Source: Rhodospirillales bacterium
GTDB lineage: Bacteria > Pseudomonadota > Alphaproteobacteria > Rhodospirillales > Casp-alpha2
Length of the DNA stretch: 64,000 nt
Assembly: GCA_965601835.1 (NCBI GenBank)
Contig: OZ271842.1
Coordinates: forward strand, 909,630 to 973,629
Direction of reading: 5' to 3'
How positions within the stretch are numbered: the first letter of the stretch is position 1; each line of letters begins with the position of its first letter. This document shows, piece after piece, positions 1 through 64,000 of the stretch. Made by a program: the position numbers and the translations under genes. The notes beneath the pieces were generated by a model, which worked only from the letters and a program-made list of their open reading frames with translations, was not told the origin of the DNA and ran no database searches.

Positions 1-1
1 T

Positions 2-466
2 GTCTTGGTCGAGGACGCGGCGCGGCGGGAAGCGATTGTGGCCAATTTCGAGGCCGCCAACGCCGACGCGCTGGCGGAGTATGACGGCGAGCGGGCGGAG
101 ACCTATGCCGGCCTGAAGCTGGCGGGGCTCAAGGACGCGCCGGTGCACCTGGCGGTGTTTTGCGATCACGGCACGGAGTTGGGCTATGGGCTCGGGCGGC
201 GCACCATGCCGGAGATGCTGGCCTATTCCGTGGTCGGCGCGATCACCACGCTGTGGCTGGCGGCGCGGGCGCGCGGCATCGGGCTTGGCTGGGTGTCGAT
301 CTTGGACGCCGACGCGGTCTGCAAAACCTTGGAGATCGACGCGGCGTGGCAATTGGTGGGCTATCTCTGCGTCGGCTATCCGGTCGAAGAACACGCCGAC
401 CCCGAGTTGCAGCGGCACGGCTGGCAGGACCGGGTCGACGTCACCGACTTCATCTTGAAGCGATAA
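2..466 (+). CDS. bluB: 5,6-dimethylbenzimidazole synthase BluB (nitroreductase fold), C-terminal ~153 aa; 5' end lies outside the window
   Basis: Frame is open from the window edge. C-terminal motifs GIGLGWVSILD, YLCVGYP and PELQRHGW match my memory of BluB-type nitroreductases. Confidence 0.65.
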   Translation, partial: VLVEDAARREAIVANFEAANADALAEYDGERAETYAGLKLAGLKDAPVHLAVFCDHGTELGYGLGRRTMPEMLAYSVVGAITTLWLAARARGIGLGWVSILDADAVCKTLEIDAAWQLVGYLCVGYPVEEHADPELQRHGWQDRVDVTDFILKR

Positions 467-470
467 GCCC

Positions 471-995
471 TTATCCCGACCACAGTGCCGGATCGTCCCA
501 CGGCGCCGGCACCCGCAGCACCCCCGTGGGCAGCGCCGCGTCCCCGAACCGCACCGATTGCCACGCGCCGTCCCATTCGGCGGGCAGCGGATACGGCGGC
601 GCGACCGCGCGTTCGGGGGCGAAGCCGAAGCGGCCGTAATAGTTCGGATCGCCCAGCACCAGGGCCGCATCCTTGCCCGCCACGCGGCACGCTTCGAAAC
701 CGTTGCGGACCAGCGCGCCGCCGATCCCTTGGCGATGCAGCACCGGGGTGACCGCCAGCGGGCCCAACAATGAGAGCCTCACCGCCGACCCGTCGACGGC
801 GCAGTCCGTGAACATCACGTGCCCGACGACGGCGCTATCCCGGACCGCGACGGTGGACTGCACCGCTGGCCCAAAATCGGAAAGCGTGCGCACGACCGGA
901 AACAAATCCTCGTCCGGGAACGCGGCGGCGTAGAGGATTTCCAGCGCCGAAAGATCCGTGGCCACGGCGGGCCGTAGGGTGATGTCGTCTGTCAT
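471..995 (-). CDS. GNAT family N-acetyltransferase
   Basis: RxxGIG-type acetyl-CoA motif (HRQGIGGALV) and GNAT-like length. Start placed at MTDDITL (ATG 995; ATG 1010 is also possible). The longer listed ORF runs into a repeat element. Confidence 0.8.
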   Translation of the reverse strand: MTDDITLRPAVATDLSALEILYAAAFPDEDLFPVVRTLSDFGPAVQSTVAVRDSAVVGHVMFTDCAVDGSAVRLSLLGPLAVTPVLHRQGIGGALVRNGFEACRVAGKDAALVLGDPNYYGRFGFAPERAVAPPYPLPAEWDGAWQSVRFGDAALPTGVLRVPAPWDDPALWSG

Positions 996-1046
996 CGGCG
1001 CAATGTACATCGTCCACGTGCCGGGAACGATGTCTATTCCAAGTTC

Positions 1047-1140
1047 GTCATTCCCGCGGAAGCGGGAACCCAAGCGGCTCAACTGTTTGAATTGGATCCC
1101 CGCCTAGACCTTCGGTCCGCTTCGCGCACGCGGGGATGAC
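1047..1140. repeat. MITE/REP-like element with terminal gtcat...atgac inverted ends and two internal hairpins (ttcccgc-ggaa-gcgggaa; atccccgc...gcggggat)
   Basis: Palindromes read directly. Same architecture as the elements at 6334 and 15955. Confidence 0.6.
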
Positions 1141-1199
1141 ACGGGCAAGGCTATCCCTTTACCGGTGACGGCGGCGCGCGTCCCTGCGCATAATGGGAT

Positions 1200-2540
1200 G
1201 TGGAGGATTTACTGAACCCCGAGATTTGGCAGGCCCATGCGCTGACCGTGTGGCAATGGCTGCTGGACCACGTTCTGGTGTGGTCGACCGCGGTGCAGGC
1301 CGGGATCGTCGTCGGCGCGTACCTGCTGGCGCGGGTGCTGGCGCCGCATCTGGCCAAGGTGTTCACCTTCGCCGAGGAACACTCGCGCACCCCGGTTTGG
1401 AGCCAACCGGTGATCCGCGCGGTCGCCCGGCTGGGGGTGCCGCTGATCTGGTTGACGGTGCAGTGGTTCACCCTGCTGGCGGCGACCGGGGCGGACTGGC
1501 CCAATCTGTTGATCCGAAGCGCGGTGTCGCTGTTGACCGCGTGGGTGGTGATCCAGTTCGCCGCCGGGTTCATCCGCAATCCGACCTGGTCCAAGACCCT
1601 GGCGATCACCGCCTGGACCATGGCGGCGCTCAACCTTTTGGGGTTGTTGGAGCCGACCATGGCGACGCTGGATGCCATGGCGTTTTCGCTGGGCGAGGTG
1701 CGGATCTCGGTGCTTGGCCTGATCAAGGCGGTCTTCGTTTTCGCGTTGATGCTGTGGCTCGCCGGGATCGTCAGCCGCCAGCTGGAACGGAAACTGGCCC
1801 AGGCCGAAGTGCTGTCGCCGTCGGCGCGGGTGTTGCTCGGCAAGCTGATCCAGATCCTGGTGATCGTCGTCGCCGTGGTCACGGCGCTGGAGATCATGGG
1901 CGTCGACCTCACCGCGCTGGCGGTGTTCGGGGGCGCCATCGGCCTCGGCATCGGCTTCGGCCTGCAGAAGGTGATTTCCAACCTGATGAGCGGCGTGATC
2001 CTGTTGCTGGACAAATCCGTGAAGCCCGGCGACGTGATCGCCATCGACAATACGTTCGGCTGGATCAACCGGCTCAGCGCGCGTTATGTCTCGGTCATCA
2101 CCCGCGACGGGACCGAGCACCTGATCCCGAACGAGGACCTGATCAGCCAGCGGGTGGAGAACTGGTCCTATACCGACAACCTGATCCGGCTCAAACTGCC
2201 GATCGGCATCGCCTACGAATCCGACGTGCCGCTGGCGATGACACTGGCGGTCGACGCGGCCAAGGATGTGGAGCGGGTACTGCAAAGCCCGTCGCCCGTG
2301 TGCCGCTTGATGAACTTCGGCGCCGACGCGGTGGAGTTGGAGCTTCGGGTTTGGATCGAAGACCCGCAGCGCGGCGTCGCCAATGTGACGTCGGATGTCT
2401 TGCTGAATGTGTGGAACGCCTACAAGGACGGCGGCGTGGAATTCCCGTTCTCGCAGCGGGATTTGCACCTCCGCTCCGCCGTGCCGCTGGACGTGCAGGT
2501 CACGACCCGCGCCGCGGCGGAAAAGGACACGGGGGACTAG
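1200..2540 (+). CDS. Mechanosensitive ion channel, MscS family
   Basis: Several N-terminal TM segments, then the MscS core (GLQKVISNLMSGVILLLDKSVKPGDVI ... VENWSY). GTG start at 1200. Confidence 0.85.
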   Translation: MEDLLNPEIWQAHALTVWQWLLDHVLVWSTAVQAGIVVGAYLLARVLAPHLAKVFTFAEEHSRTPVWSQPVIRAVARLGVPLIWLTVQWFTLLAATGADWPNLLIRSAVSLLTAWVVIQFAAGFIRNPTWSKTLAITAWTMAALNLLGLLEPTMATLDAMAFSLGEVRISVLGLIKAVFVFALMLWLAGIVSRQLERKLAQAEVLSPSARVLLGKLIQILVIVVAVVTALEIMGVDLTALAVFGGAIGLGIGFGLQKVISNLMSGVILLLDKSVKPGDVIAIDNTFGWINRLSARYVSVITRDGTEHLIPNEDLISQRVENWSYTDNLIRLKLPIGIAYESDVPLAMTLAVDAAKDVERVLQSPSPVCRLMNFGADAVELELRVWIEDPQRGVANVTSDVLLNVWNAYKDGGVEFPFSQRDLHLRSAVPLDVQVTTRAAAEKDTGD

Positions 2541-2615
2541 GCGGCGCCTATTGCCATTCGGCGTGTTTGTATATTTTATGTCGGCACCGTTTGAACGAAG
2601 GCTAAGGGGTGCCGC

Positions 2616-3053
2616 ATGCCAATCCGCGAACTCGTTTACATGTCCGAAGCCCGACCGGATATCACGGACGACGACATCGCCAACATCGTCGAGACCTGCC
2701 GCAAAAAGAACAAGGGGCGCGATATCACCGGATTGCTGGTCTACGCCGGCGGCGTCTTCGTGCAAATTCTCGAGGGCGAAGAAGCGACGGTCGGTACCCT
2801 GTTCGATTCGATCGCGACGGACGCGCGGCACCATGACGCCGAGGTCATATCGGACCAGATCGTCGACCAGCGGCGGTTCCCGAAATGGTCGATGGGGTTC
2901 ATCGAGACCGACCCGGCCCAAATCGGTCACCGGATCGGCATGGCGGGATCGTTGAACCGGTCGGAACTGCTCAAATTGCTCGGCACCTCCGACGATTTCG
3001 CCAGCAAAGTGCTTTGGAGCTTCGTCGAGGCGCACGACCTCGAAGCCAGCTAG
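2616..3053 (+). CDS. Short BLUF-domain blue-light FAD photoreceptor
   Basis: BLUF signature: LVYMSEA (Tyr8), ITGLLVY, VFVQILEG (Gln), D.RH, and W/M in FPKWSMGF. 145 aa with no output domain. Confidence 0.85.
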   Translation: MPIRELVYMSEARPDITDDDIANIVETCRKKNKGRDITGLLVYAGGVFVQILEGEEATVGTLFDSIATDARHHDAEVISDQIVDQRRFPKWSMGFIETDPAQIGHRIGMAGSLNRSELLKLLGTSDDFASKVLWSFVEAHDLEAS

Positions 3054-3107
3054 CGCCGGCGTCCCTCCCCCACACCCCTCCGGCCGGGTCGCACGGCTCG
3101 GTCCCCG

Positions 3108-3407
3108 TCACGTAAAGCTCAGCAAGAGCATGCCCCCGACCGTCACCAGCCGGGCAAGATCGGCCCATTGGCGCTCCCCGTCGAACCGCGCCGCCGAGCG
3201 CCAGACGCCCACGCAAACCAGGAAATTATAGGGCACGCTGGGGAGGTACCCGGCGATCAGCGCCAGCACCAGCTGGTCGAGCGTGATGAAGACCAGAAAC
3301 AGCAAACTGGAAAAGACGTTAACGATCAGACCGCCGATGACCGCCCAATTCCAAAAGGCATCCGGCAAAGGCAACTCGCCGTTCCAAAGGTCGCGAAGTT
3401 TGTTCAT
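3108..3407 (-). CDS. Small hypothetical membrane protein (2-3 TM)
   Basis: Hydrophobic segments, codon usage typical of the window, no competing gene. Confidence 0.55.
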   Translation of the reverse strand: MNKLRDLWNGELPLPDAFWNWAVIGGLIVNVFSSLLFLVFITLDQLVLALIAGYLPSVPYNFLVCVGVWRSAARFDGERQWADLARLVTVGGMLLLSFT

Positions 3408-3568
3408 TGAGAGAGATTTAGGGCGCGACCACGCCTAAACCAAGCGTGACGATGGGGCCATCTCGCGACGAATGCCGATTGAGGCTCTTATTTTGCCGGC
3501 GGTTCTCCCCTATGCTGTCAGGCAAAGGCGTTTAAGACCGTGCATGCGGCACGGAGAGAGGACCATCG

Positions 3569-4750
3569 GTGTTCATCGACTTTTTCCTAAGATTGCGCGA
3601 CGGGGGCGTGCCGTGTTCGCTCCGCGAATACCTGACCCTGATCGAGGCGGTCGACGACGGCCACGCCGACTTCGGGATGGAGGGGTTCTATTACCTGTCG
3701 CGGAGCGCCTTGGTGAAGGACGAGCGCAACCTGGATAAGTTCGACCGGGTGTTCGGCGAAGTGTTCAAGGGGATCGAAAGCCCGCCCGGCGAAGACGGGG
3801 CCGCCGCCGAGATCCCGGAGGAATGGCTCCGCAAACTCGCGGAAAAGGTCCTGACCGAAGAAGAAAAGAAACAGATCGAAGCCATGGGCGGCTTCGAGAA
3901 ACTGATGGAAACGCTCAAGAAGCGGCTGGAAGAACAGCAAAAGCGCCACCAGGGCGGCAGCAAATGGATCGGCACCGCCGGGACCTCGCCGTTCGGGGCC
4001 TATGGCTACAACCCCGAGGGTGTGCGCATCGGCCAGGACGACAACCGGAACTTCAGCGCGGTCAAGGTGTGGGACAAGCGGGAGTTCAAGAACCTGGACG
4101 ATTCCATCGAGCTCGGTACCCGCAACATCAAGGTCGCCCTTCGGCGTTTGCGCCGCTTCGCCCGCGAAGGGGCGGCGACGGAACTGGATCTGGACGGGAC
4201 CATCCGCGGCACCGCCAAGCGGGGGTATCTCGACGTGCGCATGCGCCCGGAACGGCACAACGCGGTCAAGGTGTTGCTGTTCTTCGACGTCGGCGGGTCC
4301 ATGAACCCGCACATTCAGGTGATGGAGGAACTGTTCTCCGCCGCGCGGGCCGAGTTCAAGCATCTGGAGTTCTTCTATTTCCACAATTGCCTGTACGAGC
4401 GGGTGTGGCGCGACAACGTGCGCCGGCGCAGCGACACCACGCCGACGTGGGACGTGCTGCATACCTATCCGCACGACTACAAGGTCATCATCGTCGGCGA
4501 CGCCTCAATGAGCCCGTACGAGATCGCGACCCCCGGCGGCAGCGTCGAACACTGGAACGAGGAAGCGGGCGGTGTTTGGCTGCAGCGCCTATTGGGCGTC
4601 TATCCCAAGGCCGTGTGGCTCAACCCGGTGAAACAGGAATGGTGGCGGCACACGCAATCCGTCGGCATGATCCACGAGCTGATGGACGGGCGCATGTTCC
4701 CCCTCACCCTGGGTGGGCTCGAAGACGCCATGCGCGAACTGGTGCGTTAG
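3569..4750 (+). CDS. VWA domain protein, CoxE-like family
   Basis: N-terminus MFIDFFLRLRDGGVP..S..EYLTL and a C-terminal VWA-like block (LLFFDVGGSM ... IIVGDASM) typical of CoxE/VWA proteins. GTG start. Confidence 0.75.
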   Translation: MFIDFFLRLRDGGVPCSLREYLTLIEAVDDGHADFGMEGFYYLSRSALVKDERNLDKFDRVFGEVFKGIESPPGEDGAAAEIPEEWLRKLAEKVLTEEEKKQIEAMGGFEKLMETLKKRLEEQQKRHQGGSKWIGTAGTSPFGAYGYNPEGVRIGQDDNRNFSAVKVWDKREFKNLDDSIELGTRNIKVALRRLRRFAREGAATELDLDGTIRGTAKRGYLDVRMRPERHNAVKVLLFFDVGGSMNPHIQVMEELFSAARAEFKHLEFFYFHNCLYERVWRDNVRRRSDTTPTWDVLHTYPHDYKVIIVGDASMSPYEIATPGGSVEHWNEEAGGVWLQRLLGVYPKAVWLNPVKQEWWRHTQSVGMIHELMDGRMFPLTLGGLEDAMRELVR

Positions 4751-4803
4751 CCGACGCCGCGCCCTCCATGACATCCACGCCTCATCGATAGGAACGCCCA
4801 CAC

Positions 4804-5826
4804 ATGTATGACTTTTTCTCCGACACCAAGACCAAACCCTCCATGGCAATGCGCGAAGCGGCGCTGACGGCCGAGGTCGGGGACGAGCAAAAGGACGAGG
4901 ATCCGACCACCCGCGCGCTCTGTGAGCGGGTCGCCGATTTGTTGGGCAAGGAAGCGGCGGTGTTCCTGCCGTCCGGGACCATGTGCAACGAGATCGCGGT
5001 CCGCGTGCACACCAACCCGGGCGACGAGATCATTTGCGAGCGCACGTGCCACTTGGTCGGTTACGAGGGCGGCGGCCCAGCGGCGATCAGCGGCGCGATG
5101 ATGTACCCGGTCGACGGCCAGTTCGGCATTTTCGAGCCGGAACAGGTGGCGGAGGCGATCCGGCCCATCAGCCGCTATATGCCGATCAGCCGTCTGGTGT
5201 CGGTGGAGCAGACGGCGAACATGGGCGGCGGCGCGGTGTGGCCCGCCGATAAGATCAAAGCGGTCGCCGACGTCGCCAAGGGCGCGGGCCTCGCCACGCA
5301 TATGGACGGGGCGCGGCTGATGAATGCGGCGGTGAAAACCGGCACCCCCGCCAGCGTCTACACCGACGGCTACGACAGTTGCTGGATCGACTTCACCAAG
5401 GGGCTCGGCGCGCCGGTCGGTGCGGCGTTGGCCGGTTCCGCCGACTTCATCCATCAAGCGTGGCGCTACAAGCAACAGATGGGCGGCGCCATGCGGCAAT
5501 CGGGGATCATCGCCGCGATGTGCAATTATGCCCTCGACCACAATGTCGACCGCCTGGCCGACGACCATGACCTCGCGGCCTCCATCGGACAACGCCTCGC
5601 GGCGATGGACGGCGTGACCAACGTGCTGCCGGTCGAGACCAACATCGTCATCTTCGATCTGTCCGAGAATGTCCCGGAAGCCCCCCGCGTCGTCGAGCTG
5701 ATGAAGGCGGACGGGGTCGAGGTCGGTGCATTCGGTCCGCGGCGGATTCGCGTCGTCACGCACTTGGACGTCGACCCGGCGGCGGGCGATGCGCTGTGCG
5801 CGAGCCTGGAAAAGCATCTCTCCTGA
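4804..5826 (+). CDS. ltaE: Low-specificity L-threonine aldolase
   Basis: DFFSDT...P...M..A, GDEQKDEDPT and LPSGTMCNEIA are typical of the PLP-dependent threonine aldolase family. 340 aa. Confidence 0.85.
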   Translation: MYDFFSDTKTKPSMAMREAALTAEVGDEQKDEDPTTRALCERVADLLGKEAAVFLPSGTMCNEIAVRVHTNPGDEIICERTCHLVGYEGGGPAAISGAMMYPVDGQFGIFEPEQVAEAIRPISRYMPISRLVSVEQTANMGGGAVWPADKIKAVADVAKGAGLATHMDGARLMNAAVKTGTPASVYTDGYDSCWIDFTKGLGAPVGAALAGSADFIHQAWRYKQQMGGAMRQSGIIAAMCNYALDHNVDRLADDHDLAASIGQRLAAMDGVTNVLPVETNIVIFDLSENVPEAPRVVELMKADGVEVGAFGPRRIRVVTHLDVDPAAGDALCASLEKHLS

Positions 5827-5961
5827 CGGTGCCAGAGGCCTCCTGCCGACGAGACTTGCCACCGTGACGCTCGCGAAATCGTGACGCGCGTTGCTTTGAT
5901 CGCGTTTGGGGCGTTTGCGATTTTTCCCGTCGATGCCATCGACCGAACGGGAACCTCTCAA

Positions 5962-6309
5962 ATGATCCGAAAACTATTGGTGATATTGCCACTCGTCGCG
6001 CTGAGCGGATGCGAAGCGCTGCAGCACGCGGGCGCCGGCGATCAGGAATACCGAGCCTGCGTGATCGAGCAGATCGGCGTCTTCGCGGCGGCCAACGGCG
6101 CGGGTGCGGTGATGCGTGACAAGGCAACCGCCTTCGTCATCGACGCCTGCGGCCGCGAAGAACAGGCGTTCGTCGATTTCATGGCGGATCAGGCCAGGGC
6201 CTCGCAGGGGAGCAAGTTCGCGCTGGGGCTGTACCTGCGCGAAGAAGAAGCGAACCTGCGCGGCGGCCTGCACGACCTGGCGGCGCGCCTGGTCGCGGAA
6301 AACCTCTGA
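5962..6309 (+). CDS. Hypothetical lipoprotein
   Basis: Signal peptide with lipobox MIRKLLVILPLVALSGC. ATG at 5962. Confidence 0.6.
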   Translation: MIRKLLVILPLVALSGCEALQHAGAGDQEYRACVIEQIGVFAAANGAGAVMRDKATAFVIDACGREEQAFVDFMADQARASQGSKFALGLYLREEEANLRGGLHDLAARLVAENL

Positions 6310-6333
6310 CGCTCTCTGAGTTCCCATAACGCT

Positions 6334-6418
6334 GTCATCCTGACGCACGTTAGGATCCAGTATTCACTGCGCCCGTGTCGGTGCAATGAACGCTGGGTCC
6401 TGAATCAAGTTCAGGACG
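6334..6418. repeat. MITE/REP-like two-hairpin element, copy A
   Basis: Roughly 73% identical by hand alignment to the reverse complement of 15955-16038. The first 17 nt are identical (gtcatcctgacgcacgt). Internal hairpins atcctgacg/cgttaggat and tcctgaa/ttcagga. Confidence 0.8.
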
Positions 6419-6455
6419 ATAGGGTTACAATGTGACGAGCGAGAAACCGCGGCGC

Positions 6456-7007
6456 TTATTGCGCGACGTCGGCGGCGACCTTCATGCTGACGATCTTGTC
6501 GGGGTCGGACACTTCGCCGTTGCGGCCTTGGCCGCGTTTGATCATGTCGACGAACTCCATGCCCTCGGTCACTTCGCCCCAGATGGTGTACTGGCCGTCC
6601 AGGAAATCGCCGCGCTCGAACATGATGAAGAACTGGCTGTCGGCGCTGTCGGGGCTTTGTGCCCGGGCCATGCCGACGGTGCCGCGGTAGAACCCTTCGA
6701 GATTGGTGAACTCGGCGGGGATGTTGGTCCCGCTGCCGCCAGTGCCGTTGCCGCGCGGATCGCCGGTCTGCGCCATGAAGCCATCGATCACCCGGTGGAA
6801 GTTCAGGCCGTCGTAAAAGCCCTCGCGCACCAATTCGCGAATGCGTTCCACGTGTTTCGGCGCCAGGTCGGGGCGCATTTCGATCACCACCCGGCCGTCT
6901 TTCAACTCCAGGTACAACACGTTTTCCGGATCGGGGGCGGCATCGGTCACGGCGGGGACTCCAATTACGGCTACGAACAACAATAGGCCAAGCAAACGGC
7001 GCATCAT
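6456..7007 (-). CDS. Periplasmic cyclophilin-type peptidyl-prolyl cis-trans isomerase
   Basis: FHRVIDGFMAQTGDP and FFIMF motifs, with an N-terminal signal peptide. Confidence 0.9.
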   Translation of the reverse strand: MMRRLLGLLLFVAVIGVPAVTDAAPDPENVLYLELKDGRVVIEMRPDLAPKHVERIRELVREGFYDGLNFHRVIDGFMAQTGDPRGNGTGGSGTNIPAEFTNLEGFYRGTVGMARAQSPDSADSQFFIMFERGDFLDGQYTIWGEVTEGMEFVDMIKRGQGRNGEVSDPDKIVSMKVAADVAQ

Positions 7008-7063
7008 CGTCTCCTCAGTTTGATTTTCTCAGATGTGGGGGGCCGGGCGGTCGAACGCCAGTC

Positions 7064-7630
7064 CTAATCGAACAGCGCGTCGATTTCCGATTGGCTGAGG
7101 CCCTTGCCTTCCAATTGCGGACCGCTGAGCAATTTCTCGTCCTCGGTCTTTTCTTCGGCTTTGACCTCGACTTCTTGCAGATGCTCCTCGCCCCAAATGG
7201 AGACGATGGAATCGACCCGCTGTTCGACGTAGCTCAGCGACTTGGTGATCTTGCCGACCCGCTGGCCGGTGATGTCCTGGAACGAGCACGCCTCGAAGAT
7301 CGCCTGGCTGTTGGAGGTGACCTCGTCGAGCAGCGCCCGCGCATCGGCGTTCTTGCCGATCATGATCTGCAGCTTGCTGATCACGGCGTCGTTCTTTTCG
7401 ACCCGTTCCATGATCGTGTTGGTTGCTTTCTCGGTCGCTTTGACGATGGCGTCGAGCTGGTCGCCCATGCTGTCGAAATGGAACTCGCTGTCGGCCGGAT
7501 TGTTGATCGCGGCGATCTCTTCCTTCACCCGTTGGATGTAATGGAAGAGACCCATGAGTTCGCTTTTGAGGACGTTCGGATCCATAGGTTCGGTAATTCC
7601 GTTAAAATCTGTCGGCGTATCTTGAGGCAT
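7064..7630 (-). CDS. cheZ: CheZ-like chemotaxis phosphatase
   Basis: CheZ catalytic motif ACSFQDITGQR, and an acidic C-terminal CheY-binding-like tail SQSEIDALFD. Confidence 0.75.
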   Translation of the reverse strand: MPQDTPTDFNGITEPMDPNVLKSELMGLFHYIQRVKEEIAAINNPADSEFHFDSMGDQLDAIVKATEKATNTIMERVEKNDAVISKLQIMIGKNADARALLDEVTSNSQAIFEACSFQDITGQRVGKITKSLSYVEQRVDSIVSIWGEEHLQEVEVKAEEKTEDEKLLSGPQLEGKGLSQSEIDALFD

Positions 7631-7675
7631 ATGTCGTTACTATAGCTGGAATTGAAAGAGTTGAAATCGCGGTGA

Positions 7676-8650
7676 TTACGTAGGGTCGCCCGGTTTAAGC
7701 TCCGACACAAGCATTCGGGCCGCGTCGGTCGGGGTCATGCGGCCCTCGCGGACGTCGGATTCCAACGAGGCCGCAGACGTCTCATCCGCGCGCAGCCGCG
7801 CCAAAACGGTCGCCGTCGCCTCCTCCCACATCCAATGAACCGCCTGTTCGGCCCGGATTTCCGCCAGTTTGCCGCTCTGCTTGGCAATCGCGGCAAAATC
7901 TTCGATAGCGTCCCAGACCTCGGACAGACCGGATTTCTCGTGCGCCGAGCACCGCAGCACCTTCGGCGTCCACGCGCCGTCGCCGCTGTTCAATAGGTGC
8001 AGGGCTGAACCATAATCTTGATACGCGCGCGCCGCGGCAGCCTTGAGATCGCCATCGTCCTTGGTCACTACGATCAGGTCCGCCATCTCGACGATGCCTT
8101 TCTTGATGCCCTGCAGGTCGTCGCCGCCGCCGGGCGCGACCAGCAAAACGAACATATCCACCAATTGCGCGACCGCGTATTCGGATTGCCCGACGCCGAC
8201 GGTCTCGATCAGCACCACGTCGAAGCCCGCGGCCTCGACCGCGAGCACGGTTTCGCGGGTGCGCCGCGCCACCCCGCCGAGCGACGTGCCCGACGGCGAC
8301 GGGCGGATGAAAGCGTCTGGATGGCGGGACAGTTCCTCCATCCGGGTCTTGTCGCCGAGGATCGAGCCCCCGGATTTCGGGCTCGACGGATCGACGGCGA
8401 GCACCGCGACCTTGTGCCCGGCCTCGATGACATTCAGGCCGAACGCTTCGATGAACGACGACTTCCCGACCCCCGGCACGCCGGAAATGCCGATGCGGAT
8501 CGATTTGCCGGCGTTCGGCAGCAGCTCGGCGATCGCCGCCTCGGCCTCGGTCCGGTGGTCGGCGCGCGTGCTTTCGATCTTGGTGATCAAGCGCGCCAGC
8601 GCCCGGCGGCCCGCGCCCGCCGTCTCGGTCGGTTCGGACGTGTCGGTCAT
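7676..8650 (-). CDS. meaB: Methylmalonyl-CoA mutase accessory GTPase MeaB/ArgK
   Basis: P-loop GVPGVGKSS, then AVDPSS..SGGSILGDKTRM, ETVGVGQSE and the VVTKDD NKxD-like motif. Start at MTDTSEP (ATG 8650), 4-nt overlap with the upstream gene. Confidence 0.9.
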   Translation of the reverse strand: MTDTSEPTETAGAGRRALARLITKIESTRADHRTEAEAAIAELLPNAGKSIRIGISGVPGVGKSSFIEAFGLNVIEAGHKVAVLAVDPSSPKSGGSILGDKTRMEELSRHPDAFIRPSPSGTSLGGVARRTRETVLAVEAAGFDVVLIETVGVGQSEYAVAQLVDMFVLLVAPGGGDDLQGIKKGIVEMADLIVVTKDDGDLKAAAARAYQDYGSALHLLNSGDGAWTPKVLRCSAHEKSGLSEVWDAIEDFAAIAKQSGKLAEIRAEQAVHWMWEEATATVLARLRADETSAASLESDVREGRMTPTDAARMLVSELKPGDPT

Positions 8651-9093
8651 CGGCTGGGCTTTTTCTTCGGTTGTTTCTTTTTCGCCGGCGTCTTGCCGTC
8701 CATGTCGGCGCCGAAGGCGTGCATCGCCATGACCATCAGCTTTTCCCGCTGTTCCTGGGGCAGATCGTCCAGCACCCTGGATTGCTGGTCGTGGATCGAC
8801 AGCGCCTGCTCGATCAATGCCTGGCGGCCGGGCGGCAGGTTCTTTTTGCGCTCCAGCTCCTGGCCGGCGGCCTCGATCGCCCGGTGGATCAGCGTTTCCG
8901 GCAGCACGTCCTCGTCTTCGGTTGGCGGCGGCGGCGCCTTGGCGGCGGTCGCCGGTGCGGCGGATTTCTTCCCCGCGCCGCCCTTCTTCCTGCGGGCTTG
9001 GCGCTTGGTCTCTTGGATCGCGTCGTATTTGTCGCGCGCCTTCTTGTCCATGAACACGGACATCAACGCACGGGAGAAAATATTGCGAGCCAT
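8647..9093 (-). CDS. Hypothetical Lys/Ala/Pro-rich protein, translationally coupled to meaB
   Basis: ORF ends in an ATGA overlap with meaB. Start placed at MARNIFS (9093). No recognisable domain. Confidence 0.5.
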   Translation of the reverse strand: MARNIFSRALMSVFMDKKARDKYDAIQETKRQARRKKGGAGKKSAAPATAAKAPPPPTEDEDVLPETLIHRAIEAAGQELERKKNLPPGRQALIEQALSIHDQQSRVLDDLPQEQREKLMVMAMHAFGADMDGKTPAKKKQPKKKPSR

Positions 9094-9234
9094 GAAGCAC
9101 CTTGTCGTCAAAGCGTCACTGGTGGGTGACGACTCGATTATGTAACGGTAGGACTGACTGTTTTCCATGTAAATGGCCATGTGCCGCGGCCATTTTTGTA
9201 GCCAACCCAAGGCCTAGCAGGCTAAACACTCCCT

Positions 9235-10650
9235 ATGAGACGCAATCGTAACGCCCGTATTGTCGCGACCTTGGGCCCCGCCAGCAGCACGCCAGACGAA
9301 ATCGCCGCCCTGTTCGAGACCGGTGTCGACGTGTTCCGCATGAACTTCTCGCACGGCGATCACGCGGGCCACAAAGAGCGCTATCAGGTGATCCGCGATC
9401 TGGAGAAAAAGTTCGGTCGCGGCCCGGCGGTGCTGATGGATTTGCAGGGCCCGAAACTTCGGGTCGGCGACTTCGAAAACGACGGCGTCGATCTGAAATC
9501 CGGCCAGACCTTCCGTCTGGTTGCCGAGGAGGTCTTGGGCAACACCGAGCGCGCCAGCTTGCCGCATCCGGAAGTGTTCGACGCCATGACGCCGGGCATG
9601 GACCTGTTGCTGGACGACGGCCGGCTGCACCTACAGGTCACCGAACACGGCCACGACTGGGCCGAGACCAAGGTGTTGATCGGCGGCCCGCTGTCGAACC
9701 ACAAGGGCCTCAACGTGCCGGGCGCCTTGCTCGACGTGTCGCCGATCACCGAGAAGGACCGCGAGGATCTGCGCTTCGGCCTCGATCTCGGGGTTGATTT
9801 CGTAGCCCTCAGTTTCGTGCAACGCCCCGAAGACATCGCCGAAGCCAAGAAATGGATCGCCGGACGGGCGCAGATCTGCGCCAAGTTGGAAAAGCCGCAG
9901 GCGCTGCACCGCCTGGACGAGATCATCGACCTTGCCGATGCGATCATGGTGGCGCGCGGCGACCTCGGCGTAGAAGTGCCGCCCGAAGACGTCCCCGGCA
10001 TTCAAAAACGCATCATCCGCGCAAGCCGCGAGGCCGGTAAGCCGGTGATCGTCGCAACGCAGATGCTGGACAGCATGATCCATGCGCCGACCCCGACCCG
10101 GGCCGAAGCGTCCGACGTCGCCACCGCCATCTATGACGGCGCCGACGCCGTGATGCTGTCGGCGGAAACCGCCGTCGGCGACTATACGGACGAGAGCGTC
10201 GCGATGATGGACCGCATCATTCAGCGGGTCGAACATGACCCGCTGTACCGCGAAATGCGGGAATCGGAACGCCGCGCGCCGGAAAAAACCGCGGCCGATG
10301 CGATCACCGCCGCCGCCCGTCAGGTGGCGGACACGATCTCGGCGGCGGCCATCGTCACCTTCAGTTCCACCGGATCGACGACGCTGCGGGCCGCCCGCGA
10401 ACGGCCGGTGGTGCCCATTTTGGGCATGACGCCGCGCACCGACACGGCCCGGCGCTCCAACCTGATCTGGGGCGTGCATTCGGTGCATACCGAGGATTGC
10501 CACACATTCGGCGAGATGGTCTCCAAGGCGATCCACGCCGCCAAGGCCGAGGGCTACGCCAAACCGGGCGATCCGCTGGTCATCACCGCCGGCGTCCCGT
10601 TCGGCACGCCCGGCGCCACCAATATCCTGCGCATCGCCTGGGTCGAGTAA
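9235..10650 (+). CDS. pyk: Pyruvate kinase
   Basis: IVATLGPAS, FRMNFSHG, DLQGPKLRVG, MVARGDLGVE. Confidence 0.95.
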   Translation: MRRNRNARIVATLGPASSTPDEIAALFETGVDVFRMNFSHGDHAGHKERYQVIRDLEKKFGRGPAVLMDLQGPKLRVGDFENDGVDLKSGQTFRLVAEEVLGNTERASLPHPEVFDAMTPGMDLLLDDGRLHLQVTEHGHDWAETKVLIGGPLSNHKGLNVPGALLDVSPITEKDREDLRFGLDLGVDFVALSFVQRPEDIAEAKKWIAGRAQICAKLEKPQALHRLDEIIDLADAIMVARGDLGVEVPPEDVPGIQKRIIRASREAGKPVIVATQMLDSMIHAPTPTRAEASDVATAIYDGADAVMLSAETAVGDYTDESVAMMDRIIQRVEHDPLYREMRESERRAPEKTAADAITAAARQVADTISAAAIVTFSSTGSTTLRAARERPVVPILGMTPRTDTARRSNLIWGVHSVHTEDCHTFGEMVSKAIHAAKAEGYAKPGDPLVITAGVPFGTPGATNILRIAWVE

Positions 10651-10656
10651 CCGAAC

Positions 10657-11586
10657 TTGTCGGACCGGGGGGACCAACAGAGCGCGGCGGACAGCCGGCC
10701 CAGCGGCATGGACGCTGCCGTCGGCAGCCTGTGCGCGCTGGGCGCCTTCGGGTTTTGGGGGTTCATGCCCGTCTATTTCAAAGCGGTCGAAGCGGTGCCG
10801 CCGCTGGAGATCTTGGCGCACCGGGTGGTGTGGTCGGTGGTCTTGGTCGGCGGCGGCCTGTTCTTGTTGGGCAAGGGGCCGGAGGTGACCCGCGCGCTGC
10901 GCAACACGGCGCTGTTGAAACGGCTGACCGTCGCGACGTTGTTGCTAAGCGGTAATTGGCTGCTGTTCATCTGGGCGGTGACCAACGAGCACATCCTGCA
11001 AGGCAGCCTGGGGTATTACATCAATCCGCTGTTGAACGTGCTGCTGGGCGTCGCGCTGTTGAAGGAACGGCTCAGCATCCCACAGTGGACGGCGATCGGC
11101 TTGTCGGCGATGGGGGTGCTGGTGCTGACCTTCGGGCTCGGCGCGTTTCCGTGGATCGCCATCGGGCTTGCGATGCTGTTCTCGCTTTATGGCTATGTGC
11201 GCAAGACCACGCCCATCGGCGCCGCACCGGGGTTGCTGATCGAGACCTTGATCCTGTTGCTGCCGGCAGTGGGCTATCTGCTCTATTTGCACATGACCGG
11301 CGACGGTGCCTTCGGGCAATACGGCTGGGTGTTCGATCTCAAGATCGCGGCCGCCGGCATCATCACCGCGGTGCCGTTGGTGCTGTTCGCCGCAGCAGCC
11401 CTGCGTCTGCGCTATGCCACCGTCGGGGTGTTCCAAAACATCACGCCGACGCTGCATTTCTTGGTCGGGGTGTTTCTGTACGGCGAGATCTTCACCACCA
11501 GCCACGCCATCACCTTCGGCCTGATCTGGGTCGCGCTGGCGATCTACACCACCGACACCCTGCGCCGGCGGCGGGGGCCTTCGTAA
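10657..11586 (+). CDS. rarD: RarD-type EamA/DMT family transporter
   Basis: About 10 TM segments. N-terminal GFWGFMPVYFK...P..EILAHRVVWS is typical of RarD. TTG start at 10657; ATG 10708 is the alternative. Confidence 0.8.
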   Translation: MSDRGDQQSAADSRPSGMDAAVGSLCALGAFGFWGFMPVYFKAVEAVPPLEILAHRVVWSVVLVGGGLFLLGKGPEVTRALRNTALLKRLTVATLLLSGNWLLFIWAVTNEHILQGSLGYYINPLLNVLLGVALLKERLSIPQWTAIGLSAMGVLVLTFGLGAFPWIAIGLAMLFSLYGYVRKTTPIGAAPGLLIETLILLLPAVGYLLYLHMTGDGAFGQYGWVFDLKIAAAGIITAVPLVLFAAAALRLRYATVGVFQNITPTLHFLVGVFLYGEIFTTSHAITFGLIWVALAIYTTDTLRRRRGPS

Positions 11587-11632
11587 GCACGGGCGCGATG
11601 GCCGCGCGGCTGGTCGCCTGATCTTCGGCATG

Positions 11633-11675
11633 ACGTCGAACACGAAGATGCTCATCCACAGCCAGATGATGTCGG
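11633..11675. repeat. 43-bp direct repeat, copy 1: orphan fragment homologous to the middle of the 16048-16329 gene
   Basis: acgtcgaacacgaagatgctcatccacagccagatgatgtcgg versus 16127-16169 gives 40/43 identical, same orientation. On the minus strand it would encode DIIWLWMSIFVFDV. Confidence 0.85.
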
Positions 11676-11739
11676 ATATAGACAATGAGCCAGTTTCCAA
11701 CACTTGACGCAAAATTGAATTCCGGTGCACGCTTCGCTT

Positions 11740-11911
11740 GACGGTGCCCTTCGGGGCTAAAAGGGAAATCGGTGCAATCCACAGGATTAAATCCGATGCT
11801 GCCCTCGCAACTGTAGGTGGACAGCCACCGCCCATGATTTGCCACTGAACCACGAGGTTTGGGAAGGCGGGCGGAAAGGTGCATGAACCACAAGCCAGGA
11901 GACCTGCCGTC
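11740..11911 (+). promoter_or_regulatory. Cobalamin (B12) riboswitch
   Basis: aagggaaatcggtgcaatcc, ctgccc.cgcaactgtag, gccactg, gggaaggcgg, B12 box agccaggagacctgcc, and P1 gacgg/ccgtc. Lies about 95 nt upstream of an ABC binding-protein gene with RBS aggagg. Confidence 0.9.
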
Positions 11912-12006
11912 TGTGATCGCCCAGTTGTGCATCGAGGTGTGTGCGCAGCGCGGAACCCCGTCGAGGCGATAGACGTGTGTCTAAACTGCCGAGATAGGAG
12001 GTATCC

Positions 12007-13128
12007 GTGGCAAGATTCTGGTCAACGAGAACGTTATCGAAATATGGAATCGCAGGTGCTGTCGCCCTTACGGGGCTTCTGACAGTGTTTGGAACAACGG
12101 CTGTGCATTCCCAGGCTTTTTCCGTCGAGGATTTGCGAGGTAAGACGACCGAGTTTTCGGCCCCGGCGGAACGGCTGGTCATCATCCCCATTCCCATGTC
12201 ATCCGTTGTGATGGCGCTGGACGGCTCCACTCAGCGGATCGCAGCCATGCACCCGGTGGCGGTAAAATCGGTTCGGGACGGTTTCTTGGGGCGGATTTTT
12301 CCGGAAGCTGCCGATATTCCGTCCGACATCGTTGCGGGGGGACGGTTCAATCCGAACCTGGAGAGCGTATTGGCGCTAAAGCCCAATGCAGTGATCCAAT
12401 GGAAAAGCCCAGAAAAGATCATCGCGCCATTGGAGAACGCTGGGCTGAAGGTCATAGGCCTGCAAAACAACCCGAAAAGCCAGGAATTGAATGAACGGAA
12501 TCTGACGATCCTTGCGACCGTCATCGGCCAAGAGGCTCGACTGGAACAGGTACTTTCGCGGCACCACACGCGCTTGGACGAGATCGCGGAGCAAGCCAAG
12601 AAACTGAACGAGGGTGATCGCCCCCGTGCTCTGTACATGCGCATTCAGGGTGGCAAACTGCGCACAGCGGGGACGGATACGTATCAGAGTTTTTGGCTTG
12701 AATTGGGCGGCGCGGACAATCCCGCAGTTGATGCGGGGCTAAAGGGCTTGGCGCCCGTCACGGATGAACAAGTTATCGCCTGGAATCCCGAGATCATCAT
12801 CCTCAGTGCGTTCGACAAAATGACACCCGCCGAAGTTTACGCAAATCCGGTGTATGCCGGGTTGGATGCGGTACAGAACCGGCGTGTCTATAAAATCCCT
12901 CACGGCGGTTATCGCTGGGACCCGGCCAGTCACGAAAGCCACTTGGCCTGGAGTTGGGCGTCGATGGTCTTGAACCCTGACGTGTTTACTTTCCCGCTTC
13001 GCGACGACATGCGCTCTGCCTACCAGTTGTTCTACGGACACGATCTGACGGATGCAGAAATCGACGAGATACTGCAGGTGTCGTTGAACAGTGATAGCGC
13101 GGGGTATGAGGCCTTTGCGCCACACTGA
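12007..13128 (+). CDS. ABC transporter periplasmic binding protein, BtuF/FecB-like (class III, Peripla_BP_2)
   Basis: Signal peptide. Position as first gene after the B12 riboswitch, followed by a FecCD permease and an ATPase. GTG start 5 nt after aggagg. Confidence 0.8.
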   Translation: MARFWSTRTLSKYGIAGAVALTGLLTVFGTTAVHSQAFSVEDLRGKTTEFSAPAERLVIIPIPMSSVVMALDGSTQRIAAMHPVAVKSVRDGFLGRIFPEAADIPSDIVAGGRFNPNLESVLALKPNAVIQWKSPEKIIAPLENAGLKVIGLQNNPKSQELNERNLTILATVIGQEARLEQVLSRHHTRLDEIAEQAKKLNEGDRPRALYMRIQGGKLRTAGTDTYQSFWLELGGADNPAVDAGLKGLAPVTDEQVIAWNPEIIILSAFDKMTPAEVYANPVYAGLDAVQNRRVYKIPHGGYRWDPASHESHLAWSWASMVLNPDVFTFPLRDDMRSAYQLFYGHDLTDAEIDEILQVSLNSDSAGYEAFAPH

Positions 13129-14152
13129 CGCCATCCGCACGTCTTGGTCTTCGGGGCGAGAGAGCCTAATTGTCTGGGTCCTGATTTGCGTTTCGCCACT
13201 TGTGGCGGTCCTGATCGCATTGGGCACCGGGCGCGTATCGCTGACTCCCCTGCAAATCGTGTCTGCACTCTGGGCACCCGACGCCAATCTCTACGATAGC
13301 GCCATCGTCTGGCACGCCCGCCTTCCCCGGACATTGACAAGTCTGCTGGTGGGGGCCGGGCTTGGCGCAAGCGGCGCCGCCTTGCAGGGATTATTCCGAA
13401 ACCCTCTGGCGGGTCCGCAGACCGTCGGTGTGCTCAGTGGCGCAGGCTTCGGCGGCTCGCTCGCGATCTTCATGGGCCTGGGATCGACATACATCATCGC
13501 GGGCGCCTTTGCGGCGGGCCTCTTGGCCGTATTTGCCGTCATCGCCTTCGCGCGTCTGGCGGGCGGTCTTTCGGTTCTGATGATCGTACTCGCAGGCATT
13601 CTGGTGAGTTCCTTGGCCGCAGCGGGTACCACCTTGATGCAATACGCTGCCGATCCTGAAGAACAGTTGCCCGAACTTGTCTATTGGCTGATGGGCAGTT
13701 TCGCAGGGACGACACTGAGCGAGGTCTTTGGTCTGATCACCGCGGTATCTATCGGCGTGGTTATTCTGTGGGGGTACGCTTTGCGTATCGATCTGATGTC
13801 CAGCGGCGAAGATGAGGCCCGTGCTTTTGGGCTGAACTTGAGACGAGATCGTTTCATCGTCCTCGCCGCCGTTGCGCTCACCTGTGCAGCGGGTGTCGCT
13901 GTTTCCGGCGTCATCGGATGGGTCGGCTTGGTCGTGCCCCATGCCGCCCGGTTTCTTGTTGGACCTGGCCATCGCCGACTGATTTTGGCCTCAGCCTTGA
14001 TCGGAGCGGCGTTTCTATGCCTGATCGACACAGCAGCGCGAAGCTTGACGGCTGCGGAGTTACCGGTCTCTGCGCTCACCGCGTTGATCGGCGCACCCGT
14101 GTTCCTGGCCCTGTTGGCGGGCTTGCGTAGGAGCGGAGGCCACGATGCTTGA
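13106..14152 (+). CDS. FecCD/BtuC-family ABC permease
   Basis: About 9-10 TM segments. RLPR..T.LLVGAGLG.SGA..Q and the C-terminal ELPVSALTALIGAPVFL are typical of FecCD. Alternative GTG start at 13091. Confidence 0.85.
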   Translation: MRPLRHTDAIRTSWSSGRESLIVWVLICVSPLVAVLIALGTGRVSLTPLQIVSALWAPDANLYDSAIVWHARLPRTLTSLLVGAGLGASGAALQGLFRNPLAGPQTVGVLSGAGFGGSLAIFMGLGSTYIIAGAFAAGLLAVFAVIAFARLAGGLSVLMIVLAGILVSSLAAAGTTLMQYAADPEEQLPELVYWLMGSFAGTTLSEVFGLITAVSIGVVILWGYALRIDLMSSGEDEARAFGLNLRRDRFIVLAAVALTCAAGVAVSGVIGWVGLVVPHAARFLVGPGHRRLILASALIGAAFLCLIDTAARSLTAAELPVSALTALIGAPVFLALLAGLRRSGGHDA

Positions 14153-14873
14153 AGCAAAACGGATCGGTCTGAAAATCAGAGGGCGTTGGTTGTGGCGCGA
14201 TCTCGACCTCGCTGCGACGGAAGGACAGGTCCTTGGACTTCTTGGGCCAAACGGCGTCGGAAAGACGACCCTTTTGCGATGCCTTACGGGTCTACTCGAT
14301 CCGACCGAAGGTCACGTGACGCGCCCCCGCGTCACTGGCTACGTCCCGCAGAAGAGTGAAATCGGTTTCTCCTTCACGGCCCGTGATGTCGTGGCAATGG
14401 GATTGGCGGCACAAAAAAGACTGTTCGAAAATCTCAACCGATCCGATGATGAACGCATCGCGTCCGCATTGGCGCGGACTGAGGCACGAACATTCGCAGA
14501 TCGTGCATTCACGACCCTATCTGGCGGCGAGCGACAATTGGTCCTCATTGCGCGGGCGCTGGTCACCGGTGCACGACATGTCATTTTGGACGAACCGTTC
14601 GCTGCGCTCGATCTTCGACATCAATCGCTTGTTTTGCGGATGCTAAAAAGTTTGGCGCATGACGATGGGTTATCGGTCATATTCGCCGCACACGATCCAA
14701 ACCACCTATTGGCTTCTGCCGACCAGGCGTTGGTTCTTGCGTCCGGCTTACCGCCTGTACAAGGCCCAACCGATGAAATGCTCTCGGAAAGCCGACTCTC
14801 CGAGCTTTACGGTTTGCGCATTGGCGTTTCGTCGTCCGAACTAGGCCGTCACGTCCTGCCCAACTATATTTAA
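14145..14873 (+). CDS. ABC transporter ATPase, BtuD/FecE-like
   Basis: Walker A GPNGVGKTT, signature LSGGERQ, Walker B ILDEP. 8-nt overlap with the permease. Confidence 0.9.
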   Translation: MLEAKRIGLKIRGRWLWRDLDLAATEGQVLGLLGPNGVGKTTLLRCLTGLLDPTEGHVTRPRVTGYVPQKSEIGFSFTARDVVAMGLAAQKRLFENLNRSDDERIASALARTEARTFADRAFTTLSGGERQLVLIARALVTGARHVILDEPFAALDLRHQSLVLRMLKSLAHDDGLSVIFAAHDPNHLLASADQALVLASGLPPVQGPTDEMLSESRLSELYGLRIGVSSSELGRHVLPNYI

Positions 14874-14898
14874 TGCATTCGATGGGAGAGCCACCACG

Positions 14899-15816
14899 AT
14901 GACTATTCATGTCGCCAGAACGGGCCTTTGCTGGGGGATCGAGCTCGCTTACGCGCGGATCGATAAGTTGGCGGCGCAGGAGGATGCTGTCGCCGTGACC
15001 CATCGAACGGCCGCGGACCCCAACATGTCGAGGTGGGACCCGGTACAGCGGATTACCGCTGACAACGAGAAACTGTTCGAGCGTTATCCCAATTTGCGGA
15101 CGGTCAGTGTTTTAAAGGATGTGGAGAGCGCGCCGGGCAACGCGAAACTGGCAATTGGGCATCAGGGACTCTATCAAGACGAGATCGCGGTACGTCAGGT
15201 CGAGGGTAGAGAGATTTTCGACTACAAATGTCCTTTCATTGCAAAATTCGATGAATGGGCGGACCGGCTCGCGGGCGAAGGCTACGATCTCATCGCGTTT
15301 GGAAAACCCAAGAACCACCACTCCATCTATGCGATGGCGGCAGCGGAAAGAAACAACAAGATTGGTTTGGTGGCCGAGTCGGTCGACGATATCAGAGACC
15401 AGCTTGGCGAAGAGGGTCGCAATTGGGCGTGCATCGGCCAGGTTACCGGCAACACGGCAAACTGGGAAAAATTCAAATCAGACCTTGCGGCGACTGGTGT
15501 ATCCGTTCGCATTCGCAACACGGTCTGCACGGACTCATACGAACGCCAAGACGAAGCCGTTGAACTGGCCCGCACCTGTGATGTGGTGATGGTCGTCGAT
15601 GATCGGGGGGGTGCCACGACGAGCGTTTATGAACAGTGCGTCGCCGCGAACAACCGCAGCTTCCGATTTGATCCAGATAGCGAGCTGCCCACCGAGCGAT
15701 TCGACAACGCCGAAACCGTCGCAATTGTGGGAGGCATCCTCGTCCCCAAGTGGACGCTTCGGGAAGTCGCCGAAAGAGTAAGATCGGTTACAGGCGGAGA
15801 CATCGTTGTGCGGTAG
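14899..15816 (+). CDS. Divergent IspH/LytB-like [4Fe-4S] protein, probably not an HMBPP reductase
   Basis: By-eye full-length alignment to E. coli IspH. Cys triad retained (GLCWG, YKCPF, NTVCTD..ERQ), but the GHPE and SSN substrate motifs are replaced. Confidence 0.7.
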   Translation: MTIHVARTGLCWGIELAYARIDKLAAQEDAVAVTHRTAADPNMSRWDPVQRITADNEKLFERYPNLRTVSVLKDVESAPGNAKLAIGHQGLYQDEIAVRQVEGREIFDYKCPFIAKFDEWADRLAGEGYDLIAFGKPKNHHSIYAMAAAERNNKIGLVAESVDDIRDQLGEEGRNWACIGQVTGNTANWEKFKSDLAATGVSVRIRNTVCTDSYERQDEAVELARTCDVVMVVDDRGGATTSVYEQCVAANNRSFRFDPDSELPTERFDNAETVAIVGGILVPKWTLREVAERVRSVTGGDIVVR

Positions 15817-15954
15817 CGGCAGGGCAACTGCCCACATTTATTCAAGTCAGGACTAGCAGTGTGTCCGTCTGCGCCCTTGGCGCGGACCCGTTTCATCAAA
15901 GGTGCGAAAGATATTTGTCGGTTACGACACCGCGCCGCGCCGACCATCCCCGCC

Positions 15955-16038
15955 CTCCTGAACGTGCCTCAGGATCCAGCGTTCATGGGATAAGCGGTGG
16001 CGCCGTGACTACTGGATCCCGACGTGCGTCAGGATGAC
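15955..16038. repeat. MITE/REP-like two-hairpin element, copy B (inverted relative to 6334-6418)
   Basis: Reverse complement begins gtcatcctgacgcacgtcgggatccag and ends gttcaggag. Lies between the cassette and the 3' end of the small membrane-protein gene. Confidence 0.8.
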
Positions 16039-16047
16039 GTAGAGGCC

Positions 16048-16329
16048 CTACGGCCCGAACTGCTTGTGGCCCTTTCCTAAGAACCAGAAGCTGATCGCCA
16101 GCGTCATGCCGGTCACCGTCACCCAGACATCGAACACGAAGATGCTCATCCACAGCCACGTGATGTCGGCGCGGAACATGATGTCGCGGAGGTTGGCGAC
16201 GTTGGTCACCAACAGCCCGCCCGACACGCAGAACGACAACAGCGTGCCGAGGATGCCGCGCTTGATGATGAAGGTGAAGAACTGCCGCCGGCTCTCGTAC
16301 AGTTCGGCGAAGGGGGACGGATCGCTCAT
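16048..16329 (-). CDS. Small membrane protein (2-3 TM), coupled to the upstream peroxiredoxin-like gene
   Basis: ATGA overlap with 16326-16865; hydrophobic segments. Contains repeat copy 2 (16127-16169). Confidence 0.65.
   Translation of the reverse strand: MSDPSPFAELYESRRQFFTFIIKRGILGTLLSFCVSGGLLVTNVANLRDIMFRADITWLWMSIFVFDVWVTVTGMTLAISFWFLGKGHKQFGP
16127..16169. repeat. 43-bp direct repeat, copy 2 (inside the intact gene)
   Basis: See 11633-11675. Confidence 0.85.
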
Positions 16330-16865
16330 GCGGCCTCCGTATCCGCCTCGTCGGAATCGCCGCGCGGCGGGTAGTTGCGCGCCCGGATCATATCGACCGC
16401 CTCTAACACGTCGGCGTGGTGGTGCCGGTGGAACGGCGTGGTGTGGATGACGTTGCTATAGAGCGTCTGGTCCGGCCGGATCAGGAACAGCCCCGGCTCC
16501 GCGAAATGCCGGGTCTCCTTCTCCTGAAACGCATTGGAGATATAGAGCCCCCAGGCGCGCGCCTGTTCCAGGGTCATGCCGTAGGCGACCGGCAGCTGAT
16601 GCAGGCCCCATTCGGCGACCGTCCTATCGGCCCGGTCCTGCGGATCGGTGGAGACCGCCAGCACGCCGCAACCGCGCTCCGCATAGCGCGCGATCTTGTG
16701 GTCCAGATCCAACAGCTGGCTCTTGCAGCGCGGACAGTGATAGCCGCGATAGACCTCGACCACGGTGAAGGTCTCGGGCGTCTGTTCCGACAGGGTCCAG
16801 GTGCCGCCGCCGACCAGCGGGACGCGCAAATCCGGGACCGGCTTTCCGGGTATCAATCGCGACAT
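16326..16865 (-). CDS. AhpC/TSA (redoxin) family peroxiredoxin-like protein
   Basis: Thioredoxin-fold pattern PVPDL...G....L...... FTVVEVYRGYHCPRC, and VLAVSTD. Confidence 0.75.
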   Translation of the reverse strand: MSRLIPGKPVPDLRVPLVGGGTWTLSEQTPETFTVVEVYRGYHCPRCKSQLLDLDHKIARYAERGCGVLAVSTDPQDRADRTVAEWGLHQLPVAYGMTLEQARAWGLYISNAFQEKETRHFAEPGLFLIRPDQTLYSNVIHTTPFHRHHHADVLEAVDMIRARNYPPRGDSDEADTEAA

Positions 16866-16897
16866 GGTGTGTTCTCCTCCGATTATCTTAGCGGATT

Positions 16898-17665
16898 TCA
16901 GCGCTCCGCGCTCTGCTCCAAAACAGGGTTGCCGCCGAGCGACGTCAGCAACTCCACCACGTCGGCGGCGGCGGCATCGGCGCGCGCCGCATCCACCGCG
17001 CGGATCACGATCGCGGCACCCACCTTGCCGTCGCGGAAAAACGGATACGAGCCGATCTCGGTGTCCGGATATCGTTCCTGCAATTCACCCAGCGGCCCGC
17101 CGGCCTTGCCCTCCGGCACGTGGCTGACGACGGTGCGGCTGACCATGGGCTGGCCGCCAGTCAGTTCATGTTTGATGGACTGGAACATCGCCTGCATCAC
17201 GCGGGGCACGCCGGCCATGACGAACACGTTCTCGACCCGGAACCCGGGCGCCTTGGAAATCGGGTTTTCGATCAGGCTCGCGCCGACCGGGGTCTTGGCC
17301 ATGCGGTAGCGGGCCTCGGTCCGGTCCTCGGGCTTATAATGCGCATCCAGGATCGCGACGGCCTCCGGGTTCGGACCGAATTCCAGGCCGAACGCCTGCG
17401 CCACGCACTCGGCGGTGATGTCGTCGTGGGTCGGGCCGATGCCGCCGGTGGTGAACACGTAGTCATAGCGGCCGCGCAGGTTGTTGACCGCCTCGACGAT
17501 CCGTGCCGGCACATCGGCGACGACCCGGGCCTCCATCATGCGGATGCCGAGGTCGTTCAGCTGCTCGCCGAGAAAGGCGAGGTTCGCGTCCTTGGTGCGG
17601 CCGGACAGGATCTCGTTGCCGATGATCGCCATCCCGGCGGTGACAGTATTTCCGTTTTGTGACAC
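16898..17665 (-). CDS. CinA-like molybdopterin-binding (MoCF_biosynth) domain protein
   Basis: IIGNEILSGRTKDANL and FTTGGIGPTHDDIT motifs. Confidence 0.8.
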   Translation of the reverse strand: MSQNGNTVTAGMAIIGNEILSGRTKDANLAFLGEQLNDLGIRMMEARVVADVPARIVEAVNNLRGRYDYVFTTGGIGPTHDDITAECVAQAFGLEFGPNPEAVAILDAHYKPEDRTEARYRMAKTPVGASLIENPISKAPGFRVENVFVMAGVPRVMQAMFQSIKHELTGGQPMVSRTVVSHVPEGKAGGPLGELQERYPDTEIGSYPFFRDGKVGAAIVIRAVDAARADAAAADVVELLTSLGGNPVLEQSAER

Positions 17666-17773
17666 GGGCGGGGACCGATTTTTCGTTGCAGAGGCCGATT
17701 ATGTAACGGCCCGGGCCGCGGGCTGTCAAAGAACACCCCTGCTCGCCCCCATCGCGTTATCGATCCCATCGAT

Positions 17774-17812
17774 AACAAAAAGGGCGGCATCGACGAAATC
17801 GATACCGCCCCC
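17774..17812 (-). terminator. Rho-independent terminator after the 17833-18345 gene
   Basis: Minus strand reads ggggcggtatcga-tttcg-tcgatgccgccc followed by tttttgtt. Confidence 0.75.
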
Positions 17813-17832
17813 TTGCTGATTTCGGGACCGAC

Positions 17833-18345
17833 TTAACTCTCGATCTTCCAGTCGCCGTCCGGCATTTGACACGCGGTGCCGTAGCCGACCTGCGCCTCGC
17901 CGCCGACGATCACTTCGGTCTGGTATTCCCGGCAATAGGCGCCGGTCCGGGTATGGGTTCCTTCGCGGGTCGGCGTGACCGATCCGCTGTTACCGCTTTT
18001 GGGGTTCGACCAGGAAATCGTCTCACCCACCGGGGCGTCCCAGGCCACGGTCTGCGCCCGTTGCGCATAGGCCTGGTCGGCGCGGTCGAGGGATTTACCC
18101 ACTTCGCCGCCGAACAGGCCGCCGAGCACAGCACCCGCCGCCGTCGCCACCAATTGGCCGTTCCCCTTGCCGACCTGAGATCCGGCAAGACCGCCGAGAC
18201 CGGCACCCAACACGGCACCCACGGCCTGCTTGTCACCGGAATCGGTGACGCAGCCACCCAGCATGCCGACGCTGAGCACGGCCACCAGCGGCAGGGTCCA
18301 CCGCAGTCGGCGACGTCGTTCGGATATCGCATAAGAATGTGTCAT
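17833..18345 (-). CDS. Glycine-zipper outer-membrane lipoprotein (17-kDa surface antigen-like)
   Basis: Lipobox LGGC, glycine zipper GAVLGAGLGGLAGSQVG...GAVLGGLFGG, and a C-terminal ...YCREY... domain. ATG 18345 preceded by aggagg. Confidence 0.8.
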   Translation of the reverse strand: MTHSYAISERRRRLRWTLPLVAVLSVGMLGGCVTDSGDKQAVGAVLGAGLGGLAGSQVGKGNGQLVATAAGAVLGGLFGGEVGKSLDRADQAYAQRAQTVAWDAPVGETISWSNPKSGNSGSVTPTREGTHTRTGAYCREYQTEVIVGGEAQVGYGTACQMPDGDWKIES

Positions 18346-18559
18346 TTTTGGTCCTCCTGTATCGGCACCATTTGAATCCGTTAATGACATCATATTTAAG
18401 TTTATTTTTATTGTCAATTATGTTTTTAAATATATATCTACTTGAGCGTGATCTTTACTTCTTGCTTGTTATCAATGCGATAGAGGTAGACACATCGAAG
18501 AACTGCCCCTATATATAAAAATAAAATTATCAATAAATTTGTGCTTATTGGGGTGTGAG

Positions 18560-18958
18560 ATGCCGCTGACCTATACTGATAGACAACGCCGGGAGTACCT
18601 GACGTTCACGGATCAGGTGGGGCAGAATTGGGTCCGCGTATTTCAGGGCGATACCGAGTTCTATTCCGCCGCGTACTGGGATTTGCTGACGTTTCTGTGG
18701 CGCCATGGCCAGCCGGTGCGCAAAACCGAGGCCCTCAAGGCGATCACCGGGGTGCGCAGTCCGCTGACCGCCGCGAAGTATGCCGATACCGCCATCGCCC
18801 GCGGCATGATCGTCGAGCAGGAAAACCCGGAGGACGCGCGCTCGAAACTGCTGAGCTTGTCCCACGCCATGCGCGCGCAGTTGGACGGCTTTTTCGACGA
18901 CGCCGTCCACGAGCTAAGAAAGGCGGCGGACCGGGTCGGCGCGCCGGACAGCGCCTAG
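18560..18958 (+). CDS. MarR-like winged-helix transcriptional regulator (tentative)
   Basis: Small size, a helix-turn-helix-like central segment and ...DARSKLLSLSHAMRAQL resembling the MarR wing/helix. Divergent from the lipoprotein gene across an AT-rich region. Confidence 0.5.
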   Translation: MPLTYTDRQRREYLTFTDQVGQNWVRVFQGDTEFYSAAYWDLLTFLWRHGQPVRKTEALKAITGVRSPLTAAKYADTAIARGMIVEQENPEDARSKLLSLSHAMRAQLDGFFDDAVHELRKAADRVGAPDSA

Positions 18959-19416
18959 AGGTAATCCCGCAGCATCGCCACCAGCGGCGCATCGGCCGGC
19001 GGCATGGGGTAATCGCCGAGCCGCACCGGCCGCACCCACTTGATCTCCTGGCCCTCATGCGGCGTCACCTGACCGTGCCAGACCCGGCACAGATACAGCG
19101 GCATCAGCAGGTGGAAATCCTCGTAAACATGGCTCGCGAAGGTGAACGGCGCGAGGCAGGTTTCCGTCAGATCGATGCCCAGTTCCTCACGCAGCTCGCG
19201 CACCAACGCGGTTTCCGGAAACTCGCCCGGCTCGACCTTACCGCCCGGGAACTCCCACAGTCCGGCCATGGACTTGCCCTCGGGCCGCCGCGCGATCAGC
19301 ACCCGGTCGTCCGCGTCGATGAGAGCCGCGGCGACAACCAGTATTGTTTTCAGCGACTTACCCGCGCCCGAGAACGGCGCGTCCCAGCAGCCGCTATCAG
19401 GACCGGTAGTCGGCAT
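18955..19416 (-). CDS. mutT: NUDIX hydrolase, MutT-like 8-oxo-dGTP diphosphatase
   Basis: Nudix box GLWEFPGGKVEPGEFPETALVRELREELG. Confidence 0.85.
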   Translation of the reverse strand: MPTTGPDSGCWDAPFSGAGKSLKTILVVAAALIDADDRVLIARRPEGKSMAGLWEFPGGKVEPGEFPETALVRELREELGIDLTETCLAPFTFASHVYEDFHLLMPLYLCRVWHGQVTPHEGQEIKWVRPVRLGDYPMPPADAPLVAMLRDYL

Positions 19417-20626
19417 TGATCGTGATGTACCCGTGTGTCAGATCGCAGGTCCAGACCGTCGCCGCCCCATCGCCGAGGCCGAGGTCGACGTCGATATCGA
19501 TCTCCTGGCCGGTCATGTGCGCCGCCACCGGCGCTTCGTCGAAACCGTCCACCGCGGCCCCATCGCGGGCCACATCGACCCCGCCGATGCGGATCGCCAG
19601 CTTGTCCCGCTCCGCCCGCTCGCCCGCCTTACCGACCGCCATAACGATTCGCCCCCAATTGGCGTCCTCGCCGGCAATCGCCGTCTTCACCAGCGGCGAA
19701 TTGGCAACCGCAAGCGCGATCCGCTTTGCCGCCATCTCGGTGTCGGCGCCGGTCACCCGCACTTCGATGAATTTGCTGGCCCCTTCCCCGTCACGCACCA
19801 CTTGCTTGGCAAGATCGACACATAGATCGTCGAGCGCGGCGCGGAAATCGGCCAATTCAGGTGCCTCGGCGTCGGAAATGGGCGCGTGCGCCGCGGCCCC
19901 GGTGGCGAACACGAGCACGGTATCGCTGGTCGAGGTATCGCTGTCGACCGTCGTGCGATTGAAACTTTTTTCCACCGCCGCAGAGAGACATGCCTGCAGC
20001 ACATTCGCGGGGATCGCCGCATCGGTGGCGACGAATGCCAGCATGGTGGCAAGGTCCGGCGCAATCATGCCCGAGCCCTTGGCGATCCCGTTCAGGGTGA
20101 CGGTGGTACCGCCGATCGCCGCGGTCCGGGTCGCGCCCTTCGGAAAGGTATCGGTGGTCATGATCGCCGCCGCGGCATCTTCCCAGCGCTCTTCAATCAG
20201 GGCCGGAGCAAGGTGACCCAGCTTTTCGACGATGGGCTCGGCGGGCAGCACCTCGCCGATCACGCCGGTCGATGCGGCGAACACCCGGCTCGGCCGGGTC
20301 GCGAGACTATCCGCCACCGCTTGCACCACCGCCTCGCAGGCCGCCGCCCCGGCACCCCCGGTGAACGCATTGGCGTTACCGGCGTTGACGACAAGGCCCT
20401 CGGCCTCCCCGCCATGCAAGTGTTGGCGGCACCAATCGACGGGCGCCGACGGGCATAACGAGGTGGTGAACACACCGGCCACCTGCGTGCCCTTGGCGAA
20501 CCGCATCAGCAACAGGTCCGGCCGGCCTTGATACTTGATGCCCGTCGCCGCCACCGCCATCGCGGCACCGGCAATCGCCGGCATCTCGGGGAACCGGTCC
20601 GGTGCGAGGGGCGACAGGTCGGTCAC
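19397..20626 (-). CDS. argJ: Bifunctional glutamate N-acetyltransferase / amino-acid acetyltransferase ArgJ
   Basis: Autoprocessing site region ATMLAFVATDA, KGSGMIAPD, and the C-terminal YITINADYRS. Confidence 0.95.
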   Translation of the reverse strand: MTDLSPLAPDRFPEMPAIAGAAMAVAATGIKYQGRPDLLLMRFAKGTQVAGVFTTSLCPSAPVDWCRQHLHGGEAEGLVVNAGNANAFTGGAGAAACEAVVQAVADSLATRPSRVFAASTGVIGEVLPAEPIVEKLGHLAPALIEERWEDAAAAIMTTDTFPKGATRTAAIGGTTVTLNGIAKGSGMIAPDLATMLAFVATDAAIPANVLQACLSAAVEKSFNRTTVDSDTSTSDTVLVFATGAAAHAPISDAEAPELADFRAALDDLCVDLAKQVVRDGEGASKFIEVRVTGADTEMAAKRIALAVANSPLVKTAIAGEDANWGRIVMAVGKAGERAERDKLAIRIGGVDVARDGAAVDGFDEAPVAAHMTGQEIDIDVDLGLGDGAATVWTCDLTHGYITINADYRS

Positions 20627-21444
20627 GGTTTGCTGCCGTCGATACTGAACCGTTCGATCTCGGCGGTCGCGCGCAGTTCCTCGACATATTTCTGGCCGGC
20701 GAATTGCGCCGCTTCTTCGCGCAGTTGATCGATGCTGTCTTCGAAGCTCGGCGGCGTCACGGCGCGGCGCTCTTCGACCTTGATGACGTGAAAGCCAAAC
20801 TGGGTCTGCACCGGCTCGCGCGAATGCTGCCCGTCTTCGAGGGCGAACGCCGCCTCCTCGAACGGACCGACCATCTGACCGCGGCCGAAGAACCCAAGTT
20901 CGCCGCCCCGTGGGCCGCTTGGGCCGGTCGAATGCTCCTGCGCCAGGGCCGCGAAATCCGCGCCCTCGTCCAATTGCTTGATCAAGTCGGTCGCCGCATC
21001 GGCGGTTTCGACCAGGATATGCCGGGCGCGAAGCTCGACCGCCTGTTCACCGGATTGGCGTTCGTCGTACATGGCACGGAGTTTCTCGTCGCTGACGGCG
21101 GCGTCGATCACCTGACGCACGGCATACCGCTCCAACAACTGATCGGCCACGGTGGCGAGGCGCCGCTGATACTCCGCTTCTTTGTCCAAGCCGCGGTTGC
21201 GGGCGTCGGCGGCAACCAACTTGCTGTCGATCATGCTGGTCAGCAACAGCGTGTAGAGCTGCTCCATCGGCACCGCTTGATACTCGCGCGGCAGGTTCTC
21301 GCGTGCGGCCTCAACATCGGAGCGCGTGATTTCCTCGCCATTGACCACCGCGACAACGGGGTCGTCGGCGGCCAGCACGGGGGTCCCCAACAACATGGCG
21401 GCCAGCATCAAAGCGCCGAGCCGGGATATCGAACGTACGGTCAT
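20623..21444 (-). CDS. Periplasmic parvulin (PpiC-type) peptidyl-prolyl isomerase, SurA/PrsA-like
   Basis: RARHILV...GGELGFF.......PFEEAAF...G.....PVQTQFGFHVIKVE. Signal peptide from MTVRSISRLG (ATG 21444, RBS aagga); 21453 is the alternative start. Confidence 0.85.
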   Translation of the reverse strand: MTVRSISRLGALMLAAMLLGTPVLAADDPVVAVVNGEEITRSDVEAARENLPREYQAVPMEQLYTLLLTSMIDSKLVAADARNRGLDKEAEYQRRLATVADQLLERYAVRQVIDAAVSDEKLRAMYDERQSGEQAVELRARHILVETADAATDLIKQLDEGADFAALAQEHSTGPSGPRGGELGFFGRGQMVGPFEEAAFALEDGQHSREPVQTQFGFHVIKVEERRAVTPPSFEDSIDQLREEAAQFAGQKYVEELRATAEIERFSIDGSKP

Positions 21445-21703
21445 AGGAAGCATCCTTGGATTTGTGGGGCCCTCGCGGGCATTGAGGGGGATAAAACACC
21501 CCCTGGCCCCGCCGGGCAAGGGCCGACGCGCCATGGCCTGCCACCGGGCCCCACCCCGCCGCGTAACAAAATGAAACACGCCCGAAGCGTTTTATCGCAG
21601 TTCCGAAAAACCCCTGTTGCGAAACGTGGCGATAGTGCTCCTCACACACGGCGTCGCGAGGCGCCTCTCGCTCTAGAACAGATCGCAAAAAGAGGTCAAA
21701 AAG

Positions 21704-21985
21704 ATGGAATTCTTCAAGAACCCGGAACTGATTAAACTCTCCGCGCTGGGCATCGCCTTCGTCATCGGCGTCAGCGTCTGTGTCTATGTTTTCGTCAAGG
21801 AAACCATGGAACTGCAGCAACGGCGCGCCGCCAAGCACCTGATTTATCAAGACGAAGTCCGCCGCGAGGTCAACCGCCGCCGGATGCAAGAGCAAATCCA
21901 GGCAGCACCGCACGCCGAACCGCAAACCGCGCCGAAAACCGCCATGAAAACCGCCATGAAAACCGAACGACAGTCATTCGCTTGA
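21704..21985 (+). CDS. Small hypothetical single-TM protein
   Basis: RBS-like agagg upstream, one TM segment, a basic coiled segment, then a short TAMK repeat. No family recognised. Confidence 0.5.
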   Translation: MEFFKNPELIKLSALGIAFVIGVSVCVYVFVKETMELQQRRAAKHLIYQDEVRREVNRRRMQEQIQAAPHAEPQTAPKTAMKTAMKTERQSFA

Positions 21986-22112
21986 TCGCGCCGCACATCG
22001 TGCTGTTTCGCGCTAGGCGGACGCAGCGTTACACGGCGCGGGCAACTGTCTTGCATCCCCGCGTAATCGGCGGCATGTTGCGGCGCAATAACTGCGTCTG
22101 AGGGGATATAAC

Positions 22113-23093
22113 ATGAGCTTTACCATTGTCGAACAAGCGCCTGCGCGCCTGAACCGCTCCGAGCTGGCGGTGCCGGGCTCGAGCCCGAAGTTCCTGCAAA
22201 AGGCCGCCGAGAGCGCCGCCGACATGGTGTTCTTGGATCTGGAAGACGCGGTCGCGCCGGACGACAAGGAGCAGGCCCGGAAAAACATCATCGAGGCCCT
22301 CAACGACATGGATTGGTCGTCGAAAACGGTGTCGGTCCGGATCAACGGGCTGGATACGCATTACTGTTACCGGGACGTCGTCGACATCATCGAGCAAGCC
22401 GGCGACAAACTGGACCTGATTATGATCCCGAAAGCCGGTACGGCGGCCGACATTTACGCCATCGATATGCTGGTGACGCAAATCGAAGCGGCCAAGGGCT
22501 ACACGTCGAAAATCGGCTTCGAAATGATCATCGAAACCGCGCTTGGGATGGAAAACATCCACGAGATCGCCGCCGCCTCGCCGCGCAACGAATCACTGCA
22601 CTTCGGGGTTGCGGATTACGCCGCGTCGACCAAGGCGCGGACCACCAACATCGGCGGCCCGAACGCGGACTATCATGTCCTGACCGACCCACTGGACGAC
22701 GGGCGCCGGGACGTGCATTGGGGCGATATGTGGCATTACGCCATCGCCCGGATGGTGGTCGCGGCGCGGGCCAACGGCCTGCGGCCGATCGACGGCCCCT
22801 TCGGCGACATCCGCGATGGCGACGGCTATGTGGCGCAAGCGAAACGCGCAGCGGTCCTGGGATGCGAGGGGAAATGGGCCATTCACCCGACGCAGATCGA
22901 CCTCGCCAACGACGTGTTCAGCCCCTCCGAAGAGGCCGTGGCGCAAGCGCAAGCCATCCTCGACGCGATGGAGGAGGCGCAAAAGCAAGGCCGCGGCGCG
23001 GTGACCCTGAACGGCAAACTGATCGACATCGCGTCGATCAAGCAGGCCAAGGTGCTGGTGGACACGGCGGCGCAGATCGCCGAAAGCGCCTAG
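22113..23093 (+). CDS. mcl1: L-malyl-CoA / beta-methylmalyl-CoA lyase (HpcH/CitE fold)
   Basis: Near-collinear with my memory of Rhodobacter Mcl1: LDLEDAVAPDDK, VRINGLDT..YRDVVD, IMIPK, GKWAIHP.Q, LIDIASIKQA. Confidence 0.85.
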   Translation: MSFTIVEQAPARLNRSELAVPGSSPKFLQKAAESAADMVFLDLEDAVAPDDKEQARKNIIEALNDMDWSSKTVSVRINGLDTHYCYRDVVDIIEQAGDKLDLIMIPKAGTAADIYAIDMLVTQIEAAKGYTSKIGFEMIIETALGMENIHEIAAASPRNESLHFGVADYAASTKARTTNIGGPNADYHVLTDPLDDGRRDVHWGDMWHYAIARMVVAARANGLRPIDGPFGDIRDGDGYVAQAKRAAVLGCEGKWAIHPTQIDLANDVFSPSEEAVAQAQAILDAMEEAQKQGRGAVTLNGKLIDIASIKQAKVLVDTAAQIAESA

Positions 23094-23156
23094 ACCGCCC
23101 GTCGCGCCGGACAGTTATCCGTTTTCATGCCGCATGGCGCGTGATAGAGAACGCTG

Positions 23157-24113
23157 ATGCACGCCTATCTGGACTTCGAAAAGCCGATTGCCGACCTTGA
23201 GAGCAAAATCGAGGAGCTCCGGCATTTGTCGAGCGAAGGCGAGGTAAACATCGCCGACGAAGTCGGCAATCTGCAGGAAAAGGTGCAAAAACTGCTGACC
23301 CAGACGTATGGGAAGCTGACCCCGTGGCAAAAAGCCCAGGTCGCCCGGCACCAGAACCGTCCGCACGCAGGCGCCTATATCCGTCATCTGATCACCGATT
23401 TCACGCCGCTCGCCGGCGACCGCACATTCGCCGAGGATGCCGCGATTATCGGCGGCATGGGCCGGTTTCGCGGCCGTTCCGTGGTCGTCATCGGCAACGA
23501 AAAAGGCGACACCACGGAAACCCGCATTCAACACAATTTCGGCATGGCGCGGCCGGAGGGATACCGCAAGGCGCAGCGGCTGATGCAACTCGCCGACCGC
23601 TTCGGCATGCCGGTCTTGACGTTCGTCGACACGCCCGGCGCCTATCCCGGGGTCGACGCGGAAGCCCGCGGCCAAGCCGAAGCCATCGCCCGTTCCATCG
23701 AAACCTGCATCTCGATCAAGTCGCCGTTCGTCAGCCTCGTCATCGGCGAGGGCGGGTCCGGCGGCGCCATCGCCCTGGCGGCGGCGGATACGGTGATGAT
23801 GCTGGAGCATGCCATTTACTCCGTCATCTCGCCCGAAGGCTGCGCCTCGATCCTATGGCGGGATGCGGAAAAGGCCGCAGATGCGGCGGAAGCGCTGCGC
23901 CTCACGGCGCAGGACCTATTGAAGCTGGGCGTCATCGACCAGATTGTCTCGGAGCCGCTTGGCGGCGCGCACCGCTCACCGGCCGAAACCATCGAGAAAG
24001 CGGGCGATGCGATCGAAAAAGCGCTGGAGCCTCTGTCGGCCCTGTCGTCGGAAGAATTGATCCGGAACCGGCGCACCAAATTCCTGGAGATGGGGAAACT
24101 CGGCCTCGGCTGA
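23157..24113 (+). CDS. accA: Acetyl-CoA carboxylase carboxyltransferase alpha subunit
   Basis: [46 protein letters not shown]. Confidence 0.95.
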
Positions 24114-24117
24114 GATC

Positions 24118-24912
24118 TTACTGCAGGACCGAGATCAGCTTCGGCTCGCGCCCGACAATCTCCCCCGCCAGCACCGCATCGACAACCTTGTCCCCATAGA
24201 CGTCGTAAATCAGCCGCAGGTGCTCCGGCCGCCAATCGCGGGAGAAGAACTGCTTGCCGCCGTGCTTTTGCGGCACGCCCGCAGGCAGCGCATCGAAATC
24301 CAAGCCCGGCAAGCGGGTCGCCAAACTCTCCGCATAATCCGCAACCGCCCGCGCCGCGAGGCGATGCAGGCTATCGCCCGCCACCATGGGCGCACCGGTT
24401 TGATGAACGACACCGCCGGCGTCGACCTTGGGCGTCGTTTCGTGCAACGTCATGCCGGTCATCTGTGGCTCCAGGAAATAACTCGGCCAGAAATGCGTGA
24501 TCACGCCACGGTAATCCGGCGACAGACCGCCATGGCTGTTCCAGAACCGTGTATCCGCGGCACTCATCAGGTCGTTCGTCAGAATGTGGCAACCATACGA
24601 GATCACCAAGCGGGGCCGCAGCCGCTTCAGGAATGCGACGGTCTCGGCGCCGTTGAGAGTCTCTCGCGTGACCTCGAGGGTTTCGACGTCGGGATGCTTG
24701 GCGCCGCCGAATACGTCGTTCTCGGTCGCATCCCGCAAATCGAAGTGCTTCACGAACAATTGCCGCAATGACGGACCCAATCCGGCCGGCGGCTCGGGCA
24801 CGAACGCTTCGCGCACTTCGCGGACCCAGCCGATGACAAGGCAGGTCGCCGCCAATCGCTCGACCAAATACGTGTGCCGCGGGTGATCGCCTGTAATAAG
24901 AACGATGCTCAT
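24118..24912 (-). CDS. Formyltransferase-domain protein (stand-alone)
   Basis: N-terminal MSIVLITG and a central NSHGGLSPDYRG resembling the HxSLLPxxRG formyltransferase motif. ATG 24912. Confidence 0.6.
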   Translation of the reverse strand: MSIVLITGDHPRHTYLVERLAATCLVIGWVREVREAFVPEPPAGLGPSLRQLFVKHFDLRDATENDVFGGAKHPDVETLEVTRETLNGAETVAFLKRLRPRLVISYGCHILTNDLMSAADTRFWNSHGGLSPDYRGVITHFWPSYFLEPQMTGMTLHETTPKVDAGGVVHQTGAPMVAGDSLHRLAARAVADYAESLATRLPGLDFDALPAGVPQKHGGKQFFSRDWRPEHLRLIYDVYGDKVVDAVLAGEIVGREPKLISVLQ

Positions 24913-24974
24913 GGAAATACCTCGTCCAATCGGACGGAAGTATCCCGAACAAACGTTAACGAGAAGCTTAGGGC

Positions 24975-27701
24975 CTAGGCCACCTTGCCGTGGCAGTGCT
25001 TGTACTTCTTGCCCGACCCGCATGGGCACGGCGCGTTACGAGGCACCCGGCCCCACGTCGACGGATCGTTGGGGTCGATCTCGGCGGCGCTTTGCCGGCG
25101 GCTGACCGTCGCCGTCGCCGCGCCGGACGCGACCGGCTCGGGCTGTTCATTGGCAAGCGCCGGGTCGGTCCGGGTCTCGTGCATCTCCTGCTGCTCGCGC
25201 GGCATCAGCGCGTCTTCCGGCGGCGCGGCCTCGAACTGGACATGCGCCAACACCGACGTGATGCGGTCGCGCAGGCTGGCCAACATCTCCTCGAACAGGT
25301 TGAAGGCTTCGCGCTTGTATTCGTTGAGCGGGTCGCGTTGCCCATAGGCCCTGAGCCCGATCCCTTGGCGCAAGTGATCGAGGGTCAGCAGGTGCTCTTT
25401 CCATGTCTGGTCGAGCATCTGCAACAGCAGACTTTTTTCCACCATCCGCATGACATCGGGACCGACGTTGGCGGCTTTCTCGGCCATTCGCCGGTCGGTC
25501 GCATCGACCAACCGCTCGCGGATTTCCTCGTCGGCGATCCCTTCTTCCTTGGCCCAGTCATGGACCGGCAAGTCGACCCCGAACACTCGCTGGACCTCCT
25601 CGTGCAGGAAGTCGATATCCCATTGATCCACATAGGCTTTTTCAGGAATCGCGACACTCACCATGTCTTCGATCACCTCATGGCGCATGTTCGTGACGTC
25701 GTCGGCCACGTTTTCGGCGGCCATCATTTCCTTGCGCTGTTCATAAATGACCTTGCGCTGGTCATTCATGACATCGTCGAATTTCAGAAGGTTCTTACGG
25801 ATTTCGAAGTTGCGCGCCTCGACTTTGGTCTGCGCTTTTTCCAACGCCTTGTTGACCCACGGATGAACGATGGCCTCGCCCTCTTCCAGGCCCAGCTTCT
25901 GCAGCATGCCGTCGATCCGCTCGGAGCCGAAAATCCGCATCAGATCGTCTTGCAGGGACAGATAGAACTTGGACGTGCCCGGGTCCCCTTGCCGGCCCGA
26001 GCGGCCGCGCAACTGGTTGTCGATGCGCCGGCTTTCGTGCCGTTCGGTGCCGAGCACGTAGAGCCCGCCGGCCTGCAGCACGACATCGCGGTCCTGCGCG
26101 ATCTCGTCTCTAATCTTCTCAACCGCCTTGTCGTAGGCGTCGGTTCCCGGTTCCGCTTTGATTTCTTGCGCGATGCGCATCTCGAAGTTGCCGCCGAGCT
26201 GAATATCCGTGCCGCGGCCGGCCATGTTGGTGGCGATCGTCACCGCGCCGGGCCGCCCCGCCTGGGCGACGATGAACGCTTCCTGCTCGTGGTAGCGCGC
26301 ATTCAGCACGTTATGCGGCACCTTGGACTTTTTCAGGGCCGCTGCCAGTTCTTCGGATTTCTCGATCGACACCGTGCCGACCAGCACCGGTTGTTTGCGT
26401 TTGTGGCAGTCGACGATCTGCTCGACGATCGCGGCGTTTTTCTCGGCCACGGTGCGGTACACCTCGTCGTCGAAATCTTCCCGGGCGACCGGCAGATTGG
26501 TGGGAATTTCCACCACTTCAAGGTTATAGATCTCGGCAAATTCGCCGGCCTCGGTCATCGCCGTCCCGGTCATCCCGGCGAGCTTCGGATACAGGCGGAA
26601 ATAATTCTGGAACGTAATGGATGCGAGGGTCTGGTTCTCGTTCTGGATCTTGACGCTTTCCTTCGCTTCCAGCGCCTGGTGCAGACCCTCCGAATAGCGT
26701 CGCCCCTCCATCATCCGGCCCGTGAATTCATCGATGATGACGACCTGATCGTCTTTGACGATGTAGTCGACATCGCGCTCGAACAGCACATGTGCGCGCA
26801 GCGCTTGGTTGGCGTGATGCACGAGGCTGACGTTCTGAACGTCGTAGAGCGAGCCTTCCTCAAGCAGCCCCGCGTCGCGCATCTTTTGCTCCATCTTTTC
26901 CATGCCGGATTCAGTGAAGCTGGCAGCGCGGGCTTTCTCGTCCTTCTCGTAGTCATCCTCGTCGAGATCGGGAATCAACTTGTTGACGGCGGTATACAGG
27001 TCGCCGAGATCCTCGGTCGGCCCGGAGATGATCAACGGCGTCCGCGCTTCGTCGACCAAGATACTGTCCACCTCGTCGACGATGGCGAAGTTGAAGGGCC
27101 GCTGGACCATTTCCTCCAGGGTGAACTTCATGTTGTCGCGCAGATAATCGAACCCGAGTTCGTTATTGGTGGCATACGTCACGTCGCAGGCGTAGGCCTC
27201 GCGCCGCTCGTCGTCGGACAGGCCGTGGTTGATCACGCCGACGGTCAACCCAAGGAACGTGTAGATCTGCCCCATCCAGGCGGCGTCGCGCTGCGCCAGA
27301 TAGTCGTTCACCGTGACCACGTGAACCCCTTCGCCGCCGAGCGCATTGAGATACACCGCGAGCGTCGCCACCAGGGTCTTCCCCTCCCCGGTCTTCATCT
27401 CCGCGATCATGCCCCGGTGCAGCACCAGACCACCCTTGAGTTGGACATCGTAGTGACGCTGGCCGAGGGTCCGCTTCGCCCCTTCGCGCACCGTCGCAAA
27501 CGCTTCGGGCAGCAAATCGTCAAGGTCGGCGCCGTCTTGCACCCGGGCCCGAAGATCGTCGGTCTTGGCGCGCAGTTCGTCGTCGCTCAGTGCCTCGAAC
27601 TCGGACTCCAGCGCGTTGACGTCGTCCACCACCCCATCCAGGGATTTGATGAACCGGTCGTTCGCCGAGCCGAAGAGTTTTTTCGCAAGATTTTGCAGCA
27701 T
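24975..27701 (-). CDS. secA: Preprotein translocase ATPase SecA
   Basis: [53 protein letters not shown], and the C-terminal zinc site [17 protein letters not shown] 27701. Confidence 0.97.
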
Positions 27702-27833
27702 GTTAGGCTCCGGAAGCGTGGATCGAACCAGGCCTCGGGCTGGGCGCCGCCGGGCCATCGAAAACGTGTGCAAGAGATAGAGTTACGGACCGGGCCTGTC
27801 AACGCGCGGAACCCACCACAGATTTGCCCGAAA

Positions 27834-28757
27834 TCAAACCTGAGCCAAGGGGTGCGCGGTCTCCACCAGCGAGCGTAGGCGCTCCTCCAGCACATGGGTG
27901 TAAATCTGCGTGGTCGAGATATCGGCGTGGCCCAGCATCTGCTGCAAGGCTCGCAGATCGGCGCCGTGCGCCAACAAGTGGCTGGCGAATGAATGGCGCA
28001 ACACGTGCGGCGATACCCGGCGCCGGTCCAACCCCGCCTCGACCGCTAACTCTTTGATCTGTTGGGTGAAACGCTGCCGGGTCAGGTGCCCTTCCTTGCC
28101 CCGCGACGCAAACAGATAGCGTGCCGCGCGACCGGGCACCCGTCCTTTCGGCAGGAACCCGTCGCGAACGTCGAGATACGCCCGTACCGCGTCCTGCGCC
28201 GGCTCGCCCAGCGGCACCATCCGTTCCTTGCCGCCCTTGCCGGTCACCAACAAGACCGGACTCTCCCGCACGAAGGATGACACAGGCAGGGTGACAAGTT
28301 CGGACACCCGGAGCCCCGTGGCGTACAAAATCTCCATCAAAGCCTGCAGACGCAGCCCGTCCGAACCGGGCCGCCGCGCCGCCGCCTCCAGCAACGCATC
28401 GACTTCGGCTTCGCTCAAATACTTCGGCAGCCGCTGACCCTGCTTCGGACCTTCGAGGGACGCGGTCGGATTGTCCTCGCGAAAACCCATGTCGGCGACA
28501 AAACGGAAAAACCGTTTCAGCGCCGATAGCCGCCGTGCCGCCGTCGCCGCCGACAGCCCGCGGTCGTCCAAAGTCTTCAAGTAGGCACGGATTTGATCCG
28601 GCATGGCGCGCTCCGGATCGGTCGCCCGGCGTCCGACGAAGTGCGCGAACTCGGTCAAGTCCCGGCGATATGCGGCCAACGTGTTGGACGATGCGTTGCG
28701 GGTCGAACGCATCATGTTGAGAAACGTCTCGATCCACTGGTAGGTCAGTTCGGCCAC
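27834..28757 (-). CDS. xerD: Site-specific tyrosine recombinase XerD
   Basis: N-terminal SAM-like domain (NTL.AYRRDL..F). Catalytic region ATGLRVSEL ... HVLRHSFASHLL..GADLR..Q.LGHADISTTQIYTHV. Confidence 0.9.
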   Translation of the reverse strand: MAELTYQWIETFLNMMRSTRNASSNTLAAYRRDLTEFAHFVGRRATDPERAMPDQIRAYLKTLDDRGLSAATAARRLSALKRFFRFVADMGFREDNPTASLEGPKQGQRLPKYLSEAEVDALLEAAARRPGSDGLRLQALMEILYATGLRVSELVTLPVSSFVRESPVLLVTGKGGKERMVPLGEPAQDAVRAYLDVRDGFLPKGRVPGRAARYLFASRGKEGHLTRQRFTQQIKELAVEAGLDRRRVSPHVLRHSFASHLLAHGADLRALQQMLGHADISTTQIYTHVLEERLRSLVETAHPLAQV

Positions 28758-28776
28758 GTGCGCGCCACCCTCAAGA

Positions 28777-30717
28777 TCAGATTCCGGCGGCGAGCGCCCA
28801 TTCGACCGCCAACCGCCGCGCCGTCGTCTCGAACCCGAGTTCCCGCAAAGCGGAGACGAAATCGTATGCGAGGATCACGCCGATCCGCTCGGCGGGGACG
28901 CTGCCGACGGCTTGCAGCAGAAGCAATGCCGGCTCGGCGGGCCCATTGCGGTCAATGGCCGGGGTCGGCGCCGGGGCTGCGAGTCCCGGCAAGGCGCGGC
29001 TCGCGGCCAGCCGCGCAGGCGATGGCGCCGGTGCCACCGGCTGCGCGTTGGCCAAACTTTCTTGGAAACGGAACCACAGCGCCGAGGGCGGAAAGGTCTG
29101 GGTCGAAATGGCACCGTCCGACGGCCAAACGTCCGGATCGAGATCGTGCCCAAGCGCCGCGACGAGACCGTTCAGAAGCTCCGCCGCCGCCGCCAGTTCC
29201 GGTTGCTCGGCCGTTGCGGCCTGCCACGCGCGCAGCACGTCGTTGACGTCGGCACCTGTATCGCGCACGCCGAGCAGCCATGCCAGCGGCCGCACCCGGT
29301 CGAGCGCCAATTGCACTTCCTCGCGCACCACCGCACTCGCACGGAGCAGCGCCAGCCACTTCTCGGCACCGACCGGATCGGCCATGGCGACGTAGGCGCG
29401 AAACCCGGTTAAGGCGAACCACGCCATTTCAGGGCTCGGCGGCAAGCGATCCATCAGCGGCTTGAACGCACGCACCGCGGCATCATATGCGCCATCTTCG
29501 CGGGCGAGGGTCAGTGCCTGTGTAATAATCTCGGCGCGGGCCACCGGAATATTGTTGGCGGCTGCGGCCTGGTACAGCAACGCGCGGCCTCCGGCGCCGC
29601 CTGCTTCATCGGCACGGGTCAATGCATCGGCGATATCTTCCGGCGCGAACGTGAGGTTCATGTAAAGTTGCTGCAGCGCCTGCGCCGTTGCGGTGCCCGC
29701 CGCCAGCGCCCGCTCCGCCGCATCGATCCGTGCCCCAAGCGACAACGTCGGCGTCGATACGGCGGCGGCGATGACGGTCGGTGGGGCGTCGGCCTCCAAC
29801 ACATCGGGCAACGAAATCCCGGCGGCGCGGCTCAGTGCCAGATGCACCAAGTTCGGATCTTCGAGGGTATCGAGAAGGACTTTCTCGCCGCTCAACACCG
29901 CGTCGGTGAGGATCACCAGCGCCGGGTCGTCGCCCGCGGACTCCCGCAACAACGACAGCCCTAGCGTCACGCCGGCCGCACGCCCGTTCACGGCATCGCA
30001 GTAGATCAAAAGCCGTTGCCAGAAGTCTTCGGCGGCGCGTTCCTGATTGTTCTGAGCAAGTCCGCAGGCCCGGGCGTTATCGTAGGCGATCAGACCGAGC
30101 GCCGCATCGATCGCGTCCAAGTCCGCCGGGCGGTTTTGCGTCGACGCGGCGGCAAGCAGGCGCCGCACCTCGTCGATCCGGCCGAACCGCATCAAGGTCT
30201 TGGCCCGCGCCGCAAGCAGGCTCGGGGCGTCCGCACTCGCCGCGGCTGGCGCGCTGGCGCGGCTGAGCATTATTCGAACCGCGAAATCCCGAAGCGCGCG
30301 GGACGCCAAATCGCCAGGAACGGCATCGACCAAGGCCACGGCGTCGGCACGGGTCATCCCCGTCCACAGCGTTTCTCCGAGACCGCCGTCGGCTGGGGTC
30401 AGCACACCGACCGACTCCGGGTCGATCCCGGTCAGCCCGTCGATTTGAATACCGGATTTCACCGGGGCAACGGCCGCGCTGGGCGCAACGGGCGCTGTTT
30501 CCGGTTGTGCCGGGGCACCCGATTGCGGCAACAAGCGGCGCGGCGCTTGCAGCGGTTGCGGTGCGGACACGGCGGGGTCACCGAGTTGCACGGGGCTGTC
30601 CGCCGGGGGCAAGGTTTGCGGCGCCTGGGCACTCGCCACCGGCGGCAGCACGCACGCCATGGCGAAGGTCAGGGCCGCGACCCCGAGCACCCGCGGATTA
30701 GCGCGGGAACTGATCAT
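28777..30717 (-). CDS. Large Ala-rich secreted hypothetical protein
   Basis: Signal peptide MISSRANPRVLGVAALTFAMACVLPPVASAQ (ATG 30717). 646 aa, helical-repeat-like composition, no motif recognised. Confidence 0.6.
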   Translation of the reverse strand: MISSRANPRVLGVAALTFAMACVLPPVASAQAPQTLPPADSPVQLGDPAVSAPQPLQAPRRLLPQSGAPAQPETAPVAPSAAVAPVKSGIQIDGLTGIDPESVGVLTPADGGLGETLWTGMTRADAVALVDAVPGDLASRALRDFAVRIMLSRASAPAAASADAPSLLAARAKTLMRFGRIDEVRRLLAAASTQNRPADLDAIDAALGLIAYDNARACGLAQNNQERAAEDFWQRLLIYCDAVNGRAAGVTLGLSLLRESAGDDPALVILTDAVLSGEKVLLDTLEDPNLVHLALSRAAGISLPDVLEADAPPTVIAAAVSTPTLSLGARIDAAERALAAGTATAQALQQLYMNLTFAPEDIADALTRADEAGGAGGRALLYQAAAANNIPVARAEIITQALTLAREDGAYDAAVRAFKPLMDRLPPSPEMAWFALTGFRAYVAMADPVGAEKWLALLRASAVVREEVQLALDRVRPLAWLLGVRDTGADVNDVLRAWQAATAEQPELAAAAELLNGLVAALGHDLDPDVWPSDGAISTQTFPPSALWFRFQESLANAQPVAPAPSPARLAASRALPGLAAPAPTPAIDRNGPAEPALLLLQAVGSVPAERIGVILAYDFVSALRELGFETTARRLAVEWALAAGI

Positions 30718-31044
30718 TCGGCAGAACTTTTTCGACGTTGGTGACGGGCGCCGGGATTTCCCACGTCGCCAAGAACGCACTACCGGCCCCGACCGCCACA
30801 ACAAGCAGCAAGAGTATGAATACCGTCAATTTTCCCATGCCAACCTATCCTTGTTGCCGTCGACGATCGTGGCCAGCGATCGCACATCCACGTCTGCGCC
30901 GGTCCCAATGCACGACAATCGCCGTAAACTATGGCGTTTTTGTGCCGAATCGCGATTGAGTCTATCGGCGCATGATTTGCCTTTCAACGGCTGCAAGGCT
31001 ATTTGAAAGCTACGTTTTTGCGAATTGTGGAGTCCCGCTTCGAA

Positions 31045-31614
31045 ATGGGGTCCAAACCGGACGATTTGGCGCCAGAAGACGACGCCAAAGCACAAATACC
31101 GATCGTTCTCGTCGGATTGATGGGCGCGGGAAAATCCTGCGTGGGCCGGCGTCTGGCGGAGAAAATGAACCTTCCGTTCAAAGATTCGGACCAAGAGGTC
31201 GAAAAGGCCGCCGGCTGCTCGGTCACCGATATTTTCGATGTGTACGGCGAACCGGCGTTTCGCGATTGCGAGCGGCGGGTCATTCAGCGCTTATTGGACG
31301 AAGGCGCGGCCGTGATCGCGACGGGCGGCGGAGCGTTCATGAATGCCGACACCCGGAATGCGGTCAAGGGTGCGGGGGTTTCGGTCTGGCTCAGGGCGAC
31401 GCCCGACACCCTCTACCAACGAACCAAACGGAGCAAGGACCGTCCGTTGCTGAAGACCGAGGATCCGCTTGGGACCTTGGTCGAACTGGCAAACGCCCGC
31501 TATCCGACGTATGGCGAGGCCGACATCATTATCGATACGGATGGGCAGAGCCTTGATGAAACCGTGCAGCGCGTCCTGCAGACCCTGCACGAACCGGAGA
31601 CCGCATCGGCATGA
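31045..31614 (+). CDS. aroK: Shikimate kinase
   Basis: Walker A GLMGAGKS.VG..LA, DSD, GE..FR..E, and ATGGG. ATG 31045; TTG 31003 is the alternative start. Confidence 0.9.
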   Translation: MGSKPDDLAPEDDAKAQIPIVLVGLMGAGKSCVGRRLAEKMNLPFKDSDQEVEKAAGCSVTDIFDVYGEPAFRDCERRVIQRLLDEGAAVIATGGGAFMNADTRNAVKGAGVSVWLRATPDTLYQRTKRSKDRPLLKTEDPLGTLVELANARYPTYGEADIIIDTDGQSLDETVQRVLQTLHEPETASA

Positions 31615-32744
31615 GCCAACTTCTCGACGGCGTTGATCGGCTGACGGTGGACCTCGGTGCCCGCAGCTACGATATCTGCATCGGCGACGGCGCGCTTGAG
31701 GCCGTCGGCCCCGACCTCGCACGGATTCTGCGCGCGCCGCGGTGCGTTGTGATCACCGACGAACTGGTCGCCGCGTATTGGCGTGAACCGCTGGAGGGCG
31801 TCCTGCGGGAAAACGGAATTCAATTCCGGACCGTGGTTCTGCCGCCCGGCGAACACACCAAGAGCATGAGCCAACTGGGCGCGTTGCTCGACGATTTGCT
31901 GGAAAGCAAGATCGACCGTAAGACGACGCTGATCGCATTGGGCGGCGGCGTCATCGGTGACCTGACCGGATTTGCGGCGGCGGTTGCGCTTCGCGGGATC
32001 GACTTCGTGCAGGTCCCGACCACGTTGTTGGCGCAGGTCGACAGTTCCGTCGGCGGCAAGACCGGGATCGACACACCGCATGGCAAGAACCTCATCGGCG
32101 CCTTTCATCAACCGCGCGCGGTGATCGCCGACACCAAGACTCTGGATACACTGCCGGCACGCGAGCGGCGTTGTGGTTACGCGGAGATCGTCAAATACGG
32201 CGTCATCAATGACCGTCCGTTCTTCGATTGGTTGCTGGCCAACGGGGCCAAGGTTCTGGCCGGCGACGCCGCGGCGCGCCGCGAAGCCGTCATGCGGTCG
32301 TGCACCGCCAAGGCGGAAATCGTCGCCGCCGACGAACGGGAAGCCGGCCTCCGCGCGCTGTTAAACCTGGGCCATACCTTTGGCCACGCCCTCGAGGCAC
32401 AAGTCGGGTATGACGACAAACTGAAACACGGCGAAGCCGTCGCCATCGGCATGGTCATGGCAATGACCCTGTCGGCGGACTTAGGCTTGGCCCCGGCCTC
32501 GGACGCCGATGAACTCGCGGCACATTTGACGGACTTGGGTCTCCCCGTCGACCTCACAGGTCTGGTCGGCGGCAATTGGACCGCCGATGCCCTGCTGGAC
32601 CACATGGGCCGCGACAAGAAAACCGAAGGCGGCAAGCTGACGTTCATTCTGACCCGCGGCATCGGCAAAGCGTTTGTTGCGCCGGACGTGGACCCGGACT
32701 CGGTCCGCAAGGTCCTCGACGCTTTCATCGCGAAAGCGCAATGA
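31611..32744 (+). CDS. aroB: 3-dehydroquinate synthase
   Basis: GGGVIGDLTGFAAA, VPTTLLAQVDSSVGGKTGI and LNLGHTFGHA. ATGA overlap with aroK. Confidence 0.95.
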   Translation: MSQLLDGVDRLTVDLGARSYDICIGDGALEAVGPDLARILRAPRCVVITDELVAAYWREPLEGVLRENGIQFRTVVLPPGEHTKSMSQLGALLDDLLESKIDRKTTLIALGGGVIGDLTGFAAAVALRGIDFVQVPTTLLAQVDSSVGGKTGIDTPHGKNLIGAFHQPRAVIADTKTLDTLPARERRCGYAEIVKYGVINDRPFFDWLLANGAKVLAGDAAARREAVMRSCTAKAEIVAADEREAGLRALLNLGHTFGHALEAQVGYDDKLKHGEAVAIGMVMAMTLSADLGLAPASDADELAAHLTDLGLPVDLTGLVGGNWTADALLDHMGRDKKTEGGKLTFILTRGIGKAFVAPDVDPDSVRKVLDAFIAKAQ

Positions 32745-32803
32745 ACCGTACCCTGACCCGGCGGCAGATATCCCGCCGGATTTCGTAAAGGAAAGGAATC
32801 GTC

Positions 32804-34075
32804 ATGTTGGAAATCGGGCTCGCAATCTTCGTATTGCTGATCCTGTCGGCGTTTTTTTCAGGGTCCGAAACGGCCCTGACCGCCGCGTCCAAGCATGTCA
32901 TGCATCAGCTGGAACAAAGCGGCGATAAACGTGCGGGGTTGGTCAATGCGATGCACGAAGACAAGGAGCGGCTGATCGGCGCGATCCTGCTCGGCAATAA
33001 CTTGGTCAATATCTTCGCGTCCGCGCTGGCGACCAGTTTGTTGATCACCTTGTTCGGCGACAATGGGGTCGCCTACGCCACCTTGGTGATGACATTCCTA
33101 GTGTTGGTGTTCGCGGAAATTCTGCCGAAGACCTACGCGATCCGGAACGCCAACCGAATGGCGCTGGCAGTGGCACCCGTGCTGAAGCCGGTGATCGCCG
33201 TGTTCGCGCCTGTCACCTTGACCATCAATGCGCTGGTGCGGAACGTTCTGAGCGTCTTTGGCGCCTACAATACGGGCGAAGAGGCGCGCGGCGCGGCCGA
33301 AGAGGAACTGCGCGGCGCCATCGAACTGCACGAGGGTGACGAGGCCAGCGTCAAACAGGAGCGCGACATGTTGCGCTCGGTCTTGGATCTGACAGAGGTC
33401 ACGGTCGAAGAGATCATGACGCACCGGCGCAGCGTCGTTGCGATCGATATCGCGCAGCCGTCGGAAGAAATCGTCAGACAGGTTTTGGAAAGTCCGTACA
33501 CGCGAATTCCGTTGTGGCGCGACAACCCGGAGAACATTGTCGGCGTGCTTCACGCCAAGGCGTTGCTGCGCGAGGTGATGCGCCGCGGCGGCGCGGTCGA
33601 CGACCTGGACATCGCGGACATCGCGGCCGACGCCTGGTTCGTGCCTGACCAAACTTTGTTGCTGGACCAACTGCAGGCGTTCCGGGACCGGCGCGAGCAC
33701 TTCGCCCTGGTGGTCGACGAATACGGATCGAACATGGGGGTCGTTACGCTTGAGGACATCATCGAAGAAATCGTCGGCGACATCGACGATGAGCACGATG
33801 TCGAGGTGGTCGGCGTCGACCCGCAGACCGATGGCAGCTTCCTGGTCGAAGGCTCGGTGACCATCCGCGATTTGAACCGGGAGTTCGAATGGGACCTGCC
33901 CGACGAGGAGGCGTCGACCTTGGCGGGGTTGATTTTGTACGAATCCCGGCGCATTCCAGAGGTCGGCCAGTGCTTCATGTTCCACGATTTCCGCTTCGAT
34001 ATCGTCGCCCGGCATCAAAACCAGATCACCCGGGTCCGATTGACGCCGCCGAGCGCCGACCACGACGGCGAATAA
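32804..34075 (+). CDS. HlyC/CorC (CNNM/TlyC) family transporter: DUF21 + CBS pair + CorC_HlyC
   Basis: FFSGSETALTA, LLGNNLVNI, VEEIMTHR, ALVVDEYG...G.VTLEDIIEEIVG. Confidence 0.9.
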   Translation: MLEIGLAIFVLLILSAFFSGSETALTAASKHVMHQLEQSGDKRAGLVNAMHEDKERLIGAILLGNNLVNIFASALATSLLITLFGDNGVAYATLVMTFLVLVFAEILPKTYAIRNANRMALAVAPVLKPVIAVFAPVTLTINALVRNVLSVFGAYNTGEEARGAAEEELRGAIELHEGDEASVKQERDMLRSVLDLTEVTVEEIMTHRRSVVAIDIAQPSEEIVRQVLESPYTRIPLWRDNPENIVGVLHAKALLREVMRRGGAVDDLDIADIAADAWFVPDQTLLLDQLQAFRDRREHFALVVDEYGSNMGVVTLEDIIEEIVGDIDDEHDVEVVGVDPQTDGSFLVEGSVTIRDLNREFEWDLPDEEASTLAGLILYESRRIPEVGQCFMFHDFRFDIVARHQNQITRVRLTPPSADHDGE

Positions 34076-34178
34076 TTCTTGCTTCAACCGTCGCGCAACC
34101 TCACCTAGAATGGTGTGGGGTGAGGCAGATCGGCAGCAATCAAGCCGACATCGACCGAGGTACGCGGAGGAGACAAGC

Positions 34179-34625
34179 ATGAAACGTAAGATTGTGCCGG
34201 ACATTGTGCAGCCGACCAACGTTGCGGCGGCGGAGGTTTCCGATACCGTTGCGGCGGCGGCAAAGGTCATGCGCGACCGCAAGATCGCCGCGCTGGTGAT
34301 CAACGACGAGGCCGGTGGCTTGGCGGGCATCATTACCGAGCGGGATATCGTCTTTCGCGCCGTCGCCGGCGGCCTGGATACGGCGACCGTTACGGTCGGC
34401 GAGATCATGACCGCAAATCCGGACACCTTGTCGCCCGACGATATCGCGGCGGATGCGTTGGAATTGATGCAAACCCGGGGATACCGGCACTTGCCGGTGC
34501 TCGACGGCGGCAAGTGCGTCGCCGTGGTCTCGATCCGCGACCTGTTCAAGTCGGTAAAGGCGTCGCTGGAAGAGAGCATCCGCGAGACCGAGGCCTTCGT
34601 GTTCGGCGACCGCTACGGTGCCTGA
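34179..34625 (+). CDS. CBS-domain pair protein
   Basis: Two CBS repeats (GIITERDI..., HLPVLD.GK.V.VVSIRDL). ATG 34179 after ggagga. Confidence 0.8.
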   Translation: MKRKIVPDIVQPTNVAAAEVSDTVAAAAKVMRDRKIAALVINDEAGGLAGIITERDIVFRAVAGGLDTATVTVGEIMTANPDTLSPDDIAADALELMQTRGYRHLPVLDGGKCVAVVSIRDLFKSVKASLEESIRETEAFVFGDRYGA

Positions 34626-34703
34626 CCGGCGCCTATCCGCGCAAAACCCTTGTCATAGGCGGCGACGCCTGCAAACTCCGGATGGCAACAACGGGAGAGC
34701 GCA

Positions 34704-35258
34704 ATGCCTTTGTCCAAGGCGGCGAAACGCCGACATATCCACACCCGCACGATCAGCTGCGAGGCGTATGAGCGCGACGACGGCCTGTGGGACATCGAGG
34801 GGATGATTACCGACACCAAGTCCTACTCGTTCGACAATCTGGATCGCGGCGGCGTCGCCGCGGGCGAGCCGGTGCATCAAATGCGGGTGCGCTTGACCAT
34901 CGACGAAGAGATGACCGTGCACGAAGCCGAAGCCGTGACCGAAGCCGGCCCGTTCAACATGTGCGGCAACATCGCACCGGATTATGCCAAGCTGGCCGGG
35001 CTCAAAATCGGCCCGGGCTGGCGCAAGAACGTGATTCAGCGGCTCGGCGGCACCAAAGGATGCACACACATCTCGGACTTGGTGCTGGGTCCTTTGCCGG
35101 TCACCGCGTTCCAGGCGGTGATCCCGGCGCGGCGCAAGCGCGACAACGAGCCGGCTGACGGCTCCAAGCCGTCGACGCTCGATACCTGCCATGCCCTGGC
35201 CGCGACCAGCCCCGTCGTTAAGCGGCGCTGGCCCAGTTTCTATACAGGCGGAAAATAA
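34704..35258 (+). CDS. DUF2889-like protein
   Basis: Pattern HTRTI...........W.IEG...D.K, then GGTKGCTH..DL as I recall for DUF2889. Confidence 0.6.
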   Translation: MPLSKAAKRRHIHTRTISCEAYERDDGLWDIEGMITDTKSYSFDNLDRGGVAAGEPVHQMRVRLTIDEEMTVHEAEAVTEAGPFNMCGNIAPDYAKLAGLKIGPGWRKNVIQRLGGTKGCTHISDLVLGPLPVTAFQAVIPARRKRDNEPADGSKPSTLDTCHALAATSPVVKRRWPSFYTGGK

Positions 35259-35264
35259 CCCCGC

Positions 35265-35549
35265 TTAGGCAGCGAGGTTGGCGATCCCTTCGAGGGCGCG
35301 GTTGATGGCGCCATCTTCACGGTCGGTATTGATGCCGGCAACACGGTAATAGTTCACCACGGTCGCGCGGACCGCTTGGGCGCGGTTGGCGCCTTTACGG
35401 GCATTTTCGATCCGGGTGCACAAGTCGTGACGGGAGAGGTTTTCGCGGGCGCAAATCTCATCAAACGCATCCCACACCGCCATTTCCAGTCTTATTGTCG
35501 TCCGTTTGCCGTTCACCACCACATTGCGGGTGATCATCTGCGCGTTCAT
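35265..35549 (-). CDS. Ribbon-helix-helix (RHH_4-like) DNA-binding protein
   Basis: RNVVVNGKRTTIRLEMAVWDAFDEICARENLS...L matches the RHH_4 pattern I recall (R.V.I.G.RTS.RLE...W.AL..I). Lies downstream of the cyclase on the same strand. Confidence 0.65.
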   Translation of the reverse strand: MNAQMITRNVVVNGKRTTIRLEMAVWDAFDEICARENLSRHDLCTRIENARKGANRAQAVRATVVNYYRVAGINTDREDGAINRALEGIANLAA

Positions 35550-35662
35550 CGATTACCTCGTATTACTTATTTTGGGTGCCTCAAGCACACATTCGCCGCG
35601 TCACGGCGCGGCAGATGCACTGTATTTGGCGTCTGTTCGCCGTATTACAACTAATATTTTGA

Positions 35663-38092
35663 TTATTTTGAGGTCATCACGAAGACGCCGTCCCAGTCGG
35701 CCGGCGGATCGGCCTTCAGCGCTTCGCACCGCTCGATGTAGCTGGCGGCCAGCTTGTCGTTCGGGTTGCCTTTCAAGCATTCATTAAATAACGCGATCGC
35801 CTTGTCCCAACTTCCATTGTTGTAGTGCTGTCGCGCAGATTTAAAATTATTTACGACTTCCATGAGATTCGGAAATGTTTCTTCGGAGTGGAAGTCGAGC
35901 ACTTCGTAGACCTCGACCGGCTCGGTCTTACCCTTGACGATCACCCGGTCGATATCGCGGATCCGATACGTACCCTTGAGCTTGGCGTACGTGAACTCGG
36001 AGATCAAAATCCGCGCGAAGTACTGTTTGCAGGCGCTCTCCAACCGCGCCGCAAGGTTCACCCCGTCGCCGATCATGGTGTAGTCCATCCGCTTCGGCGA
36101 ACCGATGTTCCCGGTGACCACGTTGTCGGTGTTCAGCCCCAAGCCCATGTCGATCGGCATGTCGCCGTCGGCCTCGCGCTTTTTGTTCCATTCCCACAGT
36201 TCGCTGATCATCGCAATCCCGGCGCGGATGGCGCGGTCTTCGTCGTCGTCGTGCGGGATCGGTACGCCGAACCCGGCCATGATCGCGTCGCCGATGAACT
36301 TGTCGAGCATCCCCTCCTCGCGGGTGATGCAATCGACCATGATGGTAAAGTACTCGTTGAGCATCTTGACCGTGCCCTGCGGGCCGAGGCTCTCGGTAAT
36401 GGTGGTGAACGAGCGCACGTCGGAGAACAGCACCGTCGCCGTCACCGATTGCCCGCCGAGCGCATCCTCGCCCCCGGCCATCAGTTGATCGGCGAGACCG
36501 GGGTCCATGTAGCGCGACATGGTCGATTTCATCCGCTTTTCCGAGGAGATATCCTCGATCATGAACATCACACCGAGCTTTTTGCCTTCCGGCGACAGCA
36601 AGGGCAGGATCGTCAGGTTCGCCGACAGCTGTTCCAGCTCCGGTTCGGCGTCCTCGTCTTCGGGCGGCTCGCCCCCCTCGACCGGCACGAACAACTCGGC
36701 ATCCAAGACGATGTCTTCCTCGCCGTCTTCCTCGACCTGTTGGCCGCGTTCGTAGATCCAGGCGTTCTTGCCGGTGAACACCTCCTCGCCCTGCTTGCCG
36801 ATGATGTCGGTGACTTTGGCGATCCGCATCAGCTTGAGCCCGGCCGCATTGCAGGTCACGACCTTGGCGTCCTCGTCGAGCGTGATGACGCCGTTGGTCA
36901 TACTTTCCAGCATGCTCTCGTTGTAGTTCTTCATGTTCTGGACGTCTTCGAACAGCTTGGCGTTCTCGAGCGCGATCGCGATCTGCGAGGTGAACGCCTT
37001 GAGGCGCGTCTCGTCCTCGCCGGAGAACGGCCCGCCCTGTTTGTTCAACACCTGGGTGACGCCGATCACCTTGCCGTCCTTGTTGGTGACGGGCACGCAC
37101 AGGATGGACCGGGTGAAGTACCCGGTCTGCTTGTCGAAGCTCGGGTTGAAACGAAGATCCGCATAGGCGTACGGAATATTCATGGTCTCGCCGCTGGTGA
37201 ACACGGTGCCGGCGATCCCGACATGGTTCGGCAGGCGGATCTCCCCGATGCTGTCGCCCATGGCAACGCGCGAGAACAACTCGTTGGTCTTTTCGTCGTT
37301 GATGAACAGCGTGCTGCGGTCCGCGTTGAGCATCCGCGTCGCTTCGCCCATCACCTTCTGCAAGAGCGAGCCGAGTTCCAGTTCCGACGTAACGTCCGTG
37401 ACGACGTCGAGGAACTCCATCTCCTTCTCGCGGGACTTCTTCATCTTCTCGACGAACTGCGTCGACTGCAGCGCCACTGCCGCCTGGGTGGTCATGGCTT
37501 CGAGCAGCGACAGGTCTTCTTCGCTGAAATCGCCTTCTTTTTTGTTGAGCACCTGAATGACGCCGATCAACTCGTCCTTCACCGTGCGCACCGGCGCACA
37601 TAGGATGTTGTTGGTCTTAAAGCCGGTCTGTTCGTCGACCGTGCGGTTGAACCGGGAATCGGCGTAGGCGTCGTCGATGATGACCCCCTCGCCGTTTTGG
37701 AACACGAACCCGGCAATCCCCGAGGTGTTCAGAATTCGGATTTCCCGCTGAAAGTTGCCTTGCGCGAAACGGGAATACAGTTCGTCGGTGATCGGATCGT
37801 TGAGGAACAGGGTACCACGCTCGGCGCCGATCTCCCACGTGGTCATTTCGACCAGCGTCGCCAGCACCTCGTCCAGCGTTTCGATCGCCGCCACCCGCCG
37901 GGACACGTCGAGCAGCATCTCCGCCTGTTTCAGTTTCTGGTCGGCGATGTCGAGCTTGCGTTTGGCTTCCGGCGGCAAGTCCTCCATCTGCTGGATTTTC
38001 TTGCGCATGCGCGGCGGCACGCGCTTGCTGTCGGTGATTGGTGTGACCGACCCGTCGTCGCTTTCGGGCTTCTTGCGTGCGCTCTTCGCCAT
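35663..38092 (-). CDS. GAF-GAF-PAS class III adenylate/guanylate cyclase
   Basis: Two GAF blocks (...GIAG.VF..GE...I.DAY.D.RFN...D..TG..T..ILC.PV...). A PAS-like segment, then the CHD core VLFSDVRSFTT...KFIGDAIMA.FG...G.N.G.V..GNIGS..R.DYT.IGD.VN.AARLES. Confidence 0.9.
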   Translation of the reverse strand: MAKSARKKPESDDGSVTPITDSKRVPPRMRKKIQQMEDLPPEAKRKLDIADQKLKQAEMLLDVSRRVAAIETLDEVLATLVEMTTWEIGAERGTLFLNDPITDELYSRFAQGNFQREIRILNTSGIAGFVFQNGEGVIIDDAYADSRFNRTVDEQTGFKTNNILCAPVRTVKDELIGVIQVLNKKEGDFSEEDLSLLEAMTTQAAVALQSTQFVEKMKKSREKEMEFLDVVTDVTSELELGSLLQKVMGEATRMLNADRSTLFINDEKTNELFSRVAMGDSIGEIRLPNHVGIAGTVFTSGETMNIPYAYADLRFNPSFDKQTGYFTRSILCVPVTNKDGKVIGVTQVLNKQGGPFSGEDETRLKAFTSQIAIALENAKLFEDVQNMKNYNESMLESMTNGVITLDEDAKVVTCNAAGLKLMRIAKVTDIIGKQGEEVFTGKNAWIYERGQQVEEDGEEDIVLDAELFVPVEGGEPPEDEDAEPELEQLSANLTILPLLSPEGKKLGVMFMIEDISSEKRMKSTMSRYMDPGLADQLMAGGEDALGGQSVTATVLFSDVRSFTTITESLGPQGTVKMLNEYFTIMVDCITREEGMLDKFIGDAIMAGFGVPIPHDDDEDRAIRAGIAMISELWEWNKKREADGDMPIDMGLGLNTDNVVTGNIGSPKRMDYTMIGDGVNLAARLESACKQYFARILISEFTYAKLKGTYRIRDIDRVIVKGKTEPVEVYEVLDFHSEETFPNLMEVVNNFKSARQHYNNGSWDKAIALFNECLKGNPNDKLAASYIERCEALKADPPADWDGVFVMTSK

Positions 38093-38097
38093 CGTCT

Positions 38098-38904
38098 CTA
38101 AGCCGTCCCCTTCTTCGCGGCTTCCAGCTCATCGCGGAGTGCGGAAACCATACCCTCGAGGTGAGCGTTTTCGTTCCGGGCGGCGCGCTGAGCCTGCTGA
38201 AGTTTCTCTTCGGCTTCAAATTTCGTTGATTCCAGTTCGTCCCGCAACCCTTGAACGGTTTCCTTGAGTTGCTTGGCCTCGTCAGTGCCCGTGCGAACGG
38301 CCTCTTGCACCGCCTCGTCCTTGGCGATTTTCAACGCCTCCAGTTCATCGCGAAGGGCGCTTGCGGTTTCCTTGAGGGTACGGATTTCAGCCGCGGAATC
38401 GGTGATCGCCTGCTGCACTCGGCCATTGGCGTCGTGGCGCAGGTCCTCCAGTTCGTCGCGCAGCGCCTGCGCGGTGTCGCGCAGTTGGCTGATCTCGCTG
38501 GCGTTGGCGGCGACGGCTTCTTGGACCCGCCGGTCGGCCTCGAACCGCAGGTTCTCCAACTCCTCGCGCAGCGCCGCGGCGGTTTCGCGCAATTGCTTGA
38601 TCTCGCTGGCGCTGTTGGAGACCGCCTCCGTGACGGCTTGGCTTTTCTCGGCGTTCAGTTCATCCAAGGACTCGCGCAGCGCATGCGCGGTTTCGCGCAG
38701 TTGCTTCAGCTGGTCGGCATTCGCCGACGACGCCTCGGTGACAGCTTGCGCCTTTTCGATCTGCGTACGTTCCAACTCCTCGCGCAGGACCGCCAGCGTG
38801 TCGCGCAGGTGGCGCAACTCGACATGAGCTTGATACAACTCGTCGCCCTCGTTGGGGATCAGCGTGCCGCCGCCGCCGTGTGTGGTTTGGGTATCGCCCA
38901 TCAA
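38098..38904 (-). CDS. Coiled-coil protein built from six 36-residue tandem repeats
   Basis: Repeat consensus roughly x-E-x-x-Q-A-V-x-E-A-x-x-x-x-A-x-E-I-K-Q-L-R-E-T-A-x-A-L-R-D-E-L-E-x-L-x. The stop lies 5 nt before the cyclase ATG. Confidence 0.75.
   Translation of the reverse strand: MMGDTQTTHGGGGTLIPNEGDELYQAHVELRHLRDTLAVLREELERTQIEKAQAVTEASSANADQLKQLRETAHALRESLDELNAEKSQAVTEAVSNSASEIKQLRETAAALREELENLRFEADRRVQEAVAANASEISQLRDTAQALRDELEDLRHDANGRVQQAITDSAAEIRTLKETASALRDELEALKIAKDEAVQEAVRTGTDEAKQLKETVQGLRDELESTKFEAEEKLQQAQRAARNENAHLEGMVSALRDELEAAKKGTA
38131..38790. repeat. Six in-frame 108-bp tandem DNA repeats (coding, inside 38098-38904)
   Basis: Matching blocks such as ctcgcgcagcgc..gcggtttcgcgca.ttgctt recur at 38455, 38563 and 38671, with diverged copies at 38131, 38239 and 38347. 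The period is exactly 108 nt. Confidence 0.8.
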
Positions 38905-39110
38905 GATCCTGCGTTTATCCCAGTACCCTTACTCTATCGCGGATTCCGACGTCTAGGCCAATTGTTATGGATCGTCAGCAGGGCCATGTGCGAGGCCGAC
39001 GGCCGAGGAATTGCCGACACGAACTATTCAAACGTGTGCTTAGTATACTATTCTTGCAAAGATTGTTTCCCCAAAGACAATCATAAATTGAATTCTAATT
39101 GGGGGGTGCT

Positions 39111-39614
39111 ATGAATTGGATTATTCGCACATTTGCTTCTGGTATTGTCGGCTTGTCTCTTGCAGCTTGCGCTACGCAGCCGGACGAAATGCAATCCGCT
39201 TATGTCTCGTCAACACAATACGCTAGCCTGGACTGCCAACAACTCGGAGCAGAGTTAACTCGTGTTAGCCGCCGCGAAATCGAATTGTATGGTCAGCTCA
39301 AAAAAATGGCCGACAATGACGAAGCCCAAATGGGTATCGGGCTGATATTGTTCTGGCCGACTTTGTTCTTCTTGGAAGGAGGAGACGGCCCACAGGCAGC
39401 TGAATATACTCGCGTAAAGGGAGAGGGTGACGCTGTTGAGCAAGTAATGATCCAAAAATCATGCGAACAGGCGCTCATGGCACCTCGGCAGGAAGTCATT
39501 GCCTTGAGAGAGATACCCAAACGATTGAAAAAACTGAAAGAGCTGTATGACTCTGGCGCCATTTCCAGTGACGAATACCAAGAAAAACGCCAAGAGATAA
39601 TTGGCGAAATCTAG
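39111..39614 (+). CDS. Lipoprotein with C-terminal SHOCT domain
   Basis: Lipobox GLSLAAC. The C-terminus LKKLKELYDSGAISSDEYQEKRQEII matches the SHOCT pattern. About 50% GC. ATG 39111 after gggggg. Confidence 0.7.
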   Translation: MNWIIRTFASGIVGLSLAACATQPDEMQSAYVSSTQYASLDCQQLGAELTRVSRREIELYGQLKKMADNDEAQMGIGLILFWPTLFFLEGGDGPQAAEYTRVKGEGDAVEQVMIQKSCEQALMAPRQEVIALREIPKRLKKLKELYDSGAISSDEYQEKRQEIIGEI

Positions 39615-39717
39615 AGTTGGAGAATTGTTTTCCGACTGTGCTTTAAGTGCACCGACGGCGTTAAATGTGCGTCGTAAACGATTGACTATTCATTCGGTGC
39701 GGAGAACTTGAGCGGCC

Positions 39718-40365
39718 TCAGTCCTCCCACTCCACATCGAAATGGGTAACGACATCGCGGATTTGCTCCGGCGTCAGCATCGACATGTCGCATCCTCGGA
39801 GCAGCAAAGTGAGCTTCGCGGTCTCTTCCAATTCCTCGATGGCGAAGCACGCCGCCTCGAGGTCCTTACCGGCGACGACCGGACCATGCGCCGCCAGCAT
39901 CACGGCGGACCGCTTGCCGGCCAAGCCCCGCACCGCATCCCCCATGGCCGGATCGCCCGGCCGGTAGTACGGCAACAGTTTCACTTTGCCCAAGCGCATG
40001 ATCGAGTACGCCGTGATCGGCGGCAGGAAATTGTCCGGATCCACATCGGGCATCAACGAGCGCGCCACCGAATGACTGGAATGCAGATGCACCACAGCGT
40101 TGGCCGCGGACCGGGTTTCGTAAAACGCGGTGTGCAGGTTCATTTCCTTGGTCGGTTTATCGCCGTCGATCTGATGGCCGTCGGCGTCGAAACGGCTGAG
40201 CCGCGCCGGGTCCAGGGCCCCGAATGTGGAACCGGTGGGCGACACCAAGAGTCCGCCGTCCGGCGTGCGGGCTGAGATGTTGCCGGTGCTGCCACCGGTC
40301 AGGCCCCGGTCGAACATGGATTTCGCCAGCCGGCACATGTCTTCGCGGAGTTTGGCCTCGCTCAT
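39718..40365 (-). CDS. otnC: Class II aldolase/adducin family, 3-oxo-tetronate 4-phosphate decarboxylase-like
   Basis: GGSTGNISAR, HLHS, and context immediately downstream of a DUF1537 kinase with an ATGA overlap. Confidence 0.7.
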   Translation of the reverse strand: MSEAKLREDMCRLAKSMFDRGLTGGSTGNISARTPDGGLLVSPTGSTFGALDPARLSRFDADGHQIDGDKPTKEMNLHTAFYETRSAANAVVHLHSSHSVARSLMPDVDPDNFLPPITAYSIMRLGKVKLLPYYRPGDPAMGDAVRGLAGKRSAVMLAAHGPVVAGKDLEAACFAIEELEETAKLTLLLRGCDMSMLTPEQIRDVVTHFDVEWED

Positions 40366-41618
40366 GCGCGGCTTCCTTCCAGCATGCGCGCCGCCTTGGC
40401 AAAGAAGTCGTGGCCGCCGAAGTTGCCCGATTTCAGCGCCAGCACCAGATCGTCGCCGGCCCGCATGCACGGCACGCCGGGGTCGATCTCCGGACCAATA
40501 TCCATCGCCGCGACGTCGAGACCTTCGACCACCGCACCCGACGTCTCGCCCCCAGCCACGATCAGCCGCGTGATACCGGCGGCGACCAAATGCCGGGCAA
40601 GGTCGGCGAAGAACCCTTCCAACGCCGCGGACGCCGCCTCGCGGCCATAGGATTCCTGGACCGATGCGACCGTCTCCGGGTCGGCGGAACTGTAAACCAG
40701 CGGCAGGTGTTCGGCGTAATCCATCACCCAACGGCACAGCGCCTCGGCCGTCATGCGCCCGTCGATCACATCGCTTGCGGTGATCTCCATGATCGGGTGC
40801 ATCTTTACATGCTCTTCGATCTGCGCCCGGGTCGCACGGGAACACGACCCAGACAGCACCGCGCACGGACCGTCTTGTCCGCGCCATGCCGCCCCTGTTC
40901 CGGTAATCTGCCCTCGTTCCTGGAAGTTCCGCGGCAGACCCAGTGCCACCCCGGACCCGCCGGTAATCAGTTTCAAATCGGCGGCGGCGGCACCAATGGT
41001 CATCAAATCCGGGTCTCCGATGGCATCGACGACAACCAGCCGCCGACCGGCGACGGCCTCGGCCCGGAACGCCGATTGCACCGCGTCCGCGCCATGCATC
41101 ACGGTCTCGGCCGGAATGTGGCCAACGGTTGACGTCGTCTGGTGCCCAAGCCAACGGCGAATATCGGGATCGGTCATCGGTGTGATTGGGTGATCCTGCA
41201 TGCCGCACTCGTTGAGCAGCACACCGTTCACGAACAAATGCCCTTGATAAACGGTGCGCCCAGCCCCCGGAAACGCCGGACAAACGATGACACTTTCGGC
41301 CTGCAACGCATCCGCCAACGCATCGGCAACCGGACCGATGTTCCCCTCCGGGGTCGAATCGAACGTCGAGCAATACTTGAAAAAGAACTGCGTGCAGCCC
41401 TGCGCCTGCAACCAGCGAAACGCCTCCATCGACTGTGCGACCGCGTCGGCGACGGGGATCGACCGGGATTTCAACGCCACCACCCCGGCTTCGACGTCGG
41501 CATCGGCGTCGCCTGTCGGCACGCCGGAATATTGCACCGTTCGCATCCCCTGTTTGAACAGGGTATTGGCGAGATCGCTGGACCCGGTGAAGTCGTCGCC
41601 GATACACCCGAGCAGCAT
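40362..41618 (-). CDS. otnK: Four-carbon acid-sugar kinase (DUF1537), 3-oxo-tetronate kinase-like
   Basis: N-terminus LGCIGDDFTGSSDLANTL is typical of the DUF1537/YgbK family. 418 aa. Confidence 0.75.
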   Translation of the reverse strand: MLLGCIGDDFTGSSDLANTLFKQGMRTVQYSGVPTGDADADVEAGVVALKSRSIPVADAVAQSMEAFRWLQAQGCTQFFFKYCSTFDSTPEGNIGPVADALADALQAESVIVCPAFPGAGRTVYQGHLFVNGVLLNECGMQDHPITPMTDPDIRRWLGHQTTSTVGHIPAETVMHGADAVQSAFRAEAVAGRRLVVVDAIGDPDLMTIGAAAADLKLITGGSGVALGLPRNFQERGQITGTGAAWRGQDGPCAVLSGSCSRATRAQIEEHVKMHPIMEITASDVIDGRMTAEALCRWVMDYAEHLPLVYSSADPETVASVQESYGREAASAALEGFFADLARHLVAAGITRLIVAGGETSGAVVEGLDVAAMDIGPEIDPGVPCMRAGDDLVLALKSGNFGGHDFFAKAARMLEGSRA

Positions 41619-42520
41619 CAGTCGTCCCCCGGCAGAGTCAGTCCCGCATTTCGGGCGTAAACCTTGGCGACGGCGGCATCATCCTCGCGCCCAAGGCCCG
41701 ACCCCGAGGCGGCCAGGAACTGTTGCAGCGCCGCCGCCGTGATCGGGGCGCTGAACTTCGCACCCTTGGCGATGTCCATTACGATGCCGAGGTCCTTGGG
41801 CCAAATGTCCACCGACGAATGCGGCGTGTAATCGCCGGCGATCACGTGCGGCGCCCGGTTCTCCAACATCCAGCTGGTGCCGGCGCACTTGCTGATGACT
41901 TCCAGAAACTTCTCAGGGGTAACGCCCTGGGTCATGCCGAAGGTCAGGGCCTCGGCCATGGCGGCGATGTGCACCCCGGCCAACAACTGGTTCACGGCCT
42001 TCATGGCCGAACCGGCGCCCGCGGCGTCGCCCAGTTCGAACACGGTCTCCGCCGTCGCGTCCAAGATCGGCTGTGCCGCCGCAAACGCCTCTGGTGTCCC
42101 CGACGCCATCACCGACAACTGCCCCGCCGCGGCTTTGACCGAGCCGCCGGAAATCGGTGCGTCCAGGTAGTGCACGCCACGCGCGCCGCACCCCTCCTCC
42201 ATGCCCTTGGCGAACTCCGGCGGCACCGTAGCGCACGACAAGACCACCGCTCCCGGTTTCAGGTGCGGCACCACACCGTCCGGCCCGAACAGCACGCTTT
42301 CCGTCTGCGCCGCGTTCAGCACCACCACCACGACCCCATCCAAGTCACCGGCGACATCGGCCAACGCGCCGTCCGCGCCGCCCTCGGCCTTGAACCGGTC
42401 CATGGCATGGGCTGCGATGTCGTAGCCATAGGTCACGTGCCCGCCCCGCAACAGCGATTGGGCGATGCCGTACCCCATGGATCCCAAGCCGATGACGGCG
42501 GTTTTCTGTTGGTCTGTCAT
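41618..42520 (-). CDS. 3-hydroxyisobutyrate dehydrogenase-family NAD(P) oxidoreductase, L-threonate/D-erythronate dehydrogenase-like (YgbJ type)
   Basis: Rossmann motif VIGLGSMGYGIA. 300 aa. TGATG overlap with otnK. Confidence 0.7.
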   Translation of the reverse strand: MTDQQKTAVIGLGSMGYGIAQSLLRGGHVTYGYDIAAHAMDRFKAEGGADGALADVAGDLDGVVVVVLNAAQTESVLFGPDGVVPHLKPGAVVLSCATVPPEFAKGMEEGCGARGVHYLDAPISGGSVKAAAGQLSVMASGTPEAFAAAQPILDATAETVFELGDAAGAGSAMKAVNQLLAGVHIAAMAEALTFGMTQGVTPEKFLEVISKCAGTSWMLENRAPHVIAGDYTPHSSVDIWPKDLGIVMDIAKGAKFSAPITAAALQQFLAASGSGLGREDDAAVAKVYARNAGLTLPGDD

Positions 42521-42635
42521 GGGGTCCTCCCGGGCACTTCTTTTTTGTCTACTTGTCTGGTACCTGTCCGGGGTCGGGAACGCAACACCGCCCCCTCAGC
42601 CAAGGTGTTGCCCCGCGCGATTTCATGCTATCAAC

Positions 42636-42650
42636 GTTCTTGTTTTGTCC
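42636..42650. promoter_or_regulatory. Candidate alphaproteobacterial LexA (SOS) box GTTC-N7-GTCC
   Basis: gttcttgttttgtcc lies 21 nt upstream of the dinB ATG, with one mismatch to GTTCN7GTTC. Confidence 0.5.
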
Positions 42651-42670
42651 CCAACCGGCAACGGATCAAC

Positions 42671-43936
42671 ATGCCCGCGATTTGCCGCGATTGCGCCCAC
42701 GTTTTGCCCGACGGCCCCGTGCCCGCCGCCTGTCCCGCGTGCCGCGGACAGCGCTTCGCCGCGCATGACGAGTTGCTGTCCCTATCGACGGCGCACATGG
42801 ACTGCGATGCGTTCTACGCCACGGTCGAAAAACGCGACGACCCGGCGATCCGCGGCAAACCGGTCATCGTCGGCGGCGGTCGCCGTGGCGTCGTCGCGGC
42901 GTGCTGCTATATCGCGCGGATGTACGGCATTCGCTCGGCGATGCCGATGTTCAAGGCGCTGGCGGCGTGCCCGGATGCGGTCGTGATCCGGCCCGACATG
43001 GAAAAGTACCGCACTGCCGGGCATCAGGTGCGTGATCTGATGCGGAGCGTCACCCCCATGGTGGAGCCCATATCCATCGACGAAGCGTTCTTGGACCTTG
43101 CGGGGACCGAGCGGCTGCACGGCGGGCCGCCCGCCGAGACGCTGGTGAAACTCGCGACCCGGATCGAGGACGAAATCGGCATCACGGTGTCGATCGGGCT
43201 CAGCTTTAACAAGTTCCTGGCGAAGATGGCGTCGGATATCGACAAGCCGCGCGGCTTTGCCGCCATCGGCGAAGCGGAAGCGATCACGTTTCTCGCGGAA
43301 AAGCCGGTTGGCGCGCTGTGGGGCGTGGGCAAGGCGCTGCGCAAGAAGCTGGAGCGGGACGGCATCACCAAAGTCGGCCAGCTGCGCACCATGGACGAGC
43401 GGGATCTGGTGGCGCGCTACGGATCCATCGGGCACCGGTTGCACCGGTTTTCCAACGCCCGCGACTTGCGCCGCGTCGATCCAGAAAGTCAGACCAAATC
43501 GATTTCGTCGGAAACCACGTTCGCCGACGATGTCGACGATCTGGAGGCGCTGCGGGTGATCCTGTGGCGGCAATGCGAGAAGGTCGCCCGGCGGCTGGGC
43601 CGTGCCGGCTACGCCTGCGATGGGGTGCAGCTGAAGCTAAAGACCAAGGACTTCAAGCTGGTCACGCGGTCCCGGAAGCTGCCCGGGCCGACCAAGCTCG
43701 CCGACGAGTTGTACCGCGCCGCCGACGAGCTCCTGACCGGCGAGGTGGACGGACGCAAGCTGTTCCGCCTTCTCGGCGTGGGCGCGGAGCGACTGGTATC
43801 GGCGGACGAGGCAGACCGCCCCGACCTCGCCGATCCCGACCGGGAGAAGCGGGTCAAAGTCGCCGCCGCCGTCGATGCCGTGCGCGATAAGTTCGGTGAT
43901 ACCGCCATCGGCAAGGGCCGCGGGTTCAAAGGATAG
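42671..43936 (+). CDS. dinB: DNA polymerase IV (Y-family) with N-terminal CxxC..CxxC extension
   Basis: HMDCDAFYATVE, VGGG..RGVV....Y.AR..G..SAMP, SIDEAFLD, SIG.S.NKFLAK.ASD..KP.G. ATG 42671. Confidence 0.9.
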   Translation: MPAICRDCAHVLPDGPVPAACPACRGQRFAAHDELLSLSTAHMDCDAFYATVEKRDDPAIRGKPVIVGGGRRGVVAACCYIARMYGIRSAMPMFKALAACPDAVVIRPDMEKYRTAGHQVRDLMRSVTPMVEPISIDEAFLDLAGTERLHGGPPAETLVKLATRIEDEIGITVSIGLSFNKFLAKMASDIDKPRGFAAIGEAEAITFLAEKPVGALWGVGKALRKKLERDGITKVGQLRTMDERDLVARYGSIGHRLHRFSNARDLRRVDPESQTKSISSETTFADDVDDLEALRVILWRQCEKVARRLGRAGYACDGVQLKLKTKDFKLVTRSRKLPGPTKLADELYRAADELLTGEVDGRKLFRLLGVGAERLVSADEADRPDLADPDREKRVKVAAAVDAVRDKFGDTAIGKGRGFKG

Positions 43937-44002
43937 GTCGCGGCAAGTGGTGGCGATTGGGTCGAAACCCTGTACACTCCTCGCCATTCATGCGGGGGAC
44001 AT

Positions 44003-44614
44003 ATGAGCATCGAATTTTTGCTGACGTCATTGGTGGTTATCCTGCTGCCCGGCACCGGGGTGTTGTACACGCTCGCCATCGGATTGGGCCGCGGCTTTCG
44101 GGCCAGCACGGCCGCGGCGCTCGGCTGCACGTTTGGGATCGTGCCCGCCGCGCTCGCCAGCATTGTCGGCCTCGCGGCGATTTTTCATACCAGCGCGCTG
44201 GCGTTTCAAATCGTCAAATACCTGGGCGTCGCCTATCTGTTGTACATGGCCTGCAGCGTCCTGCGCGACGGCGGGGCGATGGATGTCGATGCCAACGCGA
44301 AGCCGGTATCCATGTTCCGCACGGCGCTTAACGGGACGTTGTTGAACGTCTTGAACCCGAAACTCTCGCTGTTCTTCCTTGCGTTCCTGCCGCAATTCGT
44401 CGACACGGCCCACGCCAGCGCAACGGGGAAGATGTTCATGCTGGCCGGGGTCTTCATGGCGCTGACGTTCATCGTCTTCGTCGGCTACGGGGCCTGTGCG
44501 GCGACGGCGCGCTCGTACGTCATCCGCCGACCGGCAGTGATGACGTGGTTGCGCCGGTGCTTCGCCGGGGCGTTCGGGATCCTCGGGCTACGCCTCGCCC
44601 TCAGCGACCGGTAG
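44003..44614 (+). CDS. LysE/RhtB family amino-acid exporter
   Basis: N-terminal L.PG.G.L......G, NPK...FFLAFLPQF, 6 TM segments, about 200 aa. Confidence 0.85.
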   Translation: MSIEFLLTSLVVILLPGTGVLYTLAIGLGRGFRASTAAALGCTFGIVPAALASIVGLAAIFHTSALAFQIVKYLGVAYLLYMACSVLRDGGAMDVDANAKPVSMFRTALNGTLLNVLNPKLSLFFLAFLPQFVDTAHASATGKMFMLAGVFMALTFIVFVGYGACAATARSYVIRRPAVMTWLRRCFAGAFGILGLRLALSDR

Positions 44615-45127
44615 CAGAGGCAACTCGTACAGCACGAGGTCGTGCACCGCCCCCGGCGCGCGACCGATTTCCGAAAACCCGCAGCGCCGCATCACCGCAT
44701 GCGACCGCACATTCGGCACATCGACCTCGGCCACCAACCGGTCGAGCCCGACGGTGTCGCGCGCGTGGGCGATGACGGTCTCGACCGCCGCGCGGGCCAG
44801 CCCTTGGCCCCAGTGCGCCGATGCGACGGCGATGATCACCTCGACACCGCCCATCAATTCCGGTGCGGCGTCGGCCGCCATGGGCTGAAGGCCGACCATG
44901 CCTGCGCATGCGCGCGCTCGATCTTCGATCATCCAGAACCCTAGCCCGCGCGGGTCCAACTCGTCGCTATGATCGAGCATCGCCGCCACGGTACCCCTCG
45001 GCAATTGGACACCGTCGCAGAGATAGCGGAGCACATCCGGCTCGTGCAGCAACTGCAGAAGTGCGTCGAGATCATCCGCATGGGCCGGGCGCAGTCGCCC
45101 GGCCGGCATTGGCAATTCAGGTTTCAT
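44588..45127 (-). CDS. GNAT family N-acetyltransferase (RimJ/RimL-like)
   Basis: WGQGLA..A and N..S...M.R.GF motifs. Convergent 27-nt overlap with the lysE-family gene. Confidence 0.8.
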   Translation of the reverse strand: MKPELPMPAGRLRPAHADDLDALLQLLHEPDVLRYLCDGVQLPRGTVAAMLDHSDELDPRGLGFWMIEDRARACAGMVGLQPMAADAAPELMGGVEVIIAVASAHWGQGLARAAVETVIAHARDTVGLDRLVAEVDVPNVRSHAVMRRCGFSEIGRAPGAVHDLVLYELPLLPVAEGEA

Positions 45128-45148
45128 CTGTGCGCCGACATCGCCATG

Positions 45149-45511
45149 TCATTCAATGGGCAAACCGTTAAGCCGCAGAAACGAGAGCTTGTCCCAATAG
45201 CCGCGCTGAAACGCGATCTTGCCATCCTTCACCGTAAAGAAACCGCATCCGCGCAGCCCATTGGGATCGCTCCACTCCATGATCGCGACGTCGCCGTCCT
45301 CGTAAATGGCTTCCGGCTGGCACACCATGTCGGTCGCTTCGAACTCACCTGCGAACATGGCGCGGATCGCATCCCGGCCGACGACGGGGTCTTGCGCGAC
45401 CTGATGATTGACGGCGTCGTCGTGATACAACGCCGCCAATGCATCCGCATCGCCGGCATTAAAATGGGCCACCCACTGCTCCAGGACGTCTCGGGGCGTC
45501 ACGGCCGCCAC
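45149..45511 (-). CDS. SnoaL/NTF2-like fold protein
   Basis: W..HFNAGD.DAL..LY..DAV.H, about 120 aa. Confidence 0.7.
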   Translation of the reverse strand: MAAVTPRDVLEQWVAHFNAGDADALAALYHDDAVNHQVAQDPVVGRDAIRAMFAGEFEATDMVCQPEAIYEDGDVAIMEWSDPNGLRGCGFFTVKDGKIAFQRGYWDKLSFLRLNGLPIE

Positions 45512-45594
45512 CTTTCTCGTCTACGACGCGAATTCGTTATTGCCGCGTCACAATTATGGGCGTTTTCGGGCGGCAACCGCCACCCTGCCAAAGC

Positions 45595-47904
<2,310 letters not shown>

Positions 47905-49122
47905 TTACCATGCGTCCATCGCCGCCTTGAGATTGTCATCCAGTTTGGCGAGGAATTGCTGGGTCGTCATCCAGCCCTGTTCGGGCCCGATCAACAGTGC
48001 CAAATCCTTGGTCATAAATCCGCTTTCGACGGTCTCGATACAGACCCTTTCCAGTGTTTCCGCGAACCGGGTCACGTCCGGCGTACCGTCGAATTTGCCG
48101 CGATAGCTCAAGCCCCGGGTCCAGGCGAAGATCGACGCGATTGGATTGGTCGAGGTTTCCTTGCCTTGTTGATGCTGACGGTAATGCCGGGTCACGGTGC
48201 CGTGCGCTGCTTCGGCTTCGACCGTTTTGCCGTCGGGGGTCAACAGCACAGAGGTCATCAACCCGAGCGAGCCGAACCCCTGCGCCACGGTATCGGATTG
48301 CACGTCGCCGTCATAGTTCTTGCAGGCCCACAGGAAACCACCTTCCCACTTCATGGCGCACGCCACCATGTCGTCGATCAGGCGCTCTTCGTAGGTGATG
48401 CCGGCGGCCGCGTATTGGTCCTTGAACTCGGTTTCGAAGACCTCGCGGAACAGTTCAACGAACCGGCCGTCGTATTGCTTGAGGATCGTGTCCTTGTGCG
48501 ACATGTACACCGGCCACCCGAGATCGAGGCCATAGTTCAAACAGGCCCGGGCGAAGCCGCGAATCGACTCGTCCAAATTATACATCGCCATGGTGACGCC
48601 GGAGCCGGGCGCATCGAATACTTCCTTTTCGATCACCTGCCCGTCGGCGCCCTCGAATTTGATCGAGAGCTTGCCGGGCCCTTGGAACTGGAAGTCGGTG
48701 GCGCGGTATTGGTCGCCAAAGGCATGACGGCCGATGACAATCGGTTTGGTCCATCCGGGCACCAGCCGCGGCACGTTCTTGCAGACGATCGGCTGCCGGA
48801 AAATCGTACCGCCGATGATGTTGCGTATGGTGCCGTTGGGCGAGCGCCACATTTCCTTGAGGCCGAATTCCTCCATCCGCTGGGGCGTCGCCGTGATCGT
48901 CGCGCATTTGACGCCGACACCATATTCCTTGATCGCGTGCGCGGCGTCGACGGTGATCTGATCGGCCGTCTCGTCGCGTTTTTGGATGCTGAGATCGTAG
49001 TACTTGAGATCGACTTCCAAGTACGGACGGATCAGCTTGTCCTTGATGAATTCCCAGATAATCCGCGTCATTTCGTCGCCGTCGAGTTCGACGACGGGCG
49101 TGACCACTTTAATCTTCGACAT
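47905..49122 (-). CDS. icd: Homodimeric eukaryote-like (type II) NADP-isocitrate dehydrogenase (~405 aa)
   Basis: [27 protein letters not shown]-like, [33 protein letters not shown] 49122. Confidence 0.9.
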
Positions 49123-49258
49123 GAGGCGTCTCTCCTGATGGCCGCCGCGGCGCTCTGAACGTCCGGCGGGTCTTCCCCCACAACGCGCACCGCATGCACG
49201 CCGGCGGCGGAACGATAGGATTTGCGGTTGGTAATGACAAGGCGGCCCAGCGCGACAT

Positions 49259-49897
49259 TCAGAGCTTGTCCGGGTCCGCGCCGCCGCTTGCCACGGGCAC
49301 GGTCTCCAACAACTCCAGAACCTCTTCGACGGTGGGCACCACCGTAAATAGCTTGGCACTTTCGGCGTAGGCGTATCCCTCGTCGACGAAGTGCGCCACC
49401 ATGTCCGAAAGGGGCGACCAAAACCCGTTGCGATCCAAAACGATCACCGGTTTGTCGTGCAACCCAAGTTGCCGCCAGGTGATGATTTCCACGGTCTCGT
49501 CCAAGGTGCCCAGCCCCCCCGCCAGGGAAACAAAGGCATCGGACAACTCGAACATCCGTCTTTTGCGGCTATGCATGCTGTCGGTGACTTCCAACTGCTC
49601 GATCTCGGTATTGCCGAGCTCGCGGCGCATCAGAAAATCAGGGATCACGCCCGTTGCCTTGCCGCCGGCCCCGGTCACCGCATCGGCGACAGCGCCCATG
49701 AGCCCAACCCGGCCCCCACCGTAGATCAAGCGGATTTGCCGCGCCGCTAAGCCCCGTCCGAAAATCTCTGCATCGGCGAGATGCTGCGGGTCTACCCCCG
49801 GCTTGGAGCCGCAAAATACCGCGACGGATTTGGGTAACGACATAGTGAGGGGCCTCCCGGGCGTCTTGGCAGAATCAGGGTTGGAACTGAACGTCAT
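49259..49897 (-). CDS. LOG family (TIGR00730) nucleotide 5'-monophosphate nucleosidase
   Basis: VFCGS, YGGG..GLMG, and PGGLGTLDE-like GGLGTLDE motifs. Alternative start at 49843. Confidence 0.85.
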
Positions 49898-50032
49898 TGT
49901 AATTACGTTGATAAGGCGAGCCGCATATTATTTTTCGCGGGACCCGGCGTTTGTCGCATTTTCTTAACGCACCGCGGCCCGGCCTACCAGACGGATCGCT
50001 GTTATATTTTTTTGATTGAAGGAACAGAGACC

Positions 50033-50494
50033 ATGATCCCCCATCGTTTCACAGCCATTGCCGTTGCCGGCGCGATCACCGTCCTGAGTGCCACGGTATC
50101 GTTCGCCAGCGAAGACGCCATCAAGTACCGCCAGAACATCTTTAAGGCGATCGGCGGACACACCACAGCGATTGCCACCATCGTGAAAACCGACGCCGGC
50201 GACGTAAAAGACGTGGTCGCCCACGCCAACGCGATTGCCGCGCTTGCAGCGATCACGCCATCGATCTTCCCGGAAAACTCGGGCCCGATGGACGGGCAAA
50301 CCCGTGCCAAGGCGGAGATTTGGGAAAAGCCCGAAGACTTCAAAGCGGTTCTGGATGCGTTCAAACGGGAAGCGGACAAACTCGCCGAAGTCGCTGCAAC
50401 GGGTGACGAACGCGCCATTGGCCAGCAACTGGGCGCGCTTGGGCGCGACGGCTGCAAGGCCTGTCACGACGGCTACCGTGCGCCGAAAAGCTAA
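50033..50494 (+). CDS. Cytochrome c' (class II c-type cytochrome)
   Basis: Signal peptide, four-helix-bundle length, C-terminal heme motif CKACHDGYR. Confidence 0.85.
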   Translation: MIPHRFTAIAVAGAITVLSATVSFASEDAIKYRQNIFKAIGGHTTAIATIVKTDAGDVKDVVAHANAIAALAAITPSIFPENSGPMDGQTRAKAEIWEKPEDFKAVLDAFKREADKLAEVAATGDERAIGQQLGALGRDGCKACHDGYRAPKS

Positions 50495-50506
50495 GGGTTA
50501 ACGCCA

Positions 50507-50538
50507 ACCAAAACCGCCCGGGCACCGACCCGGGCGGT
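50507..50538 (-). terminator. Perfect 10-bp GC hairpin between convergent cytochrome genes; has a T-tract only for the minus-strand transcript
   Basis: accgcccggg-caccga-cccgggcggt. The minus strand continues ttttgg. Confidence 0.65.
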
Positions 50539-50548
50539 CAGGCCGTCG

Positions 50549-51232
50549 TCAGTAGTTGAAAATGTAATAGGCGGCTGCGGCGGCCACCGCGATCGTCACG
50601 ATCGCTGCGACAGGATTGCCGCGCGCCGCGCTGTCATCCTCCGCGAAGCTCCCAGCCTTGCGGCCATGGATCATGGCGGCGATTAGCTTGTGTCCCTTGA
50701 AAGTATAGAACGCAACTGCCGCCAAATGCAGTCCGATCAAGGCGTATAGAACGTTCGAGGCCAAGCCGTGATAATACGTCATCAAGTCGCTGGTCGACTT
50801 GTCGACCAGTTTCGCCAGCGGCCCTTCGGTAAAGACATCGTCGTTGGCGAACAACCCCGTGCCGACCTGCACGGCCAGAATCCCAAGCAACGCCAGCACC
50901 GATAACGCCCCCATGGGATTGTGGCCTTTGGGCTCCTCCGCGTCGCCCCGCAACAGTCCCCGCGCATAGGTCATGACGGCCCCAGGGCCACGGACGAAGT
51001 CGGCAAACCGCGCGTGCTGCCCGCCGATGACGCCCCACATCAGACGGAATACAATCAGTCCCAGCACCACATGACCGCTGATCACGTGGATATCCAGATA
51101 CCCGAATTCCTCGCTTACCAGCGAGACGGTAACCGCGATCGCCAACCCCCAATGAAAAACCCGGGTCGGCACGTCCCACACATAGGTTTTGTCAGCCGTC
51201 GTCTCGGCTTCGTCGCGATTGCTGTCGCTCAT
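50549..51232 (-). CDS. Cytochrome b561 family (Ni/Fe-hydrogenase b-type cytochrome-like) membrane protein
   Basis: RVFHW......... and H..LG....FR..WG; four TM segments with conserved His. ATG 51232. Confidence 0.8.
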   Translation of the reverse strand: MSDSNRDEAETTADKTYVWDVPTRVFHWGLAIAVTVSLVSEEFGYLDIHVISGHVVLGLIVFRLMWGVIGGQHARFADFVRGPGAVMTYARGLLRGDAEEPKGHNPMGALSVLALLGILAVQVGTGLFANDDVFTEGPLAKLVDKSTSDLMTYYHGLASNVLYALIGLHLAAVAFYTFKGHKLIAAMIHGRKAGSFAEDDSAARGNPVAAIVTIAVAAAAAYYIFNY

Positions 51233-51348
51233 GGCATTTCCTTTTCGCTCGTCGCCGCTCGACGGACCCCTTTGCACGCAGTTTACGGCGAAGCCGCTCG
51301 CGAAGGTAGCCCTTCCCTCGCGCCCGGAAATGTGGCAATCAGATCGAA

Positions 51349-52359
51349 ATGTCCAGAACACCGATCCTGCTTGCGATCCTTGGGGTTATTGCGATTGTTG
51401 TCGCAATCGGCCTGAACGAGGTTGCATTTCAAGACGACCCGGCACCGGCGCCCGAACAAGCTGCCGCACAGCCCGATCCGGCCCCCGCGCCGGTAGAGAC
51501 CACAGACCCTGAGCCGGCAACCACGACCCCGCCGTCCTTCGATGTGGTCCGGGTCAACCCGGATGGCGACGCTGTGATCGCAGGGCGCGCGCAGCCGGGG
51601 AGCACGGTGATCATTCTCGACGGCGACACGGTCATCGGCGAAGCCAAGGCCGACGGCAACGGCGAATGGGTTTTCATTCCGGAGTCGCCGTTGACCGCTG
51701 GCAATCGGAGCTTGTCATTGAAATCGACCGAGCCTGACGGCGCGGTGCGCACCAGCGAGGCCGACGTCGTCATCGCCGTCCCTGAAAAACCCACGTCCAC
51801 TGGGGGCGACACGGCACCAGCGCAACAGGCACTGGTTCTGAAATTTCCGAAATCCGGCGACGGCGCGACGCAGGTTCTGCAGCGACCAGGCGGCCCCGTC
51901 GACCGATCCACGTTTCCGCTCACCATCGACACCATCGATTATGACGCGAATGGCCGCGTCGTCATCGGCGGCGGCGCGCCGGAAGGTGCGCTGGTGCAAT
52001 TGTATCTCGACGGCGGTCTGGTCGACCGGGTGCGGGCCGGCGGCGACCGGCTTTGGTCATCACGACCGGCGCAAGCAATTGCCCCGGGTCTCTATACACT
52101 GCGCGCCGATCATGTCGACGACAGCGGGAAAGTCGTGGCCCGTGTCGAGTATCCGTTTTCGCGGGCGGAGGACCTGACCGCTATGGCGGAAGGCACCTTC
52201 GTGCTGGTGCAGCCGGGCAACTCTCTGTGGCGAATCGCGCGCCGTATGTACGGGTCGGGCTTCAGTTATACGCAAATTTTCGAGGCCAACCGGTCGCGGA
52301 TCATCGATCCGGACCTGATTTATCCCGGGCAGGTATTCGAGGTGCCGAGCGTCAACTGA
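51349..52359 (+). CDS. Membrane-anchored protein with two Ig-like repeats and a C-terminal LysM domain
   Basis: N-terminal TM segment, Pro/Ala linker, C-terminal LysM pattern V.PGNSLW.IA...YG.G..Y..I...N...I.DP.LIYPGQV..VP. Confidence 0.8.
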   Translation: MSRTPILLAILGVIAIVVAIGLNEVAFQDDPAPAPEQAAAQPDPAPAPVETTDPEPATTTPPSFDVVRVNPDGDAVIAGRAQPGSTVIILDGDTVIGEAKADGNGEWVFIPESPLTAGNRSLSLKSTEPDGAVRTSEADVVIAVPEKPTSTGGDTAPAQQALVLKFPKSGDGATQVLQRPGGPVDRSTFPLTIDTIDYDANGRVVIGGGAPEGALVQLYLDGGLVDRVRAGGDRLWSSRPAQAIAPGLYTLRADHVDDSGKVVARVEYPFSRAEDLTAMAEGTFVLVQPGNSLWRIARRMYGSGFSYTQIFEANRSRIIDPDLIYPGQVFEVPSVN

Positions 52360-52365
52360 CGCTTT

Positions 52366-52842
52366 TTACGCCGCGGCGGCCTCGGGCCGGTGCACGACCA
52401 ACGCCAGCAATTCCAGATAGGGCCTGTGACGCAGCACAATCCGCACCGTCTCGGCCAGCAATGATGTCGGTGTCAGCGCCTCTTCGAGGCGGAACACCTC
52501 GGCGATGACCAGTTTCTGATCCTTGGTCAGGCGCACGCGCCCGCCCAAATCGGCTCGGGCCGCGTCCAGGATCGCCAGCGCCGTCGCCCGGCGCTCGGGA
52601 TCTTCGGCGGTAAACGGCAGGGCGCCAAGATTCGCCCGTACTTCCATGTCGATTCCCTGGTCCCGGCCTTGAGCGCGGACCACGAAGGGCACGCCCTTGT
52701 ACTCGAAGCCGACATCCAACCGATCATGCGGCGGCGGACCGATGAGCGCACCGCTGACCTCGAGGTCCTCGGATATGCTGACCCGTTGCCCTTCGCCGAG
52801 GGCAATCAATTTCCGGGTCAAATCGCCTTTTTTCGTTTCCAT
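52366..52842 (-). CDS. Hypothetical protein
   Basis: ORF with window-typical codon usage. ATG 52842. No motif recognised. Confidence 0.5.
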   Translation of the reverse strand: METKKGDLTRKLIALGEGQRVSISEDLEVSGALIGPPPHDRLDVGFEYKGVPFVVRAQGRDQGIDMEVRANLGALPFTAEDPERRATALAILDAARADLGGRVRLTKDQKLVIAEVFRLEEALTPTSLLAETVRIVLRHRPYLELLALVVHRPEAAAA

Positions 52843-52955
52843 GTTCGTTACATAGCATGCGATTGCTGCGTTTCGAAGGCTGATTCGCGGAAATTTATGG
52901 TGTATGGTCCGCGCCGGTTCGCCGAGCGGCGGCAATATGACGACGGAGTCGATTT

Positions 52956-53642
52956 GTGATTAAAGACGTGCTTGTTCCCATCAATCGGGCGGGATACCCG
53001 TTCATTGCCATCTTCGCGGTGGTCACCGTTCTTCTGTATGCATGGTGGGAGCCCCTGGGTTTCGTCGGTCTCGTGCTCACGGCCTGGTGCACTTATTTTT
53101 TCCGCGACCCGGACCGTGTGACGCCCACCGCCGAAAATCTGGTCATCAGCCCCGCCGACGGTGTGGTGCAATCGATCGTCAAAGCGCCCCCGCCGCCGGA
53201 GTTGGAGTTGGGCGATGCGCCGATGACGCGGATCGCCGTCTTCATGAACGTATTCAATGTGCATGTGAACCGCGTCCCCATGAACGGCACGATTTCCGCC
53301 AAACACTATCGTCCCGGCAAGTTCTTCAATGCGTCGTTGGACAAAGCGAGCGAGTTCAACGAACGCATGAGCCTAAAGGTCAAGACGGAGGCCGGCGTCG
53401 AGATCGGTTTCGTGCAGATCGCCGGTCTCGTGGCGCGGCGGATACTTTGCTACGTGGATACCGGACGCGCCGTGCGCGCCGGCGAACGGTTCGGTCTGAT
53501 CCGTTTCGGCTCGCGCGTCGATATTTATCTTCCGGACGGCGTTGCGCCCAAGGTCATCGAGGGGCAGATCTCCATCGCCGGCGAGACAGTACTCGCCGAC
53601 CTGAACGAAAGCGGCGACGGATTGACGGGGGAGGTTCGCTGA
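52956..53642 (+). CDS. psd: Phosphatidylserine decarboxylase proenzyme (short alphaproteobacterial type)
   Basis: SPADG, VHVNR.P..G, and the self-cleavage region FGSRVD. GTG start. Confidence 0.9.
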
Positions 53643-53643
53643 G

Positions 53644-54468
53644 GTGAGCCCCGACCCCAACACGTCTGACACATCGCCCCGCCGCCGAAGCGGCTTTCGG
53701 GTGATGAGTCTGAACAAGTTGCTGCCGAATATCCTGACGCTGATGGCGCTGGCATCCGGCCTGACCTCGGTGCGCTTCGCGTTGCAGGAGGAATGGCACT
53801 TCGCGGTCCTGGCGATCATGGCCGCCGCGGTGTTCGATGCGCTCGACGGCCGGGTCGCCAGATTGCTGAAGAGCACCAGCCGGTTCGGCGCCGAACTCGA
53901 TTCGCTGTCCGATATGGTGTGCTTCGGGGTTGCGCCCGCGTTGATCCTCTATCTATGGGGGATGGAGGACGCCGGCCGCTGGGGCTGGATCGTGTGCATG
54001 CTGTTTTCCATGGGCTGCGCGTTGCGGCTGGCACGCTTCAACGTGGCACTGGACGATCCGAACAAACCGGCCTGGACGTCGCAGTTCTTCACCGGCGTTC
54101 CGGCGCCGGCGGGCGCGGGACTGGCGCTGCTGCCGATTATCCTGTCGTTTATTCTCGGCGACGATTATCTGCGTGCGCCGGCCACCGTCGCGGTCTGGAT
54201 CATATTCGTGGGCGCGCTGTTCATCAGCTCGATCCCGACGTTCTCGTTCAAGACGTCGCGCATTCCCCGCGCATGGTTTCCACCCGTCATGATCGCGATG
54301 GCCGCGATGGTCTCGTTCCTGCTGACCGAGCCGTGGTGGACCCTGTCGTTCGTGTTGATCCTGTATTTGGCGTTGATACCGGTCAGTATCCGGCGCTACC
54401 GCAGGTTCTCATCCCGCGAGCCCAGACCTGCGCCCACGTCGACCGATGACGACGGCCTGATCGGCTGA
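53644..54468 (+). CDS. pssA: CDP-diacylglycerol--serine O-phosphatidyltransferase
   Basis: CDP-alcohol phosphatidyltransferase motif DALDGRVAR....S.FG.ELDSL.D. GTG 53644; ATG 53704 is the alternative start. Confidence 0.9.
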   Translation: MSPDPNTSDTSPRRRSGFRVMSLNKLLPNILTLMALASGLTSVRFALQEEWHFAVLAIMAAAVFDALDGRVARLLKSTSRFGAELDSLSDMVCFGVAPALILYLWGMEDAGRWGWIVCMLFSMGCALRLARFNVALDDPNKPAWTSQFFTGVPAPAGAGLALLPIILSFILGDDYLRAPATVAVWIIFVGALFISSIPTFSFKTSRIPRAWFPPVMIAMAAMVSFLLTEPWWTLSFVLILYLALIPVSIRRYRRFSSREPRPAPTSTDDDGLIG

Positions 54469-54473
54469 GGCAG

Positions 54474-57400
54474 CTACTCGGCGGCGTGCCGACGCTCGAC
54501 GACTTGCAAATCTGCAGCCGGTGATGCGATGCGGCGACCGCGAAGACGGTCCCAGAATGCGCGGGCATTGCCCCGCAACATCAACGCGCACGGCGTCACC
54601 ACCAGGGTCAATATGGTGGCAAACGCCAGACCGAATACGATCGCCGACGATAGCTGCGTCCACCATTGGGTCGACGGCGCACCGATGTTCACGCCACGGC
54701 CGACCAGATCGATGTTCATCCCCAGCACCATCGGCATCAGGCCGAGGATCGTCGTCACCGTGGTCAGCAATACCGGCCGCAGACGCTGCGCACCGGTCTT
54801 GAGAATCGCATCGCGGATCGTCGCCGTTTCGCCCTTTAGCCGGTCGAAAGTGTCGATCAGCACGATGTTGTTGTTGACCACGATCCCAGCCAGGGCGATG
54901 ACGCCGATCCCGCTCATCACGATGCCGAACGGTTGTCCGGTGAGCAGCAGGCCAATGAACACCCCGATGGTCGACATCACGACTGCCGACAGGATCAGGA
55001 ACGCGGAATAGAAGCTGTTGAATTGGGTCACCAGGATGAGCGCCATCAGGAACAGCGCGAACAGAAACGCCTTGGTGAGGAATTCTTCAGCCGCCCGTTG
55101 TTCCTCGTCTTCGCCTTTGAAGGTAATCATGATTCGCGGATCGAACCCGGCGCCGCGCAGCCATTCTTGGATTTCCGCGACTTTGCCTTCGACCAGAACC
55201 CCCTCTTCGACGTCGGCTTTGACCGCCATGGAACGGCGCGTGTCCGTGCGTTTCAGAGTCCCGGTCTTCTGGTTCGGCTCGATGGTGACGAAGTTGCCGA
55301 TGGGCACCGAGCCGAACTCGCTCTCGACCCGAAGCTGCTGCAGTTGATCCAATGTCCGGAATGCGGACGGATAGCGGGCCCGCACATCGATCTCATCGTC
55401 GGCGTCATCCGGCCGGTAGCCGCCGAGTTTCAAGCCATTGGTCGCCAACTGAACCGAGCGGCCAACCAGTTCGATATCCGCCCCGAACTTCGCCGCCTGG
55501 GCGCGGTCCACGGTGATCTCGAAATCGATCCCAGGCAGTTGCCGACCGTCCTCGATATTGAGCAGGCCGTCCATGGTTTCCATGTAGGCGCGCAGCCGCT
55601 GCGCCGCCGGTTCCAGCAGCGCGGGCTCGCGGCTCGACAACTCGACCTGGATTGGTTTGCCGACCGGCGGTCCGGCTTCTTCCTTGCGGCGGTCGACGAA
55701 GATTCCGGGGATGTCGCTGGTCCGGGCGTTGGCCTCAGCGAGGATTTCGTCGGCGGTCCTACGCAGATCCCAATCCTCGAACTCCAGGGTGATTTCACCG
55801 ATGATGTCTTCGGCTTCCTCGGACTGCTCGCTCTGACCGACCCGGGTGTAGATGTTGCGGATACCGCGCACATCCAGAATTCGGCTTTCGACCAGCTTCA
55901 GCATGTCGTGCTGTTCCCACGCCGACAGGTTCCCGCGGGCGCGGACCTGCAGCTTGGCCAGTTCGGGCTCCACGGTCGGGAAGAACTCGACCCCCTTGCC
56001 GAACGACGCATACGTCATCTGCACACCGATCAACAGAATGACCGCGGCCAGCAGGATTTTCCCGGGATGGCGGAGCGCCGCATCCAGGAACCGGACGTAG
56101 CGGCCGGTAACGCCGCGGATCTCTTTCGGGTCGACTTCCGACCCCGACGCGATATCGCGCATCAAGGACGGGTCGACACTGCCGCCGGCCTTGCCGACCT
56201 GGGCGCCCAGCGTCGGTACGAAAATCAACGCCATCGCCAGCGATGCGCTCAACGTCACCAGCAGCGTCAGCGGCAGGAACTTCATGAACTCGCCGACGAT
56301 CCCCGGCCAGAACAACAGCGGCAGGAACGCCGCCAAGGTCGTCGCGGTCGACGCGATGATCGGCCACGACATACGTTTCGCCGCCATGGCGTAGGCCCGT
56401 GCCTTGGGTTCGCCCTCGGTCATCTTGCGGTCGGCATATTCGGTCACGACGATGGCCCCGTCGACCAGCATTCCCACCGCCAGGATCAAGCTGAATAACA
56501 CCACGATGTTGACCGTCATCCCCGATGCAAACAGCACTAGGATCGCGGTCAGGAACGACCCCGGGATCGCGATCCCCACCAACCCGGCGGACCGGAGACC
56601 GAGGGCAGCGACGATCACAATCATCACCAACAGCACCGCCGACAGAACATTGTTCTGCAGGTCGGTCAGCATCAGTCGGATGTCGTTGGACTTATCCTGC
56701 ATGTATTCCACCTGCACCGCCTGGCGCAGCGTCTCCGGCCATTCAGTGCGCAATTCCTCGACCGTAGCGCGCACCGCCTCGACGGTATCGATAATGTTCT
56801 CACCCGTGCGTTTCGAGACCTCCAACGCCACGGCGCGGCGGCCGTCGACACGGGCGAAGGAGTCCGGGTCCTTGAAGCTGCGGCGGATTTCCGCGACATC
56901 GCCAAGGGTGACCACGCTATCCCCGTCCACCTTGATCGGCGTCGAGGCGATATCGAACACGGTCTCATAAAGGCCGGGAACCTTGATCGCGAACCGGCCG
57001 ACGCCCGTGTCTTGCGCCCCCGCGGCGATCAGCAGGTTGGAGCCCTGCACGGCTTCCGCCGTCTCGACTGCCGAAATGCCGTAACTCTCGATCTTGATCG
57101 GATCGATGATGACCTCCAGCAATTCCTCGCGGTCACCGGCGATCTCGGCCTTGAGAACCTGCGAAATACCTTCGATCTCGTCGCGCAGATCGCGCGCCAA
57201 TCGCAATAGCGATCTCTCAGGCACGTCGCCTGACAAGGTCACGACCAAGATTGGAAACAGGGAGATATTGACCTCGTTGACCGTTGGCTCGTCGGTTTCG
57301 TCGGGCAGCTCGGGTTTCGCGATATCCACCTTCTCGCGGACATCTGTCAGCGCCTGATCGGCATCGAACCCGGCATCGAATTCCATGGTGACGTTGGCGC

Positions 57401-57665
57401 CGCCCTGATAGGCGCTGGAGCGCATCTCCTTGACGCCTTCGATGGCGCGAAGCTCCTGCTCCATCGGGCGGATCAGCAACCGCTCGGCGTCTTCGGGCGA
57501 AATCCCGTCATGGTGCATGGAGACATAGATAATCGGGATATTGACGTCCGGATCGGCTTCTTTCGGAATGTCGTTGAAGGCGATCACACCGGCGCACAGC
57601 AACAGAACCAGCAGGCCCAAGACCGTGCGGCTATGGCTGATCGCCGCGTCGATGATGGCGTTCAT
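54474..57665 (-). CDS. RND family efflux transporter, inner-membrane permease (AcrB-like)
   Basis: 1063 aa with 12-TM/two-large-loop organisation and typical N-terminus (...ISHSRTVLGLLVLLL.AG..AF..IPKE..PD). Confidence 0.9.
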   Translation of the reverse strand: MNAIIDAAISHSRTVLGLLVLLLCAGVIAFNDIPKEADPDVNIPIIYVSMHHDGISPEDAERLLIRPMEQELRAIEGVKEMRSSAYQGGANVTMEFDAGFDADQALTDVREKVDIAKPELPDETDEPTVNEVNISLFPILVVTLSGDVPERSLLRLARDLRDEIEGISQVLKAEIAGDREELLEVIIDPIKIESYGISAVETAEAVQGSNLLIAAGAQDTGVGRFAIKVPGLYETVFDIASTPIKVDGDSVVTLGDVAEIRRSFKDPDSFARVDGRRAVALEVSKRTGENIIDTVEAVRATVEELRTEWPETLRQAVQVEYMQDKSNDIRLMLTDLQNNVLSAVLLVMIVIVAALGLRSAGLVGIAIPGSFLTAILVLFASGMTVNIVVLFSLILAVGMLVDGAIVVTEYADRKMTEGEPKARAYAMAAKRMSWPIIASTATTLAAFLPLLFWPGIVGEFMKFLPLTLLVTLSASLAMALIFVPTLGAQVGKAGGSVDPSLMRDIASGSEVDPKEIRGVTGRYVRFLDAALRHPGKILLAAVILLIGVQMTYASFGKGVEFFPTVEPELAKLQVRARGNLSAWEQHDMLKLVESRILDVRGIRNIYTRVGQSEQSEEAEDIIGEITLEFEDWDLRRTADEILAEANARTSDIPGIFVDRRKEEAGPPVGKPIQVELSSREPALLEPAAQRLRAYMETMDGLLNIEDGRQLPGIDFEITVDRAQAAKFGADIELVGRSVQLATNGLKLGGYRPDDADDEIDVRARYPSAFRTLDQLQQLRVESEFGSVPIGNFVTIEPNQKTGTLKRTDTRRSMAVKADVEEGVLVEGKVAEIQEWLRGAGFDPRIMITFKGEDEEQRAAEEFLTKAFLFALFLMALILVTQFNSFYSAFLILSAVVMSTIGVFIGLLLTGQPFGIVMSGIGVIALAGIVVNNNIVLIDTFDRLKGETATIRDAILKTGAQRLRPVLLTTVTTILGLMPMVLGMNIDLVGRGVNIGAPSTQWWTQLSSAIVFGLAFATILTLVVTPCALMLRGNARAFWDRLRGRRIASPAADLQVVERRHAAE

Positions 57666-58801
57666 GACTGAGCGCCACCGTCGTCCACCGCGGCCTCGAC
57701 CGGGGTCACTGTCTGCCCCTCGACCACGAATTCCTGCCCGACGGTAATGATACGAACCGAGCCGGGTAGCCCGGCGACCCAGACCCCGTCGGGCGTGTCG
57801 TCCAGAAGCCGAATGGCATAGAACCGGACCATGTTGCCGTCGTCCACGCCGCGCACGCCAAGAATTCCTCGGTCATCCAGGGTCAAGGCGGACTTGGCGA
57901 TTTTGTGCGCCGGCTGTTGCCCGACGTTCAGCATGACCTCGGCCGTGATCCCGGCGGCGATCCGCTCACCCGGGTTATCGATATGCACGTCGACGCGAAA
58001 CGTTCGTGTGACCTCGTTGGCGACTTTGGAAACGAAGACAACCGTTCCGCCGAGTTCACGCCCATCGGGCAATCGCACGGTCACCAAATCGTCGACCTGA
58101 ACGCCGCCGACGGTCAGCTCCGTAACGTTGACCACGACCCGCAACGGATCGAGATCGACAACCGTCGCCACCATGTCTTCGCGGATCACGAAATCACCGA
58201 CCGTTGGCGCGATGTCCTCGACGAAGCCATCGAACGGCGCGCGGATCTTGGTGCGGCGAATGTCCAGCCGGGCCTCTTCCAAGGCCGCGCGGGCGGCCGC
58301 CAAAGCCGCCGTGCTTTCGGCAAGCCGCACTTCGGACTCAAACTGTTTTCGCTGCAAATCTTTGGCGGCGTTGTATTGGATTTCCGCAGATTTCACAGCC
58401 GCCTCGGCGTCGCGCAGTTGCGCGCCGCGGTCGTCCATGGCCAATTCCAGCAGGACGGCCCCGGCTTCCACCTGTTCGCCTTTGCGGCCGTTCCGGACCA
58501 CGACGCGGCCGGATGTTTCGGCCTTCAACTCTGCGCTCTCGATCGCGTCCGTCCGGCCGGTGACGACGATCCGCCGCGGACGGTCCTGGGCGTCGAAGCG
58601 GGCGACCTGAACCCGCACGGGCTCGGAAGTGTCGGCAAGGCGTTCCGCCGCCGTCGAGGTTTCCGCAGGCGGTGTATCCTCAATCAGGCCGCTCCCGACC
58701 CAGGCGGTCGCGCCAATGGCAATCAGGATCGCGATAAAAATGGATTTACGCGATCCGGTCGCCTTGGCAACCGGTGCCTCGTTGTGTTCGTTCTCGGTCA
58801 T
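57662..58801 (-). CDS. RND efflux periplasmic adaptor (membrane fusion protein)
   Basis: N-terminal anchor, coiled-coil hairpin segment, barrel-sandwich motifs (I.APFDG.V). ATGA overlap with the RND gene. Confidence 0.85.
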   Translation of the reverse strand: MTENEHNEAPVAKATGSRKSIFIAILIAIGATAWVGSGLIEDTPPAETSTAAERLADTSEPVRVQVARFDAQDRPRRIVVTGRTDAIESAELKAETSGRVVVRNGRKGEQVEAGAVLLELAMDDRGAQLRDAEAAVKSAEIQYNAAKDLQRKQFESEVRLAESTAALAAARAALEEARLDIRRTKIRAPFDGFVEDIAPTVGDFVIREDMVATVVDLDPLRVVVNVTELTVGGVQVDDLVTVRLPDGRELGGTVVFVSKVANEVTRTFRVDVHIDNPGERIAAGITAEVMLNVGQQPAHKIAKSALTLDDRGILGVRGVDDGNMVRFYAIRLLDDTPDGVWVAGLPGSVRIITVGQEFVVEGQTVTPVEAAVDDGGAQS

Positions 58802-58926
58802 CGTCTTCTCAGAAGCATTGATAAAATAGGTGCTCTTGCGCGCACGGGTCGCATAGAGCCGTAACCGTTACCATTGCAAAAATGGAAACCGAGCCTTGCA
58901 CCAAACTTACAGGCGAAGATTACCGT

Positions 58927-59853
58927 TTATTCGGGATCCGGCATAACGGAAATGTCCCATGGCGGGACCGGGGTAAACGCCTCAACCAAGGCGTCGACGA
59001 ACGCCCGCACCTTTGCAGAGAGGTTCCGGTTGTGCGGCCAAACCACGAAGATGCCGGCCTCGCCCGACGACTCGAATTCCTGCAACACCGGGATCAGCCG
59101 GCCCGCCTTAACATCGTCACCGACGACGAACGAAGCCGCGCGGAACAGCCCTAGCCCCGCGAGCGTCGCCTCGTGCAGGACGATCGCATTGTCCGCCTCG
59201 AAGCGTCCGGACACGTCGACCACCCGCGGTCCGTCGGGACCGATGAACTCCCACCGGTTCAGCGACGTCGGGATGCTCAACTTCAGGCACTCGTGGTCCT
59301 TCAAATCATCGGGCGTCTTGGGCGCGCCGTACTTCGCGAGGTAACTCGGCGACGCCACCACCATCCGTTTCGGCACCCCAAGTTTCCGGGCCACGAGCGT
59401 GGAGTCGTTCAACACACCAATGCGGATTCCAACATCGAAGCCTTCTTCCACCAGATTGACGATGCTGTCCGTCATCGTCAGTTCGATTTGCAGCTGCGGG
59501 TACTTTTCCAAGAGCCGCGGGATCAGCGGCACGATCTGATATTGGCCGAACGCCGTCGAGGCATTGACCTTGAGAACCCCGCGCGGTTCCGCCGTCGACA
59601 ACGAGACAGTCTCCTCCGCCTCTTCGACTTCGGACAGGATCGGCGTCACCCGCTGATAAAAGACCCGCCCTTCCTCGGTCAGGCTCAGTTTCCGGGTGGT
59701 CCGGCTGAGAAGACGGACGCCAAGTCTGTCCTCAAGACGGCCAATCATTTTACTGACCGCGGACGGCGTCATGCGCAAGTCGCGTGCGGCGCCGGAAAAA
59801 CTCCCGGTCTGCACGACCCGCACAAAGGTCTCCATTTCTCCCAACCGATCCAT
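58927..59853 (-). CDS. LysR family transcriptional regulator
   Basis: N-terminal HTH: F..VV..GSFS.AAR.L.MTPSAVSK.I..LE..LGV.LL.R.TR.L.LTE.G. Confidence 0.9.
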   Translation of the reverse strand: MDRLGEMETFVRVVQTGSFSGAARDLRMTPSAVSKMIGRLEDRLGVRLLSRTTRKLSLTEEGRVFYQRVTPILSEVEEAEETVSLSTAEPRGVLKVNASTAFGQYQIVPLIPRLLEKYPQLQIELTMTDSIVNLVEEGFDVGIRIGVLNDSTLVARKLGVPKRMVVASPSYLAKYGAPKTPDDLKDHECLKLSIPTSLNRWEFIGPDGPRVVDVSGRFEADNAIVLHEATLAGLGLFRAASFVVGDDVKAGRLIPVLQEFESSGEAGIFVVWPHNRNLSAKVRAFVDALVEAFTPVPPWDISVMPDPE

Positions 59854-59999
59854 GAGGGCATATTAGTGAAAAAAAATCAAAAAATATAGTCTAAAAATGA
59901 AGATTATCGCTTTTGAGGAACTGCAGTAGAGTTGCTCTCACGATGAACGAAGGCCGATCTCGATAGGATTTTTGCACCTTCTGAATACGGAGCAGAGCG

Positions 60000-60158
60000 A
60001 TGTCATACGAAATAAACGCTACACGCAATCAATTTCCCACCCGCACGGTGACCGCGGAAGCCATCGATTTGGGCATCCGTAACGGTCGGCGCCTCCGCGC
60101 TGAAGTCATGCGCGATGCGATCGGCAAACTGCGGCACGGTCTCCTGCGCGGCGCCTAA
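60000..60158 (+). CDS. Unlisted 52-codon ORF (MSYEINATRNQFPTRTVTAEAIDLGIRNGRRLRAEVMRDAIGKLRHGLLRGA)
   Basis: ggag lies 8 nt before the ATG. GC3-rich codons in the second half. Followed by a good intrinsic terminator. Divergent from the LysR gene. Too short for the ORF track. Confidence 0.45.
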   Translation: MSYEINATRNQFPTRTVTAEAIDLGIRNGRRLRAEVMRDAIGKLRHGLLRGA

Positions 60159-60208
60159 ACGTACGCCCCCATATTCCCTGTGGCGATCCACTCGCCAACG
60201 TCCCCTTA

Positions 60209-60245
60209 AACCCTTTCGTTCTCCAACGAAGGGGTTTTCTTTTTA
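60209..60245 (+). terminator. Rho-independent terminator (also usable by the convergent minus-strand gene)
   Basis: aaccctttcgtt-ctcc-aacgaaggggtt followed by ttctttttat. Confidence 0.7.
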
Positions 60246-60848
60246 TGGACAGGGGATAAGCCCCCCCACGGCGGACGCGACTTCGATCGCGCCGCCGCCC
60301 AGCGACAGGACCGTGGCCGCATTGGTCACCGGGTCGAGAATCGTCAGCGTTGCACGGGCGAGCGAGAGCGAGGCGCTACCGATCTGTGGGAAGATCACCG
60401 GCAGGCCACCACCCCCGCCAGGCCCGGCAGCCGTCTCGAAATCGTTCAGCTCATCCCAATTGGTCTGTCCGTCGCGCCCGCGTTCGACGACGATATCGAC
60501 ACCGATCATCCTGAGGCGCGGTAACGCCATCTCCCCTTGCAGCAAGGGCAGCAAATCAAGCTCGGCGACCATCGTTTCCGCCCGAAGCATATCCGGCCGC
60601 TGCCCCCACTCGGCGTTGCGGATACGAACGTCGCTCATCGCAACGCGCGGCGGAAACGACATCTGCAACTCAACCGGGCCGCCGATGGACAATCGGCCGG
60701 CGTAGGAGTTCTGCACCGTTTGCATCAATTCTTGGCGAAGGTCGCCGAACTCGCTGAGGCGGGCGTAGGAAATCAGCACCGCGATGCCCGCGACAACGAC
60801 GCCGATTTTGAGCAGCAGCTTCGACAATCGAAAGAATAAGCCAATCAT
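60243..60848 (-). CDS. AsmA-like N-terminal domain protein (short, 201 aa)
   Basis: N-terminal TM anchor, then ...L.GR.SIGG.V.L..SF.P.V...DV.I.N..W....DM......V.ELDLLPLL.G......L.....D...E as in AsmA N-termini. Confidence 0.55.
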   Translation of the reverse strand: MIGLFFRLSKLLLKIGVVVAGIAVLISYARLSEFGDLRQELMQTVQNSYAGRLSIGGPVELQMSFPPRVAMSDVRIRNAEWGQRPDMLRAETMVAELDLLPLLQGEMALPRLRMIGVDIVVERGRDGQTNWDELNDFETAAGPGGGGGLPVIFPQIGSASLSLARATLTILDPVTNAATVLSLGGGAIEVASAVGGLIPCP

Positions 60849-60879
60849 GGGGTCTCGGGGCTCCTATGAACCATACCGT

Positions 60880-61902
60880 TTAAGGGGCAACAATGGATGT
60901 CGGGCGGAATATCTCGGCGGCGGTTTTGGCGTGGGCGACCAAATCGTCCGGCAATACCTCGGCGATGCGCTTGGCGTTTTCTGCGGCCCCTTCCGCTTCG
61001 AATGCGGCGGCGATCAAAAACCATTTAAGCGCCTCGCCCCGGTCTTCGGGGGTCGCGCCCGGCCGGGTCGCCAACTGCTGGGCAAGGTGCATTTGCGCGG
61101 ATACCACGCCTGCCGAAGCAGCGGCGCGAAGATGAGCGAACGCTTCGTCCGGCAAGGCCGGTCCCCCGGCGCCTGCATACTGCATCAATGCCAAGTTAAA
61201 GCGGGCGAAGGGGTCCCCTTGCGCTGCCGCCTCGCCGAACCAAAACCGCGCCGCCGCGAGATCTTGCGCCGTATGCATACCGGCATGCAGCAGGCCGCCC
61301 AGGTCATACTGCGCGCGCGCCAACCCGGCTTCGGCGGCGGCCTCCAACAGCATCACGCCGGTCTCCGTATCGGTGGCGCCACCGATCCCTTGCAGGTTGG
61401 CCACCGCGAGATTGTAGGTCGCGGCCGTATGACCCAAGGAAGACGCGGCTTCAAATAGGCGCACCGCCTCCGCGGCATTCTGTTCACCCCCAATCCCGTG
61501 CAACCGCAAAACGCCAAGTGCATGGATCGACGCCGCGGTCTCCGCCGCCGCAGCTTCCTCGAACAATGCCAAAGCGTGGGCAGGATCACGCCCGCCGCCC
61601 AATCCGCGCCAGGTCATCACCGCCAGATTGTGGGTGCTGAGGCCGTGACCGGCATCGGAAAGCTCAGACCATTCGGCGCGCGCATCGCGTAAGTCGCCGG
61701 CATGAAACGCGGCCAGGGCCTCATCGAACGCCTGATCCACGGGGCTCGGCGCGCCACCATCCAACCCTTCGGGCAACATGATCCCGTCCAAATCGATGCC
61801 GGGCGGCACCTCCAAGGCTTGGGTCTGCGGCAATGCGGGCGTGCTCGGGGCCAGCCCCGCTGCGACCATCATCAACACCCCAACCATGCGGCGAATCCCC
61901 AT
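60880..61902 (-). CDS. Sel1-repeat (TPR-like) secreted protein
   Basis: At least five repeats of the A...LG..Y..G.GV..D...A..WF..AA..G...A type. Signal peptide from [16 protein letters not shown]. Confidence 0.8.
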
Positions 61903-62081
61903 ACCGTACGTTAGCCGGGCGGCGGTTCGAATCAATCCGCAAGTTGCCGCCGTCGCAAACCGCCGCCTCGGCGTCGCAATACGAACAGACGCCATGTGTT
62001 GACGATGGGAAAGAAGGACCGGTAGCGTGGGGTGCGGAAACAAAAGAACGTATGGGGCGGACCGCAGCCTCGGCAGGGATT

Positions 62082-63332
62082 ATGCGCAAATACTCAATTT
62101 TCAGTCTGGCGCGGAACGCGCTCGGGTATCACCGCGATTGGCAAACCGCTTGGCGATCCCCCGACCCGAAGGCCGAATACGACGTGGTCATTATCGGCGG
62201 CGGCGGGCACGGGCTGGCGACGGCGTATTACCTCGCCAAGGAACATGGCATCACCAACGTCGCGGTGCTCGAGAAAGGCTGGCTCGGCGGCGGCAATACC
62301 GGGCGTAACACGACCATCATCCGCTCAAATTATCTGTGGGACGAGAGCGCGCATCTGTACGAAAAAGCGCTGCAACTCTACGAAGGCCTGAGCCAGGACA
62401 TCAACTACAACATCATGCTGAGCCAGCGCGGCGTTCTGAACCTGGCGCACAACCTGCACGACGTCCGCGAGACCCGGCGACGGGTCAACGCCAACCGCTT
62501 GAACGGCATCGATTCGGAATATTTGGAGCCGGACGGCATCCGCGAGATGGTGCCGATCATCAACCTCGACCCGACGATCCGCTATCCCGTGCTGGGCGCA
62601 TCGCTGCAGCGGCGCGGCGGCACGGCGCGGCATGACGCCGTCGCTTGGGGGTTGGCGCGGGCCGCGGACGATCGCGGCGTCGACATCATCCAGAATTGCG
62701 AGGTGACCGGCATCGACACCGATGGCGGCAAGGTCACGGGGGTACAGACGACCCGCGGCACGATCCGCGCCAAGAAAGTCGGCGTCGTCGTTGCCGGACA
62801 CTGCACGGTGCTGGCCGACATGGCCGGCATCCGCCTGCCGATCGAAAGCCACCCGCTGCAGGCGATGGTCACAGACCCGATCAAGCCGATCATCGACGTC
62901 GTTGTGATGTCGGGGGCTGTGCACTGTTATATCTCGCAATCGGATAAGGGCGAGCTGGTGCTGGGTGCCGGGATCGATCATCACACCGGGTACTCGCAGC
63001 GCGGCAGCCTGCACATCATCGAAGAGCAGATCGCCGCCGTCTGCGAGTTGTTCCCCCTGTTCAGCCGTATGCGGGTGATGCGCCAATGGGGTGGCATCGT
63101 CGATACCTGCCCGGACGCCAGCCCGATCATCTCCAAAACGCCGATCGACGGACTTTACTTCAACTGCGGCTGGGGCACCGGCGGTTTCAAAGCGACGCCG
63201 GGATCCGGCTGGGTGTTCGCGCACACCATCGCCCGTGACGAGCCGCACGAACTCAACGCGCCGTTCTCATTGGAGCGCTTCGTCACCGGTCACCTGATCG
63301 ACGAGCACGGCGCCGCCGCTGTGGCGCACTAG
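62082..63332 (+). CDS. soxB: Sarcosine oxidase subunit beta
   Basis: FAD motif [20 protein letters not shown]; [15 protein letters not shown]; C-terminus GWGTGGFK. Followed by soxD and soxA. ATG 62082. Confidence 0.9.
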
Positions 63333-63343
63333 GGAGGTATCGC

Positions 63344-63628
63344 ATGTTTCTGATCCCCTGCCCTTGGTGCGGCGAACGCGAAGAGAGCGAATTCTCGTAC
63401 GGCCACGAAGCGCATATCGCGCGGCCGGAAAATCCGGACGCGCTCAGCGATGAGGCGTGGGCCGATTACTTGTTCATGCGCAAGAACCCGAAAGGCCCCC
63501 ACTTGGAACGGTGGGTGCACACGGCAGGTTGCCGACGTTGGTTCAACGTCGTGCGCAACACCCACACCAACGAAATACTGGCTGTCTACAAGATGGGCGA
63601 GAAACCGCCGAAGGGGTTGGTCGAATGA
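63344..63628 (+). CDS. soxD: Sarcosine oxidase subunit delta
   Basis: M.I.CP.CG.R...EF.Y zinc-site N-terminus, and W.H..GC..WF. Confidence 0.9.
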   Translation: MFLIPCPWCGEREESEFSYGHEAHIARPENPDALSDEAWADYLFMRKNPKGPHLERWVHTAGCRRWFNVVRNTHTNEILAVYKMGEKPPKGLVE

Positions 63629-64000
63629 CCCAATCCCATCGTCTGTCCGACGGCGGCCGCATCGACCGCGACGCACCGCTGGCGTTTACATTTAATGGCC
63701 GCCGTTACGAGGGGTACGAGGGCGATACGCTGGCGTCGGCCCTGCTTGCCAACGGCGTCATGCTGGTCGGGCGGAGCTTCAAATACCATCGGCCGCGCGG
63801 CATCATGACCGCCGGGATCGAGGAACCAAACGCGCTGGTGCAACTGGAGCGCGGCGACCGCACCATTGCAAACCTGCCGGCGACACGCATCCCGCTTTAC
63901 GAAGGCCTGGACGCGACCAGTGTGAATTGCTGGCCATCGCCGGGATTTGACCTGATGGCGGTCAAGGGTCTGTTCCACCGCTTGCTGCCGGCCGGTTTTT
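63625..64000 (+). CDS. soxA: Sarcosine oxidase subunit alpha, N-terminal 125 aa (runs off the window)
   Basis: ATGA overlap with soxD. F.F.G....G..GDTLASALLANGV.LVGRSFKYHRPRGI. Frame is open to the window end. Confidence 0.85.
   Translation, partial: MTQSHRLSDGGRIDRDAPLAFTFNGRRYEGYEGDTLASALLANGVMLVGRSFKYHRPRGIMTAGIEEPNALVQLERGDRTIANLPATRIPLYEGLDATSVNCWPSPGFDLMAVKGLFHRLLPAGF

Follow-up and report, generated by a model that had tools for sequence, protein, structure and literature searches.

A divergent LytB/IspH-fold Fe-S protein encoded with a cobalamin riboswitch-led BtuFCD-like importer: a candidate reductase of imported cobalt chelates

IspH (LytB), the (E)-4-hydroxy-3-methylbut-2-enyl diphosphate (HMBPP) reductase (EC 1.17.7.4), has been studied intensively as a drug target and serves as a model of organometallic Fe-S chemistry; in it, three cysteines hold a [4Fe-4S] cluster and the fourth iron is left open. 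To our knowledge, the fold has so far been known for a single physiological reaction. The processing of incoming cobalt and of other metal chelates has been described in several further systems. PduS, an Fe-S flavoprotein, and CobR, a flavoprotein, are corrinoid cobalt reductases that feed adenosyltransferases, CblC/MMACHC and BtuM carry out the decyanation or dealkylation of incoming cobalamin, and the siderophore reductases FhuF and ViuB/YqjH are encoded together with FecCD-type importers. The cobalamin riboswitch belongs to a class that usually represses when cobalamin is plentiful and so permits expression when B12 is scarce.

We analyzed a 64,000-nucleotide stretch of DNA from a Rhodospirillales bacterium (hereafter the window), in which a gene for a LytB-like protein follows the genes of an ABC importer. 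The role that we propose for its product is the one already assigned to PduS, CobR and the CobA-flavodoxin system, namely the delivery of electrons to corrinoid cobalt ahead of adenosylation, and PduS shows that Fe-S proteins are capable of corrinoid cobalt reduction; these systems, however, have no sequence or fold relationship to the window protein, use flavins, and none of them has an IspH-type open-iron cluster. CblC/MMACHC and BtuM occupy the same conceptual place, upper-ligand processing right after import, with unrelated folds and cofactors. The operon logic is that of FhuF and ViuB/YqjH, in which a cytoplasmic reductase is encoded with a cluster-A/FecCD/ABC importer for an inert trivalent metal chelate, but FhuF ([2Fe-2S]) and ViuB/YqjH (flavin SIP) act on Fe rather than on the presumed Co, have other folds and answer to Fur instead of a cobalamin riboswitch. 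IspH serves isoprenoid synthesis, whereas the gene context of the clade described here is cobalamin/cobalt uptake.

Organization of the riboswitch-led operon

The features of the locus are listed in Table 1. The RF00174 model was matched in full by cmscan (positions 1-189 of 189), and the match encloses the cobalamin riboswitch that an earlier note on this DNA, made from the letters and their open reading frames, had placed at 11740-11911. The four same-strand genes that it had read behind the riboswitch agree with the gene calls and with the Pfam matches (Peripla_BP_2, FecCD, ABC_tran and LYTB); the binding-protein, permease and ATPase genes overlap or abut, and a gap of 25 nt separates the ATPase stop from the start of the LytB-like gene.

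Table 1. Features of the riboswitch-led operon in the window.
Feature	Position	Strand	Evidence
Cobalamin riboswitch aptamer (RF00174)	11725-11925	+	cmscan 110.5 bits against a gathering score of 31.5, E 8.1e-27
B12 box AGCCAGGAGACCTGCC	11893-11908	+	sequence read
Expression platform	11926-12006	+	Shine-Dalgarno AGGAGG of the first gene at 11996-12001
Periplasmic binding protein (cluster A, Peripla_BP_2), N-terminal signal-like segment	12007-13128	+	PF01497, 81 bits
FecCD/BtuC-type ABC permease	13091-14152	+	PF01032, 266.5 bits
ABC transporter ATPase (ABC_tran)	14145-14873	+	PF00005, 95.6 bits
Shine-Dalgarno GGGAGAG of the LytB-like gene	14884-14890	+	8 nt 5' of the ATG
LytB/IspH-fold protein, 305 aa	14899-15816	+	Pfam LYTB PF02401, 104.3 bits against a gathering score of 24.5
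Terminator-like hairpin GGCAG-GGCAA-CTGCC, then CACATTTATT	15818-15842	+	pattern scan; 2 nt 3' of the LytB-like stop

The expression platform lacks a U-tract terminator, which makes translational gating plausible. In the predicted RNA fold, the Shine-Dalgarno region of the first gene is partly paired with upstream sequence (MFE -48.8 kcal/mol, z -1.96), a pairing that is suggestive only and would fit translational gating of the operon by the riboswitch. No sigma-70-like promoter was detected by a consensus scan of 11400-16400, which covers sigma-70-type sites only. The hairpin behind the LytB-like stop is a weak consensus match (7 such sites were found in the region against 4.5 expected); it is the sole + strand site of that scan and lies exactly at the operon end. 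Because the LytB-like gene has its own Shine-Dalgarno sequence, no promoter-like site before it and a hairpin after its stop, the sequence supports its placement as the promoter-distal, last cistron of a BtuFCD-like operon led by an AdoCbl-class riboswitch. This is the arrangement that the earlier note had proposed, and for the transcription independent of the riboswitch that it had named as a counter-case, the consensus scan offers no sigma-70-like promoter ahead of the gene.

The importer shares with BtuFCD of E. coli the type II ABC three-component architecture (PF01497, PF01032 and PF00005 in one operon) and the cobalamin-riboswitch control of B12 uptake genes, but its BtuF, BtuC and BtuD equivalents miss all equivalog cut-offs. 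The binding protein is closer to 4ovk, an unassigned binding protein and its best PDB match (E 3e-50), than to E. coli BtuF, which reached no more than 29 bits in the PDB search; against the BtuF model NF002894 it scored 34 bits (cut-off 234), and all NCBIfam BtuF/FecB models remained below cut-off. For the permease, the top NCBIfam match was BtuC NF007081, whose cut-off of 461 bits was not reached (210 bits), while the ATPase scored 92 bits against BtuD NF002981 (cut-off 281) and had heme, F420-0 and corrinoid ABC ATPases as its nearest NCBIfam models, every one below cut-off. The riboswitch suggests that the importer would carry a corrinoid; the distant relationship of the binding protein to characterized BtuF counts against such a substrate. 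A meaB gene lies 2.6 kb upstream, which indicates that the host uses AdoCbl enzymes.

The LytB-like protein and its clade compared with orthodox IspH

The product of the last gene is a cytoplasmic protein with the IspH trefoil fold: its AF2 model (pLDDT 93.7) had IspH structures as the only Foldseek matches, with TM 0.77-0.80 to closed forms and a probability of 1.0. Common to the window protein and IspH/LytB (PF02401; PDB 3dnf, 3ke8 and 4n7b) are the three-domain trefoil with one Cys per domain, the R-Q that follows the third Cys, and the equivalent of H124, retained as H140, although identity is only 17-23%. The cysteines C11, C111 and C210, which the earlier note had taken for [4Fe-4S] ligands, correspond to E. 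coli C12, C96 and C197 whether the alignment is pairwise, by MAFFT or by profile, and are invariant across the clade, which implies a predicted [4Fe-4S] cluster with one non-cysteinyl iron.

Around this conserved site, most residues that serve catalysis and substrate binding in IspH have changed. The equivalent of E126 is S142 in the window protein; it is Cys in 87 of 98 clade members and Glu in none. H74 corresponds to Q89 (His in 90 of 98 members), S225/S226/N227 align with gap/G238/A239, S269 with L281 and T167 with V182, the latter invariant in the clade, and H41 has no His counterpart in the window protein. The former diphosphate pocket is now lined by the small or apolar residues G238, A239, I280, L281 and V282 together with the invariant polar residues D212, S213, D235 and S242. 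As read from these alignments, the diphosphate pocket (H41, S225, S226, N227, S269, and H74 in this subgroup) and the proton relay (E126, T167) appear lost, so the protein would be no HMBPP reductase of the known kind. The replacements of E126, S225-N227 and S269 are those that the earlier note had listed, whereas the replacement of H124 that it also claimed did not hold; conservation of the E126 and SxN equivalents, which it had named as evidence against its own reading, was not found in the profile alignment, where both are replaced. A fourth cluster ligand, C142, was considered as a general feature and rejected, since 11 of 98 members, the window protein among them, have Ser, Val or Thr there.

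Unlike IspH, the window protein contains a helical insertion of ~20 residues (residues ~41-68) with invariant D47 and R51, and its clade has new invariant residues H141, D212, S213, D235, S242 and W285 as well as an acidic character (median pI 5.8-6.1, against a basic 8.4 for orthodox IspH). The clade signature comprises C-x-G-I, N-H-H-(C/S), Q-V-T-G-N, C-x-D-S-x-x-R-Q, D-D-x-G-G and G-G-I-L-V-P-x-W, all of which occur in the window protein (D47, R51, H140-H141, Q181-V-T-G-N, C210-x-D-S-x-x-R-Q, D235, S242 and G279-I-L-V-P-x-W being the positions concerned). The pattern is far beyond chance: the window protein is one of ~110 clusters that share 40 invariant columns.

Profile scores and phylogeny separate this clade from orthodox IspH. 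The window protein fell below the cut-offs of all eight NCBIfam IspH models, with 84.5 bits against 187.85 for TIGR00216 and 93.1 bits against 276 for NF002187. An orthodox-IspH profile gave the clade 133-167 bits and E. coli IspH 289 bits; in the reverse direction, an exhaustive search of 1.84 billion representatives with a clade profile gave 330-454 bits for the clade, with the window protein as top match at 454 bits, then 190 bits for a single outlier, and at most 157 bits for orthodox IspH. In a neighbor-joining (NJ) tree the clade was monophyletic with respect to 40 orthodox IspHs, E. coli IspH and P0243. The HMM and phylogenetic comparisons suggested by the earlier note thus both turned out in favor of its view of a divergent, non-IspH scaffold: the LYTB fold is matched while every IspH equivalog is missed, and the clade lies outside orthodox IspH, in agreement with the residue map and the score gap. 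The window protein is very probably a member of a non-IspH clade linked to cobalamin or cobalt, and its description as a divergent LytB/IspH-fold Fe-S protein distinct from orthodox IspH is supported by the sequence comparisons.

An orthodox IspH paralogue, that is, a second HMBPP reductase, is what the source annotations (JGI) would make of many clade members, which they name '4-hydroxy-3-methylbut-2-enyl diphosphate reductase', and it has on its side the Pfam LYTB score above gathering and the match to the IspH fold. This reading is hardly credible given that seven of the ten residues for catalysis or substrate binding are replaced, that the scores fall short of all NCBIfam equivalog cut-offs by at least twofold, that the clade is monophyletic and set apart by a large score gap, and that its genes never stand in an isoprenoid context; over 100 database entries bearing that name are probably misannotated.

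Members of the clade were rare in genome sequence. With a narrow clade alignment, a search of genome contigs from 185,579 species genomes yielded two clade loci, and metagenome contigs yielded one true clade locus plus one orthodox-IspH locus; among plasmids, tblastn detected orthodox IspH genes only and no clade member. The earlier note knew of no characterized IspH paralogue in cobalamin uptake operons, and the openly searchable literature contained no description of IspH/LytB with a cobalamin riboswitch, btuF, cob genes or paralogues.

Gene neighborhoods across the clade

The context survey, which rests on 12 exact-protein look-ups, revealed that clade genes adjoin importers or cobalt/cobalamin genes at all surveyed loci, in several different arrangements. 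In subclade A, all nine loci have an orthologous ABC ATPase gene immediately upstream, the transporter proteins being 45-66% identical, and a riboswitch is present in all five loci whose 5' end is on the contig (the window, L001, L007, L014 and L017). In subclade B, the L021 gene ends a cbiC/G/J/D-cobO-SBP operon, one gene after cobO, and is followed by riboswitch-cbtB-cbtA-cobN; a Co-type nitrile hydratase (VCTLCSC) is divergently transcribed beside the L011 module, and L020 has the order Fur-exbBD-tonB-TonB receptor-LytB-NikA/Opp-type ABC. The cobalamin linkage for which the earlier note had suggested looking therefore recurs, with the transporter and, wherever the 5' end is available, the riboswitch in subclade A, and with a cob cluster in L021. 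The gene can also follow an ECF S-component-like membrane protein in subclade B. Three loci of that subclade, L004, L011 and L012, lack a riboswitch, and the space upstream is too short to hold one. The nitrile hydratase neighbor, the Fur-linked TonB/NikA-type importer and an S-component-like partner without riboswitch suggest that what these contexts share may be cobalt, or metal chelates at large, and not B12 in particular. In L009, a gene for a DUF1636 thioredoxin-like ferredoxin overlaps the LytB stop codon (PMC4520260; bioRxiv 10.64898/2025.12.19.695462).

These neighborhoods also bear on whether the LytB-like gene is a passenger Fe-S gene that travels with a transporter cassette on mobile DNA. 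Such a case would resemble btuE in the E. coli btuCED operon, which illustrates that an enzyme gene in a btu operon need not serve B12 uptake. The atypical composition of the window operon is in keeping with it (GC 0.555-0.61 against 0.63-0.68 in the flanks, and GC3 0.65-0.68 against 0.8-0.9), as are the transposase and resolvase genes that adjoin the module in L007 and L015 and the decay of three of nine subclade-A loci (a fusion/deletion in L006, a broken transporter in L007 and a frameshift in L014), which indicates that the module is dispensable in some lineages. We nevertheless regard a passenger gene as very unlikely, since the linkage is still present at identities as low as 41%, with partners that diverge in parallel, and the cobalt/cobalamin links of subclade B occur in quite different architectures that the hitch-hiking of one cassette cannot explain.

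Candidate reaction and competing readings

Our best, still unproven reading is that the protein works in the cytoplasm as an Fe-S reductase whose substrates are Co(III) corrinoids or cobalt chelates taken up by the cell. The gene neighborhoods point tentatively, at less than even confidence, to reduction of an imported cobalt chelate as the reaction; taken singly, a corrinoid is a possible but doubtful identity for that chelate, and a non-corrin ligand an improbable one. Natural corrinoids all hold substitution-inert Co(III). Under low cobalamin, the riboswitch would permit expression of the operon and the ABC system would import a cobalt chelate, most likely a corrinoid. The LytB-like enzyme might then accept low-potential electrons from a ferredoxin, for which the co-operonic DUF1636 protein of one relative offers a parallel, and bring the Co(III) center down to Co(II)/Co(I), perhaps by inner-sphere transfer in which the upper ligand (OH, CN), bound to the open iron, acts as the bridge. 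With that ligand gone, the corrinoid would become a substrate of the adenosyltransferase (CobO/BtuR/PduO). Relatives whose cobalt context is not B12 would use this chemistry to liberate Co(II) from Co(III) chelates of other kinds that they import. That the clade forms a new Fe-S enzyme class, with the open-iron site of IspH re-purposed for inner-sphere Co(III) reduction in imported chelates (corrinoids, and cobalophore-type ligands in relatives), is a more speculative proposal, which we would call rather unlikely as it stands.

The clade, wired as it is to a cobalamin riboswitch, a B12-type importer, cobO, cbtAB/cobN and a cobalt enzyme, would represent the first natural neofunctionalization of the IspH scaffold, with the cluster site kept and the pocket rebuilt. 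If cobalt reduction is the correct reading, it would explain the fate of Co(III) corrinoids and chelates between import and cofactor assembly in bacteria without CobR, PduS or CblC. Under the more speculative proposal of a new enzyme class, the clade would act on corrinoids as a functional counterpart of CblC/CobR in bacteria and thereby supply the dedicated step, long missing, from B12 uptake to adenosylation. Relatives would set cobalt free from non-corrin ligands of the 'cobalophore' type that enter via TonB/ABC or S-component-like carriers, giving a first genetic handle on the bacterial use of organically complexed Co(III).

Several observations weigh against a cobalt reductase. The AF2 model resembles the closed IspH form, in which the pocket is small and buried, so that an open conformation would be needed for a 1.3-kDa corrinoid. 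The lack of a riboswitch in L004, L011 and L012 is unusual for B12 importers and counts against a B12 role, and the variability of the position aligned with E126 (C, S, V or T) weakens the case further. Flavins and flavodoxin already reduce cobalamin in model bacteria, and a dedicated enzyme is thus not obligatory. The decay of three subclade-A loci and the precedent of btuE, both taken up above, speak against a cobalt reductase as well.

The OFF logic of the riboswitch is also the classic signature of B12-independent isozymes. The LytB-like protein could accordingly serve as a B12-independent back-up for times of scarce B12, in the manner of metE/metH, for instance as a third epoxyqueuosine reductase beside QueG and QueH; gbcAB is an example of a B12-independent isozyme under a riboswitch (bioRxiv 10.64898/2025.12.19.695462). 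IspH chemistry strips oxygen with two electrons, as B12-dependent QueG does. In L012/L013, queD and queE follow on the same strand after 300 nt, and in L004 GTP cyclohydrolase I lies 3.4 kb upstream. The que linkage, however, amounts to one independent observation, and the gene is never a stand-alone riboswitch unit, being joined to the importer at every subclade-A locus. Within the B12 biosynthesis cluster of L021, after cobO, a B12-independent isozyme would make little sense; partners of the S-component-like, TonB and ABC types argue for a small substrate that is imported, and the acidity of the clade is unfavorable to tRNA binding. On balance, we consider a back-up isozyme unlikely.

The most conservative extrapolation from IspH chemistry would be the reductive dehydroxylation or dehydration of a small non-diphosphate metabolite, such as a lower-ligand or linker precursor for cobamide assembly or salvage, imported by the adjacent transporter and converted away from the cobalt center. 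The small and apolar pocket residues with their new invariant polar companions would suit it, and the gene is flanked in L021 and L011 by SsuA/NMT1-type binding proteins, a type whose usual ligands are small heterocycles or sulfonates. These two SsuA-like proteins were considered as a third recurring partner and rejected, being only remotely similar and not orthologous. We know of no step in cobamide assembly that requires such a reaction, and FecCD/cluster-A systems and TonB receptors usually carry large chelates, so that a small-metabolite substrate seems improbable.

For the preferred reading, a reductase of imported cobalt chelates, BtuM provides a further comparison, as it is a solitary S-component-like protein, and a partner protein of S-component-like kind also accompanies subclade B; this partner lacks a conserved cysteine, the residue by which BtuM binds cobalt. 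No gene for this partner was found in the window, and the protein matched no Pfam or NCBIfam family and no PDB chain by sequence. It is a 6-helix membrane protein whose single fold match, a moderate one, is an ECF S-component (TM 0.55, E 0.2), and its pairing with the clade gives this Pfam-less family a first functional lead.

A LytB-fold clade distinct from orthodox IspH

The last gene of the riboswitch-led operon encodes a LytB-fold, three-cysteine, non-IspH member of a distinct clade. The protein passes the broad Pfam LYTB model and scores half or less of what each of the eight NCBIfam IspH models requires (TIGR00216, 84.5 vs 187.85), and its closest PDB sequence match is Aquifex IspH (E 2e-19), with E. 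coli IspH reaching only E 5e-6. An AlphaFold2 model with 19 relatives as input was very confident (pLDDT 93.7, pTM 0.89), and Foldseek matched it to IspH structures and nothing else, at 14-21% identity, with TM scores of 0.77-0.80 against the closed E. coli and Plasmodium forms and 0.59-0.66 against the open Aquifex form. The divergent LytB-fold Fe-S-type protein proposed in the earlier note is thus borne out.

The roles of the cluster ligands, the diphosphate pocket and the E126/T167 proton relay of E. coli IspH are established biochemistry. Residues were mapped (E. coli number first) with a profile of 99 orthodox IspHs plus E. coli; in the E. coli reference sequence the key residues fall at their published positions, and the sequence agrees with the PDB alignment. 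The cluster cysteines are kept (C12 as C11, C96 as C111, C197 as C210), and so is H124 (H140). H41 has no histidine counterpart, and H74, S269, E126 and T167 are replaced by Q89, L281, S142 and V182, with S225/S226/N227 corresponding to gap/G238/A239. The replacements had been read correctly from the sequence, except that the retained H124 had been counted among them. In 98 full-length relatives there is full or near-full conservation of the three cysteines, H140-H141, Q181-V-T, D212-S213, R216-Q217, D235, S242 and G279-I-L-V-P-x-W285; 87 of them have Cys at position 142 (the others Ser, Val or Thr), and 90 have His at position 89. An orthodox IspH, a reading that the Pfam match and fold would allow, is extremely improbable. 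The residue analysis contradicts the name HMBPP reductase, which many clade members bear at JGI.

A word-indexed search of 5.8 billion proteins returned 110 clusters at 33-74% identity, with no orthodox IspH among the matches. When 1.84 billion representatives were searched exhaustively with a profile, full-length clade members (roughly eight 50%-identity clusters, with fragments besides) scored 330-454 bits, and orthodox IspHs, IspH-S1 fusions included, reached a plateau at ≤157 bits. The neighbor-joining tree placed 103 clade sequences in one group versus 40 orthodox IspHs, E. coli IspH and protein cluster P0243, so that the window protein falls outside bona fide IspH; mean identity is 48% within the clade, 23% between clade and orthodox IspH, and 38% among orthodox sequences. 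The group splits into subclade A (27 tips, window protein included) and subclade B (76 tips). We consider it a neofunctionalised sister clade of IspH whose reaction is probably cobalt-related. A search of 185,579 species-representative genomes yielded two loci only, in a Rhizobiaceae MAG and a Xanthobacteraceae MAG, and this rarity limits the breadth of the finding. A full-text literature search, mostly excluding subscription journals and hence no proof, found no description of an IspH/LytB protein tied to a cobalamin riboswitch, btuF or cob genes, or of an IspH-like protein or paralogue of this kind. Neither the IspH nor the B12 field would have expected the finding, which is directly testable.

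P0243 (305 aa) is a lone outlier whose 190 bits fall midway between orthodox IspH and the clade; three cysteines and the QTT motif are kept, the HPE motif, NHHC motif and SxN loop are missing, and the protein is possibly yet another LytB-fold offshoot.

Operon anatomy and genomic setting in the window

The riboswitch is the sole Rfam match within the 64-kb window. There is no U-tract terminator before the first operon gene, no sigma-70-like promoter was found across 11400-16400, and the hairpin after the LytB-like gene is the only + strand terminator-like hairpin found. The riboswitch, ORF, Shine-Dalgarno and hairpin findings therefore show that the anatomy described in the earlier note, a riboswitch followed by four + strand genes, is real. 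By all sequence signs, the LytB-like gene is co-transcribed with the riboswitch-controlled type II ABC importer.

Features of the window and of loci L004-L021, contigs carrying clade relatives
Feature	Position	Strand	Evidence or remark
Complete cobalamin riboswitch aptamer	11725-11925	+	RF00174, 110.5 bits vs gathering score 31.5, E 8e-27, model 1-189 of 189
B12 box AGCCAGGAGACCTGCC	11893-11908	+	sequence, inside riboswitch
Strong Shine-Dalgarno AGGAGG, first operon gene	11996-12001	+	partly paired in predicted fold
Peripla_BP_2 ORF	12007-13128	+	Pfam, 81 bits
FecCD ORF	13091-14152	+	Pfam, 266 bits
ABC_tran ORF	14145-14873	+	Pfam, 96 bits
GGGAGAG		+	sequence; 8 nt 5' of LytB-like ATG, in 25-nt gap after ABC_tran ORF
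LYTB ORF	14899-15816	+	Pfam, 104 bits
Terminator-like hairpin	15818-15832 plus T-rich tail	+	begins 2 nt past LytB-like stop codon
Operon island	11600-16000		
RarD/EamA-like gene	10657-11586		
Small membrane-protein gene	16048-16329	-	
MeaB longest ORF	7676-9100	-	474 aa
17-kDa-antigen-like lipoprotein gene	17833-18417	-	
Small putative regulator gene	18539-18958		
Isocitrate dehydrogenases	45595-49359	-	
Subclade-B membrane partner	L004:7347-7985; L011:7374-7988; L012:6122-6727		directly before LytB-like gene
Decayed cassettes	L006:6665-7681; L007:5815-7980; L014:8001-8940		
Nitrile hydratase cluster	L011:4830-7230	-	cobalt-type
queD and queE	L012:7934-9018; L013:3490-4574		same strand as partner/LytB-like pair
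Cobalamin riboswitch	L021:7953-8125		94.9 bits

The window is a housekeeping region (secA, argJ, mutT, pyk, accA, aroB) whose SecA is 82-83% identical to those of Rhodospirillales MAGs and a Thalassospiraceae isolate. It holds no cob genes and no second IspH; meaB, encoding the chaperone of AdoCbl-dependent mutases, lies 2.6 kb upstream of the operon. The operon has a GC content of 0.555-0.61 vs 0.63-0.68 in its flanks (GC3 0.65-0.68 vs 0.8-0.9), the closest relatives with a name come from Hyphomicrobiales MAGs, and it was probably acquired horizontally.

The operon island sits between a RarD/EamA-like gene and a small membrane-protein gene. A second GC dip (0.537-0.55, 18000-19000) spans the 5' end of the lipoprotein gene, the intergenic region and the putative regulator gene. 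In the MeaB ORF, the MeaB domain covers residues 167-438 only, and the N-terminal ~165 residues, Arg/Gly/Pro/Ala-rich and of low complexity, are an unusual disordered extension unless the ORF was called too long. Isocitrate dehydrogenases from two families are encoded next to each other, one monomeric (PF03971, 760 aa) and one Iso_dh-type (PF00180, 483 aa).

Gene neighbourhoods of the clade

The clade is tied to the acquisition of cobalamin/cobalt through five or more distinct architectures: importer or cobalt/cobalamin genes adjoin the LytB-like gene in every architecture examined, and isoprenoid genes never do. An ABC ATPase ortholog lies directly 5' of it in 9/9 distinct subclade-A loci (window, L001/2/3/5, L006, L007/8, L009/10, L014, L015/16, L017, L018), and a full-length RF00174 riboswitch (109-133 bits) precedes the cassette in all five for which the contig reaches the 5' end (window, L001, L007, L014, L017), so that the survey proposed earlier supports linkage to B12. 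A passenger gene, like E. coli btuE, could also occupy such an operon, and we regard this as improbable. The transporter proteins (binding protein, permease, ATPase) share 45-66% identity with their window counterparts; the whole cassette therefore co-diverges. Some cassettes have decayed: L006 carries an in-frame ABC-ATPase(1-138)::LytB(105-296) fusion; in L007 the binding protein is truncated and the ATPase frameshifted, identically so in two independent assemblies; and the LytB-like gene of L014 has a frameshift. Transposase/resolvase genes (IS3-family and Tn3 transposases) adjoin the L007 and L015 cassettes.

In subclade-B loci L004, L011 and L012, the LytB-like gene directly follows that of a strongly conserved, very hydrophobic protein of 201-212 aa; these loci have no riboswitch and no room for one. 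This partner is absent from the window, belongs to no Pfam or NCBIfam family, and forms a family of >216 clusters (65-94% identical), all named 'hypothetical'. Its AF2 model (pLDDT 86.7) has six long helices, and the single meaningful fold match, ECF-transporter S-component 5edl (probability 1.00, TMq 0.55, E 0.2), raises the possibility of a solitary carrier for a vitamin or metal. Seven LytB-like and seven partner clusters share source and equal-size longest contig (e.g., 28,144 nt for P0077/P0172 and 9,137 nt for P0043/P0158), which may point to further pairs.

In L011 the pair is divergent from a nitrile hydratase; the alpha subunit of this enzyme has a His-rich N-terminus and VCTLCSC, the cobalt-type signature. 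In L021 the LytB-like gene ends the operon cbiC/TP_methylase-cbiG-cbiJ-cbiD-cobO-SsuA-like binding protein (cobO: TIGR00708, 198 bits); the riboswitch immediately 3' leads genes for an outer-membrane-like protein, cbtB, a 32-aa ORF, cbtA and cobN (TIGR02257, 1273 bits), a region extending to 13770. The L020 gene is flanked by a TonB-dependent receptor, nearest to heme-type models with B12-type second, and by a NikA/Opp-type ABC importer, with exbB-exbD-tonB and a Fur-family regulator upstream.

The N-terminal extension of the L011 alpha subunit (HDHSHHHDDEHDHGPHHGHNHPH) is unusual, and NHase_beta domains occur in four separate ORFs (NHase_beta_N in three, NHase_beta_C in one), pointing to an apparently split or multiplied beta subunit. 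The 262-aa riboswitch-led L021 protein, with a signal peptide, an outer-membrane beta-barrel look and no family match, may be an outer-membrane cobalt channel. In L012 and L013, queD (TIGR03367, 82 bits, just under cut-off) and queE (TIGR03365, 334 bits) lie 300 nt 3' of the pair, the only hint of a link between the clade and queuosine metabolism.

Proposed function

Cobalt is present as substitution-inert Co(III) in every natural cobalamin and, in oxic habitats, in most of its organic complexes; it must be reduced before adenosylation by CobO/BtuR/PduO or before cobalt release. We tentatively propose that the LytB-like protein is a cytoplasmic Fe-S reductase that would reduce imported Co(III) cargo ahead of either step; a corrinoid is a possible cargo, and a non-corrin cobalt chelate a rather doubtful one. 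Electrons could pass by inner-sphere transfer through an OH or CN bridge at the open-iron [4Fe-4S] cluster, which normally binds substrate oxygen and is chemically suited to this. The reductase reading is supported by the cobO-adjacent gene of L021, the co-operonic ferredoxin of L009 and the feedback logic of an AdoCbl riboswitch, and by analogy with FhuF/ViuB, found in siderophore operons as the LytB-like gene is in an importer operon, and with PduS/CobR, which act in B12 metabolism. The L009 gene in question encodes a DUF1636 protein and overlaps the stop codon of the LytB-like gene. DUF1636 proteins are predicted to be thioredoxin-like [2Fe-2S] ferredoxins (PMC4520260), and the Phaeobacter gene, under riboswitch control, comes first in a cobalamin biosynthesis operon (bioRxiv 10.64898/2025.12.19.695462); this ferredoxin could plausibly donate electrons to the LytB-like protein.

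Reductive dehydroxylation of a small cobamide precursor is an unlikely alternative to cobalt reduction, and the readings weighed here leave part of the total probability unassigned. A B12-independent back-up enzyme, for instance a QueG substitute, would agree with the riboswitch logic and with the queD/queE neighbours in L012; we judge it equally unlikely, as the obligatory linkage to an importer, the position in a cob cluster and the acidity of the clade (pI 5.8-6.1 vs 8.4 for orthodox IspH) agree with it poorly.
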